Of a stretch of DNA of 43,656 nucleotides, positions 1 through 43,656 are shown in pieces. The notes under the pieces are model-generated. The model was not told where the DNA came from. It did no database searches and saw only the letters and a list, made by a program, of their open reading frames with translations. The stretch is from Candidatus Woesearchaeota archaeon (GTDB lineage: Archaea > Nanobdellota > Nanobdellia > Woesearchaeales > GW2011-AR4). The DNA is taken from the NCBI GenBank assembly GCA_016784105.1, contig JADHVG010000002.1, positions 1 to 43,656 of the forward strand. Reading direction: 5' to 3'. The position numbers and the translations under genes were made by a program. Within the stretch, counting starts at the first letter, position 1, and each line of letters starts with the position of its first letter.

Positions 1-1
1 C

Positions 2-892
2 CAAAAACCTGGATTTGTTGAATTTAAGATCCTAAATAATCTTCCACAATTAGATGATCTATGGTTTATGTTGGGAAGTAGATGTAATCTATCATGTAAG
101 CACTGTTACGTTGCTTCCTCTCCAACTAATGATAATTTAGAACAAATGTCTCTGGAAGATGTAATGCCTTTTTTGGAAGAAGCTAAATCTTTTGGGTTAA
201 AAAATATTTATTTCACGGGTGGAGAACCGTTCATCAATAAGGACATAATTGAGATATTGCAGAAATCATTAGAATACGGTAACGTAACTGTCCTTACTAA
301 CGCAACTTTTCCTTTAACAAGGTTTATTCCTTCTTTGAAAGAATTGAATGATAAAAGTTCTAATGAATTAAGATTTAGAGTTTCTTTGGATTATTTTTCT
401 AAAGAAAAACATGAAGCTATTCGTGGAAAAGGTAATTTTGATCTTACCCTAAAGAATGTTATTTCCTTGAAGAAATCTGGGTTTAAGGTTATCATAACAG
501 CAACCCCCCTAGTTTACGAAGATGGTAATACTTCGGAAAGTGCTTTACTTGGTTTTAAAGAATTATTTAAGAAAAATAATATTGATGTTGAAGTTAAAAT
601 GCTTCCTGAACTTGAGATGGGTTCTAATTTATCTAGGAAGAAACCTTCCAAGAAGGTATTTATCTCTGAGAACTGTATGAAGAGTGTAAATGAAGACATG
701 TTCCAATGTCATAATGGTAGAACCTTAGAGAAAATAGATGGCAAGATGGTTGTTTACCCATGTCCCATTATCTATTCTGACAAGAACTTTGAGCTTGCTA
801 ATAATCTAAAAGATTCCTTTGACAAGGTATTTTTAACTCATAAGGCATGTTATGATTTTTGTTACAAAAACGGTGGGAAGTGCACAAATTGA
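2..892 (+). CDS. Radical SAM protein, 5' end outside the window, with Cys-rich (SPASM/twitch-like) C-terminus
   Basis: The frame is open from nt 2 (QKPGFVEFKILNNLPQLDDLWF precedes the first Met). It has a CNLSCKHC CxxxCxxC cluster motif and a GGEPF motif. C-terminal cysteines are QCHNG, YPCP and ACYDFCYKNGGKC. TGA stop at 890-892. Confidence 0.8.
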   Translation, partial: QKPGFVEFKILNNLPQLDDLWFMLGSRCNLSCKHCYVASSPTNDNLEQMSLEDVMPFLEEAKSFGLKNIYFTGGEPFINKDIIEILQKSLEYGNVTVLTNATFPLTRFIPSLKELNDKSSNELRFRVSLDYFSKEKHEAIRGKGNFDLTLKNVISLKKSGFKVIITATPLVYEDGNTSESALLGFKELFKKNNIDVEVKMLPELEMGSNLSRKKPSKKVFISENCMKSVNEDMFQCHNGRTLEKIDGKMVVYPCPIIYSDKNFELANNLKDSFDKVFLTHKACYDFCYKNGGKCTN

Positions 893-984
893 TAGGAATA
901 ATAACTGGCTCAGGATTCTATTAGATTGTTTCTGGTAGAAAAGAGACTGTTGTATCTGTTTTTGGTAATGTTTTTGTTGATATT

Positions 985-1638
985 TTGGAGATTGATGGCC
1001 AGGAAGTAGCACACATCCCTAGACACGGTTCTAAACACGAGAAATTACCTAACATGATTAATCATAAAGCAAATATTGCTGCTTTGCACAAGTTAGGATG
1101 TAAGTTGATAGTTTCTACTTCGGTTTGTGGTTTAACTAATCCTAAACTTGAGCTTGGAAAACTATTATTGTTCTCTGACTTATTCTTTCCTGAGAATAGA
1201 CTTCCTAGTGGAGAACTGTGCACTTTCTTCATGGAACCTGGTGATATCAGAAGAGGACACTACATTACCAGTTCTCACTTCAACTCTCAAATACTCAAGC
1301 AATTGGAAAGCAAGGAAAGTTATTCTAATCTTACTTATGGTCATGTTAATGGTCCAAGATTTAATTCAAAATCCGAGATAGCTTTCCTCAAACAACACAC
1401 AGATGCAATATCACAAACATCTGGCCCAGAAGCCATCCTGAGTGGAGAGCTCGAAATACCTTACATCCTTCTCGGTTTCGGCATCGATTACGCGAACGGA
1501 ATCATGAAAGAACCGACACCAATAGAAACCCTCAACAAAAACCTAGAATTAAGTAAAGATGTCTTTAAGAAAACTATTTCTAAAATACTAAAAATGAAAG
1601 TTCCAAAATTTGAAGGGTTTGTCTATAGGTTTGAATAG
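985..1638 (+). CDS. S-methyl-5'-thioadenosine / purine nucleoside phosphorylase family protein, N-terminally disrupted (see finding)
   Basis: Family motifs are present: IPRHGSKH, INHKANIAAL, GPRFNS.SEI and GIDYANG. The track ORF starts at a TTG. The ancestral N-terminus (MIGIITGSGFY) lies upstream in the same frame, behind a TAG at 922-924. Confidence 0.7.
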   Translation: MEIDGQEVAHIPRHGSKHEKLPNMINHKANIAALHKLGCKLIVSTSVCGLTNPKLELGKLLLFSDLFFPENRLPSGELCTFFMEPGDIRRGHYITSSHFNSQILKQLESKESYSNLTYGHVNGPRFNSKSEIAFLKQHTDAISQTSGPEAILSGELEIPYILLGFGIDYANGIMKEPTPIETLNKNLELSKDVFKKTISKILKMKVPKFEGFVYRFE

Positions 1639-1747
1639 TGGAATAGCAATTTTAGTTAAATATTGCACTGGACATTCTCGCGTGAGGTTTATAAATAAGT
1701 TTAATTCTTATATATTAAAAAAGGTGATTGCATTGATAGTACAAGAA

Positions 1748-2389
1748 ATGGCTCTAGAACAGCGTCCTAGAGAAAGAGTTAAGGCTAATGGTGTTGAAGT
1801 TCTTTCTGATCCAGAATTATTAGCGATTATTTTACAGAATGGAAGCCAGGGAGAGAATGTTATTGACCTTTCTCATAGGTTAATCAACACTTTTGGTCTT
1901 GATAAATTAAATTCACTTTCTTTACAAGAATTAATGAAAATTAAAGGTATTAAATTGGCTAAAGCTTCTAAATTAATAGCTGCTTTTGAGTTAAGCAAAA
2001 GAGTTAATTCTGGCAAGATTTGTGAGAAAATTGTTTCTAATGCCGCAGATATTGCTTCTCATTACATGGAAAAACTAAAAGACCTAAAGAAAGAACATTT
2101 CATTGCTGTTTTCTTAGATACTAAAAACAAGATCATTTGTGATAAAGTTATTTCTATTGGAACCTTGAATTCTTCATTAGTACATCCACGTGAAGTCTTC
2201 AAAGAAGCCATTAAGGTAAGTGCTAATGCAATTATATTAGTGCATAATCATCCGAGTGGTGATTGTGAGGCTTCAGATGAGGATAGAAGGATTACTAAAA
2301 TTCTCATGGGTGCAGGTGAAATGGTCGGGATAAAAATTTTGGACCATATAATAATTGGTGAAGGTAAAAAATATGAAAGTATATGTTGA
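1748..2389 (+). CDS. radC: RadC-like JAB/MPN domain protein
   Basis: JAMM motif HNHPSGDCEASDED. N-terminal helix-hairpin-helix-like region (LSDPELLAIIL, LQELMKIKGIKLAKASKLIAAFEL). I prefer the ATG at 1748 to the 1610 extension, which overlaps the upstream gene. Confidence 0.85.
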   Translation: MALEQRPRERVKANGVEVLSDPELLAIILQNGSQGENVIDLSHRLINTFGLDKLNSLSLQELMKIKGIKLAKASKLIAAFELSKRVNSGKICEKIVSNAADIASHYMEKLKDLKKEHFIAVFLDTKNKIICDKVISIGTLNSSLVHPREVFKEAIKVSANAIILVHNHPSGDCEASDEDRRITKILMGAGEMVGIKILDHIIIGEGKKYESIC

Positions 2390-2762
2390 TACGTGTGTTT
2401 ATGTTGACCTTTTTGAAGGAAGAGTTAAAGCTGCTTTGGCATTCGACTTTTTTTCTCGTGGATGGAATTGTGCTTTTGAATTAGTAGTATCGGATTGGGT
2501 CAGATCAGAACTGGAAAGAAAAGGTATGGATAGTGAATATCCCCTACTTTTTGAAAAATTCAAGTCAAAGAACAAGCTTCATTTTGTAGAGCATACAGAA
2601 AAAGAACTCAAACTTGCTAAATCCAAATCAGAACACTGGCAGGACTATCTACACTATTTAATTGCAAAGAAATCCGGTTGTGATAAGATAGTAACTCATG
2701 ATAATGAGTTCATTACCTCTTTTTCACCCATCTTCGATATAGCTTATCCTGAGAATGTTTAG
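2373..2762 (+). CDS. PIN-domain nuclease (VapC-like)
   Basis: MKVYVDTCVYV gives the N-terminal Asp, SELER a mid acidic residue, and CDKIVTHDNEF the C-terminal T.D.xF motif. The GGTGAAGG element lies upstream of the ATG at 2373. The gene overlaps the radC 3' end by 17 nt. Confidence 0.6.
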   Translation: MKVYVDTCVYVDLFEGRVKAALAFDFFSRGWNCAFELVVSDWVRSELERKGMDSEYPLLFEKFKSKNKLHFVEHTEKELKLAKSKSEHWQDYLHYLIAKKSGCDKIVTHDNEFITSFSPIFDIAYPENV

Positions 2763-3633
2763 AATTAGTGTAATCAATAACCAAGTTTTCTATAATTCTA
2801 TTACTCTCAATTTTGATTTCATTAATTTTTTCCTGAAGATGAAGGTCTATGGAGTCTCCATAATAATCCCTCAAAGATTCTTTAAAAACTACTAATGAAA
2901 TATATTTCCAGACGTGTTCTGTGAATAAAAATTTTGATTTTTCCCATCCTAGAAGTAATGAAGTCCTAACAAAATCAGACACTGTGCTTATTGTTTCTTT
3001 GGGTGTTAGTTTAATTAAATCCATTAATAATCCATTAAGCTCATCTTTTTCTATTTCTGGTTTTGTAATCAATTTTTCTTTTAAAAGATAGAGTTCATTA
3101 TTTTCTTTCGAGTATACTTTCTTTTGTAGTTCTTCGCTTGTTAATTTACAGTACTCTTCCACTTTTCGTTTTATTAATTCTTTTTCATCCTTGTCTAATT
3201 CTTGATGTTTATGTTCAGTACCCCTGTAAATTCTCACTGCGCATGGTCCATGCTGATACCATCCAATCGGGAAGTTTCTTTCCTTATTTAATTCCCAAAG
3301 AATTTTGTATACTTGAGTTTTTGTTGGTTCTTTATTGTAAAGTTTTAGACATGTCTCTTTTATGTATGAATAAATGGTGGATAATTTTTTGTTATCTTCT
3401 TCTTTAATAGGTAAGTCAAAATAAGAGTCAGGATTATTTCTTAATTGTATATGTCTTTCTCTTCCCAATTTTTTTGTTTTCAGAACTCCTGCTTTTTCAA
3501 AAGCAGATATGTACTGAGAAAGTGTTACCCTGTTTATCTTAGAAGATTTACTCAGCTGATTTAGTGTTTGCTCTCCAATTCTAAGCGCATTAAGTACTAC
3601 TGGAATGATCTCTGAAGGTGAATTTCTTTCCAT
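2713..3633 (-). CDS. wHTH protein with uncharacterised C-terminal domain
   Basis: The N-terminal 65 aa look like a winged helix (QTLNQLSKSSKINRVTLSQYISAFEKAGVLKTKKLGRERH). The central segment QVYKILWELNKERNFPIGWYQHGPCAVRIY faintly resembles the SocA/Panacea (DUF4065) core. The 3' end overlaps the convergent PIN gene by 50 nt. Confidence 0.55.
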   Translation of the reverse strand: MERNSPSEIIPVVLNALRIGEQTLNQLSKSSKINRVTLSQYISAFEKAGVLKTKKLGRERHIQLRNNPDSYFDLPIKEEDNKKLSTIYSYIKETCLKLYNKEPTKTQVYKILWELNKERNFPIGWYQHGPCAVRIYRGTEHKHQELDKDEKELIKRKVEEYCKLTSEELQKKVYSKENNELYLLKEKLITKPEIEKDELNGLLMDLIKLTPKETISTVSDFVRTSLLLGWEKSKFLFTEHVWKYISLVVFKESLRDYYGDSIDLHLQEKINEIKIESNRIIENLVIDYTNSKHSQDKLYRRWVKKR

Positions 3634-3706
3634 AAGCTATAATTTGTTGATCATACTATATAAATATTTTGGTTTACTTGTTTATTTATATGATAATTAT
3701 AGCTTA
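3633..3706. repeat. Perfect 12-bp inverted repeat TAAGCTATAATT (3633-3644) / AATTATAGCTTA (3695-3706) with a 50-nt spacer
   Basis: Read directly from the sequence. The arms bracket the TATA candidate, and the left arm abuts the start codon of the wHTH gene. Confidence 0.8.
3657..3664 (-). promoter_or_regulatory. TATA-box candidate (TTTATATA on the minus strand) for the wHTH gene, implying a leaderless mRNA
   Basis: The plus strand reads tatataaa at 3657-3664, centred about 27 nt upstream of the start codon at 3633-3631, with an A-rich BRE-like flank. Confidence 0.5.
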
Positions 3707-3731
3707 CATATATTTATAAAAGAAAAGATAC

Positions 3732-4013
3732 TTAGCATTTGAATTTCGGGTTTCTATTGTACCCAATTTTTGGTTCATTGGATTTATGTTTCAAAATAAA
3801 TTCTACTTCTTTTTTATTAACTTCTTCATCTGTTGCTTTTTCAGATTGCCAGAGAATTTCCCTTCTAATTGTAAAATTTTTCTTTTCGTCATCTGAAAAA
3901 TCTTGTTCCAATAGTTTACTATTTGGAGTGCCGAAATATCTAAATGTTCCGGTTAAATCTTTTCCCACATATATTTTACCATTAGGATAAGTTATTTTGT
4001 ACATCCATTTCAT
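3732..4013 (-). CDS. Stand-alone GIY-YIG nuclease-domain protein (93 aa)
   Basis: MYKITYPNGKIYVGK gives the GIY...YIG spacing. It is followed by FRYFG (Arg), KKEVEFI (Glu) and GYNRN (Asn). The start lies 9 nt after the stop of the DUF2075 gene. Confidence 0.6.
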   Translation of the reverse strand: MKWMYKITYPNGKIYVGKDLTGTFRYFGTPNSKLLEQDFSDDEKKNFTIRREILWQSEKATDEEVNKKEVEFILKHKSNEPKIGYNRNPKFKC

Positions 4014-4022
4014 TTTACAGCT

Positions 4023-5894
4023 TTATTTTTTAATACAAGATTTGATATACTCCTGTAACTCTTTATCACAACAATAAACATAACACCCTTTTTGACCCCT
4101 AGTCATTAAAGTTCTATAAGTATTTTTAATTATTTCTTCTGCAATCTTTTTAGCTCTTTCTGGATTATTTTTTGCCATCTTCTTAATCCCTTTCAATGAT
4201 TGATCTGTCTTCGCTCGTTTATTGTAATCAGTAATAAGATTACCAGACCTAAATCTTAAATCTAACCCGATTATTACTCCAACATAATCAAATTCTAACC
4301 CTTGACAAGTATGAATACATCCTATTTCATTTACTGATTCTTTATCTATTGCCCAAGTAGAAGTGTTGCCCAAATTCCAACTCATTGAAAATTTAAATTG
4401 AGGCAGAGATATATCGTGAATGTTGCTTTTATCTTTCCCTTCTTTATTCCAATCCCAACAATATCCCGCCAATAGTCTTGCCTTGTTGTTCTCCTTATTT
4501 TTTTCTAATATCATTTCTTTTAATTTATTTGGGTCATCAATAATTCTAAAATTATATTCTCCCTCAAATCCATCAAAATTGGCAGTTTCACGTATACCTA
4601 ATAAATTATCAAGCCATGCAAGGTATCCATCTGAACCATTACACCTAAATTGTGAGTTTAACTCAACTATTTTTATTCCAGCATTAAATAATGATGCATA
4701 TTTTTTAATTTCAGATTTCCTTCCTATGTCAAAAATATCAATTTTCTGGCTTTCATCAATAAAAAATATACTAAATTTAGAGGAATTGATAATCTCTTTG
4801 ATTTGATTTTCTCCAAAATTTTTAAAAAAACCTGATTTTTCATTTAACCTATGTGCTTCATCTACAACTAAAACATCAAATACATTCTTATCACAATCGT
4901 GAAATATTCCAGAACTTTTGAATAAATTATCTATATGAGATTTTGTTGTTGTCCCTTTTAGCTTAGATGAATATACATTTCTGGGAGCCGAATTTTTTGA
5001 AATATAATGTACTACCATATTTTTATTGGTTAGTTTTACTAATAAATTTACAGCTAAGACTGATTTTCCAGTTCCTGGTCCGCCTTCCACTATTAGTACT
5101 CTTTTTTTGTTATCTTTAAAAGATTTAAGAGCCATAGATACTGCTTCTTCATAGACAATTTTTTGATCATCAATCAATGTAAATTCGTCATTACCCTCTA
5201 ATAAATTAACTAAAGAATCTTGTAGAGTTTTTGATGGTTTTAGCCTACCTTGGTCTATCTGGTATAATGTGTATTTATTATCGCCATATTTTATGAATTT
5301 AGATATAAATCTTCTAAGTTTCAGAACTTCTCCTTTTGTGTATATAGGAGCTTTTTCAAGATAATATGAATAAATCGGGTCTTCTATTTCAGGATTCTTA
5401 CTTCTATCTAGATTATGCAAAAAAGCACAAGGATAAATGCCAATATTCTCTTTTTGGACATTTTCATTAAAATCTTTAATTAAATTATGGTAAGACCATA
5501 CTTGGTAAGAAGGGTGAGTAGTTTCATGTATCCCCCTTCCTAATGGTGTTTTTACTATTGCATCCTTGCCATCAACCTTGTATACCTCATCCCACCTTTT
5601 TAACTCTATTATAACAACTAGATTATCTTTCTTTTCACCTTTGCCAGAAATTATGAAATCTACTCTTTTGCTAGTAGCTGGAATACGAAATTCAATAGCT
5701 ATCCCACAATTATTTGGAATTTCCTCTGATTGCACCACTTTATACATATATTGCATAGAATCTGACCATGAACTAATCTCTTTTTTAGATACTCCTCCAA
5801 TCTTTCTATGGTAATTGCTGTAGATTTCATCAGAAATAGTATCGTTTAAGACAGAATTGCAAAAATCATTTTTTGTTCCTTCGTATACTAACAT
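4023..5894 (-). CDS. DUF2075-family SF1-like ATPase/helicase with N-terminal PD-(D/E)xK nuclease-like module
   Basis: Walker A is VEGGPGTGKSV and Walker B/DEAH is VLVVDEAHRL. DUF2075-typical blocks are present: FFIDESQKI, SQFRCNGSDGYLAWLDNLL, AGYCWDW, CIHTCQGLEFDYVGVIIG, LMTRGQKGCYVY. The N-terminus has RVDFII ... VVIIELKRW (D ... ExK). Confidence 0.85.
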   Translation of the reverse strand: MLVYEGTKNDFCNSVLNDTISDEIYSNYHRKIGGVSKKEISSWSDSMQYMYKVVQSEEIPNNCGIAIEFRIPATSKRVDFIISGKGEKKDNLVVIIELKRWDEVYKVDGKDAIVKTPLGRGIHETTHPSYQVWSYHNLIKDFNENVQKENIGIYPCAFLHNLDRSKNPEIEDPIYSYYLEKAPIYTKGEVLKLRRFISKFIKYGDNKYTLYQIDQGRLKPSKTLQDSLVNLLEGNDEFTLIDDQKIVYEEAVSMALKSFKDNKKRVLIVEGGPGTGKSVLAVNLLVKLTNKNMVVHYISKNSAPRNVYSSKLKGTTTKSHIDNLFKSSGIFHDCDKNVFDVLVVDEAHRLNEKSGFFKNFGENQIKEIINSSKFSIFFIDESQKIDIFDIGRKSEIKKYASLFNAGIKIVELNSQFRCNGSDGYLAWLDNLLGIRETANFDGFEGEYNFRIIDDPNKLKEMILEKNKENNKARLLAGYCWDWNKEGKDKSNIHDISLPQFKFSMSWNLGNTSTWAIDKESVNEIGCIHTCQGLEFDYVGVIIGLDLRFRSGNLITDYNKRAKTDQSLKGIKKMAKNNPERAKKIAEEIIKNTYRTLMTRGQKGCYVYCCDKELQEYIKSCIKK

Positions 5895-5896
5895 GT

Positions 5897-6259
5897 TTAT
5901 AACTCATTATATTTTTTATTTGACCCTTTCGCTTTTTCGATTGGGTATTTTTCTTCATTCTTTTCCATTTTTTTATTTAAGGCTGTTGTTAGGTCTATAT
6001 CATATCTTTGTACAAGTCTTAATAAAAAATAAAGAGTATCAGCAATTTCTTCAGAAATCTTGCTTTTCTTATTTTCATCTTGAAACATTTTATCAACGTC
6101 TTTTTCGGATTTGAATCTAAAATGATGAAGAAGTTCAGATGATTCTGTAATAATTCCAATAACCAGTTCCTTTGCATTGTGGTATTGATCCCAGTCTCTA
6201 TCTCCACAGAATTTCTTGATTTTTTCTTTTAGTTCTTTTATGGTTGTCTTATCATCCAT
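5897..6259 (-). CDS. MazG-like (all-alpha) nucleoside-triphosphate pyrophosphohydrolase
   Basis: Motifs RDWDQYHNAKELVIGIITESSELLHHF, EEIADTLYFLLRL..YDIDL and KMEKNEEKYP are typical of the MazG/dCTP-pyrophosphatase-like fold. There are gaps of 2 and 3 nt to the neighbouring genes. Confidence 0.75.
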   Translation of the reverse strand: MDDKTTIKELKEKIKKFCGDRDWDQYHNAKELVIGIITESSELLHHFRFKSEKDVDKMFQDENKKSKISEEIADTLYFLLRLVQRYDIDLTTALNKKMEKNEEKYPIEKAKGSNKKYNEL

Positions 6260-6262
6260 CTT

Positions 6263-7435
6263 TCACTTTTTCCCTAAACTCAATCTATAATTCTCAGCTT
6301 TTGTTATAAACTTCCCTATGTCCTTTTTTAATTCTTTGGGCAATTTACCTTCCTTAACCAATTTACTTAGCTTAAACGTATCCAAGTCTGAAAGTTCTTC
6401 CCACAGTCCTTTATCTTTAATTAATTCATTCAACTCATCCCTATCTTTTTTTGCAGGAAATGATATTGTTTCAAAAGTCTTCAAAGATATTTTCTTGTTG
6501 CTTCCGTACACTGCGCTAATCTCCTTTTGTTTAGAAAACTCAATAAGTTTTTCCTTGATTTCCTCCATCTCTTTTTCCAATTCGCTAATTGTAGTTTTCA
6601 AAGCAGAAAACTTATCTACTAATTTAAGACCGTCATCTTCCTTAAACCCTTCAATGGTTTTTTGCTCTAATTCATAATCATGCTTGAAAGCAGGGCATAT
6701 TTGCTTAAATTCGCACCAATCACAAAGTCTTGTGACGTTTGTAGGAAACTCTTTACAAGCTTTAATCTCTTCAATCAGTGATTCAACTTCAGATTGTAAT
6801 TGTATAAGCTGTTCATCTGTCCTTATAGAGATTATCTCCTTGTCAAAGGCCAGAAAATGCCAGGTTAACTTAACAGACTTATAATCTGGAAAAGTTTTCT
6901 TAACCCAGATTGAATACATAGCTAATTGTCTATCTTCATCCAACTCATCTTGAGTCTTTAATGAAGAATTTGTCTTATAATCAACAATGAAGTAATTGCC
7001 CTCTTTATCTGCTGAAAGTCTATCGATTCTAATATGATAACTATCTCCATTAGAAAGAGGAAGCATGTTTTGAGTTTCTAATCCTAAAGTTATTAAGCTA
7101 TTAAACGGTTTATGACGATCATAATAATCAATTAAGCACTTAGTGCCTATTTTTTTGTAATTATCTACGCTATATTCTTTTTTTGCTATAAGGATATCTT
7201 CACTCCATTCCTTATTCCACAGCTCTTCATAAAATCCCAAAATTTCTTCTTTAGAATTAATTTTTTGATATTGAAGATCCTTATAGAGTTTATACAATGT
7301 CCTATGCACCATATCTCCCATAAACATCTCAACAGTTGTTGGAATTTCAACTTTGACCTTATCAATATATCTTAACTTAAACTTATACTTACAATGTTGA
7401 AAAGTTCCAAGTCTTGAATGTGAATAAGTTGTCAT
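6263..7435 (-). CDS. Cas4/RecB-like PD-(D/E)xK exonuclease with 4-Cys Fe-S signature and about 130-aa coiled-coil-rich C-terminal extension
   Basis: The N-terminus is YSHSRLGTFQHCKYKF (first Cys). Further motifs are GDMVHRTL, IRIDRLS...FIVDYKT and QLAMYS (QxxxY), followed by CDWCEFKQIC (C-x2-C-x5-C). Confidence 0.8.
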   Translation of the reverse strand: MTTYSHSRLGTFQHCKYKFKLRYIDKVKVEIPTTVEMFMGDMVHRTLYKLYKDLQYQKINSKEEILGFYEELWNKEWSEDILIAKKEYSVDNYKKIGTKCLIDYYDRHKPFNSLITLGLETQNMLPLSNGDSYHIRIDRLSADKEGNYFIVDYKTNSSLKTQDELDEDRQLAMYSIWVKKTFPDYKSVKLTWHFLAFDKEIISIRTDEQLIQLQSEVESLIEEIKACKEFPTNVTRLCDWCEFKQICPAFKHDYELEQKTIEGFKEDDGLKLVDKFSALKTTISELEKEMEEIKEKLIEFSKQKEISAVYGSNKKISLKTFETISFPAKKDRDELNELIKDKGLWEELSDLDTFKLSKLVKEGKLPKELKKDIGKFITKAENYRLSLGKK

Positions 7436-7436
7436 T

Positions 7437-7985
7437 TTATATAATAATTAATTCTTTATTTTTAATATCTGCATAGATTATTTTTATTCCTTCTTGTTTA
7501 AATGACCCTACTTCTTTTTCAGTCAACTTCCCAGCAAAATCAAAATAAATAAAAAATTTGTTTGAGCCTACATCATAATCAACATCTACTTCTTTTAATT
7601 TTTTTATATCTTCCTTAAAATTTTTAATTATAGTGTTTTTTGAAGGAGTCCATGTGTTTTTTAATTCAAATACTGCAATTAATTTTTTGATGCTTAGATT
7701 TTCAGGCATGCCAAAATTTTCAGGTTTTCCTGATTTCTTGAGTTTATAATCTGCACTTTTCTTATCAAATATTATGAGGTCATGTTTCATGTTACCTCTT
7801 CCAGAATTTTCTGTTGTCCACTCAGTTGTCAAGGTGTTTTCACAACGAGGATTTAATCTACTGTACAGCTCACAACACAAATCATTCTCACTGATAATAA
7901 AAGGGACTTTCCCTTCTTGATTAGAATCACAAGTTTTTTCAAAAATCTCAGTTATTATCTTTTTAACTTCTTGATGTAGATTCAT
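7437..7985 (-). CDS. Small PD-(D/E)xK-like (restriction-endonuclease fold) protein
   Basis: The pattern E...D...ExK is present as SENDLCCELY, HDLIIFD and IAVFELK. There is a 1-nt gap to the downstream gene and a 3-nt gap to the upstream gene. Confidence 0.5.
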   Translation of the reverse strand: MNLHQEVKKIITEIFEKTCDSNQEGKVPFIISENDLCCELYSRLNPRCENTLTTEWTTENSGRGNMKHDLIIFDKKSADYKLKKSGKPENFGMPENLSIKKLIAVFELKNTWTPSKNTIIKNFKEDIKKLKEVDVDYDVGSNKFFIYFDFAGKLTEKEVGSFKQEGIKIIYADIKNKELIII

Positions 7986-7988
7986 TTT

Positions 7989-8483
7989 TTATTTGTCAAG
8001 TTTATTGAAATTTGTTAGCATGAAACCTACTGTTCCTATGAGAATTATAATTGCAATCCCTCCAAAAATTAATTTTGAAGAAGCAGAACTGAAATCATCT
8101 ATTCCTAACGTACTTAAAAATCCCATAGTGCCCAAAAAAGCTAAAGCAGAACCAGTAAATGCAATCATACGGTTGAAACTTTTTTGGTATTTCAAGTATT
8201 TCTCATTAGTTAATGTCTTTCTCAATTCATGAAGCTTTCTTAAACCAACTTGAGTTAATTTGTACACTCTTTTTTGTCCATTTTCAATAACATACGGTTT
8301 TTCTCCACCTAAACAATATCTAGAAAATAAATGGAAGTTATGTTCTCCCCATACCTGAATCATAATTTTTTTGTTAATTTGTTCAAAGTACTCTTCAATA
8401 AATTCCATCATAGTGGCCACTCCTCGCAATGAATCTTTGCTTAACGGAATCCTTTTGAACATTTTACTCTCAATAAGATCCAC
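7989..8483 (-). CDS. Membrane-anchored protein: about 100-aa soluble (possibly wHTH-like) N-domain plus two C-terminal TM helices
   Basis: TM segments are MIAFTGSALAFLGTMGFLSTLGI and LIFGGIAIIILIGTVGFMLTNF. KRVYKLTQVGLRKLHELR resembles a winged-helix wing. The track ORF starts at a GTG at 8483. The ATG at 8462 (MFKRIP) fits a leaderless start 28 nt from the TATA candidate. Confidence 0.6.
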   Translation of the reverse strand: MDLIESKMFKRIPLSKDSLRGVATMMEFIEEYFEQINKKIMIQVWGEHNFHLFSRYCLGGEKPYVIENGQKRVYKLTQVGLRKLHELRKTLTNEKYLKYQKSFNRMIAFTGSALAFLGTMGFLSTLGIDDFSSASSKLIFGGIAIIILIGTVGFMLTNFNKLDK

Positions 8484-8485
8484 CC

Positions 8486-8495
8486 ATATAAAAAT
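8486..8495 (-). promoter_or_regulatory. TATA-box candidate (ATTTTTATAT on the minus strand) for the six-gene operon
   Basis: The plus strand reads atataaaaat at 8486-8495, immediately downstream of the GT2 gene stop and about 28 nt upstream of the ATG at 8462. Confidence 0.45.
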
Positions 8496-9179
8496 TTACC
8501 CTACAACCTTCTCATAAACTTTCTTTATTTTCTCATAACTAAACCCTAAATGGTACATTATCATCAAGATAAAATAAACAAAACTTAATCTAATTATTCC
8601 TTTCTCTAAGTATTTCCTTCTGGATATTGTTATTTTGTTTTTTATTGTTTTTAGTTTTCCTAATTTTTTCATTCTTTTTGAAAAATCTAAGTCTTCCATG
8701 ATGGGAATCTGTTTGAAACCTCCAAGTTTTTCAAAAACTTCTTTTTTTACGAAGATTGCTTGGTCGCCGAAGAAGATCTTGAAGAAAGAAGAACGAAAAT
8801 TAGATCTAAAAGAAACTAATTTTAGTAGGAAATTGTTTTCTTTAAACTGTTGGAAAAACCCTCCACCAACATGACCTTCTCTAATTGATTTTTCTATTTC
8901 TTCTAGTGCGTTTACTGGTAAAACAGAATCTGCATGTAAAAACAATAAAACATCTCCTTCAGAGTATCTAGAACCTAAATTCATCTGCAAGCTTCTTCCT
9001 TTAGAACTTCTGAAATATTTTATTTTTTTATTTTTTATTGAATTTATTTTTTTTAATGTTTTATCCTTGCCAGAATCTACTATTATTATTTCATAATTCT
9101 CATTTTGTGAATAAATTGAATCTAAGCATTCCAAAATAATTTTTGATTCATTATATACTGGGATTACTATAGAAATCAT
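8496..9179 (-). CDS. Family 2 glycosyltransferase (TIGR04283-like)
   Basis: Motifs include ISIVIPVYNES, IIIVDSG, LLFLHADS, GDQAIFVKKEVFEKLGGF and IMEDLDFSKRM. The ATG at 9179 forms an ATGA overlap with the upstream TVP38 stop. The track ORF extends to 9206. Confidence 0.8.
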   Translation of the reverse strand: MISIVIPVYNESKIILECLDSIYSQNENYEIIIVDSGKDKTLKKINSIKNKKIKYFRSSKGRSLQMNLGSRYSEGDVLLFLHADSVLPVNALEEIEKSIREGHVGGGFFQQFKENNFLLKLVSFRSNFRSSFFKIFFGDQAIFVKKEVFEKLGGFKQIPIMEDLDFSKRMKKLGKLKTIKNKITISRRKYLEKGIIRLSFVYFILMIMYHLGFSYEKIKKVYEKVVG

Positions 9180-9880
9180 TTTAGAAGTATTTTTCCTTTT
9201 AACCATAAAAAATTATGTTTTTCTACTAGGTAAGGAACCAAAAAGAATCCTATAATAATTACTAGGGTAGAGATTATTATGATAAAATTATTCCCTATAG
9301 CAAAACTTTCTCCTAACTTCGCAAATAGGTAGGTCATGGGCAGCATTCCAATATAAGTTGCTAGAGCAAAATTACGTAGTTTCATGTTTGTTAGACCAGC
9401 TCCATAACTTACTATGTCAAATTGAAAGAATGGAAACAAGCGAGCTACCAAAACCAGCCAAAACAAGTAACGTTCGGAGCAATTATAGCATATTGTCATC
9501 TGTTTGCGGAAATATTTGTTCATTATATCTTTTCCTAAATAGCGTGCTATAGAAAATGCGATAACTGCTCCCATCAATGCTCCTATGGAAGCATATAATG
9601 TTGCTAACCAAGGTCCCCAAACTATACCTGCAGCCGCATCTAATGGCAAGCTGGGTATGGGGCTTATTACAATAGCTAAGGCCATAAGAAGAATAAAGAA
9701 TAAAGGTCCAAACACTCCAACGCTTTCAATTTGCTGGTTTATGTTATTCACATTAAAGTAAGAAGCAAAATGAAAGGAGTGGCTTAAAACAAAATAAAAG
9801 ATTATTATTGAAAAGAAAACTGCCAGAATTATCAGTTTCTTGTTCTTTTTAGGCTTTTGCTTTGAATTTTTTTTGGACAT
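9176..9880 (-). CDS. TVP38/TMEM64 (DedA-related, SNARE-associated) family membrane protein
   Basis: Multi-pass membrane protein with PIPSLPLDAAAGIVWGPWLATLYASIGALMGAVIAFSIARYLGKD. Confidence 0.8.
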   Translation of the reverse strand: MSKKNSKQKPKKNKKLIILAVFFSIIIFYFVLSHSFHFASYFNVNNINQQIESVGVFGPLFFILLMALAIVISPIPSLPLDAAAGIVWGPWLATLYASIGALMGAVIAFSIARYLGKDIMNKYFRKQMTICYNCSERYLFWLVLVARLFPFFQFDIVSYGAGLTNMKLRNFALATYIGMLPMTYLFAKLGESFAIGNNFIIIISTLVIIIGFFLVPYLVEKHNFLWLKGKILLK

Positions 9881-10523
9881 ATTTATAGAGTGGTAAGGTA
9901 AAAATCAACAGTATAAATAAAGCTATTGATAAGATAAACTGGGGCGACATTAAATTCCCGGATTGTCCACCAATATTAGCTAAAATCATCGAACCGGGTA
10001 TTATTCCCAGAAAAGTTCCAAGGATATAGTCTCTTTTCCTTATTTTTGTTAGGCCCATCGCAAAATTTAAGCCATTAAATGGGAATAGTGGGATCAAACG
10101 TAAAAATAACATGACCAAAAACCCGTTCTTCTCTATTTTTTCATCGTATTCATAGATTTTTTTGAATTTGTTCTTAAGAAGTTTGTTAACGAAGTCTCCT
10201 CCAAAAAATCTAGCTATAAGAAAAGCAATTCCAGCCCCGATGGTTGCTCCTACTACTGTTAGCATGCCTCCTTTGAGTGTTCCAAACAGCACTCCAGAGG
10301 CTATCGTGAAGGGTGTTCCGGGTAAGAAGGTTACGGTAACGATGACATACACTAAGATAAAGATTAAGGACCCATATACTCCTGCTTCTTGTATTAGTTC
10401 TCTGACTTTTTCCACACTCATGTAGTCTCCTAGAGCCGTATATTTAGCTGCTAAAACCAGAGAAACTATTATTAAGAGTAATATAGAAAATTTTAATCCA
10501 CTCTTTCTAAATTTTTTTAACAT
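9849..10523 (-). CDS. TVP38/TMEM64 family membrane protein (paralogue)
   Basis: FLPGTPFTIASGVLFGTLKGGMLTVVGATIGAGIAFLIARFFGGDF. It overlaps the downstream paralogue by 32 nt. Confidence 0.8.
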   Translation of the reverse strand: MLKKFRKSGLKFSILLLIIVSLVLAAKYTALGDYMSVEKVRELIQEAGVYGSLIFILVYVIVTVTFLPGTPFTIASGVLFGTLKGGMLTVVGATIGAGIAFLIARFFGGDFVNKLLKNKFKKIYEYDEKIEKNGFLVMLFLRLIPLFPFNGLNFAMGLTKIRKRDYILGTFLGIIPGSMILANIGGQSGNLMSPQFILSIALFILLIFTLPLYKYVQKKFKAKA

Positions 10524-10544
10524 ATTCTTTACACTTTTTTTCTT

Positions 10545-10552
10545 TATATAAA
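10545..10552 (-). promoter_or_regulatory. TATA-box candidate (TTTATATA on the minus strand) for the TVP38/TVP38/GT2 genes
   Basis: The plus strand reads tatataaa at 10545-10552, centred about 25 nt upstream of the start codon at 10523. Confidence 0.45.
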
Positions 10553-10560
10553 CACTATCT

Positions 10561-11970
10561 TTAATACAACCACTTCAAGATCTTTTTAGTTCTTTCATTA
10601 AGTTTTTTTGAGAAACTATCGCTTATTATTTTTTTGTTCACGCGAGAAGCAACTGGATATGGATATATCTTGTTAAAGATGTTCTTGACACTTAATCCAG
10701 AAGAATTAGCTAAAATTAGCTCTTGAGCTATTTCTCCAGCGTTCTTTGCTACCATGCTCCCACCAAGTATTTTATTCTTAGAAACAAATAATATAGTTTT
10801 TCCATTAACAAAATCATCTACTATTGATCTATCATCGTGCTCAAAGTCTAAAACTAACTTCTCATACTTCTTCCCTTTTAATTGCTCTTCATTAAAGCCA
10901 AAAGTTGCTATCTCTGGATCTGTATATGTAACCCATGAAAATTTAGAATAACTCAATTTCTTCTTAAAAGGAGAGAAGAAGTTGCTTATGATAACGGAAG
11001 CATGAAGTTCAGCTGCGTGCGTAAATTGATAACCTCCGGCGATATCTCCACACAATAAAACATCTTTGTTGGTTGTTCTTAAATATTCATCAACTTTTAT
11101 TTTTCTGTCAAATTCTATGCCCGCATTTGCTAGATCTAAACCTTCAACATTTAAATCCCTCCCAATGCTAACTAGAACTTCATCAAAATCAATATTTTCT
11201 TCTTTGTCCTCACATGAGAGAATAGCTTCATTAGATGATAAAAATTCCTTTACGGATGTATCAAACTTGATATCGATACCTTCCTTAACCAGCTGTTCAT
11301 ACAAAACCAGAGCCATTTCCTCTGATTCTTTTGGCAAGAACTTATCTCCTCTAATTAGAATAGTGACTTTTGATCCTAACCTAGAAAATGCTTGGGATAA
11401 CTCCACTCCAATAGGACCTCCACCTATAACTAGCAACTTCTCAGGTAATTCTTCAAGATCGAAGATTGTTTCGTTAGTTTGATAACGAACATTCTCAACA
11501 CCTTTAACAGATAATTTTCTGGGTCTGGAACCGGTAGCTAAAACTATCTTCTTTGCAGTGTACTTATTACCATTTACCGTAACAGAATTCTTCCCGGAAA
11601 ATTTTGCTAAACCAAGCTCAACGTCCATCCCTATTTTCTTAAAATAGCTAGCATTTTCATGTTCTCTAATAACTTCTTTTTTAGACCGAACATAGTCCAT
11701 CACTTTTCTCAAGCTAACTTTACCAGAAGTTTCTAAACCGAACTTCTCAGCTTCTTTTCCTGAATGAACTAATTTAGAAACGTGAATTAAAGCCTTGCTG
11801 GGAACACACCCAAAGTTTAAACAATCTCCACCTATATTCTCATCTTTCTTATCTATCAGCAAAACCTTAAAACCTGCCTTGTTCATGAATCCAGCTATAT
11901 TAAGACCACCAGAACCCGCACCAATAACTATAATATCGTAATTCATTTTTATTTCACTAAACTTTTGCAT
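10561..11970 (-). CDS. Class I pyridine-nucleotide-disulfide oxidoreductase (dihydrolipoamide dehydrogenase / mercuric-reductase-like)
   Basis: FAD fold YDIIVIGAGSGG, redox-active disulfide GGDCLNFGCVPSK, a second Rossmann LLVIGGGPIGVE and a C-terminal dimerisation-domain-like region. The ATG at 11946 (MNYDIIVIG) is an alternative start. Confidence 0.85.
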   Translation of the reverse strand: MQKFSEIKMNYDIIVIGAGSGGLNIAGFMNKAGFKVLLIDKKDENIGGDCLNFGCVPSKALIHVSKLVHSGKEAEKFGLETSGKVSLRKVMDYVRSKKEVIREHENASYFKKIGMDVELGLAKFSGKNSVTVNGNKYTAKKIVLATGSRPRKLSVKGVENVRYQTNETIFDLEELPEKLLVIGGGPIGVELSQAFSRLGSKVTILIRGDKFLPKESEEMALVLYEQLVKEGIDIKFDTSVKEFLSSNEAILSCEDKEENIDFDEVLVSIGRDLNVEGLDLANAGIEFDRKIKVDEYLRTTNKDVLLCGDIAGGYQFTHAAELHASVIISNFFSPFKKKLSYSKFSWVTYTDPEIATFGFNEEQLKGKKYEKLVLDFEHDDRSIVDDFVNGKTILFVSKNKILGGSMVAKNAGEIAQELILANSSGLSVKNIFNKIYPYPVASRVNKKIISDSFSKKLNERTKKILKWLY

Positions 11971-11991
11971 TATTAAACTTGTATTAAAGTA

Positions 11992-12009
11992 TTAAACCTT
12001 TGGTTTAAT
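11992..12009. promoter_or_regulatory. Palindrome ATTAAACC-tt-GGTTTAAT in a divergent intergenic region (operator candidate)
   Basis: Read directly. The related arms ATTAATAACC (12011-12020) and GGTTAATAAT (12047-12056) match 9/10 as an inverted repeat. Confidence 0.4.
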
Positions 12010-12142
12010 CATTAATAACCATAAGCAATAATTATTACTTCCTAGTGGTTAATAATGAAAACACTTATAAACGCTTATTCTTTATGAATCTAATCATAAG
12101 TTATATATGTATTTTTAGATAATAATGTTATTTGGGGCATAA

Positions 12143-12646
12143 ATGGAAGGAATTTTAGATGGGGAACCAGAAGATTCTTTAGATGCTCTTGTGGAAGAAG
12201 ATGAAAAAGGATTTATGCAAAGACATCCTTGGTTTGGACCTGGAACAACTTTGGCAACAGTTCTAACAGTATTTCTTGGAGGAGCATATTTTATTGGGTG
12301 GGATAAAGATATTGCAGAATTTGTTGAAGATGTGGAAAATTATCTTTCTGATTCTAAACTTGGAACAAAACTTGACATATCTAAGTTGAGACAAAACTGT
12401 CAAAGTCCAGCCTATCTTGCAAGAGAGTTTGGAAGTTTTTCTGAAAAAGAAAGAAAAAATCAATGTCAGGATTTAGCATGGAAACAGAGTTGTGATAATT
12501 TTGTCCAGAATGAAAAATATGATGCTTCTAGAGGTTCTTTCAGATCTCTTTCCTTATTCTATGATACTTCCAACCTAACTGCAAAAACCGACACTGAAAT
12601 AATTATCGGGGAAAAATTAAGCACAGGGACTTGTTTGTCCAGATAG
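12143..12646 (+). CDS. Hypothetical protein with one predicted TM segment
   Basis: ATG ORF of 167 aa. The acidic N-terminus is followed by TLATVLTVFLGGAYFIGW. An AT-rich TATA-like element lies about 35 nt upstream. No family recognised. Confidence 0.5.
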   Translation: MEGILDGEPEDSLDALVEEDEKGFMQRHPWFGPGTTLATVLTVFLGGAYFIGWDKDIAEFVEDVENYLSDSKLGTKLDISKLRQNCQSPAYLAREFGSFSEKERKNQCQDLAWKQSCDNFVQNEKYDASRGSFRSLSLFYDTSNLTAKTDTEIIIGEKLSTGTCLSR

Positions 12647-12978
12647 CTTCAACCAGCGAAAATATTGAAATTTCTCCGTGGTCTATCATGGGAGCTGGTG
12701 ATGAAGCATACAGGATGCTTAAAAAAGATCCATCTGCATTCTCAAATAACAATTATTACGCTCAATCCGGATCTGTGGACCTAATCGCAGTAGCAAAATC
12801 CATGGCGTATCAAAATAATCCAGTAGGTTATACTTGGGGAGTGAAAGATCTGTTTGAATTGTCTCTTGGAATGATGCACAAATCAGGAAAGCAAGGTACT
12901 GCCAACTATCAGAGAATTGAAGTATCATTCGGACAATTCAATAATTACATTTCAAACAAAAAGAAAACTACGTTATAA
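12631..12978 (+). CDS. Hypothetical protein, possibly the 3' part of a frameshift-split gene
   Basis: TTG-initiated 115-aa ORF that overlaps the previous ORF by 16 nt. No ATG or strong SD. No family recognised. Confidence 0.35.
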   Translation: MFVQIASTSENIEISPWSIMGAGDEAYRMLKKDPSAFSNNNYYAQSGSVDLIAVAKSMAYQNNPVGYTWGVKDLFELSLGMMHKSGKQGTANYQRIEVSFGQFNNYISNKKKTTL

Positions 12979-12980
12979 TT

Positions 12981-13658
12981 CTAAAACCCGACGTTCCACA
13001 ATAGTAATATGATTATCGTAAAGATCAAGATTCCTAAAGTAAAAAACATGGGTTTTCCTTCTCTGTCTTTGGGTAAGGTATCCCTGATGACAGTATACAA
13101 CAAACCTCCTGCTACTGATCCAAGGAGTATTGTATTTCCTAGAAAACCTACATCAACAAATAGTGCGACTAATGAACCTAGAAAAGCTGAACTGGATGCA
13201 AAAGCACGAACATGGTGTTTTTTTGATTTTCTTCGAGGTAATGAATCTATCACAATATGTAATGTGACTGGAATAAAAAGCAATAAACCATCTAAAGCAT
13301 TTTGGGATGTTATGTCTGCTAAAAGATATCCTACCACAAAAAAATATCCGAAAGAAGAAGTTGTGTGTAATAACTGATGTTCTTTTCTTAGTGCTATTCC
13401 CGTAAAATTTTGCCTAATATATTTCTCTATTATATGGAAAAAGCCAAAACTGAACAGAACAGACAAAAATATTAGTTTACTGATTCCAACAGAACGCACA
13501 TAAACTTCTGGAAGCATTATCAAGAACACATAAGTAACTGAGACTCCAGCCGCAAACGAGATGAACTTCATCTTGTTTTGGTTTCCTCTTGAGAATAACC
13601 CTTCCGTAAGAAAGTCAACAATACTTAATATCAAAGCTAATATTTGTCCTAAAAACAT
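12981..13658 (-). CDS. Multi-pass integral membrane protein, unknown family
   Basis: 225 aa with about 7 hydrophobic segments. Scattered His/Asp lie in the TM regions (FFHIIEKY, TLHIVIDSL). A transporter role is only a guess. Confidence 0.5.
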   Translation of the reverse strand: MFLGQILALILSIVDFLTEGLFSRGNQNKMKFISFAAGVSVTYVFLIMLPEVYVRSVGISKLIFLSVLFSFGFFHIIEKYIRQNFTGIALRKEHQLLHTTSSFGYFFVVGYLLADITSQNALDGLLLFIPVTLHIVIDSLPRRKSKKHHVRAFASSSAFLGSLVALFVDVGFLGNTILLGSVAGGLLYTVIRDTLPKDREGKPMFFTLGILIFTIIILLLWNVGF

Positions 13659-13696
13659 TTTAATTATCTATTTATAAGAGTATAAAAGCGTTCCTA

Positions 13697-15346
13697 TTAC
13701 AATGGACATGCTAATGCATCAAGCTCCTTACCCCATACTTCAGTGTTTTCTGAATAATCTATGGGACATTCTACGATAACCGGTCCTTCCTGCTTAAAAG
13801 CCTTTTTTAAGATGCTAGCTAAATCAGAAGCCTTCTTGACCTTGTAGCCTTTGGCCCCATAAGATTCTGCGTATTTAACAAAATCAGGATTTCCTAAGTC
13901 TAAAGAATAATCTTTGAATTTCATGTTTTGTTGTTTCCATTTGATAAACCCAAAAGCGTTATCATTCACTATTAAGACAACCACATTTATTTTTAAACGA
14001 ACAGCAGTTTCCAATTCTTGCGAGTTCATCATGAACCCACCATCTCCACACACAGCAAGAACTTTTTTATTAGGATTTACTAACTTAGCTGCCATGGAAC
14101 TTGGAAGTCCAGCCCCCATCGTTGCTAAAGTGTTATCTAAAAGAAATGTTCCTATGTTAAATGTCTTATAATGTCGTGAAAACCATAACTTATAGATTCC
14201 GTTATCTAAACAGATAATATCTTCTTTGCCCATTACTTTTCGAACATCAGCTACTATCCTTCGTGGTTTTAAAGGAAAAGAATTATCGTCAGCCCCATTA
14301 GTGAACAATCTTTTATCCAAGTCTTTCTTGATCTTCTTGCAGTACTCTCCTTTGTGTTTGTAGCTTTTAAGCTCTTTAGCCAGCATGTCTAAACTAACCG
14401 CAATATCTCCCACCAATTCACAATCGGGATTATAGTAAATATCTGTCTTGGATGGTGTAAAGTCCACATTCAATATCTTCTTATCTAAATCATGATTCCA
14501 AATACTTGGGGGATGCTCTATTTTTGTGTACCCAATAGCTATGATTAAATCTGATTTCTCCACAACACAATTCACATAATCTCGTTTATGCAATCCGAAA
14601 GCATACAATGAATTCTTATGATCATCTCCCAGAGCTCCTTTTCCAAGCTGAGTATGGATAACATAAATATTGGTTTTATTACAAAACTTTCTCAAACTTT
14701 TATGCACCATATTACGCTGAGCTCTCGATGAAACGATGATAACTGGATGTTTTGCTTTCTTGATCATTGAACCTGCTATCCTGATTGCTTTATCATCAGC
14801 AATTGGCCTTCTTACCGAACCTGGCTTTTGCGGTTTATATTTTCCATCTATCTTTTCATGAGCTATATCTTCAGGAAGCTCAATGTGACATGCGCCTTGC
14901 CTTTCTGTTGTTGCATCTTTAAAGCTAGCACGAACTTCCATCGGAATGCTTTTTGGGCCATGAATCTGCACAGACCTTTTTGTTATGGGAAACATCATAT
15001 CTACAATGTCTAAAACTTGAAAGGTTGCTTGCCAATTATCTCTAATACCTTTCTGGCCAGTTATCGCTAAAATTGGCATCCCTCCTAAATGTGCATGTGC
15101 AACTCCAGTAAAAAGATTAGTGGCTCCAGGCCCTAGAGTAGACATGCAAACTCCAACCTTGCCAGTTAAACGACCATAGGTTGCAGCCATGAAAGCAGAG
15201 CCTTGCTCGTGCCTATTAACAATTAGTTGGATCTTTGATTTACGAAGACTCTCAACTAGATCCAAGTTTTCCTCTCCGGGAACTGAGAAAACATACTCAA
15301 CCCCTTCTTCTTCCAAACACTTCACAAATAAATCAGATGCTTTCAT
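13697..15346 (-). CDS. Thiamine-diphosphate-dependent acetolactate synthase-like enzyme
   Basis: The N-terminus is LFVKCLEEEGVEYVFSVPGEENL ... NRHEQGSAFMAATYGRLTGK ... STLGPGATNL. The ThDP motif is GDGGFMMNSQELETAV...VVLIVNDN. Confidence 0.85.
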   Translation of the reverse strand: MKASDLFVKCLEEEGVEYVFSVPGEENLDLVESLRKSKIQLIVNRHEQGSAFMAATYGRLTGKVGVCMSTLGPGATNLFTGVAHAHLGGMPILAITGQKGIRDNWQATFQVLDIVDMMFPITKRSVQIHGPKSIPMEVRASFKDATTERQGACHIELPEDIAHEKIDGKYKPQKPGSVRRPIADDKAIRIAGSMIKKAKHPVIIVSSRAQRNMVHKSLRKFCNKTNIYVIHTQLGKGALGDDHKNSLYAFGLHKRDYVNCVVEKSDLIIAIGYTKIEHPPSIWNHDLDKKILNVDFTPSKTDIYYNPDCELVGDIAVSLDMLAKELKSYKHKGEYCKKIKKDLDKRLFTNGADDNSFPLKPRRIVADVRKVMGKEDIICLDNGIYKLWFSRHYKTFNIGTFLLDNTLATMGAGLPSSMAAKLVNPNKKVLAVCGDGGFMMNSQELETAVRLKINVVVLIVNDNAFGFIKWKQQNMKFKDYSLDLGNPDFVKYAESYGAKGYKVKKASDLASILKKAFKQEGPVIVECPIDYSENTEVWGKELDALACPL

Positions 15347-15362
15347 ATTTTATTTCCTCTTT

Positions 15363-16739
15363 TCATTTATGTTCATAAACATTAAATCCTTTTACATTAA
15401 CAAATTCTTTGATTCCGTACTGGGATAGTTCCCTTCCAATTCCTGATTCTTTGATTCCTCCAAAAGGTAATCTAGGATCTGATTTTGTTATTGAATTAAC
15501 AAATATACAACCAGTTTCCACTTGCTTTGCTATTTCTTTTCCTCTTTCCAAGTCTTTAGTCCATACACTCCCTCCCAGTCCAAATTCGGAGGAGTTTGCT
15601 ATTTGTATTGCTTCTTCATCCGTTTCTACTTCTATGATTGCTGCTACCGGACCAAAGGTTTCTTCGTGAACTATCTCCATATCTTTATGAGTGTTAGTTA
15701 TAACCGTAGGTTCGTAGAAATATCCTTTGCCGGAAATTTTTTTCCCCCCAGCAAGAACTTTTGCCCCTTTACTTACTGCATCTTTTACCTGTCCATCTAT
15801 ATCATTAAGAGCTTGTTCATTTACTAAAGAACCTAACTTAGTATTTTCGTCAAAAGGATCCCCCACAATCATTTTTTTTGCTAAATCTGCAAATTTGTTG
15901 GCAAATTCTTCTGCTATTTCTTTTCTTACAATAAATCTTTTTGCTGCAATGCAGCTTTGACCATTATTTTGAAATCTTCCAAGAATTGCATTTTTAGCTA
16001 CTATCTCCAAATCTGCATCTTCTAAAATGATGAATGCATCTGAACCTCCTAACTCTAAAACAACTTTTTTTAAGTTTCTTCCAGCAGCTTCTGCAATTCT
16101 TTTACCGGCATTAGTTGAGCCGGTTAGAGAAACTCCTTTCACATGTTCTGATTCCATAACTTTAGCAGTGGTATCGTGATCTGCTATGATTGTTCTAAAG
16201 ATATTTTTTGGAAAGCCAGCTTCCCTAAAACTTTCTTCAATTAGCAATGCAGAACCGGTAACGTTGCTGGCATGCTTGAGAATTCCACCGTTGCCTGCTA
16301 AAAGAGTGGGTATTGCAAACCTAAATACTTGCCAGAAAGGAAAGTTCCAGGGCATAACAGCTAAAATAACACCTAATGGTTGATAAATAACTTTATGTTC
16401 TTTGCCATCCGCTTCCAATATTTCGTCTGCCAACCATTCTTCTCCTTTTTCTACAAAAACATCACAGCACAGAGCGCACTTCTCAACCTCTCCAAGAGCA
16501 TCTTTTACCGGTTTACCCATCTCTTTAGACATTAATTCTGCATACTTTTCTTTATTATTTCTAAGAACTTCTGCAAGTTTGGTAAAGTAACCTGCCCTCT
16601 CTTTTATTGAAAGTTTCTTCCAAGAATTATAAGCATCATTAATATCGTCTAAAATAGCAAGAACTTTCTCTTGAGACATAACCTCATACTCATTAAGGTT
16701 CTCTTCGGTAGCAGGATTAATAGTTTGTACTTTCATCAT
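15363..16739 (-). CDS. NAD(P)-dependent aldehyde dehydrogenase (succinate-semialdehyde dehydrogenase-like)
   Basis: ALDH motifs: VMPWNFPFWQ, LELGGSDAFII (catalytic Glu), QNNGQSCIAAKR (catalytic Cys) and EETFGPV. Confidence 0.85.
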   Translation of the reverse strand: MMKVQTINPATEENLNEYEVMSQEKVLAILDDINDAYNSWKKLSIKERAGYFTKLAEVLRNNKEKYAELMSKEMGKPVKDALGEVEKCALCCDVFVEKGEEWLADEILEADGKEHKVIYQPLGVILAVMPWNFPFWQVFRFAIPTLLAGNGGILKHASNVTGSALLIEESFREAGFPKNIFRTIIADHDTTAKVMESEHVKGVSLTGSTNAGKRIAEAAGRNLKKVVLELGGSDAFIILEDADLEIVAKNAILGRFQNNGQSCIAAKRFIVRKEIAEEFANKFADLAKKMIVGDPFDENTKLGSLVNEQALNDIDGQVKDAVSKGAKVLAGGKKISGKGYFYEPTVITNTHKDMEIVHEETFGPVAAIIEVETDEEAIQIANSSEFGLGGSVWTKDLERGKEIAKQVETGCIFVNSITKSDPRLPFGGIKESGIGRELSQYGIKEFVNVKGFNVYEHK

Positions 16740-16784
16740 ATCACTTAAAATTCCATTAAATTGTCATTATTATACTTTTCGTTT

Positions 16785-16800
16785 TTAAGTTCAAACTTAA
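16785..16800. promoter_or_regulatory. Palindrome TTAAGTT-ca-AACTTAA in a divergent intergenic region
   Basis: Read directly. It lies between the aldehyde dehydrogenase start (16739) and the start of the small plus-strand gene (16865). Confidence 0.3.
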
Positions 16801-16864
16801 GTTTGGGTATTAAATGGAAACATTTATGTAGGATAAAAACTAATACTTCTCAAGGGTGATTTGC

Positions 16865-17173
16865 ATGAAACTGACTGAAATTATTGGGGTAGAGAACTTA
16901 TCTATGGTTGAATCTAAGGAAGTCAAAGAACATGTTGAAAATTTTAAGGAAAGACTCCCAAACGTGAAAAGGCTTCAGGTTAAAGTAACTAAGAAGAGTA
17001 AGGGAAGTTATTCAGTGGATGTTTCGATGATTCTTCGTAACAATGATATTGTTAATGTTGGAGATTCTGCTTTCACACTGAACAGAGCAATAGAAAAAGC
17101 CTTCACTAATTCCTTATTAAAAATTGAGCAAAACATCAAGAAGGAAGAGGAACTTCTTGACTTATTTAGCTAA
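16865..17173 (+). CDS. Small protein with RaiA/HPF-like (ribosome hibernation factor) sequence pattern
   Basis: The SD GGGTGA lies 6 nt upstream of the ATG at 16865. The beta-alpha-beta-beta-beta-alpha-like pattern and the C-terminal helix LNRAIEKAFTNSLLKIEQNIKK resemble the HPF segment AID..L.RQL.K.K. The similarity is weak and judged by eye. Confidence 0.35.
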   Translation: MKLTEIIGVENLSMVESKEVKEHVENFKERLPNVKRLQVKVTKKSKGSYSVDVSMILRNNDIVNVGDSAFTLNRAIEKAFTNSLLKIEQNIKKEEELLDLFS

Positions 17174-17307
17174 AAATATTTAAGACAACACTCTACTTTA
17201 TTGGTTTAGTTCTATGATTGTACTATTCTTCTACGTTTGAACTAGGGACTATTTAAAAGATAATCCATTAACATAACACACTTGATAATTTGGGTGGAGG
17301 AAATAAA

Positions 17308-18276
17308 ATGAAATCAAAAAATGTTATTATTTTAATTGTGGTAGTATTGATTGTTATTGCTATATCTGTAAATACTTTTTTTATTGGGACAAAGCTTTCA
17401 AAAGAAGAATCTACAAGCCCTATAGAAACATACAACCCAATAATTAATCCAGAGGACTTCACAATCAAACTAACCAATAAATATTTCTCATTTAAACCAG
17501 ATACAACTTACATTTTTGAAGGAGAAACAGATGAAGGAATTGAAAGAACTGAAGTTCATCTTACAAAAAACACAAAAAGTATTATGGGAGTTAAGGTTGC
17601 AGAAGTAAGAGATAAAGTTTACATTGATGGTGATCTAGCAGAAGATACAAGAGACTGGTACGCACAAGATAAAGAAGGGAATGTTTGGTATTTCGGAGAA
17701 AGTTCAAAGGATTTCATAAACGGGAAGTTAGTTAGTACTTCCGGTTCTTGGGTTGCTGGAATTTATGGAGCTAAACCCGGAATCATTATGAAAGGAAACC
17801 CTCAGCCAGGAGACACTTATTATCAGGAATATTATCCCGGAGAAGCAGAAGATAAGGGAAGTGTTGTTGATTTAGGATTGGATGTTAAAGTTGAGTATGG
17901 TTCCTTCTCCAACTGTATCCAAACAAAGGACTGGAATCCTTTAGACCTTGAAGAAGAACACAAGTATTATTGTCCGGGTGTAGGGCTAGTTTATGAAACC
18001 GAGATTGACAGCGCTGAAGGCATCCAATTAATAGGCATAACCTCTTCAAAAGCTGCTGTTGAAACAGAAACCCCTATTGTGGAACTTAAGAAGGACACAA
18101 CTGAGAGTGAAGCGAAAGCAATTGCCAAAAAAGCAGTTGATGGAACTATAACAGACATCGAAATAGAAAAGAAGTTTGGGAAAGCAACCTATGTTGTTGA
18201 GATGGATGATGATGGAGAAGAAGTAGATGTCATCATCGACATAGAGACCGGAGCGGTTCTTGGAATAGAAGATTAA
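17308..18276 (+). CDS. Membrane-anchored extracytoplasmic protein with C-terminal PepSY domain
   Basis: The SD GGTGGAGG precedes the ATG at 17308. The N-terminal anchor is VIILIVVVLIVIAISV. The C-terminal PepSY-like segment is AKAIAKKAVDGTITDIEIEKKFGKATYVVEMDDDGEEVDVIIDIETGAVLGIE. Confidence 0.65.
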   Translation: MKSKNVIILIVVVLIVIAISVNTFFIGTKLSKEESTSPIETYNPIINPEDFTIKLTNKYFSFKPDTTYIFEGETDEGIERTEVHLTKNTKSIMGVKVAEVRDKVYIDGDLAEDTRDWYAQDKEGNVWYFGESSKDFINGKLVSTSGSWVAGIYGAKPGIIMKGNPQPGDTYYQEYYPGEAEDKGSVVDLGLDVKVEYGSFSNCIQTKDWNPLDLEEEHKYYCPGVGLVYETEIDSAEGIQLIGITSSKAAVETETPIVELKKDTTESEAKAIAKKAVDGTITDIEIEKKFGKATYVVEMDDDGEEVDVIIDIETGAVLGIED

Positions 18277-18287
18277 CCCCTCATTCA

Positions 18288-18328
18288 TCCTGATGTGATT
18301 GTTAGTTGCATCAGGAATTTCTTTTTTT
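18288..18328 (+). terminator. Hairpin plus T-tract terminator
   Basis: An 8-bp stem TCCTGATG (18288-18295) / CATCAGGA (18309-18316) encloses a 13-nt loop. It is followed by atttc and a T7 run (18322-18328), 12 nt after the PepSY gene stop. Confidence 0.6.
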
Positions 18329-18376
18329 AATTAAGTTAATAAACACCAAAAATAATTATGGGTTAGGAGGTAACAC

Positions 18377-18751
18377 ATGAACACTAAAAAAATATTATTT
18401 GTATTAATCACTGTTTTTGTTTTAATTTCTATGTCATCTTTTGTATTTGCACAAGAAGACGCTAACGGTTTAGAGGATTTAGAAGTATTTGGTCTGGAAG
18501 CTGAAAAATTGCTTAACTTAGGATCTGGGTTATTGGCAGCAGTACTTTGTTTTCTGACCTATACTGCCTACACACGAACAAAGCGAAATAAACTAAAATT
18601 CATAGCACTTGCATTTTTCTTATTTGCCTTAAAATCCTTCATGATGGGTTCTGAAATTTTTATAGAAGAAATTCCCGGAGTTGATCCAATCACAGCAATT
18701 TTGGATTTTGCGATATTATTGAGTTTTTTCTATGGTGTCCTTAAGAGATAA
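18377..18751 (+). CDS. Small membrane protein (signal/anchor plus 2-3 TM)
   Basis: The SD AGGAGGT lies upstream. Hydrophobic segments include ILFVLITVFVLISMSSFVFA, LLAAVLCFLTYTAY and FIALAFFLFAL. Confidence 0.55.
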   Translation: MNTKKILFVLITVFVLISMSSFVFAQEDANGLEDLEVFGLEAEKLLNLGSGLLAAVLCFLTYTAYTRTKRNKLKFIALAFFLFALKSFMMGSEIFIEEIPGVDPITAILDFAILLSFFYGVLKR

Positions 18752-18752
18752 C

Positions 18753-19298
18753 ATGGAATCTGAATTCCTTACTGACAGGGAAAAAAAGGTATTGGAAGTA
18801 GATGTCAGAAGAAAACTGTACAATATAGTGAAAAAATATGCTGGAACTCACTTCAGAGAAATTGAAAGGAAAAGTGAACTGGCAACTGGTTCTGTGCAAT
18901 ACCACCTTAATTTTTTGGTAAAACAAAACTTGATAAAATTAGAAAAAGAAGGGAATAATGTAAGATATTTTCCAAAAGACTTCCTTTCTGACAACAAAAG
19001 AATCATGGCTTTTTTGAGGCAGAGAAGTGTAAGGAACATAATCTTGTTTGTTTTAACGCATAATAATTGCAACCATGATCAAATTGTGAAGTTCGTAAAA
19101 CTATCTCCTTCTACCGTGTCCTGGCACCTGAAGAAACTGGAAGATGAAAACATTCTAGGTTTTGTAAAAAGTGGAAGAAAAACCCATTATAACGTTCTCA
19201 TAGATAGAAATGAAATCATGAACCTTCTTATTACCTACCAAGAAAGCTTTTTAGACAATCTGGTAGATAACATAATTGAGATGTGGGAAATCAATTGA
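18753..19298 (+). CDS. Double winged-helix (ArsR-like) transcriptional regulator
   Basis: Two wHTH units are present: THFREIERKSELATGSVQYHLNFLVKQNLI and HDQIVKFVKLSPSTVSWHLKKLEDENIL. The ATG at 18753 lies 2 nt after the upstream stop. The track start at 18732 overlaps the upstream gene. Confidence 0.7.
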   Translation: MESEFLTDREKKVLEVDVRRKLYNIVKKYAGTHFREIERKSELATGSVQYHLNFLVKQNLIKLEKEGNNVRYFPKDFLSDNKRIMAFLRQRSVRNIILFVLTHNNCNHDQIVKFVKLSPSTVSWHLKKLEDENILGFVKSGRKTHYNVLIDRNEIMNLLITYQESFLDNLVDNIIEMWEIN

Positions 19299-19348
19299 TA
19301 AGAGTTAAACAAAAACATTTTAAATTCTAATTATCTTTCTTTTTAATC

Positions 19349-20194
19349 ATGAAACAGTATATTGATGCTCTGAGAGATGTTCTGGAGAACGGTACTGATA
19401 GAAAAGATAGAACTGGTACTGGTACTCGTGCGGTTTTTGGGATGCAGCAACGCTATAATCTTGAGGATGGTTTTCCTGCTGTAACAACTAAAAAGCTTGC
19501 CTGGAAGTCCGTTAAATCAGAATTATTGTGGTTTATTGAAGGTAGCGGAGATGAGAGAAGGTTAGCAGAAATTCTTCATGGTACTAGAGACTTAGAGAAA
19601 AAAACTATTTGGACTGCTAATGGTAATGCTGAGTATTGGAAACCTAAAGCGAAGTTTGATGGTGATCTTGGAAGAGTTTATGGTGTTCAATGGAGACACT
19701 GGAAGAACTTTGAGAATAAAGAAACTGATCAGCTAAAGAATGCTATTGAACAAATTAAGAGTAATCCTACTTCAAGAAGAATTATTGTAAGTGCATGGAA
19801 TCCTGGAGAATTAGACAAGATGGCTTTGCCTCCTTGCCATGCTTTTATGCAGTTCTTTGTTTCCAATAACAAATTAAGCTTACAAATGTATCAAAGAAGT
19901 TGCGATATGTTTCTTGGAGTTCCATTTAACATAGCTTCTTATTCTTTATTGTTGCACATGGTGTCCCAAGTTACTAACTTAAAACCTGGAGAGTTTGTCC
20001 ATACTCTAGGAGATGCTCACATCTATAATAATCATTTTGCGCAGGTAAAAGAACAATTAGAAAGGAAACCCCTCCAATTACCAAAACTAAAGATTAATCC
20101 AAACGTAAAAAACATTGATGATTTCAAGATGGAAGATATTGACCTTGAAGGGTATGAGCATCACCCACCTATAAAAGCTCCGATGGCTGTCTAG
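19349..20194 (+). CDS. thyA: Thymidylate synthase (ThyA type)
   Basis: Motifs DRTGTGT, ELLWFIEG, SAWNP, LPPCH (catalytic Cys), QRSCDMFLGVPFNIASY and GDAHIY. Confidence 0.95.
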   Translation: MKQYIDALRDVLENGTDRKDRTGTGTRAVFGMQQRYNLEDGFPAVTTKKLAWKSVKSELLWFIEGSGDERRLAEILHGTRDLEKKTIWTANGNAEYWKPKAKFDGDLGRVYGVQWRHWKNFENKETDQLKNAIEQIKSNPTSRRIIVSAWNPGELDKMALPPCHAFMQFFVSNNKLSLQMYQRSCDMFLGVPFNIASYSLLLHMVSQVTNLKPGEFVHTLGDAHIYNNHFAQVKEQLERKPLQLPKLKINPNVKNIDDFKMEDIDLEGYEHHPPIKAPMAV

Positions 20195-20195
20195 A

Positions 20196-20495
20196 ATGTT
20201 TGCTATAGCTTACAGGTACAAAATTAAGAGCGAAGATCTTTCTAAGTGGAAGAAGATAAATTATGGTGCAAAGAAAATATACGAAAAATTTGGGAGTTAT
20301 CGTGTTGAAAAATTAGTTAAAAAAGAAAAAAAATTACTATCCATTTTGGAAATTGAATTCTACAAATCTAGGGATGATTATGAAAAGATAAAGCAGAAAG
20401 TGAAAGGTAATGAACAAAGAAACAACTTTCTCAAGGAATTTATTTCTTTTGTGTACAGAAAGAGAGTTGATATTGAAGAGTTTGATGTTTTATGA
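20196..20495 (+). CDS. Hypothetical 99-aa protein inserted between thyA and folA
   Basis: The ATG lies 1 nt after the thyA TAG. The protein is Lys/Glu-rich. No family recognised. Confidence 0.5.
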   Translation: MFAIAYRYKIKSEDLSKWKKINYGAKKIYEKFGSYRVEKLVKKEKKLLSILEIEFYKSRDDYEKIKQKVKGNEQRNNFLKEFISFVYRKRVDIEEFDVL

Positions 20496-20590
20496 ATAAA
20501 AAACTTATTTGGGCAACAATTTTTATATTATTACTAATTCTTTTTTTCCAAGTGCTTAAATGGTTTAAAGTTTGGAGGGAATTTTTATGA
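20492..20590 (+). CDS. Candidate 32-codon single-TM small ORF (MNKKLIWATIFILLLILFFQVLKWFKVWREFL)
   Basis: Not in the ORF track because it is under 60 aa. Its ATG overlaps the upstream TGA (ATGA at 20492-20495). Its TGA overlaps the folA ATG (ATGA at 20587-20590). It has a hydrophobic core flanked by basic residues. Confidence 0.4.
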   Translation: MNKKLIWATIFILLLILFFQVLKWFKVWREFL

Positions 20591-21072
20591 CAATATCTTT
20601 TGTGGTGGCAATGTCGAAAAACAGAGTAATTGGTAATAAGGGCACTATACCTTGGGACATGCCAGCAGATTTTCGTTATATGCGCAAGATAACTGATGGA
20701 AAGCCATTGATAATGGGAAGAAAAACTCATGAATCTATAGGAAAACCTCTTCCAAACAGAAAGAACATAATTCTTACCAGAGACACTTCTTATAAATCTG
20801 AAGGATGTGTTGTTGTACATACTCAAGAAGATGCGTTAAAGGAAGCTTCTTCCTTTCCTGAAATAATAATCTTTGGAGGAGAAGGAATTTACAAGATGTT
20901 TCTAGAAAAAGCAGACAAATTATACCTTACAATAATTGATACCGAACTTGAAGGAGATACTTTCTTCCCCGAATACGATAAGGATGAATGGAAACCTATT
21001 TTTTCTGAAAAACACAATAAAGATGAAGAAAACCCTTATGATTATGAATTCTTAACGCTAGAAAGGAAATGA
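20587..21072 (+). CDS. folA: Dihydrofolate reductase
   Basis: Motifs ISFVVAMSKNRVIGNKGTIPW, LIMGRKTHESIG.PLPNR.NIILTR and IIIFGGEGIY. The SD GGAGGG lies 8 nt upstream of the ATG at 20587. Confidence 0.9.
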   Translation: MTISFVVAMSKNRVIGNKGTIPWDMPADFRYMRKITDGKPLIMGRKTHESIGKPLPNRKNIILTRDTSYKSEGCVVVHTQEDALKEASSFPEIIIFGGEGIYKMFLEKADKLYLTIIDTELEGDTFFPEYDKDEWKPIFSEKHNKDEENPYDYEFLTLERK

Positions 21073-21467
21073 ACAAAAAAACAATTATTGGAGGATTTAC
21101 GGGATTGGTAGCATTGGTTGGTTTTTCTGCGCAAACACTCGCAGAAGGAAATTCGGTGTCCTATTATGATTCTAGAGCCAAATCTGATGTTTTGATCTCT
21201 GCCAATGGGCATGGTGTGATTAGCGAAGTTAAAATAAGAAATGAACGAGAGATTGTTTCTTGTTCAAAGCAATCTGATCTTTATTTGATTGAGGAGTTGC
21301 CAAAGAGTCAAAAAAAGTACGACTTAGCTAATGTCCCAAGACCGGAAAATCCTTACTACAATTTTTTATGCTATCATGAAACTCATTCTGGAGAATTAGA
21401 AGATATAAGAGAACGAAATGTGTTTGAATATCAAACAAGGTTCACTACTGGTGGATTTAAAGAGTAA
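21069..21467 (+). CDS. Secreted hypothetical protein
   Basis: ATGA overlap with the folA stop. The signal-peptide-like N-terminus is IIGGFTGLVALVGFSAQTLAEG. Confidence 0.5.
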   Translation: MNKKTIIGGFTGLVALVGFSAQTLAEGNSVSYYDSRAKSDVLISANGHGVISEVKIRNEREIVSCSKQSDLYLIEELPKSQKKYDLANVPRPENPYYNFLCYHETHSGELEDIRERNVFEYQTRFTTGGFKE

Positions 21468-22332
21468 CTTCTATTTTTCTTTTATTAGAATTCCTACAAT
21501 TCTTGGAGCAGCAACCATCTAAAACTTTAATGCATTTTTCACATGCGATAAATCGTTCATCACACTCAACAACTGCACAGTTATGATAATCGGCAGAAGG
21601 AATGTTACAAAGAGTACATTGACTCACTAGTTCTGCATGGTTTTTTGGGTCTATATCTATTGCTCCACGAGTATCAAACACAAAGCACTTACCTTCCCAA
21701 TGTTCATTTCCGCATTCTTTGCCGTAATTTATTATTCCGCCATGGAGTTGTCTTATGTTCTCAAAACCTTGATCTTTCATATAAGCAGTTGATTTTTCGC
21801 ACCTAACTCCCCCGGTACAGTACGTCACTATCTTACAATCTTTTTTGTTCTCAATTTTTTTAAGAGCCTGAGGGAATTCTCTATGCACATCCATCGGCAT
21901 CTCAACAGCATTTTTAAACCTACCAATGTTGTACTCATAACTGTTCCTTATATCAACAAGAATTAAGTCTTCGCCAGAATCCAATAACTTCTTAAGTTCT
22001 TTTGGTTCTATGTAATCAGCCTTATTCCCCATGTCCGTATCCAGGTTTGAGGTAACTATCTCTTTCCTTATCCTAACAGATAGTCTCTTGAAAGTGTGAT
22101 CTTCAACAAGACCTTCCTTGAACTCAACATCTGAAAATCTCTTGTCTGATTTTAATTCTTGTTTGTATCTATCTGTATCTTCCCCTTTACCGGACAAACA
22201 ACCGTTTATACCTTCTTCTGCTAAAAGAACAGTACCTAAAAGATTTAGTTCCTCGCACAACTCTAACTGTTTTTCTTTTAATTGTAAAGGGTTTTTTATC
22301 TCCACATATTTATAAAACAATATATTTTTCAT
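21457..22332 (-). CDS. trhO: Rhodanese-domain protein of the UPF0176/YceA (TrhO, tRNA U34 hydroxylase) family
   Basis: The N-terminus is ILFYKYVEIKNP...LLAEEGINGCLSG. The rhodanese active site is YCTGGVRCEKS, and the C-terminus is Cys-rich. I prefer the ATG at 22332 (MKNILFYKY) to the track start at 22401, which overlaps the upstream gene. Confidence 0.8.
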   Translation of the reverse strand: MKNILFYKYVEIKNPLQLKEKQLELCEELNLLGTVLLAEEGINGCLSGKGEDTDRYKQELKSDKRFSDVEFKEGLVEDHTFKRLSVRIRKEIVTSNLDTDMGNKADYIEPKELKKLLDSGEDLILVDIRNSYEYNIGRFKNAVEMPMDVHREFPQALKKIENKKDCKIVTYCTGGVRCEKSTAYMKDQGFENIRQLHGGIINYGKECGNEHWEGKCFVFDTRGAIDIDPKNHAELVSQCTLCNIPSADYHNCAVVECDERFIACEKCIKVLDGCCSKNCRNSNKRKIEVTL

Positions 22333-22364
22333 AGGAAAAAGGAAGAAAAAGCTGTTTAAATATT

Positions 22365-23033
22365 TTATCGTCCTGATAGTGCTGTTTCGAAAATCCAACA
22401 ATTTTTTACGTTTTTTGCGAAGTATGCGTTTTGAGCTAAATTCATAAGTTTAAAAGTTTCGTTGAATAGTTCTGAGTTTAGGAAAATGTCTTTTTGATAT
22501 TCGTTTAATCCGTCAATTACATGCATACGTGCCTTGCTTTCTTGGATTGTTCTCCCAAACTTGTTGTTTGTGACTTCTAGATCTAAAGCCTCTACAACTA
22601 ACTCCTCGTCTTCTGGATGCGAATAGAACATTGCCATAATTCCCTCTGGCAGAAGAATCACTCTAGAACGTTCAACGCCATAAAATGCTCCTGAATGAGT
22701 GTCTGAATGACTGCTTCTCTCTCCATCATGTTTTATTACTATTGCGTCTAGTTCGTCCCCCCCATCAGATTCTGCGATTCTAAGTTTAGTTTTCCCGACA
22801 GATAAATGTATTCCCAGATAACTACCAGAAGTGCACTGTTCTACACTCCTCCACCAACCTTCCTCTGAAGGATCTTCAATGAAATATCCTCCTGTTAAGC
22901 TCTTCTCTTTCTCATCTGCTAAGACGCATTCTATTTGTTGAAATGCGTAGGGCTCTTCTTCACATAAGTCCATGACAAATCTAGGCTTAGAATCTAAATT
23001 CCTGATCATTTCTTCAAAAATTTCATCTATCAT
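22365..23033 (-). CDS. Hypothetical acidic protein
   Basis: 222-aa ATG ORF with an AT-rich TATA-like element about 30 nt upstream. No family recognised. Confidence 0.5.
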   Translation of the reverse strand: MIDEIFEEMIRNLDSKPRFVMDLCEEEPYAFQQIECVLADEKEKSLTGGYFIEDPSEEGWWRSVEQCTSGSYLGIHLSVGKTKLRIAESDGGDELDAIVIKHDGERSSHSDTHSGAFYGVERSRVILLPEGIMAMFYSHPEDEELVVEALDLEVTNNKFGRTIQESKARMHVIDGLNEYQKDIFLNSELFNETFKLMNLAQNAYFAKNVKNCWIFETALSGR

Positions 23034-23087
23034 GTAACTAAGAATTAGAAATTAATTTAAAAAATTAACTATTATTGAATAGTTAAA

Positions 23088-24278
23088 TTATTTCTCGCAA
23101 GCGCCTGTTTCTTTTGCTATTCGTGCAACTTCTTTTGCAACGGCCGGAACAACATTCTTGTCAAGAGTATAAGGCAAAATGTTGTCTACAGTAGGTTCCA
23201 CACAGCCAGCAATTGCTTTTGCCGCTGCTATCTTCATCTCATCATTGATCCTCAAAGCTCTAGCATCTAAAGCCCCCCTAAAAACTCCTGGAAAAGCCAA
23301 AGAATTATTTATCTGGTTGGGAAAATCTGACCTTCCTGTTCCAACAACCTTCGCAACTTTCAAAGCTTCAGAAGGCATGATTTCTGGTATTGGGTTGGCC
23401 ATCGCCAAAATAATAGCATCTTTGCCCATCACCTTAATATCTTCAGCAGTAAGAACATTCCCTTTTGACAAACCAATAAACACATCCGCATCCTTAAGCG
23501 CATCTTTTAAGATTCCGGAAACGTCATTCCGGTTTGTCATTCCGGCAAGTTGTTCTTTGACATCATTCAATCCTTCTCTTCCACGATGGATTATGCCTTT
23601 GCTGTCGCACACTATTATATCTCGAACAGGCATACATATCTTTTTGTCAATGTTAAAACAATTAAGTAATTTTACGGTTGCTATGCCTGCAGCTCCTGCT
23701 CCATTAACCACAACCTTAAGATCTTCCATCTTTTTATCAACAACTTTAGCTGCATTTATCATGGCAGCAAGAACCGTGATTGCAGTTCCGTGCTGGTCAT
23801 CGTGCATAACCGGAATTCCCAAATCTTGCAAATCTTTCTCTATCTCAAAACACTTTGGAGCAGAAATATCTTCTAAGTTAATGCCCCCAAATCCTGGAGC
23901 AATATTCCGAGCTATCTTAATAAGTTCTTCTTTATCTTGTGTATCGACACATATCGGAAAAGCATCTATATCCGCTAACTGCTTAAAAAGAATACTCTTA
24001 CCTTCCATGACCGGCAAGGATGCTTTAGCTCCGATGTTCCCTAACCCTAATACCGCAGAACCGTCCGTAAAAACAGCTACTGTATTACTTTTGAATGTGT
24101 ACTTGTAAGCTTCTTCAGGATTCTCAGCTATAACCTTGCATACTTCTGCAACCCCCGGAGTGTAAACTAAGCTTAGGTCATTTTTATCTTTAACTTCAAC
24201 TTTAGACGAAACAGCTAATTTCCCTTTGTTATCTTCATGTAATTTTAGTGCGTCTTCTTTTAATCCCATCTCAATCAA
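23088..24278 (-). CDS. NAD(P)-dependent malic enzyme (short form)
   Basis: Motifs LSLVYTPGVAEVC, FTDGSAVLGLGNIG, PVMEGKSILFK, HDDQHGTA, VVNGAGAAG and ANPIPEI. Confidence 0.9.
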   Translation of the reverse strand: MIEMGLKEDALKLHEDNKGKLAVSSKVEVKDKNDLSLVYTPGVAEVCKVIAENPEEAYKYTFKSNTVAVFTDGSAVLGLGNIGAKASLPVMEGKSILFKQLADIDAFPICVDTQDKEELIKIARNIAPGFGGINLEDISAPKCFEIEKDLQDLGIPVMHDDQHGTAITVLAAMINAAKVVDKKMEDLKVVVNGAGAAGIATVKLLNCFNIDKKICMPVRDIIVCDSKGIIHRGREGLNDVKEQLAGMTNRNDVSGILKDALKDADVFIGLSKGNVLTAEDIKVMGKDAIILAMANPIPEIMPSEALKVAKVVGTGRSDFPNQINNSLAFPGVFRGALDARALRINDEMKIAAAKAIAGCVEPTVDNILPYTLDKNVVPAVAKEVARIAKETGACEK

Positions 24279-25680
24279 TCCCCCTTATCTCCATGATATC
24301 TATGTTCTTCTTAGGACTTATGTCCGATACTATAACAACTCTGTCTCCCTTCGAGACAAATTTATTCTTTTTAAGTGTTTTTATGGCATTCTCAACCATG
24401 ATTTTGAATCTCTCATCGAAGCTAATTTTGAAAGGGAAAGTGTTCCAGTACAATATCATCTTTTTTCTTACTTGATTGCTGTCCGTAAAAGCGAATATGT
24501 CCACATTGGGTCTGTTCTTTGTTACCAAACTAAGAAGTTTCCCTGTTTTTGAAAACACAATTATTGCTTTAGCATCAAGATTTTCTGCGTTGGCACACGC
24601 TCCCAAACAGATGGCTTCCTTAACATTCTTGGTCTTGCTTTCTTTGTACTCAAACCTTAACCTTGTCTGCACACTCTTTGCTATGCTGTGCATGGTTTTT
24701 ACGCATTGGAAAGGATACTTTCCCTTGGTAGTCTCCCCTGACAACATTATGCAGTCTGCTTTCTCGAAGATAGCATTCGCAACATCCGTTACTTCTGCCC
24801 TTGTTGGTCTGGGGTTATAGATCATAGACTCTAAAAGATGTGTTGCTATGATTACTGGCTTCCCAGCTGCTATACATTTCCGGACTATCATCCTTTGGAT
24901 CAAAGGTATCTTCTCGAATCCTACCTCGACTCCCATGTCTCCTCTTGCAACCATGATACTATCCGCTTCATCAATAATGCTGTCAATGTTATCTATCCCT
25001 TCTTTATCCTCAATTTTTGCTATGATAATCGCTTTTAATCTTATGCTCTTAAGGAATTTTTTCATTTCCAGTACATCTTTTTTATTCCTCACAAATGATT
25101 GGGCTATGTACTCTATTCCAAGCCTCGCACCTAACTTAATATCTTCTTTGTCTTTTTTTGATAATGCAGGAAGATCTAACTTTATTCCTGGGATATTGAC
25201 ACTTTTTCTGCTTCCTAATTTTCCTTTATTGAGAACTTTACATTTGATGTGGTGCATATCCACCTTAAGGACTTCCAAAGCTATCATCCCATCATCTATC
25301 AAAATTATGTCCTTCTTTTTTATCTTGCTTGTCAGATTTTTATGATCAACAAAAGTGTGTTTTTCTCCTTCATCAATGTCGCACGCACTGTTCACCGCTA
25401 TCTTGAATAGGTCTCCTTCCTCCAGCCCAAACTCGGTGTTACTTGTCCTTATTTCCGGGCCTTGTGTATCCAACATCATACTTATCGGAAACAAGCCTTT
25501 TCTGCTTACTTTTTTTACTCTTTTTACTATCTTAGAATTCCACTCACTATCACCATGAGACATATTTATTCTGGCTATGTTCATGCCACTATCTGCCAGT
25601 TTTTGGATGTTCTCCAAGGTCTCAGTCTTAGGACCCAAAGTACAAATTATTTTAGCTCTTCTCATACTAATAAGCAACAA
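24271..25680 (-). CDS. pyk: Pyruvate kinase
   Basis: Motifs RRAKIICTLGP, MNIARINMSHG, DTQGPEIR, IAKIE, MVARGDMGVE and SGETT.GKYP. The ATG at 25665 (MRRAKI) is the likely true start. It overlaps the malic enzyme gene by 8 nt. Confidence 0.9.
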   Translation of the reverse strand: MLLISMRRAKIICTLGPKTETLENIQKLADSGMNIARINMSHGDSEWNSKIVKRVKKVSRKGLFPISMMLDTQGPEIRTSNTEFGLEEGDLFKIAVNSACDIDEGEKHTFVDHKNLTSKIKKKDIILIDDGMIALEVLKVDMHHIKCKVLNKGKLGSRKSVNIPGIKLDLPALSKKDKEDIKLGARLGIEYIAQSFVRNKKDVLEMKKFLKSIRLKAIIIAKIEDKEGIDNIDSIIDEADSIMVARGDMGVEVGFEKIPLIQRMIVRKCIAAGKPVIIATHLLESMIYNPRPTRAEVTDVANAIFEKADCIMLSGETTKGKYPFQCVKTMHSIAKSVQTRLRFEYKESKTKNVKEAICLGACANAENLDAKAIIVFSKTGKLLSLVTKNRPNVDIFAFTDSNQVRKKMILYWNTFPFKISFDERFKIMVENAIKTLKKNKFVSKGDRVVIVSDISPKKNIDIMEIRGID

Positions 25681-25736
25681 AAAGTCTTTTTTAAAGGTTT
25701 GTAGTAAAAAAATAAGGCAAAAGAAATTAGCTACAA

Positions 25737-26984
25737 CTACTTTAGAACTCCTCTAAGCCGTTCAGCGTACAGTACTTTGTTTACTGCTTGGATGTACAGT
25801 GCTTGTCGCATGCTGCACTTAAAGTTCTTGCATGTTCTTCCCATCTCTTTTGTTGCAGTTACCATTTGTGTCTCTAATTTGTCAAGAACTTCCTTCCTAC
25901 CCCAATAATAATTAGAAGTGTTTTGCACCCATTCAAAGTAACTAACAACAACCCCTCCCGCATTTGCAAGTATGTCAGGGATTATCTCTACTTTTTTCTT
26001 TCCAAGAATATCATCTGCTTCTGGAGTAACTGGATGGTTTGCAAGTTCCAAAATTAATTTAGCTTTGACATTTTTTGCATTATTTTTGGTTATGACATCT
26101 CCTAACGCGGCAGGAATCAACACATCACACTTCAGTTCCAATATTTTTTGGTTGGTTATCTTTTTAACTCCCTTCAACTTATCAAACCCTTTTTTGCTTT
26201 TCTTGTAATCCATCAAATTGCGGACATCAAGACCTTTTAAATCATAAATTCCTGTTTTTGAATCACTTACCGCTATTATTTTGTAACCATGATCACTCAA
26301 AATTTTTGCTATGTTCAATCCAACATTACCAAAGCCTTGAATTGCAACCGTGGTCTGTTCAGGTTTCATTTTTCTATCTTTCATGATTTCCCTTAAGGTA
26401 AAGTAGCCACCCATCGAAGTAGAAATTTCTCTTATTGCACTTCCTCCTAGCTCTACTGGTTTCCCAGTTATCATTCCTGGTTGATGTTTTCCTGTTAACC
26501 GTTCATATTCATCCAACATCCAGGCCATTACCTGAGGATTAGTATTTACATCAGGAGCAGGAATATCTGTCTCAGGACCAAGAAACTTGTACGCAGTACT
26601 GATGTACCTCCTGCTTAATCTTTCTAGTTCTCCCGCAGAAAGTTTTTTTGGATCTACTATGATACCCCCTTTAGCCCCTCCAAAAGGAAGGTTTGTAACT
26701 GCACACTTCAATGTCATCAGAAACGCAAGAGTTTTCACTTCTTCCGGATCCACTTTAGGATGGAATCTTATGCCTCCTTTGGTTGGACCTCTAGCAGAAT
26801 TAAATTGAACCCTATAACCGGTAAAGATTTTTGTCTTCCCATCATCCATGATTACAGGAAAGCTAAAGGTAAATGATCTACTGGGAATAGTAAGCACATC
26901 TATTTCCGTTTGATTTAGGTTAAGAAGCGAAGCTACTTTATCCAACATACTGTTACAACTGGTGCATACGTTCTTTTCAGCCAT
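25737..26984 (-). CDS. gdhA: Glutamate dehydrogenase
   Basis: Motifs GPTKGGIRFHP, LPFGGAKGGI, PDVNT and the Rossmann VAIQGFGNVG. Confidence 0.9.
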   Translation of the reverse strand: MAEKNVCTSCNSMLDKVASLLNLNQTEIDVLTIPSRSFTFSFPVIMDDGKTKIFTGYRVQFNSARGPTKGGIRFHPKVDPEEVKTLAFLMTLKCAVTNLPFGGAKGGIIVDPKKLSAGELERLSRRYISTAYKFLGPETDIPAPDVNTNPQVMAWMLDEYERLTGKHQPGMITGKPVELGGSAIREISTSMGGYFTLREIMKDRKMKPEQTTVAIQGFGNVGLNIAKILSDHGYKIIAVSDSKTGIYDLKGLDVRNLMDYKKSKKGFDKLKGVKKITNQKILELKCDVLIPAALGDVITKNNAKNVKAKLILELANHPVTPEADDILGKKKVEIIPDILANAGGVVVSYFEWVQNTSNYYWGRKEVLDKLETQMVTATKEMGRTCKNFKCSMRQALYIQAVNKVLYAERLRGVLK

Positions 26985-26991
26985 GCTATAC

Positions 26992-27231
26992 CTAAGCAGA
27001 TAGTGCTTTTTCTATTGCTTCTTTGTCAAACCCAATGATTATCTGGTTGTTTATTTCAGTAACTGGAACTCCCATCTGGCCTGATTTCTCTACCATTTCG
27101 TTAGCGGCTTTTGGGTCCGCTCCCACATCCACATCTTCGTACTTTACTCCTTTTTCCGTTAAGAATTCTTTTACTTTTACACACCACGGACACGTTTTTG
27201 TGCTATATACTTTTACCGTCATTATTATCAC
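26992..27231 (-). CDS. Glutaredoxin-like small thiol-disulfide oxidoreductase
   Basis: VKVYSTKTCPWCVKVKEFL carries a CPWC active site, followed by GVPV...GFD. Its stop lies 7 nt upstream of the gdh start. Confidence 0.8.
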   Translation of the reverse strand: MIIMTVKVYSTKTCPWCVKVKEFLTEKGVKYEDVDVGADPKAANEMVEKSGQMGVPVTEINNQIIIGFDKEAIEKALSA

Positions 27232-27253
27232 CTTCCACCTTCAATTGGATTTA

Positions 27254-27263
27254 TTTTTATAAA
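27254..27263 (-). promoter_or_regulatory. TATA-box candidate (TTTATAAAAA on the minus strand) for the glutaredoxin-gdh unit
   Basis: The plus strand reads tttttataaa at 27254-27263, centred about 28 nt upstream of the start at 27231. Confidence 0.45.
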
Positions 27264-27362
27264 CTTTTTGTTTAAGTGTTCTAAAAAAAACACGAATTCC
27301 TTTTAAAATTAATTAAATTTAAAACAGTAATATTTAAAAAACTCCTGCCAGTATCTTATTTT

Positions 27363-28190
27363 ATGAAAGAACTTCTTTTTGGTACCGCTGGAATTCCTAT
27401 CTCCAGTGAAGGTCCTACAGCTCAGGGAATAGCTGATGTCAAAAAACTGGGTTTGGGTGCAATGGAATTGGAGTTTGTTCATTCTGTGAACGTTTCTGAA
27501 GAAAAAGCTCCTTTGGTGAAGGAAGCTGCGATCAAAAACAAGATAGTTTTGACGTGTCACGGTTCTTATTACATTAATCTTAACTCTCTTGAAAAAGAAA
27601 AAGTAGGAGCAAGTAAAAAAAGAATCTTAGATGCAGCCAACAGATTAAATCTTTGTGGAGGTTGGTCCTGCTGTTTTCATCCAGGATTCTACATGAAAAC
27701 TACCAAAGAAGAAGCATTTGATCGTGTAAAAAAATCAATTAAAGAATTATCTAAAACTTTGATTAAAGAAAAAAATGATGTTTGGCTTAGGATGGAAACT
27801 ACCGGTAAAGGAACCCAGTTTGGCAGCTTAAATGAAATATTAAGAATTAGCTCAGAGTTAGATAACGTGATGCCGTGCATTGACTTTGCACACATGCATG
27901 CCCGTACTAATGGAAAATACAACTCTTATGATGAATTTTCTTCGATTTTGCAGGATGTAGAAAAATTTCTTGGAAAAAAAGGTTTACAAAACATGCACAT
28001 CCACCTTACTGGAATAAATTACGGTGAGAAAGGAGAAAAACATCATCTTACACTTGATGATTCCGATCTAAAGTACAAGGAATTACTTAAGGCATTTAAA
28101 GATTTTAATGTCAAAGGAGTTGTTATTTCTGAAAGTCCTAACATTGAGAAAGATTCCTTGATGACCAAAAAATTCTATGAAAAGTTATGA
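27363..28190 (+). CDS. Endonuclease IV family (AP endonuclease 2 / xylose-isomerase-like TIM barrel)
   Basis: Metal-ligand blocks CHGSYYINLNS, RMETTGKG, DFAHMHA, MHIHLTG and ISESP match the Nfo pattern. Confidence 0.75.
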   Translation: MKELLFGTAGIPISSEGPTAQGIADVKKLGLGAMELEFVHSVNVSEEKAPLVKEAAIKNKIVLTCHGSYYINLNSLEKEKVGASKKRILDAANRLNLCGGWSCCFHPGFYMKTTKEEAFDRVKKSIKELSKTLIKEKNDVWLRMETTGKGTQFGSLNEILRISSELDNVMPCIDFAHMHARTNGKYNSYDEFSSILQDVEKFLGKKGLQNMHIHLTGINYGEKGEKHHLTLDDSDLKYKELLKAFKDFNVKGVVISESPNIEKDSLMTKKFYEKL

Positions 28191-28195
28191 TTTTG

Positions 28196-29704
28196 TTAAG
28201 CATACAATTCTGTTTCTGGATAAAAACTTACCCAGCTAAACCAAAAATGCCCAAAAGTATCAACAACTTCCAACTTAGAACTCATTTCATTAACATCCCA
28301 TTCCCCCTTTTTATTATCTAAAATCTTATCATTTTCTATTCTAAATTCTAATGCCTCTCCTTCAAATGTTCTTTCAAATATTTTTACAGTATTCAATACA
28401 TCATCCCATAAAACAACTATTGGAACATCTCCTATAACATCATTGATTAATTCGTCACGCTGCACATCACTTTCTTCATAAGCTTTAGATTTTCCATTAA
28501 ACTCAACTCCAAAAACTATCTTTTTAGCATGTAATCTGTCATCAGAACTTTCAACTGGAAAATATAATCTTTCAGAATTTTCATAACCTTCATAAGGATT
28601 TCTGGAATAATCTCTGATAAATCCTGTTTCTTTTCTCAGTACTTGAGTATCTGGATGCGCTTTTCTCCAATCTTTCCATCTTACTGTGTCTAAAGGAACT
28701 TTTTCCAGAACTTGACCGGTAGCAGATCCGATTATAGCTTTTCCAGGTGTTTGTGACCAATAGCTGTCCGTCAAACGATCATACATAACTAATTCAGAAT
28801 TGTATAATTTTCCGGATGTTCCAAACTCAACTTCCTGACCATTTACAATCGGTTTAAATGCGATTCCAGTCCTGCATAGAGGACAATAAGTTATCAGTAT
28901 TCTTTCTCCGTTTATCTTGTCATTGACAATTTCGTGCCAGTTCAAAATCTTGTGAGGGTATGCTTTTGCAACCCCATCATAGAATAGTCCCAAAACCAAG
29001 TCATCATCATCTACTTGAGTGTCAGCTTCGTGAGCAGGTATGAACTTAGGAACATCTAAGCTTGGAATTCCATCTTTTGGGGGTCCTCCTGATAGTATTT
29101 TAGAAGGATGAATTATATATTTTGTTCCATCTTCCAAAACTTTTATTTTATCTTTTTCTGATGATTCTTTGAGCTTTCCAAATTTTTCTTCTATTTCTTT
29201 CTCTGTTAGAGGCCCAAACTTTTTATCAGTAATTCTTCCATTTTTGTCAATAAAGTATGTTACTGGTTGTGTAAAAACATTATACATCTCTTTGACATCT
29301 GAACTTGGATCTAAAAGCAAAGTAAAAGTAACGGGAATTTCTTCCAGAAAAAAATCTATCTTTTCTTTGTCTTCTTGTAAGTTGATCCCTAAAACCTCAA
29401 TATCTTTATTTTCTTGGAATATTTTTTCAAATTCTGGAAACTCTTCCCTACAAGGAGGACACCAGGAAGCCCAGAAATTGATTATGACTAATTTACCACG
29501 AAGATTACTTAATTGTACTTCCCCCCCATTAATATCACTAAGAATGAAATCTGGTGCTAGATTTCCAATTTCTAATCCAGTATCCTTACTATCTTGAAGC
29601 TCTTCCATTACAATTTCTTTATCAGAAAAAGGATCTTGAATTATGAAGATTGCTATAACAACTAAAGAGATTATTGCTCCTAAAACATATTTGTTGTTTT
29701 TCAT
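28196..29704 (-). CDS. Membrane-anchored TlpA-like thioredoxin fused to a DUF3179 domain
   Basis: The N-terminal anchor is VLGAIISLVVIAIFII. The thioredoxin-fold motif is INFWASWCPPCREEFP. The DUF3179 blocks are KDGIPSLDVPKF, KAYPHKILNWHEIVND, ITYCPLCRTG, SGKLYNSELVMYDRLTDSYWSQ and WKDWRKAHPDTQVL. Confidence 0.8.
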   Translation of the reverse strand: MKNNKYVLGAIISLVVIAIFIIQDPFSDKEIVMEELQDSKDTGLEIGNLAPDFILSDINGGEVQLSNLRGKLVIINFWASWCPPCREEFPEFEKIFQENKDIEVLGINLQEDKEKIDFFLEEIPVTFTLLLDPSSDVKEMYNVFTQPVTYFIDKNGRITDKKFGPLTEKEIEEKFGKLKESSEKDKIKVLEDGTKYIIHPSKILSGGPPKDGIPSLDVPKFIPAHEADTQVDDDDLVLGLFYDGVAKAYPHKILNWHEIVNDKINGERILITYCPLCRTGIAFKPIVNGQEVEFGTSGKLYNSELVMYDRLTDSYWSQTPGKAIIGSATGQVLEKVPLDTVRWKDWRKAHPDTQVLRKETGFIRDYSRNPYEGYENSERLYFPVESSDDRLHAKKIVFGVEFNGKSKAYEESDVQRDELINDVIGDVPIVVLWDDVLNTVKIFERTFEGEALEFRIENDKILDNKKGEWDVNEMSSKLEVVDTFGHFWFSWVSFYPETELYA

Positions 29705-29758
29705 ATAAATTAATTAAGAACTGGTTTTAATAAATACTTTGTTTAATATCTAAAAGGT

Positions 29759-30931
29759 TTATCCAAAAGTGAAAGTATTCATCTTGAAACCTTTTCCATC
29801 AATTATCAGTTCTAAGAGTCCAGGACCGTACTCATAATCTACGACATTGTATAGCTTGCCATCTTGCACTTTAAGAATTCCTGTTCCATTTATTATCTCA
29901 ACATCGTTTCCTTTCTTGGGTTCATCTAAATCTCTAGTATCTTGATATATCTCTATAATACTTCCTAATTCTGAACTTGCGACTATGTTGACAACTTTAG
30001 AGTTATATCCTAGGATGATCCTCCCCGTGTCACTGACAAGCTCTGCATCATCCTGATTTATTTTCCACGTGCCACCTAAATAAGCCTGGTTATTTTTTGC
30101 TATTGAAGGTAATTTGTATGTAACTGTTTTGTTAGGCGGAAGTCCTTCTGCATTTCCGAAATTCCCTCTAGCAAACTTATAACCAAAATATATTTCTGGA
30201 GTTCCAACCTTTTCACGTTCAATATCAACAACGTCTCCCACTTCTTCATCATTTTCCTTGAGTTCTGTCCCGTATCTTTCCATGCGTTCTTCTAATAATG
30301 CCTTGATAACTTCTTCTGTTTCATCATACTTTCCTTCTCCAATGTGATCATATCTAATAAAACCGTCAATATCTATCAAGAACTTGTGCGGCCAAAATCT
30401 ATTGTTGTAAGCACGCCAAGTAGCATAGTTATTGTCTTGCACGATCGGATATTCCAACTGATATTTCTCAGCAGCATCAAGAACATTTCTATATTCTTTC
30501 TCAAATTCAAATTCAGGAGTATGCACTCCAATTATAACAAGCCCATCATCCGCATATTTGTCATGCCAGTTTTTCAAGTAAGGTAAGGTGCGTATACAAT
30601 TAATGCACGTATAAGTCCAAAAATCAACTAAGACTACTTTTCCCCTTAAGCTTCCAACTGTCAAGCTTTTTGGAGCGTTTATGTAACCAGAAATTCCAGT
30701 TAATTCAGGAGCAAACTTAAAAAGATCATTTTTTTGTTCGACTATTTTTTCATCTTTGATATAACCTTCTTTATTTAGAACTATTTCCTGAAACTGTTCA
30801 TTTTCCTGTTCTTCAACAACTACTTCCTGAGCTGGATTTTCATCTATCTTGACTTTCCCGGATTCAAAATAGTAGATAGAGAGACCTATTATCAATACCA
30901 CTACCCCCAAAGCAATATTTTTATTTTTCAT
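29759..30931 (-). CDS. Membrane-anchored DipZ C-terminal-like thioredoxin-fold protein with C-terminal beta-rich domain
   Basis: Motifs VVLVDFWTYTCINCIRTLPYL, VIIGVHTPEFEFEK and FWPHKFLIDIDG, plus a C-terminal domain of about 150 aa. There is a 1-nt gap to the upstream ccdA-like gene. Confidence 0.75.
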   Translation of the reverse strand: MKNKNIALGVVVLIIGLSIYYFESGKVKIDENPAQEVVVEEQENEQFQEIVLNKEGYIKDEKIVEQKNDLFKFAPELTGISGYINAPKSLTVGSLRGKVVLVDFWTYTCINCIRTLPYLKNWHDKYADDGLVIIGVHTPEFEFEKEYRNVLDAAEKYQLEYPIVQDNNYATWRAYNNRFWPHKFLIDIDGFIRYDHIGEGKYDETEEVIKALLEERMERYGTELKENDEEVGDVVDIEREKVGTPEIYFGYKFARGNFGNAEGLPPNKTVTYKLPSIAKNNQAYLGGTWKINQDDAELVSDTGRIILGYNSKVVNIVASSELGSIIEIYQDTRDLDEPKKGNDVEIINGTGILKVQDGKLYNVVDYEYGPGLLELIIDGKGFKMNTFTFG

Positions 30932-30932
30932 T

Positions 30933-31682
30933 TTAATCTTTTTTAACTACTGTTGTCGCTAGATACGATAAGAATGCTGGTATTAGCGGCAATACACACG
31001 GACTTAAGAAAGACACTATTCCGGCTAGGAAAGAGACTCCAAATCCAAAACTGTTTCCGAATGATGCACCTGTGCTGCTGTCAAAGCTTATAAGCAAGTT
31101 GCTCAGAAATGGAAAACTTGCTATTCTGCTCAGTTGGTTTGTAAAAACAAATATTCCCAATATTATCAGGATAACTCCAAAAACATAATTGATATATTTT
31201 AATTTGTTTCCTGATTTAGTTATCCATGAAGCTGCTTGGTTCGTAAACAATCCAACAATCAAAAAAGGTATTCCTAATCCTAATGAGTAAGAGAGCATTA
31301 ACGGAAACGCTGATGCTGGGTTAGAAACTGCTAAAGTTAATATTGCTCCTAGGATAGCTCCAACACAGGGCGTCCATCCCACCGCAAATGCGCTTCCAAA
31401 AACAAATGATGTTGCATAAGAATACTTAAATTTTCTTTTGACTTTTAATTTATGTTCCTGTTCTAAGAAAGGTATCTTGACCAATCCAAGTAAAAATATC
31501 CCAAAAAAGATTATTATGGTTCCTCCTAAGTATCCTAACCAGGTTTGCACGGTAAAAGATACGCTTGAAAGCACACTTTGTAATAAAACTCCTACCAAGG
31601 AAAATATCAGACTAAACCCTAACACAAAAAATACTGAATTTATGAAAATACTCCATTGTTTTGTTTCTGCCATCTCATTCAC
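30933..31682 (-). CDS. ccdA: CcdA/DsbD-family membrane thiol-disulfide transporter, apparently circularly permuted
   Basis: It has six TM segments. The GWTPCVGAILG motif (canonical TM4) lies near residue 106. The FLAGIVSFLSPCVLPLIPAFLSYL motif (canonical TM1) forms the last helix, near residue 229. Confidence 0.8.
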   Translation of the reverse strand: MNEMAETKQWSIFINSVFFVLGFSLIFSLVGVLLQSVLSSVSFTVQTWLGYLGGTIIIFFGIFLLGLVKIPFLEQEHKLKVKRKFKYSYATSFVFGSAFAVGWTPCVGAILGAILTLAVSNPASAFPLMLSYSLGLGIPFLIVGLFTNQAASWITKSGNKLKYINYVFGVILIILGIFVFTNQLSRIASFPFLSNLLISFDSSTGASFGNSFGFGVSFLAGIVSFLSPCVLPLIPAFLSYLATTVVKKD

Positions 31683-32478
31683 CTTTTTTTATTTCTTCTA
31701 AAACTCTTGTCTTGTCAAACACTTCAAGACTTTTCAACATTACTTCTCCTGAGCTCCCTATCAAAACTTTTGTGTGCTGGTAGGTTATGCCATATTTTTT
31801 GGCCATTTCCTTATCGTCTTTGGTTTCCTCATTGTCATTATAATGCACTTCATACCCCACAACATTTTCATTATTTAGTTCGTTAAAAGCAGCAAGTATC
31901 TCTGGTTTTTCCTTCTTGCAATTAGGACACCAGTTTGCATAAAAATCGAGAAATATTATCTTTCCTTCCTTTAGGCTTTGATCGTAATGAACTTTACTGA
32001 ATCGGTAGTAGTTTGAAGCCAACTCTTTTGGAGATTCCATCATTGCCCCTTCAGAATTTATCGAAAACTTTTTCACAACAACAACATCATTAACCTTGAC
32101 AGGCCCATCTGCTCCAGGGAACTCATAAACTCCATCTCCATTATCATAGTGAAGCATCGCTATTAGTTCTTTTTCATCTTCATAACCTGCAACTTCTACT
32201 TCCAAATTCTGAACTTTTCCCAAGAAAAGAGCAGAATTTCCTACTACCGAACCCGGTTTGCCATCAACTACTTTGTGCATGACAACATAACCTGCCTTAT
32301 CTATCTGCACGCTTTCCAAAGTAACTTTGCTACCTAACACTTTTTGGTCCGAAACACCAATGGATATTGCCTTACTTTCCTCTTTAACAACAACCTGCTC
32401 CTGAGAACATGCTGCAATTAAAAACAAAGAAACTATCCCTATTATCAAAAAATATTTTTTTTTCATTTTTTTATCCAT
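31675..32478 (-). CDS. Lipoprotein with central beta-rich domain and C-terminal thioredoxin fold
   Basis: Lipobox LIAAC. The central segment GYVVMHKVVDGKPGSVVGNS...AMLHYDNGDGVYEFPG resembles an archaeal surface-protein domain as I recall it. The C-terminal segment FLDFYANWCPNCKKEKP carries a WCPNC site. Confidence 0.7.
   Translation of the reverse strand: MDKKMKKKYFLIIGIVSLFLIAACSQEQVVVKEESKAISIGVSDQKVLGSKVTLESVQIDKAGYVVMHKVVDGKPGSVVGNSALFLGKVQNLEVEVAGYEDEKELIAMLHYDNGDGVYEFPGADGPVKVNDVVVVKKFSINSEGAMMESPKELASNYYRFSKVHYDQSLKEGKIIFLDFYANWCPNCKKEKPEILAAFNELNNENVVGYEVHYNDNEETKDDKEMAKKYGITYQHTKVLIGSSGEVMLKSLEVFDKTRVLEEIKKGE
32403..32466 (-). repeat. Signal-peptide-coding cassette, copy 1 (near-identical to 41998-42058)
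   Basis: gagaacatgctgcaattaaaaacaaagaaa is identical in both copies. There are then 2 mismatches in 6 nt, followed by ctattatcaaaaaatatttttt, which is again identical. Copy 1 has one extra Lys codon. Confidence 0.85.
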
Positions 32479-32512
32479 TCATTTAATATTGTTTGTTTTA
32501 ATTCTTAAACCT

Positions 32513-32797
32513 TTATTCCCAGGTTATTACCAATAATATTGAGAAAGCTATTGCTTGCAATAACGTTTGTATGAACACATGCATTGCAACATCTGCAACA
32601 TAATAATCCATCATTGTAAAGAAAAAATAGAATGATACTAAGTTCTGTAATAAAAATAATGATGCGAATATCAATAATCCCAGAGTAAATGGTGATCTTA
32701 TCTTTCTGAGATTTTTCGAGTATATACCTATTAATAGCATCAGCAACACAACACACACTGCTGTTAACACCATTGTTAAGGTCATTACCGATTCCAT
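32513..32797 (-). CDS. Small 3-TM membrane protein
   Basis: 94 aa, with segments LTMVLTAVCVVLLMLLIGI, LGLLIFASLFLLQNLVSFYFFF and FIQTLLQAIAFSILLVI. It lies 27 nt downstream of the ArsR-like gene. I prefer it to the overlapping frame 32505-32756. Confidence 0.55.
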   Translation of the reverse strand: MESVMTLTMVLTAVCVVLLMLLIGIYSKNLRKIRSPFTLGLLIFASLFLLQNLVSFYFFFTMMDYYVADVAMHVFIQTLLQAIAFSILLVITWE

Positions 32798-32824
32798 TTT
32801 ATTTCTTGAAATTTACTTATTTAA

Positions 32825-33109
32825 TTACTTTTTCCCAAATCTTTCCCAAATCTGTTCAAAAACTTCCATATTTTCTTCCATGATCTTAGTTAGGAAGTAC
32901 ATTGCGCCGTACTTGCCTTTATTTATTGCTTCTAAGATGTTGTTCTTTTCCAGTATCTTCAGATGATGTCTTATTGTTTTATAATCCAACTTTAGATTTT
33001 CTGACAATTTATTTGCATTAGAAGGAGTTTTTTTTAGTAAGTTGATGATTCTTCCTCTTGTTTCTCCTCCTTTAGTTCCAGCTATAAGGTACCACAACAA
33101 GTTCTTCAT
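32825..33109 (-). CDS. ArsR-family winged-helix transcriptional regulator
   Basis: GGETRGRIINLLKKTPSNANKLSENLKLDYKTIRHHLKILEKNNIL. Confidence 0.75.
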   Translation of the reverse strand: MKNLLWYLIAGTKGGETRGRIINLLKKTPSNANKLSENLKLDYKTIRHHLKILEKNNILEAINKGKYGAMYFLTKIMEENMEVFEQIWERFGKK

Positions 33110-33201
33110 AACATCTCCCTAGATTCCTCATTTTTATATATTTCTATAATAAAATCATATTAAATCAAAAATTTAATGATTAAACATAAACCTTTAAAAG
33201 T

Positions 33202-33213
33202 TGATTTAAATCA
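33202..33213. promoter_or_regulatory. Perfect 12-nt palindrome TGATTTAAATCA (operator candidate) abutting a TATA candidate
   Basis: Read directly. Additional AATCA / TGATT half-sites lie at 33153, 33163 and 33177. It is located between divergent regulator genes. Confidence 0.45.
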
Positions 33214-33216
33214 TAA

Positions 33217-33227
33217 TTTTATAAATA
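33217..33227 (+). promoter_or_regulatory. TATA-box candidate TTTTATAAATA for the CARF-like regulator gene
   Basis: It is centred about 45 nt upstream of the ATG at 33267. The predicted leader of about 19 nt carries the SD GAGGTG (33255-33260). Confidence 0.45.
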
Positions 33228-33266
33228 AAATAAAAAATTTAATTTTTAAAACTTGAGGTGGTTCCC

Positions 33267-33905
33267 ATGAACAAAAAAATTGTCATTGCTCCCGTAGGAG
33301 ATAATATGGATGCATTATTTATTGGTATCAAAGAGTTTCCAACAGAACGTGTTATTTTGCTTTGTCCGGAAGAAAATTTTGATGCTGCAAACAAAGCTAA
33401 AAAAGATCTTGAAAAGTTCCAGATTCCAGTCCAAATAAGTGAGATGAAAGGAAATGTTTGGGAGAGCATGTTTCAAAAAATTTCTGAATTAAAAGAGATA
33501 GAAAACGAAAAAGACATTATTATCAACACTGCTACCGGTGACAGAATGACCACTTGTGCAGCAACTTCAGCAGCTTTCGTTAATGGACTTAAGGCAATGT
33601 CTGTTATGGGTAATGATGCCATGATGCTTCCTGTTTTGAAATTTTCTTATTATAGCCTACTAACTGATAAAAAAATGGATATAATGAACTTATTGAATGA
33701 ACCTGGATGCTGTTCTTCTTTAGAAGAATTAAGCAAGAAAACCAAGATGTCTCTACCATTAATCTCTTACCACATCAACGGTAACCTTAAATCTGAAGGT
33801 CTTAAGGAGATGGGTCTAGTGGAAACAACCGAACAAAAAGGGAGAATAAACTTGAAATTAAGCATGCTCGGGAGATTGTTATTGAAAGGATATGTAAATT
33901 CTTAA
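33267..33905 (+). CDS. Csa3/CARF-like Rossmann domain fused to a wHTH (putative ligand-sensing regulator)
   Basis: The N-terminal strands are IVIAPVG, RVILLCPE and IIINTATGDRMTTCAATSAAF (TGG-type CARF-like loop). The C-terminal wHTH is MDIMNLLNE...SLEELSKKTKMSLPLISYHI...GLVE. The assignment rests on pattern only. Confidence 0.45.
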   Translation: MNKKIVIAPVGDNMDALFIGIKEFPTERVILLCPEENFDAANKAKKDLEKFQIPVQISEMKGNVWESMFQKISELKEIENEKDIIINTATGDRMTTCAATSAAFVNGLKAMSVMGNDAMMLPVLKFSYYSLLTDKKMDIMNLLNEPGCCSSLEELSKKTKMSLPLISYHINGNLKSEGLKEMGLVETTEQKGRINLKLSMLGRLLLKGYVNS

Positions 33906-33965
33906 GGAAAACTTCTGATTACGAGTTTAGAAAGGTTTTTATACTACTTGATAGTTAATACTATC

Positions 33966-34292
33966 ATGGAACACAATAATCCTCAACTTGTTGAAGAGTT
34001 TAGAGAGCATTACCATTCAACCGTGAAGCCACTCCTAGATGGAGGACACTTTGCTGCAGCGCGTAGTGAACTTTCAGATACAGTAAACTGTATGATGTTG
34101 TTAGGAGATGCCAGAGAAATAGGGATAAAATCTCATTGCGGAATCAGATTTGTAGCGTACCTCAACATGCTCTACGATCAAACTGAAGGAGGAAAAGCTC
34201 CTGATCCAGATACTGTTCGAGGGTTAGAGGTGTATCTTGCTCAAACACAATTGCCATTGGTTAGAAATAGAGATTCTTCTGTAAGAGGTTAA
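33966..34292 (+). CDS. Hypothetical protein, visibly more GC-rich than its neighbours
   Basis: The ATG at 33966 lies about 25 nt downstream of gtttttatac. No family recognised. Confidence 0.45.
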   Translation: MEHNNPQLVEEFREHYHSTVKPLLDGGHFAAARSELSDTVNCMMLLGDAREIGIKSHCGIRFVAYLNMLYDQTEGGKAPDPDTVRGLEVYLAQTQLPLVRNRDSSVRG

Positions 34293-34375
34293 CTTCTTTC
34301 TAGAAAAAATATATATTAAAAAAATAAAGTTCTGAAAGGTTAAGTTTTTATACAACTATCTTTTTGAATTAAAAT

Positions 34376-35104
34376 ATGGAAATTTCTGTTATAGCCTCAG
34401 GGAGCAATGGTAATTGTTGCTTGGTTGAACATCAAGGTGTTTCTGTTTTGATTGATGCTGGTAAGAGCGGCAGTGAAATTGAAACCAGAATGAAAAAATT
34501 AAATAAGAATTTAGACGATGTTGATGGAATTGTCATTACCCATGCGCACAGCGATCATATTTCAGGTGCAGGAGTTCTATCCAGAAGGTTTGGAATTCCG
34601 GTTTATACAACTAAAGAAGTACACTCCCATGCAAAGCTAGGAAAATTTGAAAGTAAGATATTCTCGGGAGATTTTAAAATAAATAACTTAAAAGTTAAAC
34701 CAGTTGCAACATCCCATAATGTGAATTCCTGTGGTTTTGTTATCGGAAAGTTTGGATACTTTACCGATACTGGTGTTGTTACCAATCACATGAAAAAAGC
34801 TATTCCAAATTTGAATTCTATCCTGCTTGAAAGCAATTACGATGCTGAGTTGGTTCATAATGGACGCTATCCTGCTTTTCTCAAGAAATGGATATTATCT
34901 GATGAAGGACACCTAAGCAATGATGATGCAAGTTCCATAATCCAGGAAAAGGGGAAGAATCTTACCTTGGTTTTGCTTGGGCATCTATCTGGGAACCATA
35001 ACACCCCAGGCATTGCTTCTGAAACCTTCAATACTCTTGTCAAGAAGAAGATTGATTTTAGTGTATGTTCCAGAGACAAAGAATCCGGAACCTGGAAAAT
35101 ATAA
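34376..35104 (+). CDS. Metallo-beta-lactamase-fold hydrolase (YycJ/PhnP-like)
   Basis: Motifs LIDAG, ITHAHSDHISG (HxHxDH), and later TSHN and GHLS. A TATA-like tttttatacaa (34345-34355) lies about 26 nt upstream of the ATG. Confidence 0.8.
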   Translation: MEISVIASGSNGNCCLVEHQGVSVLIDAGKSGSEIETRMKKLNKNLDDVDGIVITHAHSDHISGAGVLSRRFGIPVYTTKEVHSHAKLGKFESKIFSGDFKINNLKVKPVATSHNVNSCGFVIGKFGYFTDTGVVTNHMKKAIPNLNSILLESNYDAELVHNGRYPAFLKKWILSDEGHLSNDDASSIIQEKGKNLTLVLLGHLSGNHNTPGIASETFNTLVKKKIDFSVCSRDKESGTWKI

Positions 35105-35138
35105 TACCTCATAAATAATGATTAATTAGAATTCGTAA

Positions 35139-35513
35139 TTATTCTTTTTTCTCAACTTTTTTTGGTTTTTCTTTCCTTACGTGAGATTCTAGCATATCTA
35201 ATATTTTATCAAGTTTTTTGTTAATTTGATCCAAGTTTTCATTATTATTTGATTTTCCAAATTCTGATCTTGAATCAGAGTCTTTACTGTTGCGTTTGAA
35301 ACAATTATCGCAATAGATAGGTTTTCCTTGAGTTGGTTTAAAGGGAACTTCACAATCTTTACCACATTCATCACATACTGTTGAATGAAACTCCTGTCTT
35401 TCAGAAGGTCTACCCCTTCCAGAGTCTCTTCTTTCAAATTTTCCAGAAGGCTTGCTACCAAATCTACCTCTACTAGAACCTTTTCTGTCAAAATTACGTT
35501 TAAAATCTCCCAT
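35139..35513 (-). CDS. Arg/Gly-rich protein with CxxC-x17-CxxC zinc ribbon
   Basis: The N-terminus carries RG/RGR repeats. The ribbon is CDECGKDCEVPFKPTQGKPIYCDNC. TTTTATAAA on the minus strand (35539-35548) lies about 30 nt upstream. I prefer it to the overlapping same-strand frame 35198-35491. Confidence 0.6.
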   Translation of the reverse strand: MGDFKRNFDRKGSSRGRFGSKPSGKFERRDSGRGRPSERQEFHSTVCDECGKDCEVPFKPTQGKPIYCDNCFKRNSKDSDSRSEFGKSNNNENLDQINKKLDKILDMLESHVRKEKPKKVEKKE

Positions 35514-35602
35514 ATTAGGAATCTAGATATCAGTTTAGTTTATAAAAGTATAGCATGATTATCTTAAGATTGTAATTTTAAATGTACAAATCTTTCTTAG
35601 AA

Positions 35603-36475
35603 TTATTTAACCTGAACATCATTCAATTCTTCTATATACTGTACGATTGCACAATCATCTAATTCTTCCTTACCATCTGCAATCAGTTTCTCGAACATCT
35701 CTTGTACTTTTTCGGTGAATGGCAATTTTAATCCTAGCGCAGATGCTGTTTCTAAAACATTTTTCAGATCTTTGTGATGTAATTTTACGGTGAAGCCGGG
35801 TTTAAAGCTTCTGTCCATGACTAGTGGAAACTTTAGGTCCATTACGTTACTGCCGGCAAGACCAGTCTTGATGGCTTCATAAAGTAATTTTGGATCTGCT
35901 CCGGCCTTAACACCTAAAACTAACGCTTCTGCCATTCCTTCAATGTTTATTGCAACAATTATTTGATTGGCAAGCTTTACTGTTTCTCCTGCCCCAACAT
36001 CCCCCACTCGAGTTATGTTTTTGCCCATCGCTTCAAAAATATCTTTGCACGAATCAAAAACCTCTTGCTTTCCACCAACCATGATAGCTAAAGTTCCTGC
36101 TATCGCACCTTTATCTCCTCCACTAACAGGAGCATCTAACATCTCACAACCTTTTTTAGATAATTCAGCTGCAATCTTCTTAGTGACTAATGGTGCAATA
36201 GAACTCATGTCAATAACTATACTTCCAGATCTAACCCCTTCAATAATTCCACCCTTTCCAAGAATAACTTCTTCTACATCTTTTGAATCAGAAACTATTG
36301 TGATGATAACATCACACTTTTCAGCAACTTCTTTTGGAGAATTAGCAACACTATCAAAACCTTCTGCTTTACTTTTAGTTCTATTGTAAACAGTAACAGA
36401 AAAACCTGCTTTAATTAAATTTAAAGCCATTGGTCTGCCCATGATTCCTAATCCAATAAAACCAATCTTTTTCAT
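35603..36475 (-). CDS. 3-hydroxyisobutyrate / tartronate-semialdehyde reductase family NAD(P) dehydrogenase
   Basis: Motifs KIGFIGLGIMGRPMALNL, DAPVSGG and the catalytic-Lys region GETVKLANQ. Confidence 0.85.
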   Translation of the reverse strand: MKKIGFIGLGIMGRPMALNLIKAGFSVTVYNRTKSKAEGFDSVANSPKEVAEKCDVIITIVSDSKDVEEVILGKGGIIEGVRSGSIVIDMSSIAPLVTKKIAAELSKKGCEMLDAPVSGGDKGAIAGTLAIMVGGKQEVFDSCKDIFEAMGKNITRVGDVGAGETVKLANQIIVAINIEGMAEALVLGVKAGADPKLLYEAIKTGLAGSNVMDLKFPLVMDRSFKPGFTVKLHHKDLKNVLETASALGLKLPFTEKVQEMFEKLIADGKEELDDCAIVQYIEELNDVQVK

Positions 36476-36483
36476 TCTAAAAA

Positions 36484-36777
36484 TTAATGTGTTGTTCCGT
36501 TAAATGTTGAGAGTACTGCTTCAAGTTCATCATGATTAACAGGTCTCAAATCTCCTTTAGCCAGAAAGCTTAAGTCTGGAATCCCCGGAACAGGTTTTGC
36601 TCCAACATTTCTTCTAGCTTCTCCAGAAAATTTTATTTGTTGTCTAAGTTCAGAGCCAACTGATTCCGGTGAAGCTCCAAAATAAGTCCCTACAGCTTTA
36701 GAAAGTTCACCATTCATACATGCATATCCATACTGTCCACTCTTTTTGTTATAAAATACTGGTATATTTCCTTCCAT
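36484..36777 (-). CDS. Hypothetical 97-aa protein between the E2 and dehydrogenase genes
   Basis: The strong SD GGAGGGTGA precedes the ATG at 36777 (MEGNIPVF). It ends 8 nt before the next gene. No family recognised. Confidence 0.5.
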   Translation of the reverse strand: MEGNIPVFYNKKSGQYGYACMNGELSKAVGTYFGASPESVGSELRQQIKFSGEARRNVGAKPVPGIPDLSFLAKGDLRPVNHDELEAVLSTFNGTTH

Positions 36778-36910
36778 TGTTTTCACCCTCCAACAAATTA
36801 TTTTCAAAAAATTTCTTTTAATTTAATTATTTTTTCTTTTAAATAAACTACCTTTAAGTAGTATATGGCATGATATTTATAAACTATCCGTTTTTTTACA
36901 AGAAAAAAAT

Positions 36911-38113
36911 CTATTTAGGAATCTTGTCAGGATTTTCTAGCATTTGCCGAATTTCTTCCATGAATCTAGCGGCTTCTGCCCCATCCATGACTCTATGATC
37001 ATATGTGAAGGATATCGGCATTATTTTACGAACAGCAACTTGTCCTTCATACACTCTTGGTCTTTCCTCAATCCTGCCTGTTCCAAAGATACAGCTTTCC
37101 GGTCCATTTGGAATTGGTGTAAAGTAAGTGCTTCCTATAACTCCTATGTTGGTTATCGTGAAAACTCCCCCTTTCATGTCATCTAGACTTAGTTTCTTTG
37201 ATTTTGCTTTTTCAACAAACTCGGTGATGGATTTTGCAAGCTCAAACAAGCTTTTCTTGTCAGCATCCTTAATAACTGGAACAACTAATCCGTCTGGTGT
37301 GTCTATAGCAACTCCAATGTTGTAATATTTCTTTAGAACAATATCGTTTCCATCCAGGCTTGATGCAACATAAGGATGTTTTTTTAATGATTCCACTGTT
37401 GCTTTGATAATATAAGCTAGATATGTTAAGTGTACGCCTTGCTTCTTAGCTTCTTCCTTCTCTTTATTCCTTAAGTCTGATAATGGACTTACATCCACGT
37501 GTTCGTGATGGGTTACTAAAGCATATGTTTGCGCAACATGACTCATTTTCTCAGCAGTAATCTTACGAATTCCTTTCATAGGAATTCTTTCTGTTTCACC
37601 GTGAGCTTCATGATCGACTTGATGTTTAGCAGAATTATTCACATCATCTTCAGTGATAAGACCGTTAGGTCCTGTTCCTTTTACGTTAGCTAAATCCATT
37701 CCTTTTTCTTTTGCCAACTTACGAGCTGATGGCATGGCAGCAACACTTACTGTTGAAGAACTTGTACTTGTTTTCTTCTTTTCTTTATCCAGATCTTCTG
37801 CTTCATCCGGAACAAATCCAACAATGGAACCGGTATAATGTTCTTTCTCTGCTTTTATTTCTGGAATTGATTCTCCTTTCTCCCCAATTACTGCAAGAAT
37901 TTCTCCTACAGTAATGGTTTCTCCTTCCTTGTGATATAATTTTAGCAACGTCCCTTTTTTTGGACTTGGAATTTCAACAACCGCTTTGTCAGTCTCTACT
38001 TCCGCAATATTCTCATCTGCCTCAACTTGTTCCCCTTCTTTTTTTATCCACTTTACTAAAGTACCTTCATGAATGCCTTCGCCAACATCCGGAAATTTAA
38101 ATTCATAAACCAT
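36911..38113 (-). CDS. 2-oxoacid dehydrogenase E2 (dihydrolipoamide acyltransferase)
   Basis: The lipoyl domain is EVETDKAVVEIPSP. The E1/E3-binding domain is AMPSARKLAKEKGMDL..VKGTGPNG. The catalytic motif is DHRVMDGAEAARF. Confidence 0.9.
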   Translation of the reverse strand: MVYEFKFPDVGEGIHEGTLVKWIKKEGEQVEADENIAEVETDKAVVEIPSPKKGTLLKLYHKEGETITVGEILAVIGEKGESIPEIKAEKEHYTGSIVGFVPDEAEDLDKEKKKTSTSSSTVSVAAMPSARKLAKEKGMDLANVKGTGPNGLITEDDVNNSAKHQVDHEAHGETERIPMKGIRKITAEKMSHVAQTYALVTHHEHVDVSPLSDLRNKEKEEAKKQGVHLTYLAYIIKATVESLKKHPYVASSLDGNDIVLKKYYNIGVAIDTPDGLVVPVIKDADKKSLFELAKSITEFVEKAKSKKLSLDDMKGGVFTITNIGVIGSTYFTPIPNGPESCIFGTGRIEERPRVYEGQVAVRKIMPISFTYDHRVMDGAEAARFMEEIRQMLENPDKIPK

Positions 38114-38168
38114 TTAATGTCTCACCTTTCATGTTTTATTGAAAAATCTGAATAATAATTAAATTATG

Positions 38169-39134
38169 CTATTGTGCCATTACTTTATTCAAAGATTTTA
38201 TTATTCTTTTTTCGTTTGGAAGATAATAGTTTTCTAATTTTGCGAATGGGACTGCAGTATCGAACCCAGTAACACGTTCAGGAGGTGACTTCAAATTAAA
38301 GAAACATTTCTCATTGATCCTTGCTATAATCTCAGCAGCTAAACCACAACTCTTTGGTGCTTCATGAACTATAACACATCTTCCAGTTTTCTTAACTGAA
38401 TTAATGATTGTTTCGGTATCTATAGGGATAACTGTCCTTAAGTCTATTATCTCAGCAGAATAACCTGTTTGAGAAACTGCTTTTATTGCATCTCTGAGTG
38501 CAGCTCCATAACTAACAACAGTTAGATCTGAACCTTCTTGTACTACGTTAGCTTCTCCTAGAGGTATTGTGTATTCTTCATCCGGAACCTCTTCTTTTAG
38601 TGCTCTGTACAACCTCATTGGCTCGTAAAAAATGACTGGGTCTGGGTCTCTTATTGCTGAGATCAACAAACCTTTTGCGTCGTAAGGAGATGAAGGAATC
38701 ACCATCTTTAACCCTGTTGTTTGTGTAAATATTGCTTCACCCGATTCACAATGTAAATCTAAAGCACGAATTCCTGCTCCGTACGGAGTTCTTATTACCA
38801 TGGGAACATTAAACCTTCCTCTTGAACGAGTTCTTGTCCTAGCTATATGCGCATATATATGTTCCATCGGACCATACATGAATCCTGAGAATTGTATTTC
38901 TGGAATTACTTTTATTCCGTTTACTGCCATGCCAAATGCTGTTGAGATAATTCCAGCCTCAGACAAAGGAGTATCTAAAACACGGTCTGGATAGTCTGCA
39001 TGTAACCCATCCGTTGCCCTAAAAACTCCGCCGTTAACACCAATATCTTCTCCCATCAGAACAACAGATTTATCTTTAGCAAGTTCATTCCTTAATGCTG
39101 CATTCACTGCTTGCACAATCGTAAGTTTTGCCAT
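38169..39134 (-). CDS. 2-oxoacid dehydrogenase E1 component, beta subunit
   Basis: Motifs VVLMGEDIG..GGVFRAT, DTPLSEAGI and a transketolase-like C-terminal domain. The start lies 1 nt after the E1 alpha stop. Confidence 0.9.
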   Translation of the reverse strand: MAKLTIVQAVNAALRNELAKDKSVVLMGEDIGVNGGVFRATDGLHADYPDRVLDTPLSEAGIISTAFGMAVNGIKVIPEIQFSGFMYGPMEHIYAHIARTRTRSRGRFNVPMVIRTPYGAGIRALDLHCESGEAIFTQTTGLKMVIPSSPYDAKGLLISAIRDPDPVIFYEPMRLYRALKEEVPDEEYTIPLGEANVVQEGSDLTVVSYGAALRDAIKAVSQTGYSAEIIDLRTVIPIDTETIINSVKKTGRCVIVHEAPKSCGLAAEIIARINEKCFFNLKSPPERVTGFDTAVPFAKLENYYLPNEKRIIKSLNKVMAQ

Positions 39135-39135
39135 C

Positions 39136-40197
39136 TTAATCCTTTAAGTCCTCTAACTGTTCTTTTAGGTTTGGAGTCATCTCCGCATAAGTATACTTGA
39201 AAATGTCTTCTGGATCCGGTTCCGATACTTTTTCATATTCTTCAACAGCCTTCTCAACTTTCTCTTTTGCTTTAGAAATTATTTCTTCGTTCTTTGCATC
39301 ATCTAAGATTCCTTTGTTCATCATGTACTTCCTCAATCTATCAATTGGATCTTTAGCTGCCCATTCTTTTACTTCTTCTTCCGACCTATACTTCTTTGCA
39401 TCATCACTTGTTGAATGGTCTGGTCTTCTATAAGTATAATTTTCAATCAGAGTAGGCCCTTCCCCTGCTCTAGCTCTATCAACTGCTTCCTTAGTAGCTT
39501 TGTAAACCGCAAAAATGTCATTTCCATCCACTTGAATCCCTGGAATTCCATAAGCTAACGCTTTTTGTGCAATAGTTTCAGAATGAGTTTGGTCTTTTCT
39601 ATGAACTGATATTGCAAATTGATTGTTTTCACAAATGATGATTGCTGGAGATTTAAAGACTCCTGCAAAATTAAGAGCATCATGAAAATCTCCTTTAGAA
39701 GTTCCACCATCCCCAGTATATCCTAGTGCAACCGCACCATCTCCTTTTATCTTAGAAGCCATAGCCAACCCAGTAACATGCGGACTTTGCGTCCCAACCG
39801 GAATGGCCATCGGTAACATATTGATGTTATCTGGAACTTTCATTCCTCGCTCATCACCACTAAAATATTGATATAACATAATTAAAGGAAATCCCCTAGT
39901 GATCATTGCAGCTCCAGACCTATACATAGGCACCATCCAATCTTTTTCTTCCAGTGCGTATGCACTTCCGACCTGAGAAGCTTCCTGGCCTTTGAATTGG
40001 ATGAAAGTTCCTATCCTGCCTTGACGCTGCATGTTGAAGCCTTTATCATCAAAAGTTCTGCACAAGACCATAGTCTCATACATTTCAGTTATTTGTTCAT
40101 CAGAAAGCTTGGGCATTAAGGATTCATCTACCTTCCCTTCAGTATCCATTACTTGCAAGTATTCAATTTCAAATGTTTTTATTACTTTTTTAACCAT
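39136..40197 (-). CDS. 2-oxoacid dehydrogenase E1 component, alpha subunit (ThDP-binding)
   Basis: Motifs YRSGA, the ThDP motif GDGGTSKGDFHDALNFA...IIICENNQFAIS and YRRPDHSTSDD. The SD AAGGTG lies 6 nt upstream. Confidence 0.9.
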   Translation of the reverse strand: MVKKVIKTFEIEYLQVMDTEGKVDESLMPKLSDEQITEMYETMVLCRTFDDKGFNMQRQGRIGTFIQFKGQEASQVGSAYALEEKDWMVPMYRSGAAMITRGFPLIMLYQYFSGDERGMKVPDNINMLPMAIPVGTQSPHVTGLAMASKIKGDGAVALGYTGDGGTSKGDFHDALNFAGVFKSPAIIICENNQFAISVHRKDQTHSETIAQKALAYGIPGIQVDGNDIFAVYKATKEAVDRARAGEGPTLIENYTYRRPDHSTSDDAKKYRSEEEVKEWAAKDPIDRLRKYMMNKGILDDAKNEEIISKAKEKVEKAVEEYEKVSEPDPEDIFKYTYAEMTPNLKEQLEDLKD

Positions 40198-40237
40198 CTA
40201 AACACCTTTTTATAACCTTAAAGTTGCATAATCCCAT

Positions 40238-40247
40238 ATTTATAAAT
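40238..40247 (-). promoter_or_regulatory. TATA-box candidate (atttataaat, palindromic core) for the E1/E2 operon
   Basis: It is centred about 45 nt upstream of the start at 40197, consistent with a short SD-containing leader. Confidence 0.4.
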
Positions 40248-40408
40248 GTTTCTCAAACTCATTTTCCATAATCTTTTTATATAATCCCCAGTTTGCTTTC
40301 TTTATGGCTGATAATAAAATACCTCTGAAATTCAGGTTGTATACAGCTAAATATAAGACTAAGATGTTCTTTAAATCTGTAAAAAGCAAGTTAATTGGAG
40401 GCAAAAAA

Positions 40409-41179
40409 ATGGAAGGTTTCAATCTTAAAGGTAAAAAGGCAATAGTATTCGGAATAGCAAACGATCAAAGTATAGCATGGCACATAGCTAAAGGGTTGAA
40501 TGACGCAGGATGTCAGATAGCGGTGGCATATCAAGAACGTGTTGAACAGCTAGTTAAACCACTTTTGGGGATGCTTAACAACCCGTTAGCTGAAAAGTGT
40601 GATGTAGTAGACGATGTTCTCCTAACAGAATTCTTTGGTAAGGTAGAAAAAGAATTTGGTAAGGTTGATTTTTTAATTCATAGCATTGCTTTTGCCAAAA
40701 AAGAACATCTACAAGGAAAGTATTACGATACTGACCGCAGAGGTTATCAGGTTGCGCAAGAAGTTAGTTCTTATTCACTAGCAGAACTTACAAGAAGGGT
40801 CATGCCTATCATGAACGATAATGGAAGCATTCTGGCTATGACTTATTACGGTTCTGAAAAAGTTGCTCCTAATTACAATGTGATGGGCGTTGCAAAAGCA
40901 GCTTTGGAAGCTTCTGTTAGGTATCTGGCTAATGATACCGGAGAAAAAGGCATAAGAGTAAATGCTATCAGTGCTGGTCCAATAAAAACTTTAGCTGCAT
41001 CAGGAATTGGTGATTTCCAAAAGATGCTTGATTACGCTAAAGAAAAAGCTCCATTAAAGAGAAATGTCGATGCGGATGACGTTGCCAATCTCGCTGTTTT
41101 CCTCTGCTCAGATATGAGCAAGAACATTACCGGACAGGTAATTTATGTGGATGCCGGCTATTGCATAATGGCCGTTTAG
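40409..41179 (+). CDS. fabI: Enoyl-[acyl-carrier-protein] reductase (NADH), FabI type
   Basis: Motifs KKAIVFGIANDQSIAW, HSIAFA, the Y-x6-K region MTYYGSEKVAPNYNVMGVAKAALE, RVNAISAGPIKTLAASGI and ITGQVIYVDAGY. The SD GGAGG precedes the ATG at 40409. Confidence 0.85.
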   Translation: MEGFNLKGKKAIVFGIANDQSIAWHIAKGLNDAGCQIAVAYQERVEQLVKPLLGMLNNPLAEKCDVVDDVLLTEFFGKVEKEFGKVDFLIHSIAFAKKEHLQGKYYDTDRRGYQVAQEVSSYSLAELTRRVMPIMNDNGSILAMTYYGSEKVAPNYNVMGVAKAALEASVRYLANDTGEKGIRVNAISAGPIKTLAASGIGDFQKMLDYAKEKAPLKRNVDADDVANLAVFLCSDMSKNITGQVIYVDAGYCIMAV

Positions 41180-41469
41180 GTTTTTTTAGGATTATTTTTT
41201 CTTTCCATCAGCTTTAGTCCAGTGTATAGATCCGCTATTATCAGCTCAATGTTAAGAAGGTCATGGTCTTCAGGGTTTTCTTGAGATTTTTTAGTAACTT
41301 CATCCATACTCACAAATGGTTTTCACATTCTTCTGAGCTGGTGATATGCCGCTTCATACTTCCCACTAAGGTCGTCTTCATTTAGCCCAGAATAGATGTG
41401 CTTTCTTATTGATTCTTGGAACCTCTCCCTTTCAAATGGGTGTCCAAAAAGTTCTCTAAACAAAATACT
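41176..41469 (-). pseudogene. Disrupted ORF or gene remnant of unknown family
   Basis: The minus-strand frame reads ...LFRELFGHPFERERFQESIRKHIYSGLNEDDLSGKYEAAYHQLRRM-TGA-KPFVSMDEVTKKSQENPEDHDLLNIELIIADLYTGLKLMERK. The in-frame TGA is at 41323-41325. There is no ATG. This lies within an otherwise unassigned stretch of about 380 nt. Confidence 0.3.
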
Positions 41470-41560
41470 TTACTCAGAATTATCTTTCCTTATTGTTGCA
41501 ACTTCCATAACTCAAAGAATCCTGGTTTAGAATATAAAACTAACCAAAAAAAGAAAAAAA

Positions 41561-42058
41561 TTATTCAACAACTAGTGTCCCTCTCATCTTCCCATGATCT
41601 CTTCCACATGGAACATTGCAAAAGAACGTGAAATCTCCTTTCTTATCAGCAGTAAATTCTGCAGTTGCAGTTTCTCCAGGACCGAACCTTACACTAACTC
41701 CAAAGTCCGGTAAAGCAATACCATGGTTCACGTCTATGCTTTCAATGTTTAGCTTTACTTTGTCTCCTTGCTTTACTTTAATAACATCAGGATCAAAAGC
41801 CCATTGCTTTGCTATCATGTTTACTTCAACAACTTCTGATTCCATCTCTCCTTCAACAACAATCATCTCTTCAACAGCCTCATTTCCAGATGCTGGAACT
41901 TCCATTGATGTACCTATCATTTCATCTTCTTGTTCTGCTTCGTCTTTATGCACGTCATCCACTCCATGTTCATGATCATCCGTTTCAACAACTTGCTGAG
42001 AACATGCTGCAATTAAAAACAAAGAAATTATTCCTATTATCAAAAAATATTTTTTCAT
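41561..42058 (-). CDS. Lipoprotein with cupredoxin domain carrying a complete CuA-type ligand motif
   Basis: Lipobox LIAAC. A His/Asp/Glu-rich linker follows (DDHEHGVDDVHKDE). The motif H-x34-C-x3-C-x3-H-x2-M is present as NHGIALP...FFCNVPCGRDHGKM. The SD GAGGTG lies upstream. Confidence 0.75.
   Translation of the reverse strand: MKKYFLIIGIISLFLIAACSQQVVETDDHEHGVDDVHKDEAEQEDEMIGTSMEVPASGNEAVEEMIVVEGEMESEVVEVNMIAKQWAFDPDVIKVKQGDKVKLNIESIDVNHGIALPDFGVSVRFGPGETATAEFTADKKGDFTFFCNVPCGRDHGKMRGTLVVE
41998..42058 (-). repeat. Signal-peptide-coding cassette, copy 2 (near-identical to 32403-32466)
   Basis: See copy 1. It encodes MKKYFLIIGIISLFLIAACSQ, versus M(K)KKYFLIIGIVSLFLIAACSQ in copy 1. Confidence 0.85.
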
Positions 42059-42136
42059 TATTTTAACACCTCAGTTGTTTTTATTCATTATCCTTAATTC
42101 ATATTTAAGATTTTGGTACTTGATTAAATTAAAAGT

Positions 42137-42331
42137 TTAATTTGTCCTTCCATGCCCTCCGGTTTTGTACACGTTGTACCTTCCCTTCTCTTTCTGGGAT
42201 TTATTGTCTTCCGGAAACACCTCAAGCTGTTTAGCTTCATTATAACTGCATTTTTTGCAGATAATGCACTTGCTACCTTCCACATCTTTGATTTCTATCT
42301 CTTCTGAACTGCATTCAGGACATTTAAGCAT
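42137..42331 (-). CDS. Small zinc-ribbon protein
   Basis: CPEC...(16)...CKKC, 64 aa, with a basic C-terminus. Confidence 0.55.
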   Translation of the reverse strand: MLKCPECSSEEIEIKDVEGSKCIICKKCSYNEAKQLEVFPEDNKSQKEKGRYNVYKTGGHGRTN

Positions 42332-42366
42332 TAGAATACTAAGAACTAGTTTGTTTTTATTATTTT

Positions 42367-42657
42367 CTAAATTATTTTCTCTCCAGTCTTCTTGTCAATA
42401 AGATGTATCACATTTACTGGGCACGTCTCCGCTGCTTCTTTATTTAACTCAAAATCTTTCTTGGAAATATCTAGTTCTTCCCATTCATTATCTAATTTCT
42501 TGCAATTTTTAATATCTGATTTGCCGTCTTCGTGCATTTCCCAAAAATCAGGTGCAACTGCTTCGCAAGCAGCACATCCTATGCAATCAGGTCTGTTATG
42601 CTGCAAAGTGTATTTTTTTTCTGAATTTCCTTCTTGAATTTCTTGTGCTTGTTCCAT
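42367..42657 (-). CDS. Small [4Fe-4S]/[3Fe-4S] ferredoxin
   Basis: CIGCAACEAVAP ... CPVNVI gives a CxxCxxC...CP pattern. Confidence 0.75.
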   Translation of the reverse strand: MEQAQEIQEGNSEKKYTLQHNRPDCIGCAACEAVAPDFWEMHEDGKSDIKNCKKLDNEWEELDISKKDFELNKEAAETCPVNVIHLIDKKTGEKII

Positions 42658-42680
42658 TTTTGTTATGATTTAAAATTCAG

Positions 42681-42690
42681 TTTATAAATA
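42681..42690 (-). promoter_or_regulatory. TATA-box candidate (TTTATAAA core) for the ferredoxin gene, leaderless geometry
   Basis: The plus strand reads tttataaata at 42681-42690, centred about 28 nt upstream of the start at 42657. Confidence 0.45.
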
Positions 42691-42719
42691 TTTTTATTGT
42701 TATTTTTAAGCATTTAGAA

Positions 42720-43656
42720 TTAATGCCAAAACAATCTTACTCCTGTTGTGACCATGGCGATGTCATGTTCGTCCGCAGCCTTGATGACTTCTTCATCCCT
42801 AACAGAACCTCCTGGATGAATTATGGCGGTTATTCCTGCTTTTGCTGCTTCATCCACCCCATCCCTGAACGGAAAGAATGCGTCTGATGCCATGACTGCT
42901 CCTTTTGCTTTGCTGCCTGCTTTCTCCGAGGCTATCTTGACAGATACAACTCGAGACTGCTGTCCAGCCCCTATACCGACAGCACTATTGTTTTTAGCAA
43001 ATATTATCGAGTTAGATTTTGTGTGATAACATGTTTTATACGCAAACAGCATCTGTTCCACTTCATCCTTGGTTGGCTTTCTCTTGCTAACAATCTTAAG
43101 GTCTTTTTCGCTTATTTCTGGCAAGGGGCCTCTTTGGACTAATAGACCTCCCACAACTTTCCTTGCTTCAATGCTTTTTCCTGATTTTTCCGCATCCTTA
43201 GTTTCTAATAATCTTAAGTTCTTCTTTTTCATAAGAACATCTAATGCTTCTTTCTCAAATTTCGGACAAATAACTATTTCAACAAAGAACTCAGATATTT
43301 TTTGAGCTACTTCTTTTGTGCATGGTCTGTTTAAAGCTACAACTCCTCCGAAAGCAGATAATTTATCGCCTTCATAAGCATTATCAAAAGCTTCTTCGAT
43401 ATTATCAGCTATAGCACATCCGCACGGATTTGTGTGTTTTATGATAGCTGCTGCCGGTTCCTTGTACTCTTTTACTAATTCAAAAGCGTTATCAGTATCC
43501 AGGATGTTGTTAAACGAAAGTTCCTTCCCATGTAATTGCTTCGCTGTACTTACTGAACTTTCAAAAGCTATCGGGTCTAGATAGAAAGCAGCTTCCTGAT
43601 GAGGATTTTCTCCGTATCTTAGGTCTTGTTTTTTCTTAAAAGTGAGATTCAAAGTT
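42720..43656 (-). CDS. purH: PurH (AICAR formyltransferase domain), 5' end outside the window
   Basis: Motifs LRYGENPHQ, KHTNPCG, GGLLVQ and a C-terminal VTTGVRLFWH. The frame is still open at the window edge and the track start is a TTG. Confidence 0.9.
   Translation of the reverse strand, partial: TLNLTFKKKQDLRYGENPHQEAAFYLDPIAFESSVSTAKQLHGKELSFNNILDTDNAFELVKEYKEPAAAIIKHTNPCGCAIADNIEEAFDNAYEGDKLSAFGGVVALNRPCTKEVAQKISEFFVEIVICPKFEKEALDVLMKKKNLRLLETKDAEKSGKSIEARKVVGGLLVQRGPLPEISEKDLKIVSKRKPTKDEVEQMLFAYKTCYHTKSNSIIFAKNNSAVGIGAGQQSRVVSVKIASEKAGSKAKGAVMASDAFFPFRDGVDEAAKAGITAIIHPGGSVRDEEVIKAADEHDIAMVTTGVRLFWH

Follow-up and report, generated by a model that had tools for sequence, protein, structure and literature searches.

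Bacterial systems are among those described so far that come closest to the present locus. In Millman et al. 2022 (bioRxiv 10.1101/2022.05.11.491447, Table S2), a pyrophosphatase gene side by side with a DUF2075 gene was selected and listed as the defence candidates SG192 and SG193, "Pyrophosphatase", which come from Bacillus firmus or B. thuringiensis and are without accessory nucleases. No defence was observed for SG192, the Bacillus firmus pair, in which the pyrophosphatase is a 98-aa MazG-like protein, and the cloning of SG193 failed, so that SG192/SG193 is an unnamed and unvalidated candidate. In addition, Nhi of S. epidermidis (SERP2475; Bari et al. 2022) and the Nhi-like protein of B. 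cereus (SG141; Millman et al. 2022) consist of an N-terminal PD-(D/E)xK domain and a DUF2075 SF1B helicase, and Nhi acts as a single-gene system.

The window, that is, the whole stretch of 43,656 nucleotides analysed here, carries six minus-strand ORFs, g1 to g6 (Table 1), separated by intergenic gaps of 3, 1, 3, 2 and 9 nt and headed by one TATA-like box, ATTTTTATAT, all of which are present as originally described. The original prediction took the six genes for one candidate defence system of a combination not recognised before, and neither part of this claim is supported: g4 and g5 together already correspond to the candidate SG192/SG193, that is, to a known and unvalidated pair. More probably, the block is a defence island of mosaic make-up, assembled around the g4-g5 cassette where the chromosome varies by radC, rather than one new six-component machine.

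Table 1. Features of the block and its flank (positions in the window).
Feature	Position (strand)	Description
RadC + PIN genes	1610..2762 (+)	RadC 6e-43, PIN 5e-7; conserved chromosomal flank of the island
g7	2713..3633 (-)	306 aa, weak N-terminal wHTH, own TATA box; neighbour outside the g1-g6 unit
g6	3732..4013 (-)	93-aa stand-alone GIY-YIG-like mini-nuclease
g5	4023..5894 (-)	623 aa; N-terminal PD-(D/E)xK-like domain + DUF2075/Schlafen-group-3 SF1B ATPase
g4	5897..6259 (-)	MazG-like all-alpha NTP pyrophosphohydrolase, DCTPP1/RS21-C6 homologue
g3	6263..7435 (-)	390 aa, Cas4/RecB-like PD-(D/E)xK nuclease; PDDEXK_1 match
g2	7437..7985 (-)	182-aa orphan, possible PD-(D/E)xK motif
g1	7989..8462 (-), or to 8483 with GTG start	157 aa (gene callers); 164 aa from GTG 8483
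TATA-like box ATTTTTATAT	8486..8495 (-)	Candidate promoter for joint transcription of g1 to g6, read from sequence

The TATA-like box lies 12 nt past the stop codon of a GT2 gene, which belongs to the same co-directional run and ends 33 nt ahead of the g1 ATG, and no further strong TATA-like motif is found ahead of g2 to g6. For g1, the start at ATG 8462 is more likely than that at GTG 8483; it places the box 24 nt upstream, which matches the expectation for a leaderless archaeal mRNA. Judging from the spacing and the single box, g1 to g6 are probably transcribed together from one promoter. However, such tight packing is not special, since 49% of the same-strand gaps in this genome are no longer than 12 nt (median 16). 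Past the stop codon of g6 there is a T-rich tract, and TTTATATA is located about 24 nt ahead of the ATG of g7. The block is also more AT-rich than the rest, as had been suspected, with a GC content of 29.8% vs 35.0% (rank 36 of 778 sliding windows).

The core of the block becomes visible when the loci carrying relatives of g5 are compared, of which 80 come from species genomes and 18 from metagenomes. Conserved co-occurrence of the six genes fails here, and only g4 recurs. It is the sole recurrent neighbour of g5 relatives, at 51 of the 80 species-genome loci vs 8 for the next family, and a MazG gene of the g4 type lies within 200 nt in 44 of the 80 genomes (26 upstream, 17 downstream and 1 divergent); the two are also adjacent at 13 of the 18 metagenome loci. 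g4 and g5 are the only pair of the six that is conserved across archaea and bacteria. A g5 relative without any MazG is found in 25 of the 80 genomes, so g4 is dispensable in many hosts. The relatives of g5, from DPANN archaea to Bacillota, are 54-85% identical, and the identity between archaea and bacteria (54-61%) is unusually high for an immune gene. They are carried by 34 plasmids, and the pair occurs in one GenBank "phage" record, which looks plasmid-like because it also bears Rep3 and a resolvase and those of its other ORFs that were tested gave no structural-protein match.

In archaea and bacteria alike, the pair is located in islands rich in restriction and toxin genes. Among the related loci, which are given L numbers here, the island of L006 contains an OLD-family ATPase, a methyltransferase, Fic and a restriction-endonuclease-like ORF (the last read from the sequence), that of L092 contains GmrSD and a Csa3-like gene, and that of L093 contains DpnI and a methyltransferase, while in bacteria many ResIII, PLD, Mrr, McrBC-like, DUF3427, HNH and JetD genes surround it. 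In the present window, RadC, PIN and a weak wHTH gene do stand beside the block, the last being g7 (HTH_5 0.0017, with weak matches to Csa3/CasR-type wHTH). In L006 and L099, a RadC orthologue (79% and 67%, respectively) is again met downstream of the DUF2075 gene, as the very next gene in L099 and beyond two small ORFs in L006, consistent with the same hotspot; in L089, a convergent g7-like/PIN pair is again found downstream of the DUF2075 gene.

At the protein level, g5 is a member of the SLFN-g3_helicase/DUF2075 family (Pfam PF09848, 1.4e-105), with Walker A and DEAH present. Its N-terminal alpha-beta-beta-beta-alpha-beta unit bears E68, D79, E97 and K99, and these residues, Walker A and DEAH are invariant in a family with many invariant residues overall, which bears out the predicted joining of a PD-(D/E)xK motif to a DUF2075 ATPase. 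With its AF2 model (pLDDT 86, pTM 0.81), the top Foldseek matches were SLFN11, DSH9 and RecD2, followed by nsp13, Dna2, Dda and Upf1. The assignment of g4 as MazG-like is likewise sound (PF12643, 7.4e-13; 49 bits vs a cut-off of 27); it is a full-length homologue of DCTPP1/RS21-C6 (PDB 2a3q and 6sqw, 4e-18, residues 5-120), and its acidic residues E-x2-E ... E-x2-D align with these structures.

From these domains it may be proposed that the two-gene cassette of g4 and g5 is the functional core. In g5, the SF1B motor would be loaded onto foreign DNA or replication intermediates and unwind them, while cleavage of these would fall to the N-terminal PD-(D/E)xK domain, and g4 may hydrolyse dCTP or base-modified dNTPs, so that the virus nucleotide pool would be starved or sanitised. 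g6 would be an optional extra nuclease travelling with the cassette, g3 a resident Cas4-like exonuclease beside it that may process the DNA ends made by g5, and g1 and g2, seen at no related locus outside this strain, may be a separate small module of a membrane protein and a nuclease. The defence-type role first suggested for the whole block is narrowed here to the g4-g5 core, for which it is plausible in view of the Nhi architecture, the restriction- and toxin-rich islands and the AT-rich composition; but the SG192 pair gave no protection in the assay of Millman et al., so defence is unproven even for this core.

The part played by g3 leads to the alternative that survives best. The predicted Cas4/RecB-like nuclease with its cysteine signature is well founded: PDDEXK_1 is matched at 2.4e-30 along with weak Cas4 matches, and both the four-cysteine cluster (C15, C238, C241, C247) and the RecB motifs (D138, D152, K154, Q170, Y174) do not vary among 22 homologues; the protein also has a helical domain of about 140 aa at its C-terminal end. 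More than 1500 homologues exist, those among the matches listed being 51-75% identical and nearly all full-length, and the family is spread across Woesearchaeota/Nanoarchaeota. L092 and L107 share, in synteny, an AAA gene, a 178-aa gene, a Csa3-like gene and the g3 orthologue; in L092, g3 is flanked by two insertions, GmrSD on one side and g6-MazG-DUF2075 on the other, while in L107 g3 stands at the syntenic locus without the g4-g5 pair. Together with another homologue that sits amid housekeeping genes, this identifies g3 as a resident gene of the lineage.

It is possible, with a modest chance of being right, that DPANN archaea possess a three- or four-gene system composed of a Cas4-family exonuclease, a MazG/DCTPP1-like enzyme, the DUF2075 nuclease-helicase and, in some cases, a mini GIY-YIG protein, in which the Cas4-like enzyme would supply the end-resection that bacteria get from their own RecBCD/AddAB, and g1 and g2 would be unrelated passengers. 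In four settings, the gene immediately upstream of MazG belongs to the Cas4 family and has the same orientation: g3 in the window, its orthologue in L092, a 217-220 aa gene (PDDEXK_1 4e-9) in L006, L098 and L099, and a 484-aa protein with Cas_Cas4 and DUF2779 in L089; in L093, the 222-aa type is found 1.4 kb upstream on the opposite strand. Since such a nuclease stands at this place in several archaeal relatives and is of three non-orthologous kinds, g3 may be more than a bystander, and the presence of three kinds in one slot looks like displacement under functional constraint; moreover, g3, g6, MazG and DUF2075 overlap or nearly abut in L092. However, besides the lineage-wide residence of g3, no Cas4-like neighbour of the pair is found in the bacterial loci or in L007, L094 and L096, the archaeal sample is small and some of its contigs are possibly close relatives, and such nucleases are enriched in defence islands anyway.

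It is unlikely that g4 and g5, with g3, serve DNA repair and nucleotide house-cleaning without any immunity, g4 sanitising modified dCTP in the manner of DCTPP1 and g5 acting as a Dna2/Schlafen-like nuclease-helicase on stalled or damaged replication intermediates. The close homology of g4 to a house-cleaning enzyme, the resemblance of the g5 model to SLFN11 and Dna2, the very strong conservation of the g5 family, the lack of phage defence by SG192 and the housekeeping-like character of g3 are consistent with it. Nevertheless, the patchiness of the distribution implies that genes have moved horizontally between domains, the pair is found on plasmids and on the Rep3/resolvase element, the block is low in GC, and the genes around the pair are consistently of the restriction, type IV, toxin-antitoxin and Fic kinds.

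A single undescribed defence system of all six genes, in which four nucleases and a motor would act together with nucleotide depletion and a membrane component as sensor or effector, is very unlikely. Co-directional genes with gaps of 1-9 nt behind one TATA-like box would suit it, no PADLOC system model covers the block, and six other metagenome contigs carry it in identical form; but with proteins 100% identical these contigs are of the same strain, and the tight spacing is a genomic norm. The closest relatives (g5 84-85% identical) have other genes in the g1, g2 and g6 positions, and none of the 98 related loci outside this strain contains g1 or g2. g1 has a soluble N-terminal part, tentatively wHTH-like, and one or two C-terminal hydrophobic helices, one of them a strong segment at residues 131-149 and the second weaker; it matched no Pfam, PADLOC, NCBIfam or PHROG family and no phage genome. 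g2 likewise gave no match in these family libraries, the PDB or phage, and has a single homologue among 5.8 billion proteins, which is 46% identical and encoded by a marine contig of 1.7 kb, and in which E33, D69, E107 and K109 are kept, with a possible PD-(D/E)xK motif D69...E107-x-K109. The GIY-YIG assignment of g6 stands on its motifs: its family of 1039 representatives conserves IYKITYPNGKIYVG, E69 and GYN86 and keeps GIY...YxG, although g6 itself falls below the Pfam threshold, which 5 of 40 family members reach (best 6.5e-5). L092 has a copy of 73% identity, placed there between g3 and MazG, unlike its position here, and the family otherwise occurs in unrelated contexts; g6 is an optional accessory of the pair in two lineages.

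An origin of the block as the DNA-metabolism module of an integrated element, proviral or otherwise mobile, with an exonuclease, MazG, a helicase and a homing endonuclease, is scarcely credible: g3 matches an exonuclease (phrog_69, 4e-21), g4 a pyrophosphatase (phrog_3301, 4e-12) and g6, weakly, homing-endonuclease PHROGs, the GC is low and one "phage" record, albeit plasmid-like, bears the pair, but the window holds no structural, replication or integrase genes and no tRNA, the flanks are cellular metabolism genes of a Woesearchaeota-like chromosome, positions 1-12500 contain no att-like flanking direct repeats, and 2.9 million IMG/VR contigs contain no g5 relative and only g3 relatives of 22-25% identity.

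Compared with known systems, the mosaic island centred on g4 and g5 shares features with several of them. CRISPR-associated Cas4 and g3 have the RecB motifs and the four-cysteine cluster in common, whereas here cas1, cas2 and, as already noted, a CRISPR array are absent from the window, g3 has the extra C-terminal domain in its 390 aa, and Cas4 models score it far under their cut-off (TIGR00372: 28 bits vs 65). With PADLOC, g5 gave only partial matches: the candidate PDC-S41 (5e-17, residues 3-302) is matched only at profile positions 5-275 of 657, and AbiO (2e-14) at residues 235-420. What is shared is the N-terminal domain with the beginning of the ATPase, and the rest of g5 is uncovered, so that by these models g5 is not a PDC-S41 or AbiO member. 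Human SLFN11 is the best Foldseek match of g5, at an identity of about 11% and with a different N-terminal (tRNA) nuclease domain, and human DCTPP1 aligns with g4 over its full length; in eukaryotes the two genes are not linked to each other, unlike g4 and g5. Nhi and Nhi-like are identical to g5 in architecture and share with it the structural neighbours Dda, Upf1 and Dna2, but the sequence likeness to Nhi is confined to the P-loop core (PADLOC Nhi, residues 239-419, E 4.5e-13) and that to Nhi-like, by BLAST, to the Walker A region, and g5 relatives are usually paired with MazG. In SG192/SG193, finally, the two gene types stand together as g4 and g5 do, and over the 400 residues available the DUF2075 protein of SG192 and g5 show 54% identity; the difference is that the pair described here is archaeal and is accompanied by g6 and a Cas4-like neighbour.

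The six minus-strand genes g1–g6, numbered in the order of transcription and listed in the table below, had been predicted to form a novel six-gene defence system, and this is not supported by the present analysis; the underlying observation itself is largely right. The decisive evidence is the conservation test, in which only g4, the MazG/DCTPP1-like gene, was recurrent near relatives of g5, the DUF2075 nuclease-helicase gene. With moderate confidence, the locus is read here as a mosaic island around an earlier-flagged, unvalidated MazG-DUF2075 pair, together with archaeal accessory nucleases.

Features of the block and its immediate surroundings in the window
Feature	Position	Strand	Assignment and basis
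RadC and PIN genes	1610-2762	plus	flank
g7 and PIN gene	2355-3633	convergent	g7 of 306 aa, weak wHTH; 3' ends overlap by 50 nt
g6	3732-4013	minus	GIY-YIG-like mini-nuclease; family-level support
g5	4023-5894	minus	Nhi-type nuclease-helicase; SLFN-g3_helicase/DUF2075 PF09848, E 1.4e-105
g4	5897-6259	minus	MazG-like pyrophosphatase; PF12643; DCTPP1/RS21-C6 4e-18
g3	6263-7435	minus	Cas4/RecB-like nuclease; PDDEXK_1, 2.4e-30
g2	7437-7985	minus	orphan, possible PD-(D/E)xK; one homologue
g1	7989-8462	minus	no family match; hydrophobic C-terminus
TATA-like box ATTTTTATAT	8486-8495		box of the minus-strand unit; sequence
Glycosyltransferase-2 gene	8496-9206		directly upstream of g1; lowest GC of the region (26.6%)

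The conservation set was composed of 80 species-level genome loci and 18 metagenome loci with full-length relatives of g5, one of the latter (L106) being the window's own strain. In the 80 genome loci, g4 was matched in 52, and tblastn with g1, g2, g3, g6 and g7 gave no match. When the neighbouring ORFs were clustered, the sole recurrent family was MazG-like (51 loci), and the runner-up family was found in 8 loci. A MazG gene is located within 200 nt of the DUF2075 gene in 44 of the 80 genomes (26 upstream, 17 downstream and 1 divergent) and at 0.2–4.9 kb in 8 further ones, while 25 are without MazG though their flanks are complete; in the metagenome set, the two genes abut in 13 of the 18 loci. 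The pair is distributed over Woesearchaeota, Thermoplasmatota, Methanobacteria, Bacillota and a cyanobacterial Rep3/resolvase element, and in the window g4 sits 2 nt upstream of g5. Since the two genes adjoin each other in both orders across archaea and bacteria, their adjacency marks g4 and g5 as a predicted functional pair.

For g5, Walker A (GGPGTGKS), DEAH and the residues E68, D79, E97 and K99 are invariant in a 50-sequence alignment of the family, and the latter four map to the canonical alpha-beta-beta-beta-alpha-beta unit of the AlphaFold model (pLDDT 86, pTM 0.81). In this model, the N-terminus has the features of a PD-(D/E)xK domain, that is to say, it is a predicted nuclease. The C-terminal part is identified as an SF1B helicase/DUF2075 by PF09848 and by Foldseek, whose top matches were SLFN11, DSH9 and RecD2, followed by nsp13, Dna2, Dda and Upf1. 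The fetched full-length relatives are 54–85% identical to g5, and those of Bacillota are 54–61% identical over the full span of residues 1–623. No relative was found in the IMG/VR scan with the g5 profile, and PDB sequence searches with g2, g3, g5 and g6 (the last also as a 40-sequence profile) gave no usable match. In a Thermoplasmatota MAG (L009, 3931-6429), the DUF2075 gene, which lacks a neighbouring MazG, is split over two frames with its C-terminal part as a separate ORF, probably because of a frameshift in the assembly or as a pseudogene.

As for g4, PF12643 was matched with 49 bits against a cut-off of 27, and E39, E42, E71 and D74 line up with the acidic metal-binding residues of DCTPP1 (E-x2-E ... 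E-x2-D). Across L006–L085, the MazG partners are 54–66% identical to g4 in about nine loci and 30–47% elsewhere, and the bacterial DUF2075 proteins are 54–61% identical to g5 in both of these classes, so the pyrophosphatase partner may have been swapped during evolution. The cyanobacterial element with the pair, L159 (PP438423.1, 22 kb, deposited as 'Microcystis phage Mwe-JY31'), encodes MazG (44%) and DUF2075 (53%) along with a TPR protein, a resolvase and a Rep3-type initiator; its remaining ORFs tested had no Pfam match, and it appears to be plasmid-like and not a phage.

The layout of the block is as had been predicted: ORF calling recovered six minus-strand ORFs with gaps of 3, 1, 3, 2 and 9 nt. 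The start of g1 was placed at the ATG at 8462 by the gene callers on identical contigs, giving 157 aa, and the TATA-like box then lies 24 nt upstream, the distance expected of a leaderless archaeal transcript. Because the stop codon of g6 is followed by a T-rich tract and a TATA box of its own precedes g7, a single transcription unit from g1 to g6 is plausible from the sequence. The tight spacing was also considered as a sign of one system and rejected, such gaps being the genomic norm here. Two observations weaken it: the glycosyltransferase gene upstream stops only 33 nt short of g1, and among the same-strand neighbour gaps across the window, 49% are of 12 nt or less (median 16). In compact DPANN genomes, close co-directional packing is no evidence of a single system. 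The suspected AT-richness was borne out, with 29.8% GC in the block against 35.0% in the remaining window, ranking 36th of 778 sliding windows. The 4.8-kb sliding window of minimum GC starts at 4501 and takes in the glycosyltransferase-2 gene, so that the AT-rich, possibly acquired segment may reach past the six genes.

No CRISPR array was found in the whole window by the tandem-repeat/CRISPR scan, in agreement with the original prediction. In addition, the tRNA scan and the Rfam scan of the whole window gave no match, the direct-repeat scan of 1-12500 gave no flanking repeat, and none of these four scans marked the borders of an island. The gene products of the flanks and the remaining window belong to cellular metabolism, among them VTT-domain proteins, a pyridine-nucleotide oxidoreductase, pyruvate kinase, malic enzyme and glutamate dehydrogenase, and the nearest homologues carry the name Candidatus Woesearchaeota. 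Owing to these metabolic flanks, the window is chromosome, and an origin from a provirus is rejected.

A wHTH gene and a RadC/PIN module had been noticed beside the block, and both are present: g7, outside the unit, has a weak wHTH, and the PIN gene is convergent with it. L006 and L099 have RadC orthologues (79% and 67% identical) on the downstream side of the DUF2075 gene, in L099 as the very next gene and in L006 with two small ORFs in between, which shows that the pair occupies one chromosomal spot across related Woesearchaeota. The genes around the pair vary from locus to locus: L006 has an OLD-family ATPase, a methyltransferase, a restriction-endonuclease-like ORF (read from sequence) and Fic, L093 has DpnI, a methyltransferase and a nucleotidyltransferase/HEPN-like pair (the latter read from sequence), and L089 has a g7-like/PIN pair. 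In L089 (5259-6654), the g7-like gene (27% identical) and PIN gene (32%) are likewise convergent and overlapping, downstream of the DUF2075 gene, and the two may be a separate conserved two-gene module. The immediate flanks of the bacterial loci abound in ResIII/helicase, PLD, Fic, Mrr, McrBC-like, DUF3427, HNH and JetD genes, which fits a defence island and points to a lean toward modification-dependent restriction enzymes.

The Fe-S signature claimed for g3 was confirmed, with C15, C238, C241 and C247 invariant in 22 homologues, as are the RecB motif residues D138, D152, K154, Q170 and Y174. More than 1500 homologues of g3 exist; those listed are 51–75% identical and nearly all full-length, and the named ones among them belong to Woesearchaeota and Nanoarchaeota. 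The IMG/VR scan for g3 gave only nuclease domains of 22–25% identity. On a 1.1-Mb contig, one homologue is in the company of genes for AdoHcyase, RFC and a class II tRNA synthetase, and further ones are located in toxin-antitoxin or restriction-rich regions. For example, the closest among those listed (75% identical; L086, 5103-12685) has a small overlapping D...E-x-K ORF before it and, after it, an N6/N4 methyltransferase of 1043 aa, a ResIII helicase of 956 aa and an integrase; the family thus also has a member in a mobile island of the restriction type. On the marine contig L092, ORFs that overlap or almost touch encode g3 (50% identical), g6 (73%), MazG (60%) and DUF2075 (77%). L092 and L107 share the order AAA, 178-aa gene, Csa3-like gene and g3, and in L092 insertions flank g3, with GmrSD on one side and the g6-MazG-DUF2075 segment on the other; g3 is thus the resident gene, and g6-g4-g5 is a cassette. 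The Csa3-like regulator (CARF + wHTH) lies upstream of the g3 orthologue in both of these marine Woesearchaeota (L092, 3672-6130; L107, 4384-4986), with no CRISPR-Cas genes within the fetched stretch; the GmrSD type IV restriction gene of L092 is inserted between this regulator and g3.

In the window, and likewise in five related loci, the gene directly upstream of MazG codes for a Cas4-family nuclease: g3 (390 aa) in the window, its orthologue in L092, a protein of 217–220 aa in L006, L098 and L099 (PDDEXK_1, 4e-9 for that of L006), and a 484-aa Cas_Cas4 + DUF2779 protein in L089; in L093, the 222-aa type is 1.4 kb upstream on the opposite strand. Orthology of g3 and the 220-aa L006 protein was rejected, the alignment being weak and confined to the catalytic region. 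The occurrence of three non-orthologous nuclease kinds in one slot is suggestive, and it favours the alternative that, in DPANN, the MazG (DCTPP1-like)-DUF2075 pair has grown into a three- or four-component system by recruiting a Cas4-family exonuclease and sometimes a minimal GIY-YIG. However, the sample is small and g3 is clearly resident at its own locus, so this alternative, although the main rival of the mosaic reading, is considered unlikely. If it were true, the hydrolysis of modified dNTPs would be joined to helicase-driven degradation of viral DNA, and such a system might be directed at viruses with modified cytosines, given the company of the pair (GmrSD, DpnI, Mrr, McrBC-like, DUF3427).

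Among the small genes, g6 had been called a free-standing GIY-YIG nuclease. The call holds at the family level only: g6 itself has no Pfam match and does not reach the GIY-YIG threshold, while 5 of 40 members of its family (1039 representatives, pattern IYKITYPNGKIYVG...E-x2-FI...GYN) match Pfam GIY-YIG, the best at 6.5e-5. Y5, Y15, G17, E69 and N86 are conserved in the family, and the catalytic Arg expected behind the YIG motif is not; the single-sequence AF2 model (pLDDT 47.6) is too poor for use. The gene accompanies the pair in two lineages at different positions, other family members are in unrelated places, and the family has the character of a small, promiscuous insert. In a type I-C CRISPR-Cas operon, cas3 and cas5d are separated by a 97-aa member (L166, 5001-5294), and another stands alone among housekeeping genes (L162). 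For g2, a single relative was found in 5.8 billion proteins, 46% identical and on a 1.7-kb marine contig, in which the proposed D...ExK residues are conserved; family, PDB and phage searches gave no match. Kinship of g2 with the small PD-(D/E)xK-like ORF in L086 was rejected for want of similarity. The family libraries gave no match for g1, and of the two C-terminal TM helices attributed to it, one is a strong hydrophobic helix and the second is weaker. With g1 and g2, tblastn against 50,697 phage genomes gave no match.

We infer a mechanism on the model of Nhi: g5 would be loaded onto replication intermediates or foreign DNA, its SF1B motor would unwind them and its PD-(D/E)xK domain would cut them. 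By analogy with DCTPP1, g4 would hydrolyse dCTP, 5-modified dCTP and related nucleotides, which would deplete or sanitise the nucleotide pool of the virus, and g6 and g3 may contribute nicking and end-resection. Three points count against a defence role: SG192 was negative in its assay, g5 is conserved to an unusual degree, and 25 genomes have g5 but no MazG. The extra archaeal nucleases and the modification-dependent restriction neighbours suggest challenge with modified-base viruses and co-expression of the Cas4-like nuclease.

Compared with known systems, no named multi-gene system of PADLOC-DB v2.0.0 fits several of the six genes; g1, g2 and g6 had no match, and the weak or partial matches of g3, g4 and g5 are all to unrelated systems. 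The six-gene combination had been regarded as unnamed, and yet the g4+g5 pair was previously flagged as SG192/SG193. SG192 ('Pyrophosphatase', Bacillus firmus LK28) consists of a 98-aa pyrophosphatase and a 643-aa DUF2075 protein, with observed defence given as x, i.e., none, and the cloning of SG193 (B. thuringiensis) failed (Millman et al. 2022, Table S2). g5 is a full-length orthologue of the SG192 DUF2075 protein (54% identical over the 400 aa compared) and adjoins a small MazG-like pyrophosphatase, so the pair is an already flagged, unvalidated candidate and hence not new. Among the papers covered, literature searches found none naming or validating the MazG-DUF2075 pair, and none on PDC-S41. 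Like CRISPR Cas4, g3 has the RecB motifs and a four-cysteine Fe-S cluster, but it fails TIGR00372 (28 bits against a cut-off of 65) and the window has no array. With Nhi, g5 shares the architecture of nuclease plus SF1B/DUF2075, but a full-length match failed, the PADLOC Nhi model covering residues 239–419 only; the validated Nhi-like SG141 aligns around the P-loop/Walker A region only, PDC-S41 matches partially (residues 3–302), and AbiO matches partially in the ATPase core. The pair is widespread, plasmid-borne and 54–61% identical between DPANN archaea and Bacillota, its sole published test being negative. Both partners have human homologues, namely the SLFN11 helicase domain for g5 and, for g4, dCTP pyrophosphatase 1 (DCTPP1), to which g4 is homologous over its entire length.

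Follow-up and report, generated by a model that had tools for sequence, protein, structure and literature searches.

The window analysed here, a stretch of 43,656 nucleotides from a Candidatus Woesearchaeota archaeon (contig JADHVG010000002.1), carries on its minus strand a gene of the CcdA family whose product runs in the order TM2-TM3-TM4-TM5-TM6-linker-TM1', with the first helix of the canonical protein placed last. The features of the locus are collected in Table 1. The ATG is the start retained by public gene callers and found in homologues, while an in-frame GTG at 31682 offers a 249-aa alternative (ORF 30933..31682). The product of this longer ORF begins with MNEMAETKQWSIFINSVFFVLGFSLIFSLVGVLL, contains GWTPCVGAILG with its cysteine at residue 106 and terminates in FGVSFLAGIVSFLSPCVLPLIPAFLSYLATTVVKKD, exactly as reported in a first-pass annotation made from the letters alone. 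The same annotation placed an 8-nt overlap between this gene and the upstream one, which does not hold for the ATG start: the upstream stop codon occupies 31675-31677, leaving a gap of 1 nt. Its statement that no TM1 is hidden upstream is correct whichever start is used, GTG or ATG, there being no room upstream. At the 3' end, the stop codon is directly followed by the ATG of the next gene, which starts 1 nt after it.

Table 1. Features of the permuted ccdA gene and of its operon (positions are those of the window; residues follow the 246-aa numbering).
Feature	Position	Strand	Basis or remark
Permuted ccdA gene	30933..31673	minus	246 aa from ATG at 31673
Core, residues 8-180	31134..31652	minus	collinear with canonical positions ~41-209
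GWTPC motif, TM4 catalytic cysteine	31365..31379	minus	read directly from sequence
Linker, predicted extracytoplasmic, residues 181-211	31041..31133	minus	BLASTP against canonical P0121
Relocated TM1' helix, residues 212-240, GVSFLAGIVSFLSPCVLPLIPAFLSYLAT	30954..31040	minus	aligns to 5VKV residues 5-33
C-terminal tail TVVKKD (short, K-rich) and stop codon	30933..30953	minus	sequence
N1, upstream partner	31675..32478	minus	Pfam
N2, downstream partner	29759..30931	minus	Pfam
N3, third extracytoplasmic thiol enzyme	28196..29704	minus	Pfam
Operon head	32513..33109	minus	Pfam marks on public copies

The core is the equivalent of canonical TM2-TM6; K and R abound in its loops 3-4 and 5-6, which are predicted from charge counts to be cytoplasmic. 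It harbors the TM4 cysteine, Cys103 (Cys106 in the 249-aa numbering). The linker is composed of the ancestral C-terminal tail (RIASFPFLSNLL, common to canonical relatives), followed by a G/S-rich joint to the ancestral N-terminus, and its length and sequence vary between lineages. The relocated helix bears the second cysteine, Cys226 (SFLSPCVLPLIP), in an SPC motif encoded at 30996-31004. The TVVKKD tail marks a cut inside the ancestral cytoplasmic TM1-TM2 loop, which runs on into TM2 in the canonical proteins P0121 and P0123.

The gene is flanked by proteins of the thioredoxin fold. In N1, a signal peptide with a lipobox (LIAAC) is combined with DUF7282 and with a thioredoxin domain containing WCPNC. 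N2 is anchored by a TM segment at its N-terminus, continues with a Redoxin/TlpA-like domain (CINC) and ends in a Thioredoxin_10 domain (DipZ-type module). N1 and N2 adjoin ccdA, permuted or canonical, in most of 80 loci. N3 combines a TM anchor, an AhpC/TSA-Redoxin domain (WCPPC) and a DUF3179 domain; it is present in the identical copies of the operon carried by other contigs, and also at several loci of Woesearchaeota. Two genes form the operon head, one for a regulator of the HTH_5/ArsR type (32825-33109) and the other for DUF8036, a small membrane protein (32513-32797). Both are conserved ahead of ccdA in Woesearchaeota, whether the latter is permuted or canonical, with identities of 60-73%. 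The resulting order (HTH, DUF8036, Trx lipoprotein, ccdA, TM-Redoxin-Thioredoxin_10) surrounds permuted genes (L002, L010 and others) as well as the canonical genes of other Woesearchaeota (L056, L062, L063, L068-L071, L075, L077). The permuted ccdA thus sits in the same operon slot as the canonical ccdA of sister Woesearchaeota. P0125 is a canonical CcdA with the N2 module fused at its C-terminus, 58% identical to the window protein in the core. A tRNA scan of the window found none.

The helix order 2-3-4-5-6-1 is established by three wrapped alignments. Phmmer against PDB chain 5VKV_A, the CcdA of T. thermophilus, returned two segments in wrapped order (overall E 2.4e-32): query residues 14-190 on 5VKV_A 41-209, i.e. 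TM2-TM6 (94.9 bits, E 6e-26), and residues 214-242 on 5VKV_A 5-33, i.e. TM1 (27.1 bits, E 3.2e-5). The Pfam family DsbD_TM (PF02683) matches in two stretches at 51.6 bits for a cut-off of 27.1; the better stretch pairs protein 7-180 with profile 39-215 of 219, the first ~38 profile positions missing N-terminally. DsbD_2 is also matched (45.5 bits, cut-off 24.9). A custom profile, for which 117 sequences had been put back into the canonical helix order, gave HMM 31-213 on residues 10-191 (230 bits) and HMM 2-32 on residues 216-246 (43 bits, E 2.6e-13). Both signature motifs of the family are present, the TM1-type SPCxLP with Cys226 and the TM4 GWTPCxG, as GWTPCVG, with Cys103. The window protein hence departs from the canonical linear arrangement, in which TM1 to TM6 follow one another, the SPC helix leads and the termini are outside. 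No TM1-like helix was found at its N-terminus, and elsewhere in the window neither a TM1-like ORF of at least 20 aa (best other match E 0.35) nor a second CcdA/DsbD gene was found. An hhalign comparison of the N-terminal and C-terminal halves (probability 85%, E 6e-6) superposes cysteine on cysteine and reveals a 3+3 repeat in rotated phase, TM2-3-4 / TM5-6-1'.

The charge distribution is strongly biased, with 13.6 K+R in the predicted cytoplasmic loops vs 1.9 outside. On this basis, both termini are predicted to be cytoplasmic and the linker external. Structure prediction was less informative: two AlphaFold2 runs yielded mean pLDDT values of 58 and 61 and pTM values of 0.40 and 0.55, a confidence too low for testing the fold, and Foldseek searches of the PDB with these models returned nothing at E < 0.2, 5VKV included.

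The sequence itself is well supported. The identical 246-aa protein and its operon occur on 9 contigs from at least 4 samples, obtained with two assembly pipelines. No joint is seen in the Logan contigs (8.1 and 6.3 kb) that extend over the full gene, the only difference being one SNP outside the gene. A metatranscriptome contig spans the N1/ccdA boundary, contaminating DNA being possible in that contig.

The permuted order is widespread among relatives: all of the 120 closest homologue clusters (68-100% identity) and 49 of the 80 best GTDB species-genome loci display it. W100, P102 and C103 are invariant both in these 120 and in a broader set of 145 permuted homologues from several phyla, while T101 is invariant in the former and at least 90% conserved in the latter. 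In TM1', residues S221, F222, S224, P225, C226 and P232 are invariant in the 145 proteins, and the two catalytic cysteines are invariant in both sets. The dN values are 0.16 for TM1', 0.25 for the core and 0.69 for the linker, in which constraint is relaxed. As dS is saturated (~2), dN/dS is rough and only the relative dN of the segments was used; it indicates that the relocated helix is at least as constrained as the core.

These results bear on the remaining claims of the first-pass annotation. The permuted order that it had proposed, with the first cysteine helix at the C-terminus, held, the profile alignment being wrapped in two segments and not collinear. Its argument that the rearrangement is topologically permissible is supported by the charge bias. 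The mis-assembly it asked about at 30933-31050 is contradicted by the independent assemblies and the unbroken Logan contigs, and the homologues of the same order that it suggested searching for are abundant. The alternative it had named, a divergent N-terminal TM1 with an extra C-terminal helix, is seen in no homologue (TM1 at both ends, 0/270). Beyond what it had noticed, the permutation is not confined to this genome: it is shared by hundreds of relatives, characterizes a large family, appears to have arisen repeatedly and results in a clean rotated 3+3 repeat.

Taken with the operon context, the gene very likely encodes a functional, circularly permuted six-helix CcdA thiol-disulfide transporter; its activity and 3-D fold are inferred, without biochemical, genetic or structural data. 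With the same high confidence, the canonical TM1 (SFLSPCVLPLxP) is attached after TM6 through a linker of ~30 residues, predicted to be external, and not before TM2. The inverted-repeat topology and the elevator-type model of CcdA (5VKV) have been summarised in bioRxiv 10.1101/2022.09.07.506916. The folded permuted protein would most likely keep the CcdA arrangement, with Cys226 of TM1' facing Cys103 of TM4 in the membrane core. Cytoplasmic thioredoxin would reduce the Cys226-Cys103 disulfide from inside, and an alternating-access, elevator-type movement would expose the dithiol outside, where it may reduce the CxxC motifs of its neighbours: WCPNC in N1, CINC in N2 and probably WCPPC in N3. 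These substrates are inferred from the gene neighbourhood. In this scheme, the permutation would leave the core orientation as it is, transfer both termini from the outside to the cytoplasm and cause the cysteine helix to be inserted last. The repeat becomes (TM2-TM3-TM4)+(TM5-TM6-TM1'), so that each half ends in its cysteine helix.

Comparison of permuted and canonical forms is informative as to the origin of the rearrangement. At least 5 separate permuted/canonical sister relationships were counted. The most striking example is that of permuted P0157, which is 81-87% identical to the canonical P0341, P0311 and P0310 (Chloroflexota-like). Its residues 5-213 align to residues 46-254 of these sisters and its residues 219-262 to residues 1-44, and its linker, ...FWQRLSARNVD-MDPTSISFGLAFLAG, keeps the ancestral start MDP inside. 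The permuted L081 and canonical L082 loci are fully syntenic, only a 136-bp 5' segment being shifted to the 3' end. Sister pairs are also formed by P0241/P0202 (bootstrap 1.0) and P0226/P0256 (bootstrap 0.94-0.99), and the permuted L054 is nested among 7 canonical sequences (bootstrap 0.95). The trees are NJ trees with an unresolved backbone, most deep nodes having bootstrap values <0.3. The DPANN+CPR clade of the query comprises 47 sequences (bootstrap 0.42), of which an inner group of 32 is found at 0.71, and is compatible with a single event.

The route most likely began with a tandem ccdA duplication and an in-frame fusion, after which the first copy would have lost TM1 and the second TM2-TM6; such duplication-truncation would have been repeated several times in the CcdA family. 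This route is inferred from the anatomy of the junctions only: no protein with TM1 at both ends, tandem ccdA or 12-TM fusion was found among 270 + 117 proteins and 160 loci. P0263 and P0214 proved to be canonical proteins with insertions; in P0285, which comes from one short contig only, TM2-TM5 is exactly duplicated within the protein. In a bolder reading, which we consider likely, CcdA is a natural hotspot of circular permutation, in which the move of TM1 to the C-terminus has arisen independently at least 5 times. The lineages concerned under this reading would be the DPANN+CPR clade, a Micrarchaeota-type lineage, Eremiobacterota and two other bacterial ones (the Chloroflexota-like one of P0157, and that of P0241, which is unassigned). 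It would further imply that the permuted form is shared across the archaea-bacteria boundary (Woesearchaeota, Patescibacteria) and fixed in the lineage of the query, and that it replaced a canonical orthologue in situ once, an event recent enough for the pair to be still 87% identical. In the most ambitious version, the permutation is adaptive, cytoplasmic termini and the last insertion of the cysteine helix being the potential gains; this remains no more than a possibility.

Several alternative explanations can be considered. The first, which concerns evolution only, is that one ancient permutation gave rise to all permuted CcdAs, the sister pairs being tree artefacts or reversions. The unresolved NJ backbone is in its favor, as is the fit of the query's DPANN+CPR clade to a single event. 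It is nevertheless very unlikely: four pairs or nests stand at bootstrap 0.94-1.0, one pair is 81-87% identical at a syntenic locus, and a reversion would amount to yet another permutation. Moreover, the linkers of P0157, P0241, P0226 and L054 are each collinear with the C-terminal tail and the N-terminal head of their own canonical sister, a feature that a single origin would not predict.

The second alternative, judged to be hardly more probable, is that the permuted protein is real but has changed function, e.g. to a TauE/LysE-type exporter of small molecules or anions. Some NCBI records are indeed named "sulfite exporter TauE/SafE family protein", NCBIfam provides only sub-threshold matches to ArsG, TsoB and DsbD models, and none of the examined window genes stood out as a cytochrome c maturation gene, albeit without a dedicated search. 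Against this, the redox cysteines and motifs are invariant, the gene lies between extracytoplasmic CxxC proteins of the thioredoxin fold just as its canonical orthologues do, and CcdA and DsbD_TM are its top matches in the PDB and in Pfam, respectively. The missing cytochromes count only against the name "cytochrome c biogenesis" and not against reductant transfer; with no Ccs/Res genes or c-type cytochromes noticed in the window genes examined, that label should not be assumed.

A third alternative, all but excluded, regards the C-terminal SPC helix as supernumerary, either a seventh helix or the decaying remnant of a second copy; the role of TM1 would then fall to a divergent helix at the N-terminus or to a TM1 provided in trans. 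A duplication-truncation origin would pass through stages with leftover pieces, which lends it some support. However, only about 7-13 residues precede the segment aligned with canonical TM2, the hydrophobic segments are six in number and not seven, a TM1 at either end of the same chain is absent from all 270 classified proteins, and the window lacks any other TM1-like ORF of at least 20 aa; in addition, S-P-C and the prolines are invariant across phyla and the dN of the C-terminal helix does not exceed that of the core. Finally, an assembly artefact, in which the 3' end (30933-31050) is chimeric (for instance through collapse of two tandem ccdA copies) and the true gene canonical, could be invoked since the window is metagenome-derived, the rearranged piece short and the duplication in the unrelated public protein P0285 possibly due to assembly, but, as far as sequence data allow, it is virtually ruled out by the identical copies from different samples and assemblers, the unbroken Logan contigs, an order common to the 120 homologue clusters and to 49 loci in separate GTDB species genomes, and the stop codon and ATG that directly follow the gene.

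The reading of a genuine, functional permuted CcdA can be set against known systems. It shares with CcdA (5VKV) homology over all six helices, the SPCxLP and GWTPCxG motifs, the internal 3+3 repeat, thioredoxin-like extracytoplasmic neighbours and the same predicted core orientation. It differs by its order (2-3-4-5-6-1 vs 1-6), by its termini, predicted to be cytoplasmic instead of external, by the ~30-residue external TM6-TM1' linker in place of the cytoplasmic TM1-TM2 loop, and by the synthesis of the cysteine helix last. DsbD beta and the DipZ-type fusions belong to the same transmembrane core family, and N2 is the module fused in P0125. Unlike them, the permuted form has neither fused soluble domains nor extra TM7-TM8, and N2 is separate with its own membrane anchor; since its C-terminus is predicted to be cytoplasmic, the permuted form could not bear an external C-terminal domain.

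Documented cases of natural circular permutation in polytopic alpha-helical membrane proteins are very rare. VKOR and DsbB, both membrane thiol oxidoreductases, have been proposed to be related by circular permutation (ABCD vs CDAB) and were presented in 2015 as the first such case, on the basis of structure alone (PMC4555120). As here, the permutation affects an alpha-helical thiol-redox enzyme of the membrane and is accounted for by duplication of the whole gene and subsequent loss of the outer helices. Whereas the VKOR/DsbB relationship is an ancient, structure-based hypothesis between families without clear sequence similarity, the permuted and canonical CcdAs reach 87% identity and occupy the same locus as orthologues, and the event has recurred; the two systems are also unlike in fold and in the direction of electron flow. 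No account of a permuted CcdA or DsbD was found in the literature searched, most subscription journals being outside its scope.

The permuted CcdA hence provides an example that is visible at the sequence level, recurrent and partly very recent, in a family whose mechanism is under active study. Canonical and permuted pairs from the same operon, at up to 87% identity, constitute natural material for mechanism tests. They bear on whether the elevator-type movement proposed for the cysteine helices is affected by the covalent TM1-TM2 link, on whether a TM6-TM1 tether constrains it, and on the role of helix insertion order, cysteine helix first or last, in the folding of inverted-repeat membrane proteins. 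In a young pair of the P0157 type, all intermediates of duplication and truncation would stay functional. Among the DPANN archaea and CPR bacteria close to the query, the permuted form prevails, a hint that genes have been exchanged between these two groups. In public records, its members are labelled by NCBI as ordinary "CcdA" or under the exporter name mentioned above, and domain models report them as N-terminally truncated matches.

The first-pass annotation had read the minus-strand ORF 30933..31682 as a CcdA whose first cysteine helix had moved to the C-terminus, and the sequence is as it described: the protein starts with the part that comes after TM1 in an ordinary CcdA (…WSIFINSVFFVLGFSLIFSLVGVLL), carries GWTPCVG mid-protein and ends with FGVSFLAGIVSFLSPCVLPLIPAFLSYLATTVVKKD. 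The profile alignment that it proposed as a check bears the permutation out, the wrap being seen in three independent alignments: with the solved T. thermophilus CcdA (5VKV), with Pfam DsbD_TM, and with our own profile of 117 family members put into canonical (unpermuted) order. The start is probably the ATG at 31673, giving 246 aa, since public gene calls and homologues use it. With this start, the claimed 8-nt overlap with the upstream gene fails, the upstream stop lying 1 nt before; the claim that no TM1 is hidden upstream holds with either start, since a TM1 would not fit at the N-terminus. The window contains no other CcdA-like gene and no small ORF of 20 aa or longer that resembles TM1. 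The protein is a genuine CcdA homologue failing one defining feature, helix order.

Coordinates of the operon genes, other window features, wrapped alignments and comparison loci
Feature	Position	Strand	Content or score
Operon gene 1		minus	HTH_5 regulator
Operon gene 2		minus	DUF8036 membrane protein
Operon gene 3		minus	lipobox-DUF7282-thioredoxin, WCPNC
Operon gene 4	30933..31673	minus	permuted ccdA
Operon gene 5		minus	TM-Redoxin-Thioredoxin_10, CINC
Operon gene 6	28196-29704	minus	TM-AhpC/TSA-Redoxin fused to DUF3179 (342.9 bits), WCPPC
HFX_2341_N-like protein	33258-33905	plus	adjoins operon
Metallo-beta-lactamase-fold protein	34376-35104	plus	adjoins operon; weak, sub-threshold anti-Pycsar Apyc1 match (23 bits, cut-off 50)
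Schlafen-domain protein	4023-5894	minus	623 aa; strong Schlafen group 3 DNA/RNA helicase domain (353.9 bits); ~260 N-terminal residues without domain assignment
5VKV (phmmer), core	query 14-190 = chain 41-209		94.9 bits
5VKV (phmmer), TM1	query 214-242 = chain 5-33		27.1 bits, E 3.2e-5
DsbD_TM, core	protein 7-180 = profile 39-215 of 219		51.6 bits for the whole match, cut-off 27.1
DsbD_TM, TM1			second stretch
Own profile, core	HMM 31-213 = aa 10-191		
Own profile, TM1	HMM 2-32 = aa 216-246		E 2.6e-13
L081, Chloroflexota-like, permuted	1018-2769		
L082, Chloroflexota-like, canonical	992-2640		
L081/L082 flank, one side			PolyA polymerase, GNAT, LiaF-like, molybdopterin oxidoreductase, ferric-reductase-like, YkuD
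L081/L082 flank, other side			Redoxin, DUF2085
L033, Taylorbacteria MAG	4932-5771		permuted ccdA in two ORFs (core 4-67; 72-198 plus relocated TM1)

Two other readings can be set aside. The C-terminal SPC helix might be an additional seventh helix, the case named at the outset as refuting; no homologue with TM1 at both ends occurs among the 150 best matches in a library of 50%-identity representatives (110 canonical, 22 permuted, 18 fragments). An assembly artefact, also raised there, is rejected: nine contigs from at least four samples and different assemblers encode this 246-aa protein without a difference, its six-gene neighbourhood also being the same, and marine-metagenome Logan contigs (8.1 and 6.3 kb) span 30600-31900 without a joint and with a single SNP, outside the permuted gene. 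This sole variant is a change from G in the window to A, at 30740 in the downstream Redoxin gene, and is fixed in the Logan contigs from three runs. One metatranscriptomic run provides a 579-nt contig that extends over 31172-31750, including the boundary with the upstream thioredoxin lipoprotein gene; it may reflect co-transcription of the two genes, DNA carry-over not being excluded.

The permutation is a family trait, many homologues of the same order having been found as the first-pass annotation had suggested looking for. The 120 protein clusters nearest to the query, at 68-100% identity and 241-262 aa long, come from many independent metagenomes and all share the window gene's order; where an organism is named, it is Woesearchaeota or Nanoarchaeota. 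Among the best 80 loci in GTDB species genomes, 49 are permuted and 30 canonical, the former comprising Woesearchaeota/Nanoarchaeota and many Patescibacteria (Taylor-, Staskawicz-, Sungii-, Lipton-, Nomurabacteria, Paceibacterota). When a further scan started from permuted proteins of bacteria, 8 of its 80 loci were permuted, mostly Chloroflexota, and cluster names place further members, annotated as plain CcdA, in Dehalococcoidia, Anaerolineae and Eremiobacterota. In the Taylorbacteria locus L033, the broken gene could represent a frameshift, a pseudogene or a sequencing error.

The relocated helix (TM1', residues 212-240) is under at least as much constraint as the rest of the protein, by relative dN: 0.16 for TM1', 0.25 for the TM2-TM6 core and 0.69 for the linker (181-211) in the window and ten Woesearchaeota loci, dS being saturated. 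In 145 permuted proteins, drawn from several phyla, the invariant residues include W100, P102, C103, G105, S221, F222, S224, P225, C226 and P232. The mean K+R over 120 homologues is 13.6 for the N- and C-tails with loops 3-4 and 5-6, against 1.9 for loops 2-3 and 4-5 with the linker; this charge bias predicts that both termini are inside and that the core is oriented as in canonical relatives, whose cut site, the TM1-TM2 loop, is cytoplasmic. Hhalign of residues 1-117 against 118-246 (probability 85%, E 6e-6, 107 columns) pairs TM2/TM5, TM3/TM6 and TM4/TM1', cysteine on cysteine; permutation thus again gives a clean 3+3 repeat, with a phase shifted by one helix and each half closing with its cysteine helix. 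Superposition of a predicted structure, also suggested earlier, does not bear on the fold either way: two AlphaFold2 runs gave low-confidence models (pLDDT 58 and 61), from which Foldseek retrieved no meaningful PDB match.

Helix order has likely changed at least five times independently, query clade included. In neighbour-joining trees (200 bootstraps, every sequence re-ordered to TM1 + core before alignment), the query belongs to a purely permuted DPANN+CPR clade of 47 sequences (bootstrap 0.42), with an inner clade of 32 (0.71) and a Woesearchaeota subclade (0.97). Elsewhere, permuted P0241 pairs with canonical P0202 (1.0), permuted P0226 with canonical P0256 (0.94-0.99), and permuted locus L054 is nested in seven canonical Micrarchaeota-type sequences (0.95). 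Pairwise BLASTP of permuted proteins and their canonical sisters gives wrapped alignments at 51-64% identity, each linker aligning as a continuation of its own sister's C-terminal tail and N-terminal head. To note, the query clade mixes DPANN archaea (L001-L010) with many Patescibacteria/CPR genomes (L011, L014, L016, L017, L021, L023, L024, L027-L039, L041, L043, L045, L050, L067, L080) at 54-63% identity, and the downstream Redoxin-Thioredoxin_10 gene usually accompanies permuted ccdA across its loci. Such mixing suggests that the permuted operon was transferred between domains, MAG labels, especially automated 'TPA_asm' names, being potentially unreliable.

The clearest permuted/canonical pair, in which the change was probably caught early, involves P0157 (262 aa; second protein search), which shares 81-87% identity with 258-aa canonical proteins: its residues 5-213 correspond to 46-254, and 219-262 to 1-44. 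Its junction reads …FWQRLSARNVD-MDPTSISFGLAFLAG…, where canonical relatives end …FWQWLTGTQG* and begin MDPAKVSIGLAFLAG…, so that the ancestral initiator Met lies internally. The stop codon occupies the position of canonical Gln45 (GGA TAG versus GGC CAG in L081/L082) and the start that of Val47. At L081 and L082, ccdA lies at the same coordinates within identical gene order, the flanks are collinear (blastn, ~80-84% identity), and only the first 136 bp of ccdA have moved, to the 3' end. Duplicated remnants are absent, so a route by tandem duplication, in-frame fusion and double truncation is inferred from the junction only, and no intermediate forms were found. P0285 (357 aa, one 2.2-kb ENA contig) was rejected as the expected intermediate: in this canonical CcdA, approximately TM2-TM5 is repeated internally without change (…GVAASFAGGLLYDLRYW… is present twice), either because part of the gene was truly duplicated in tandem or through an error of assembly. 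In both L081 and L082, ccdA adjoins Oxidored_molyb and Ferric_reduct genes (an MsrP/MsrQ-like pair), a YkuD transpeptidase and Redoxin, a neighbourhood of envelope repair, not of cytochrome c.

The HTH-DUF8036-Trx-ccdA-Redoxin/Trx10 layout surrounds permuted genes (e.g. L002, L010) as well as canonical ones in other Woesearchaeota (L056, L062, L063, L068-L071, L075, L077), with flanking regulators 60-73% identical between the two; permuted ccdA is therefore an in-place substitute for ordinary ccdA, not a paralogue in a new context. In P0125, a close canonical relative, a Redoxin-Thioredoxin_10 module is fused at the C-terminus; such a fusion is impossible for the permuted form because its C-terminus is predicted to be cytoplasmic, and the partner protein has its own membrane anchor. 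No function is known for DUF3179; joined here to a CxxC redoxin within a CcdA operon, it may act outside the cytoplasm in a thiol-dependent way.

By homology and context, permuted CcdA would shuttle reducing equivalents: cytoplasmic thioredoxin would reduce the disulfide between Cys103 and Cys226, an elevator-type movement with alternating access would expose the dithiol outside, by analogy with the movement proposed on the strength of CcdA's inverted-repeat NMR structure (summarised in bioRxiv 10.1101/2022.09.07.506916), and the dithiol would then reduce the flanking thioredoxin-fold proteins at their CxxC sites. The catalytic motifs and partner genes are shown to be conserved; the transport steps themselves are inferred. 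The label 'cytochrome c biogenesis protein' is likely a misnomer here, because the genes looked at in the window are for central metabolism, none of them for cytochrome c maturation (without a targeted search). Envelope thiol repair or peroxide defence appears more plausible, in the absence of activity data.

As the first-pass annotation had supposed, no permuted CcdA or DsbD is reported in the full-text literature searched. The nearest precedent is a proposed VKOR/DsbB permutation, called the first for helical membrane proteins by its authors and lacking sequence-level support (PMC4555120). Added interest comes from the recurrence of the order change and from matched canonical/permuted orthologues available for experiments. 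Elsewhere in the window, the Apyc1 resemblance of the metallo-beta-lactamase-fold protein is likely generic, and the Schlafen-domain protein may be a defence-related NTPase in a small archaeal genome.
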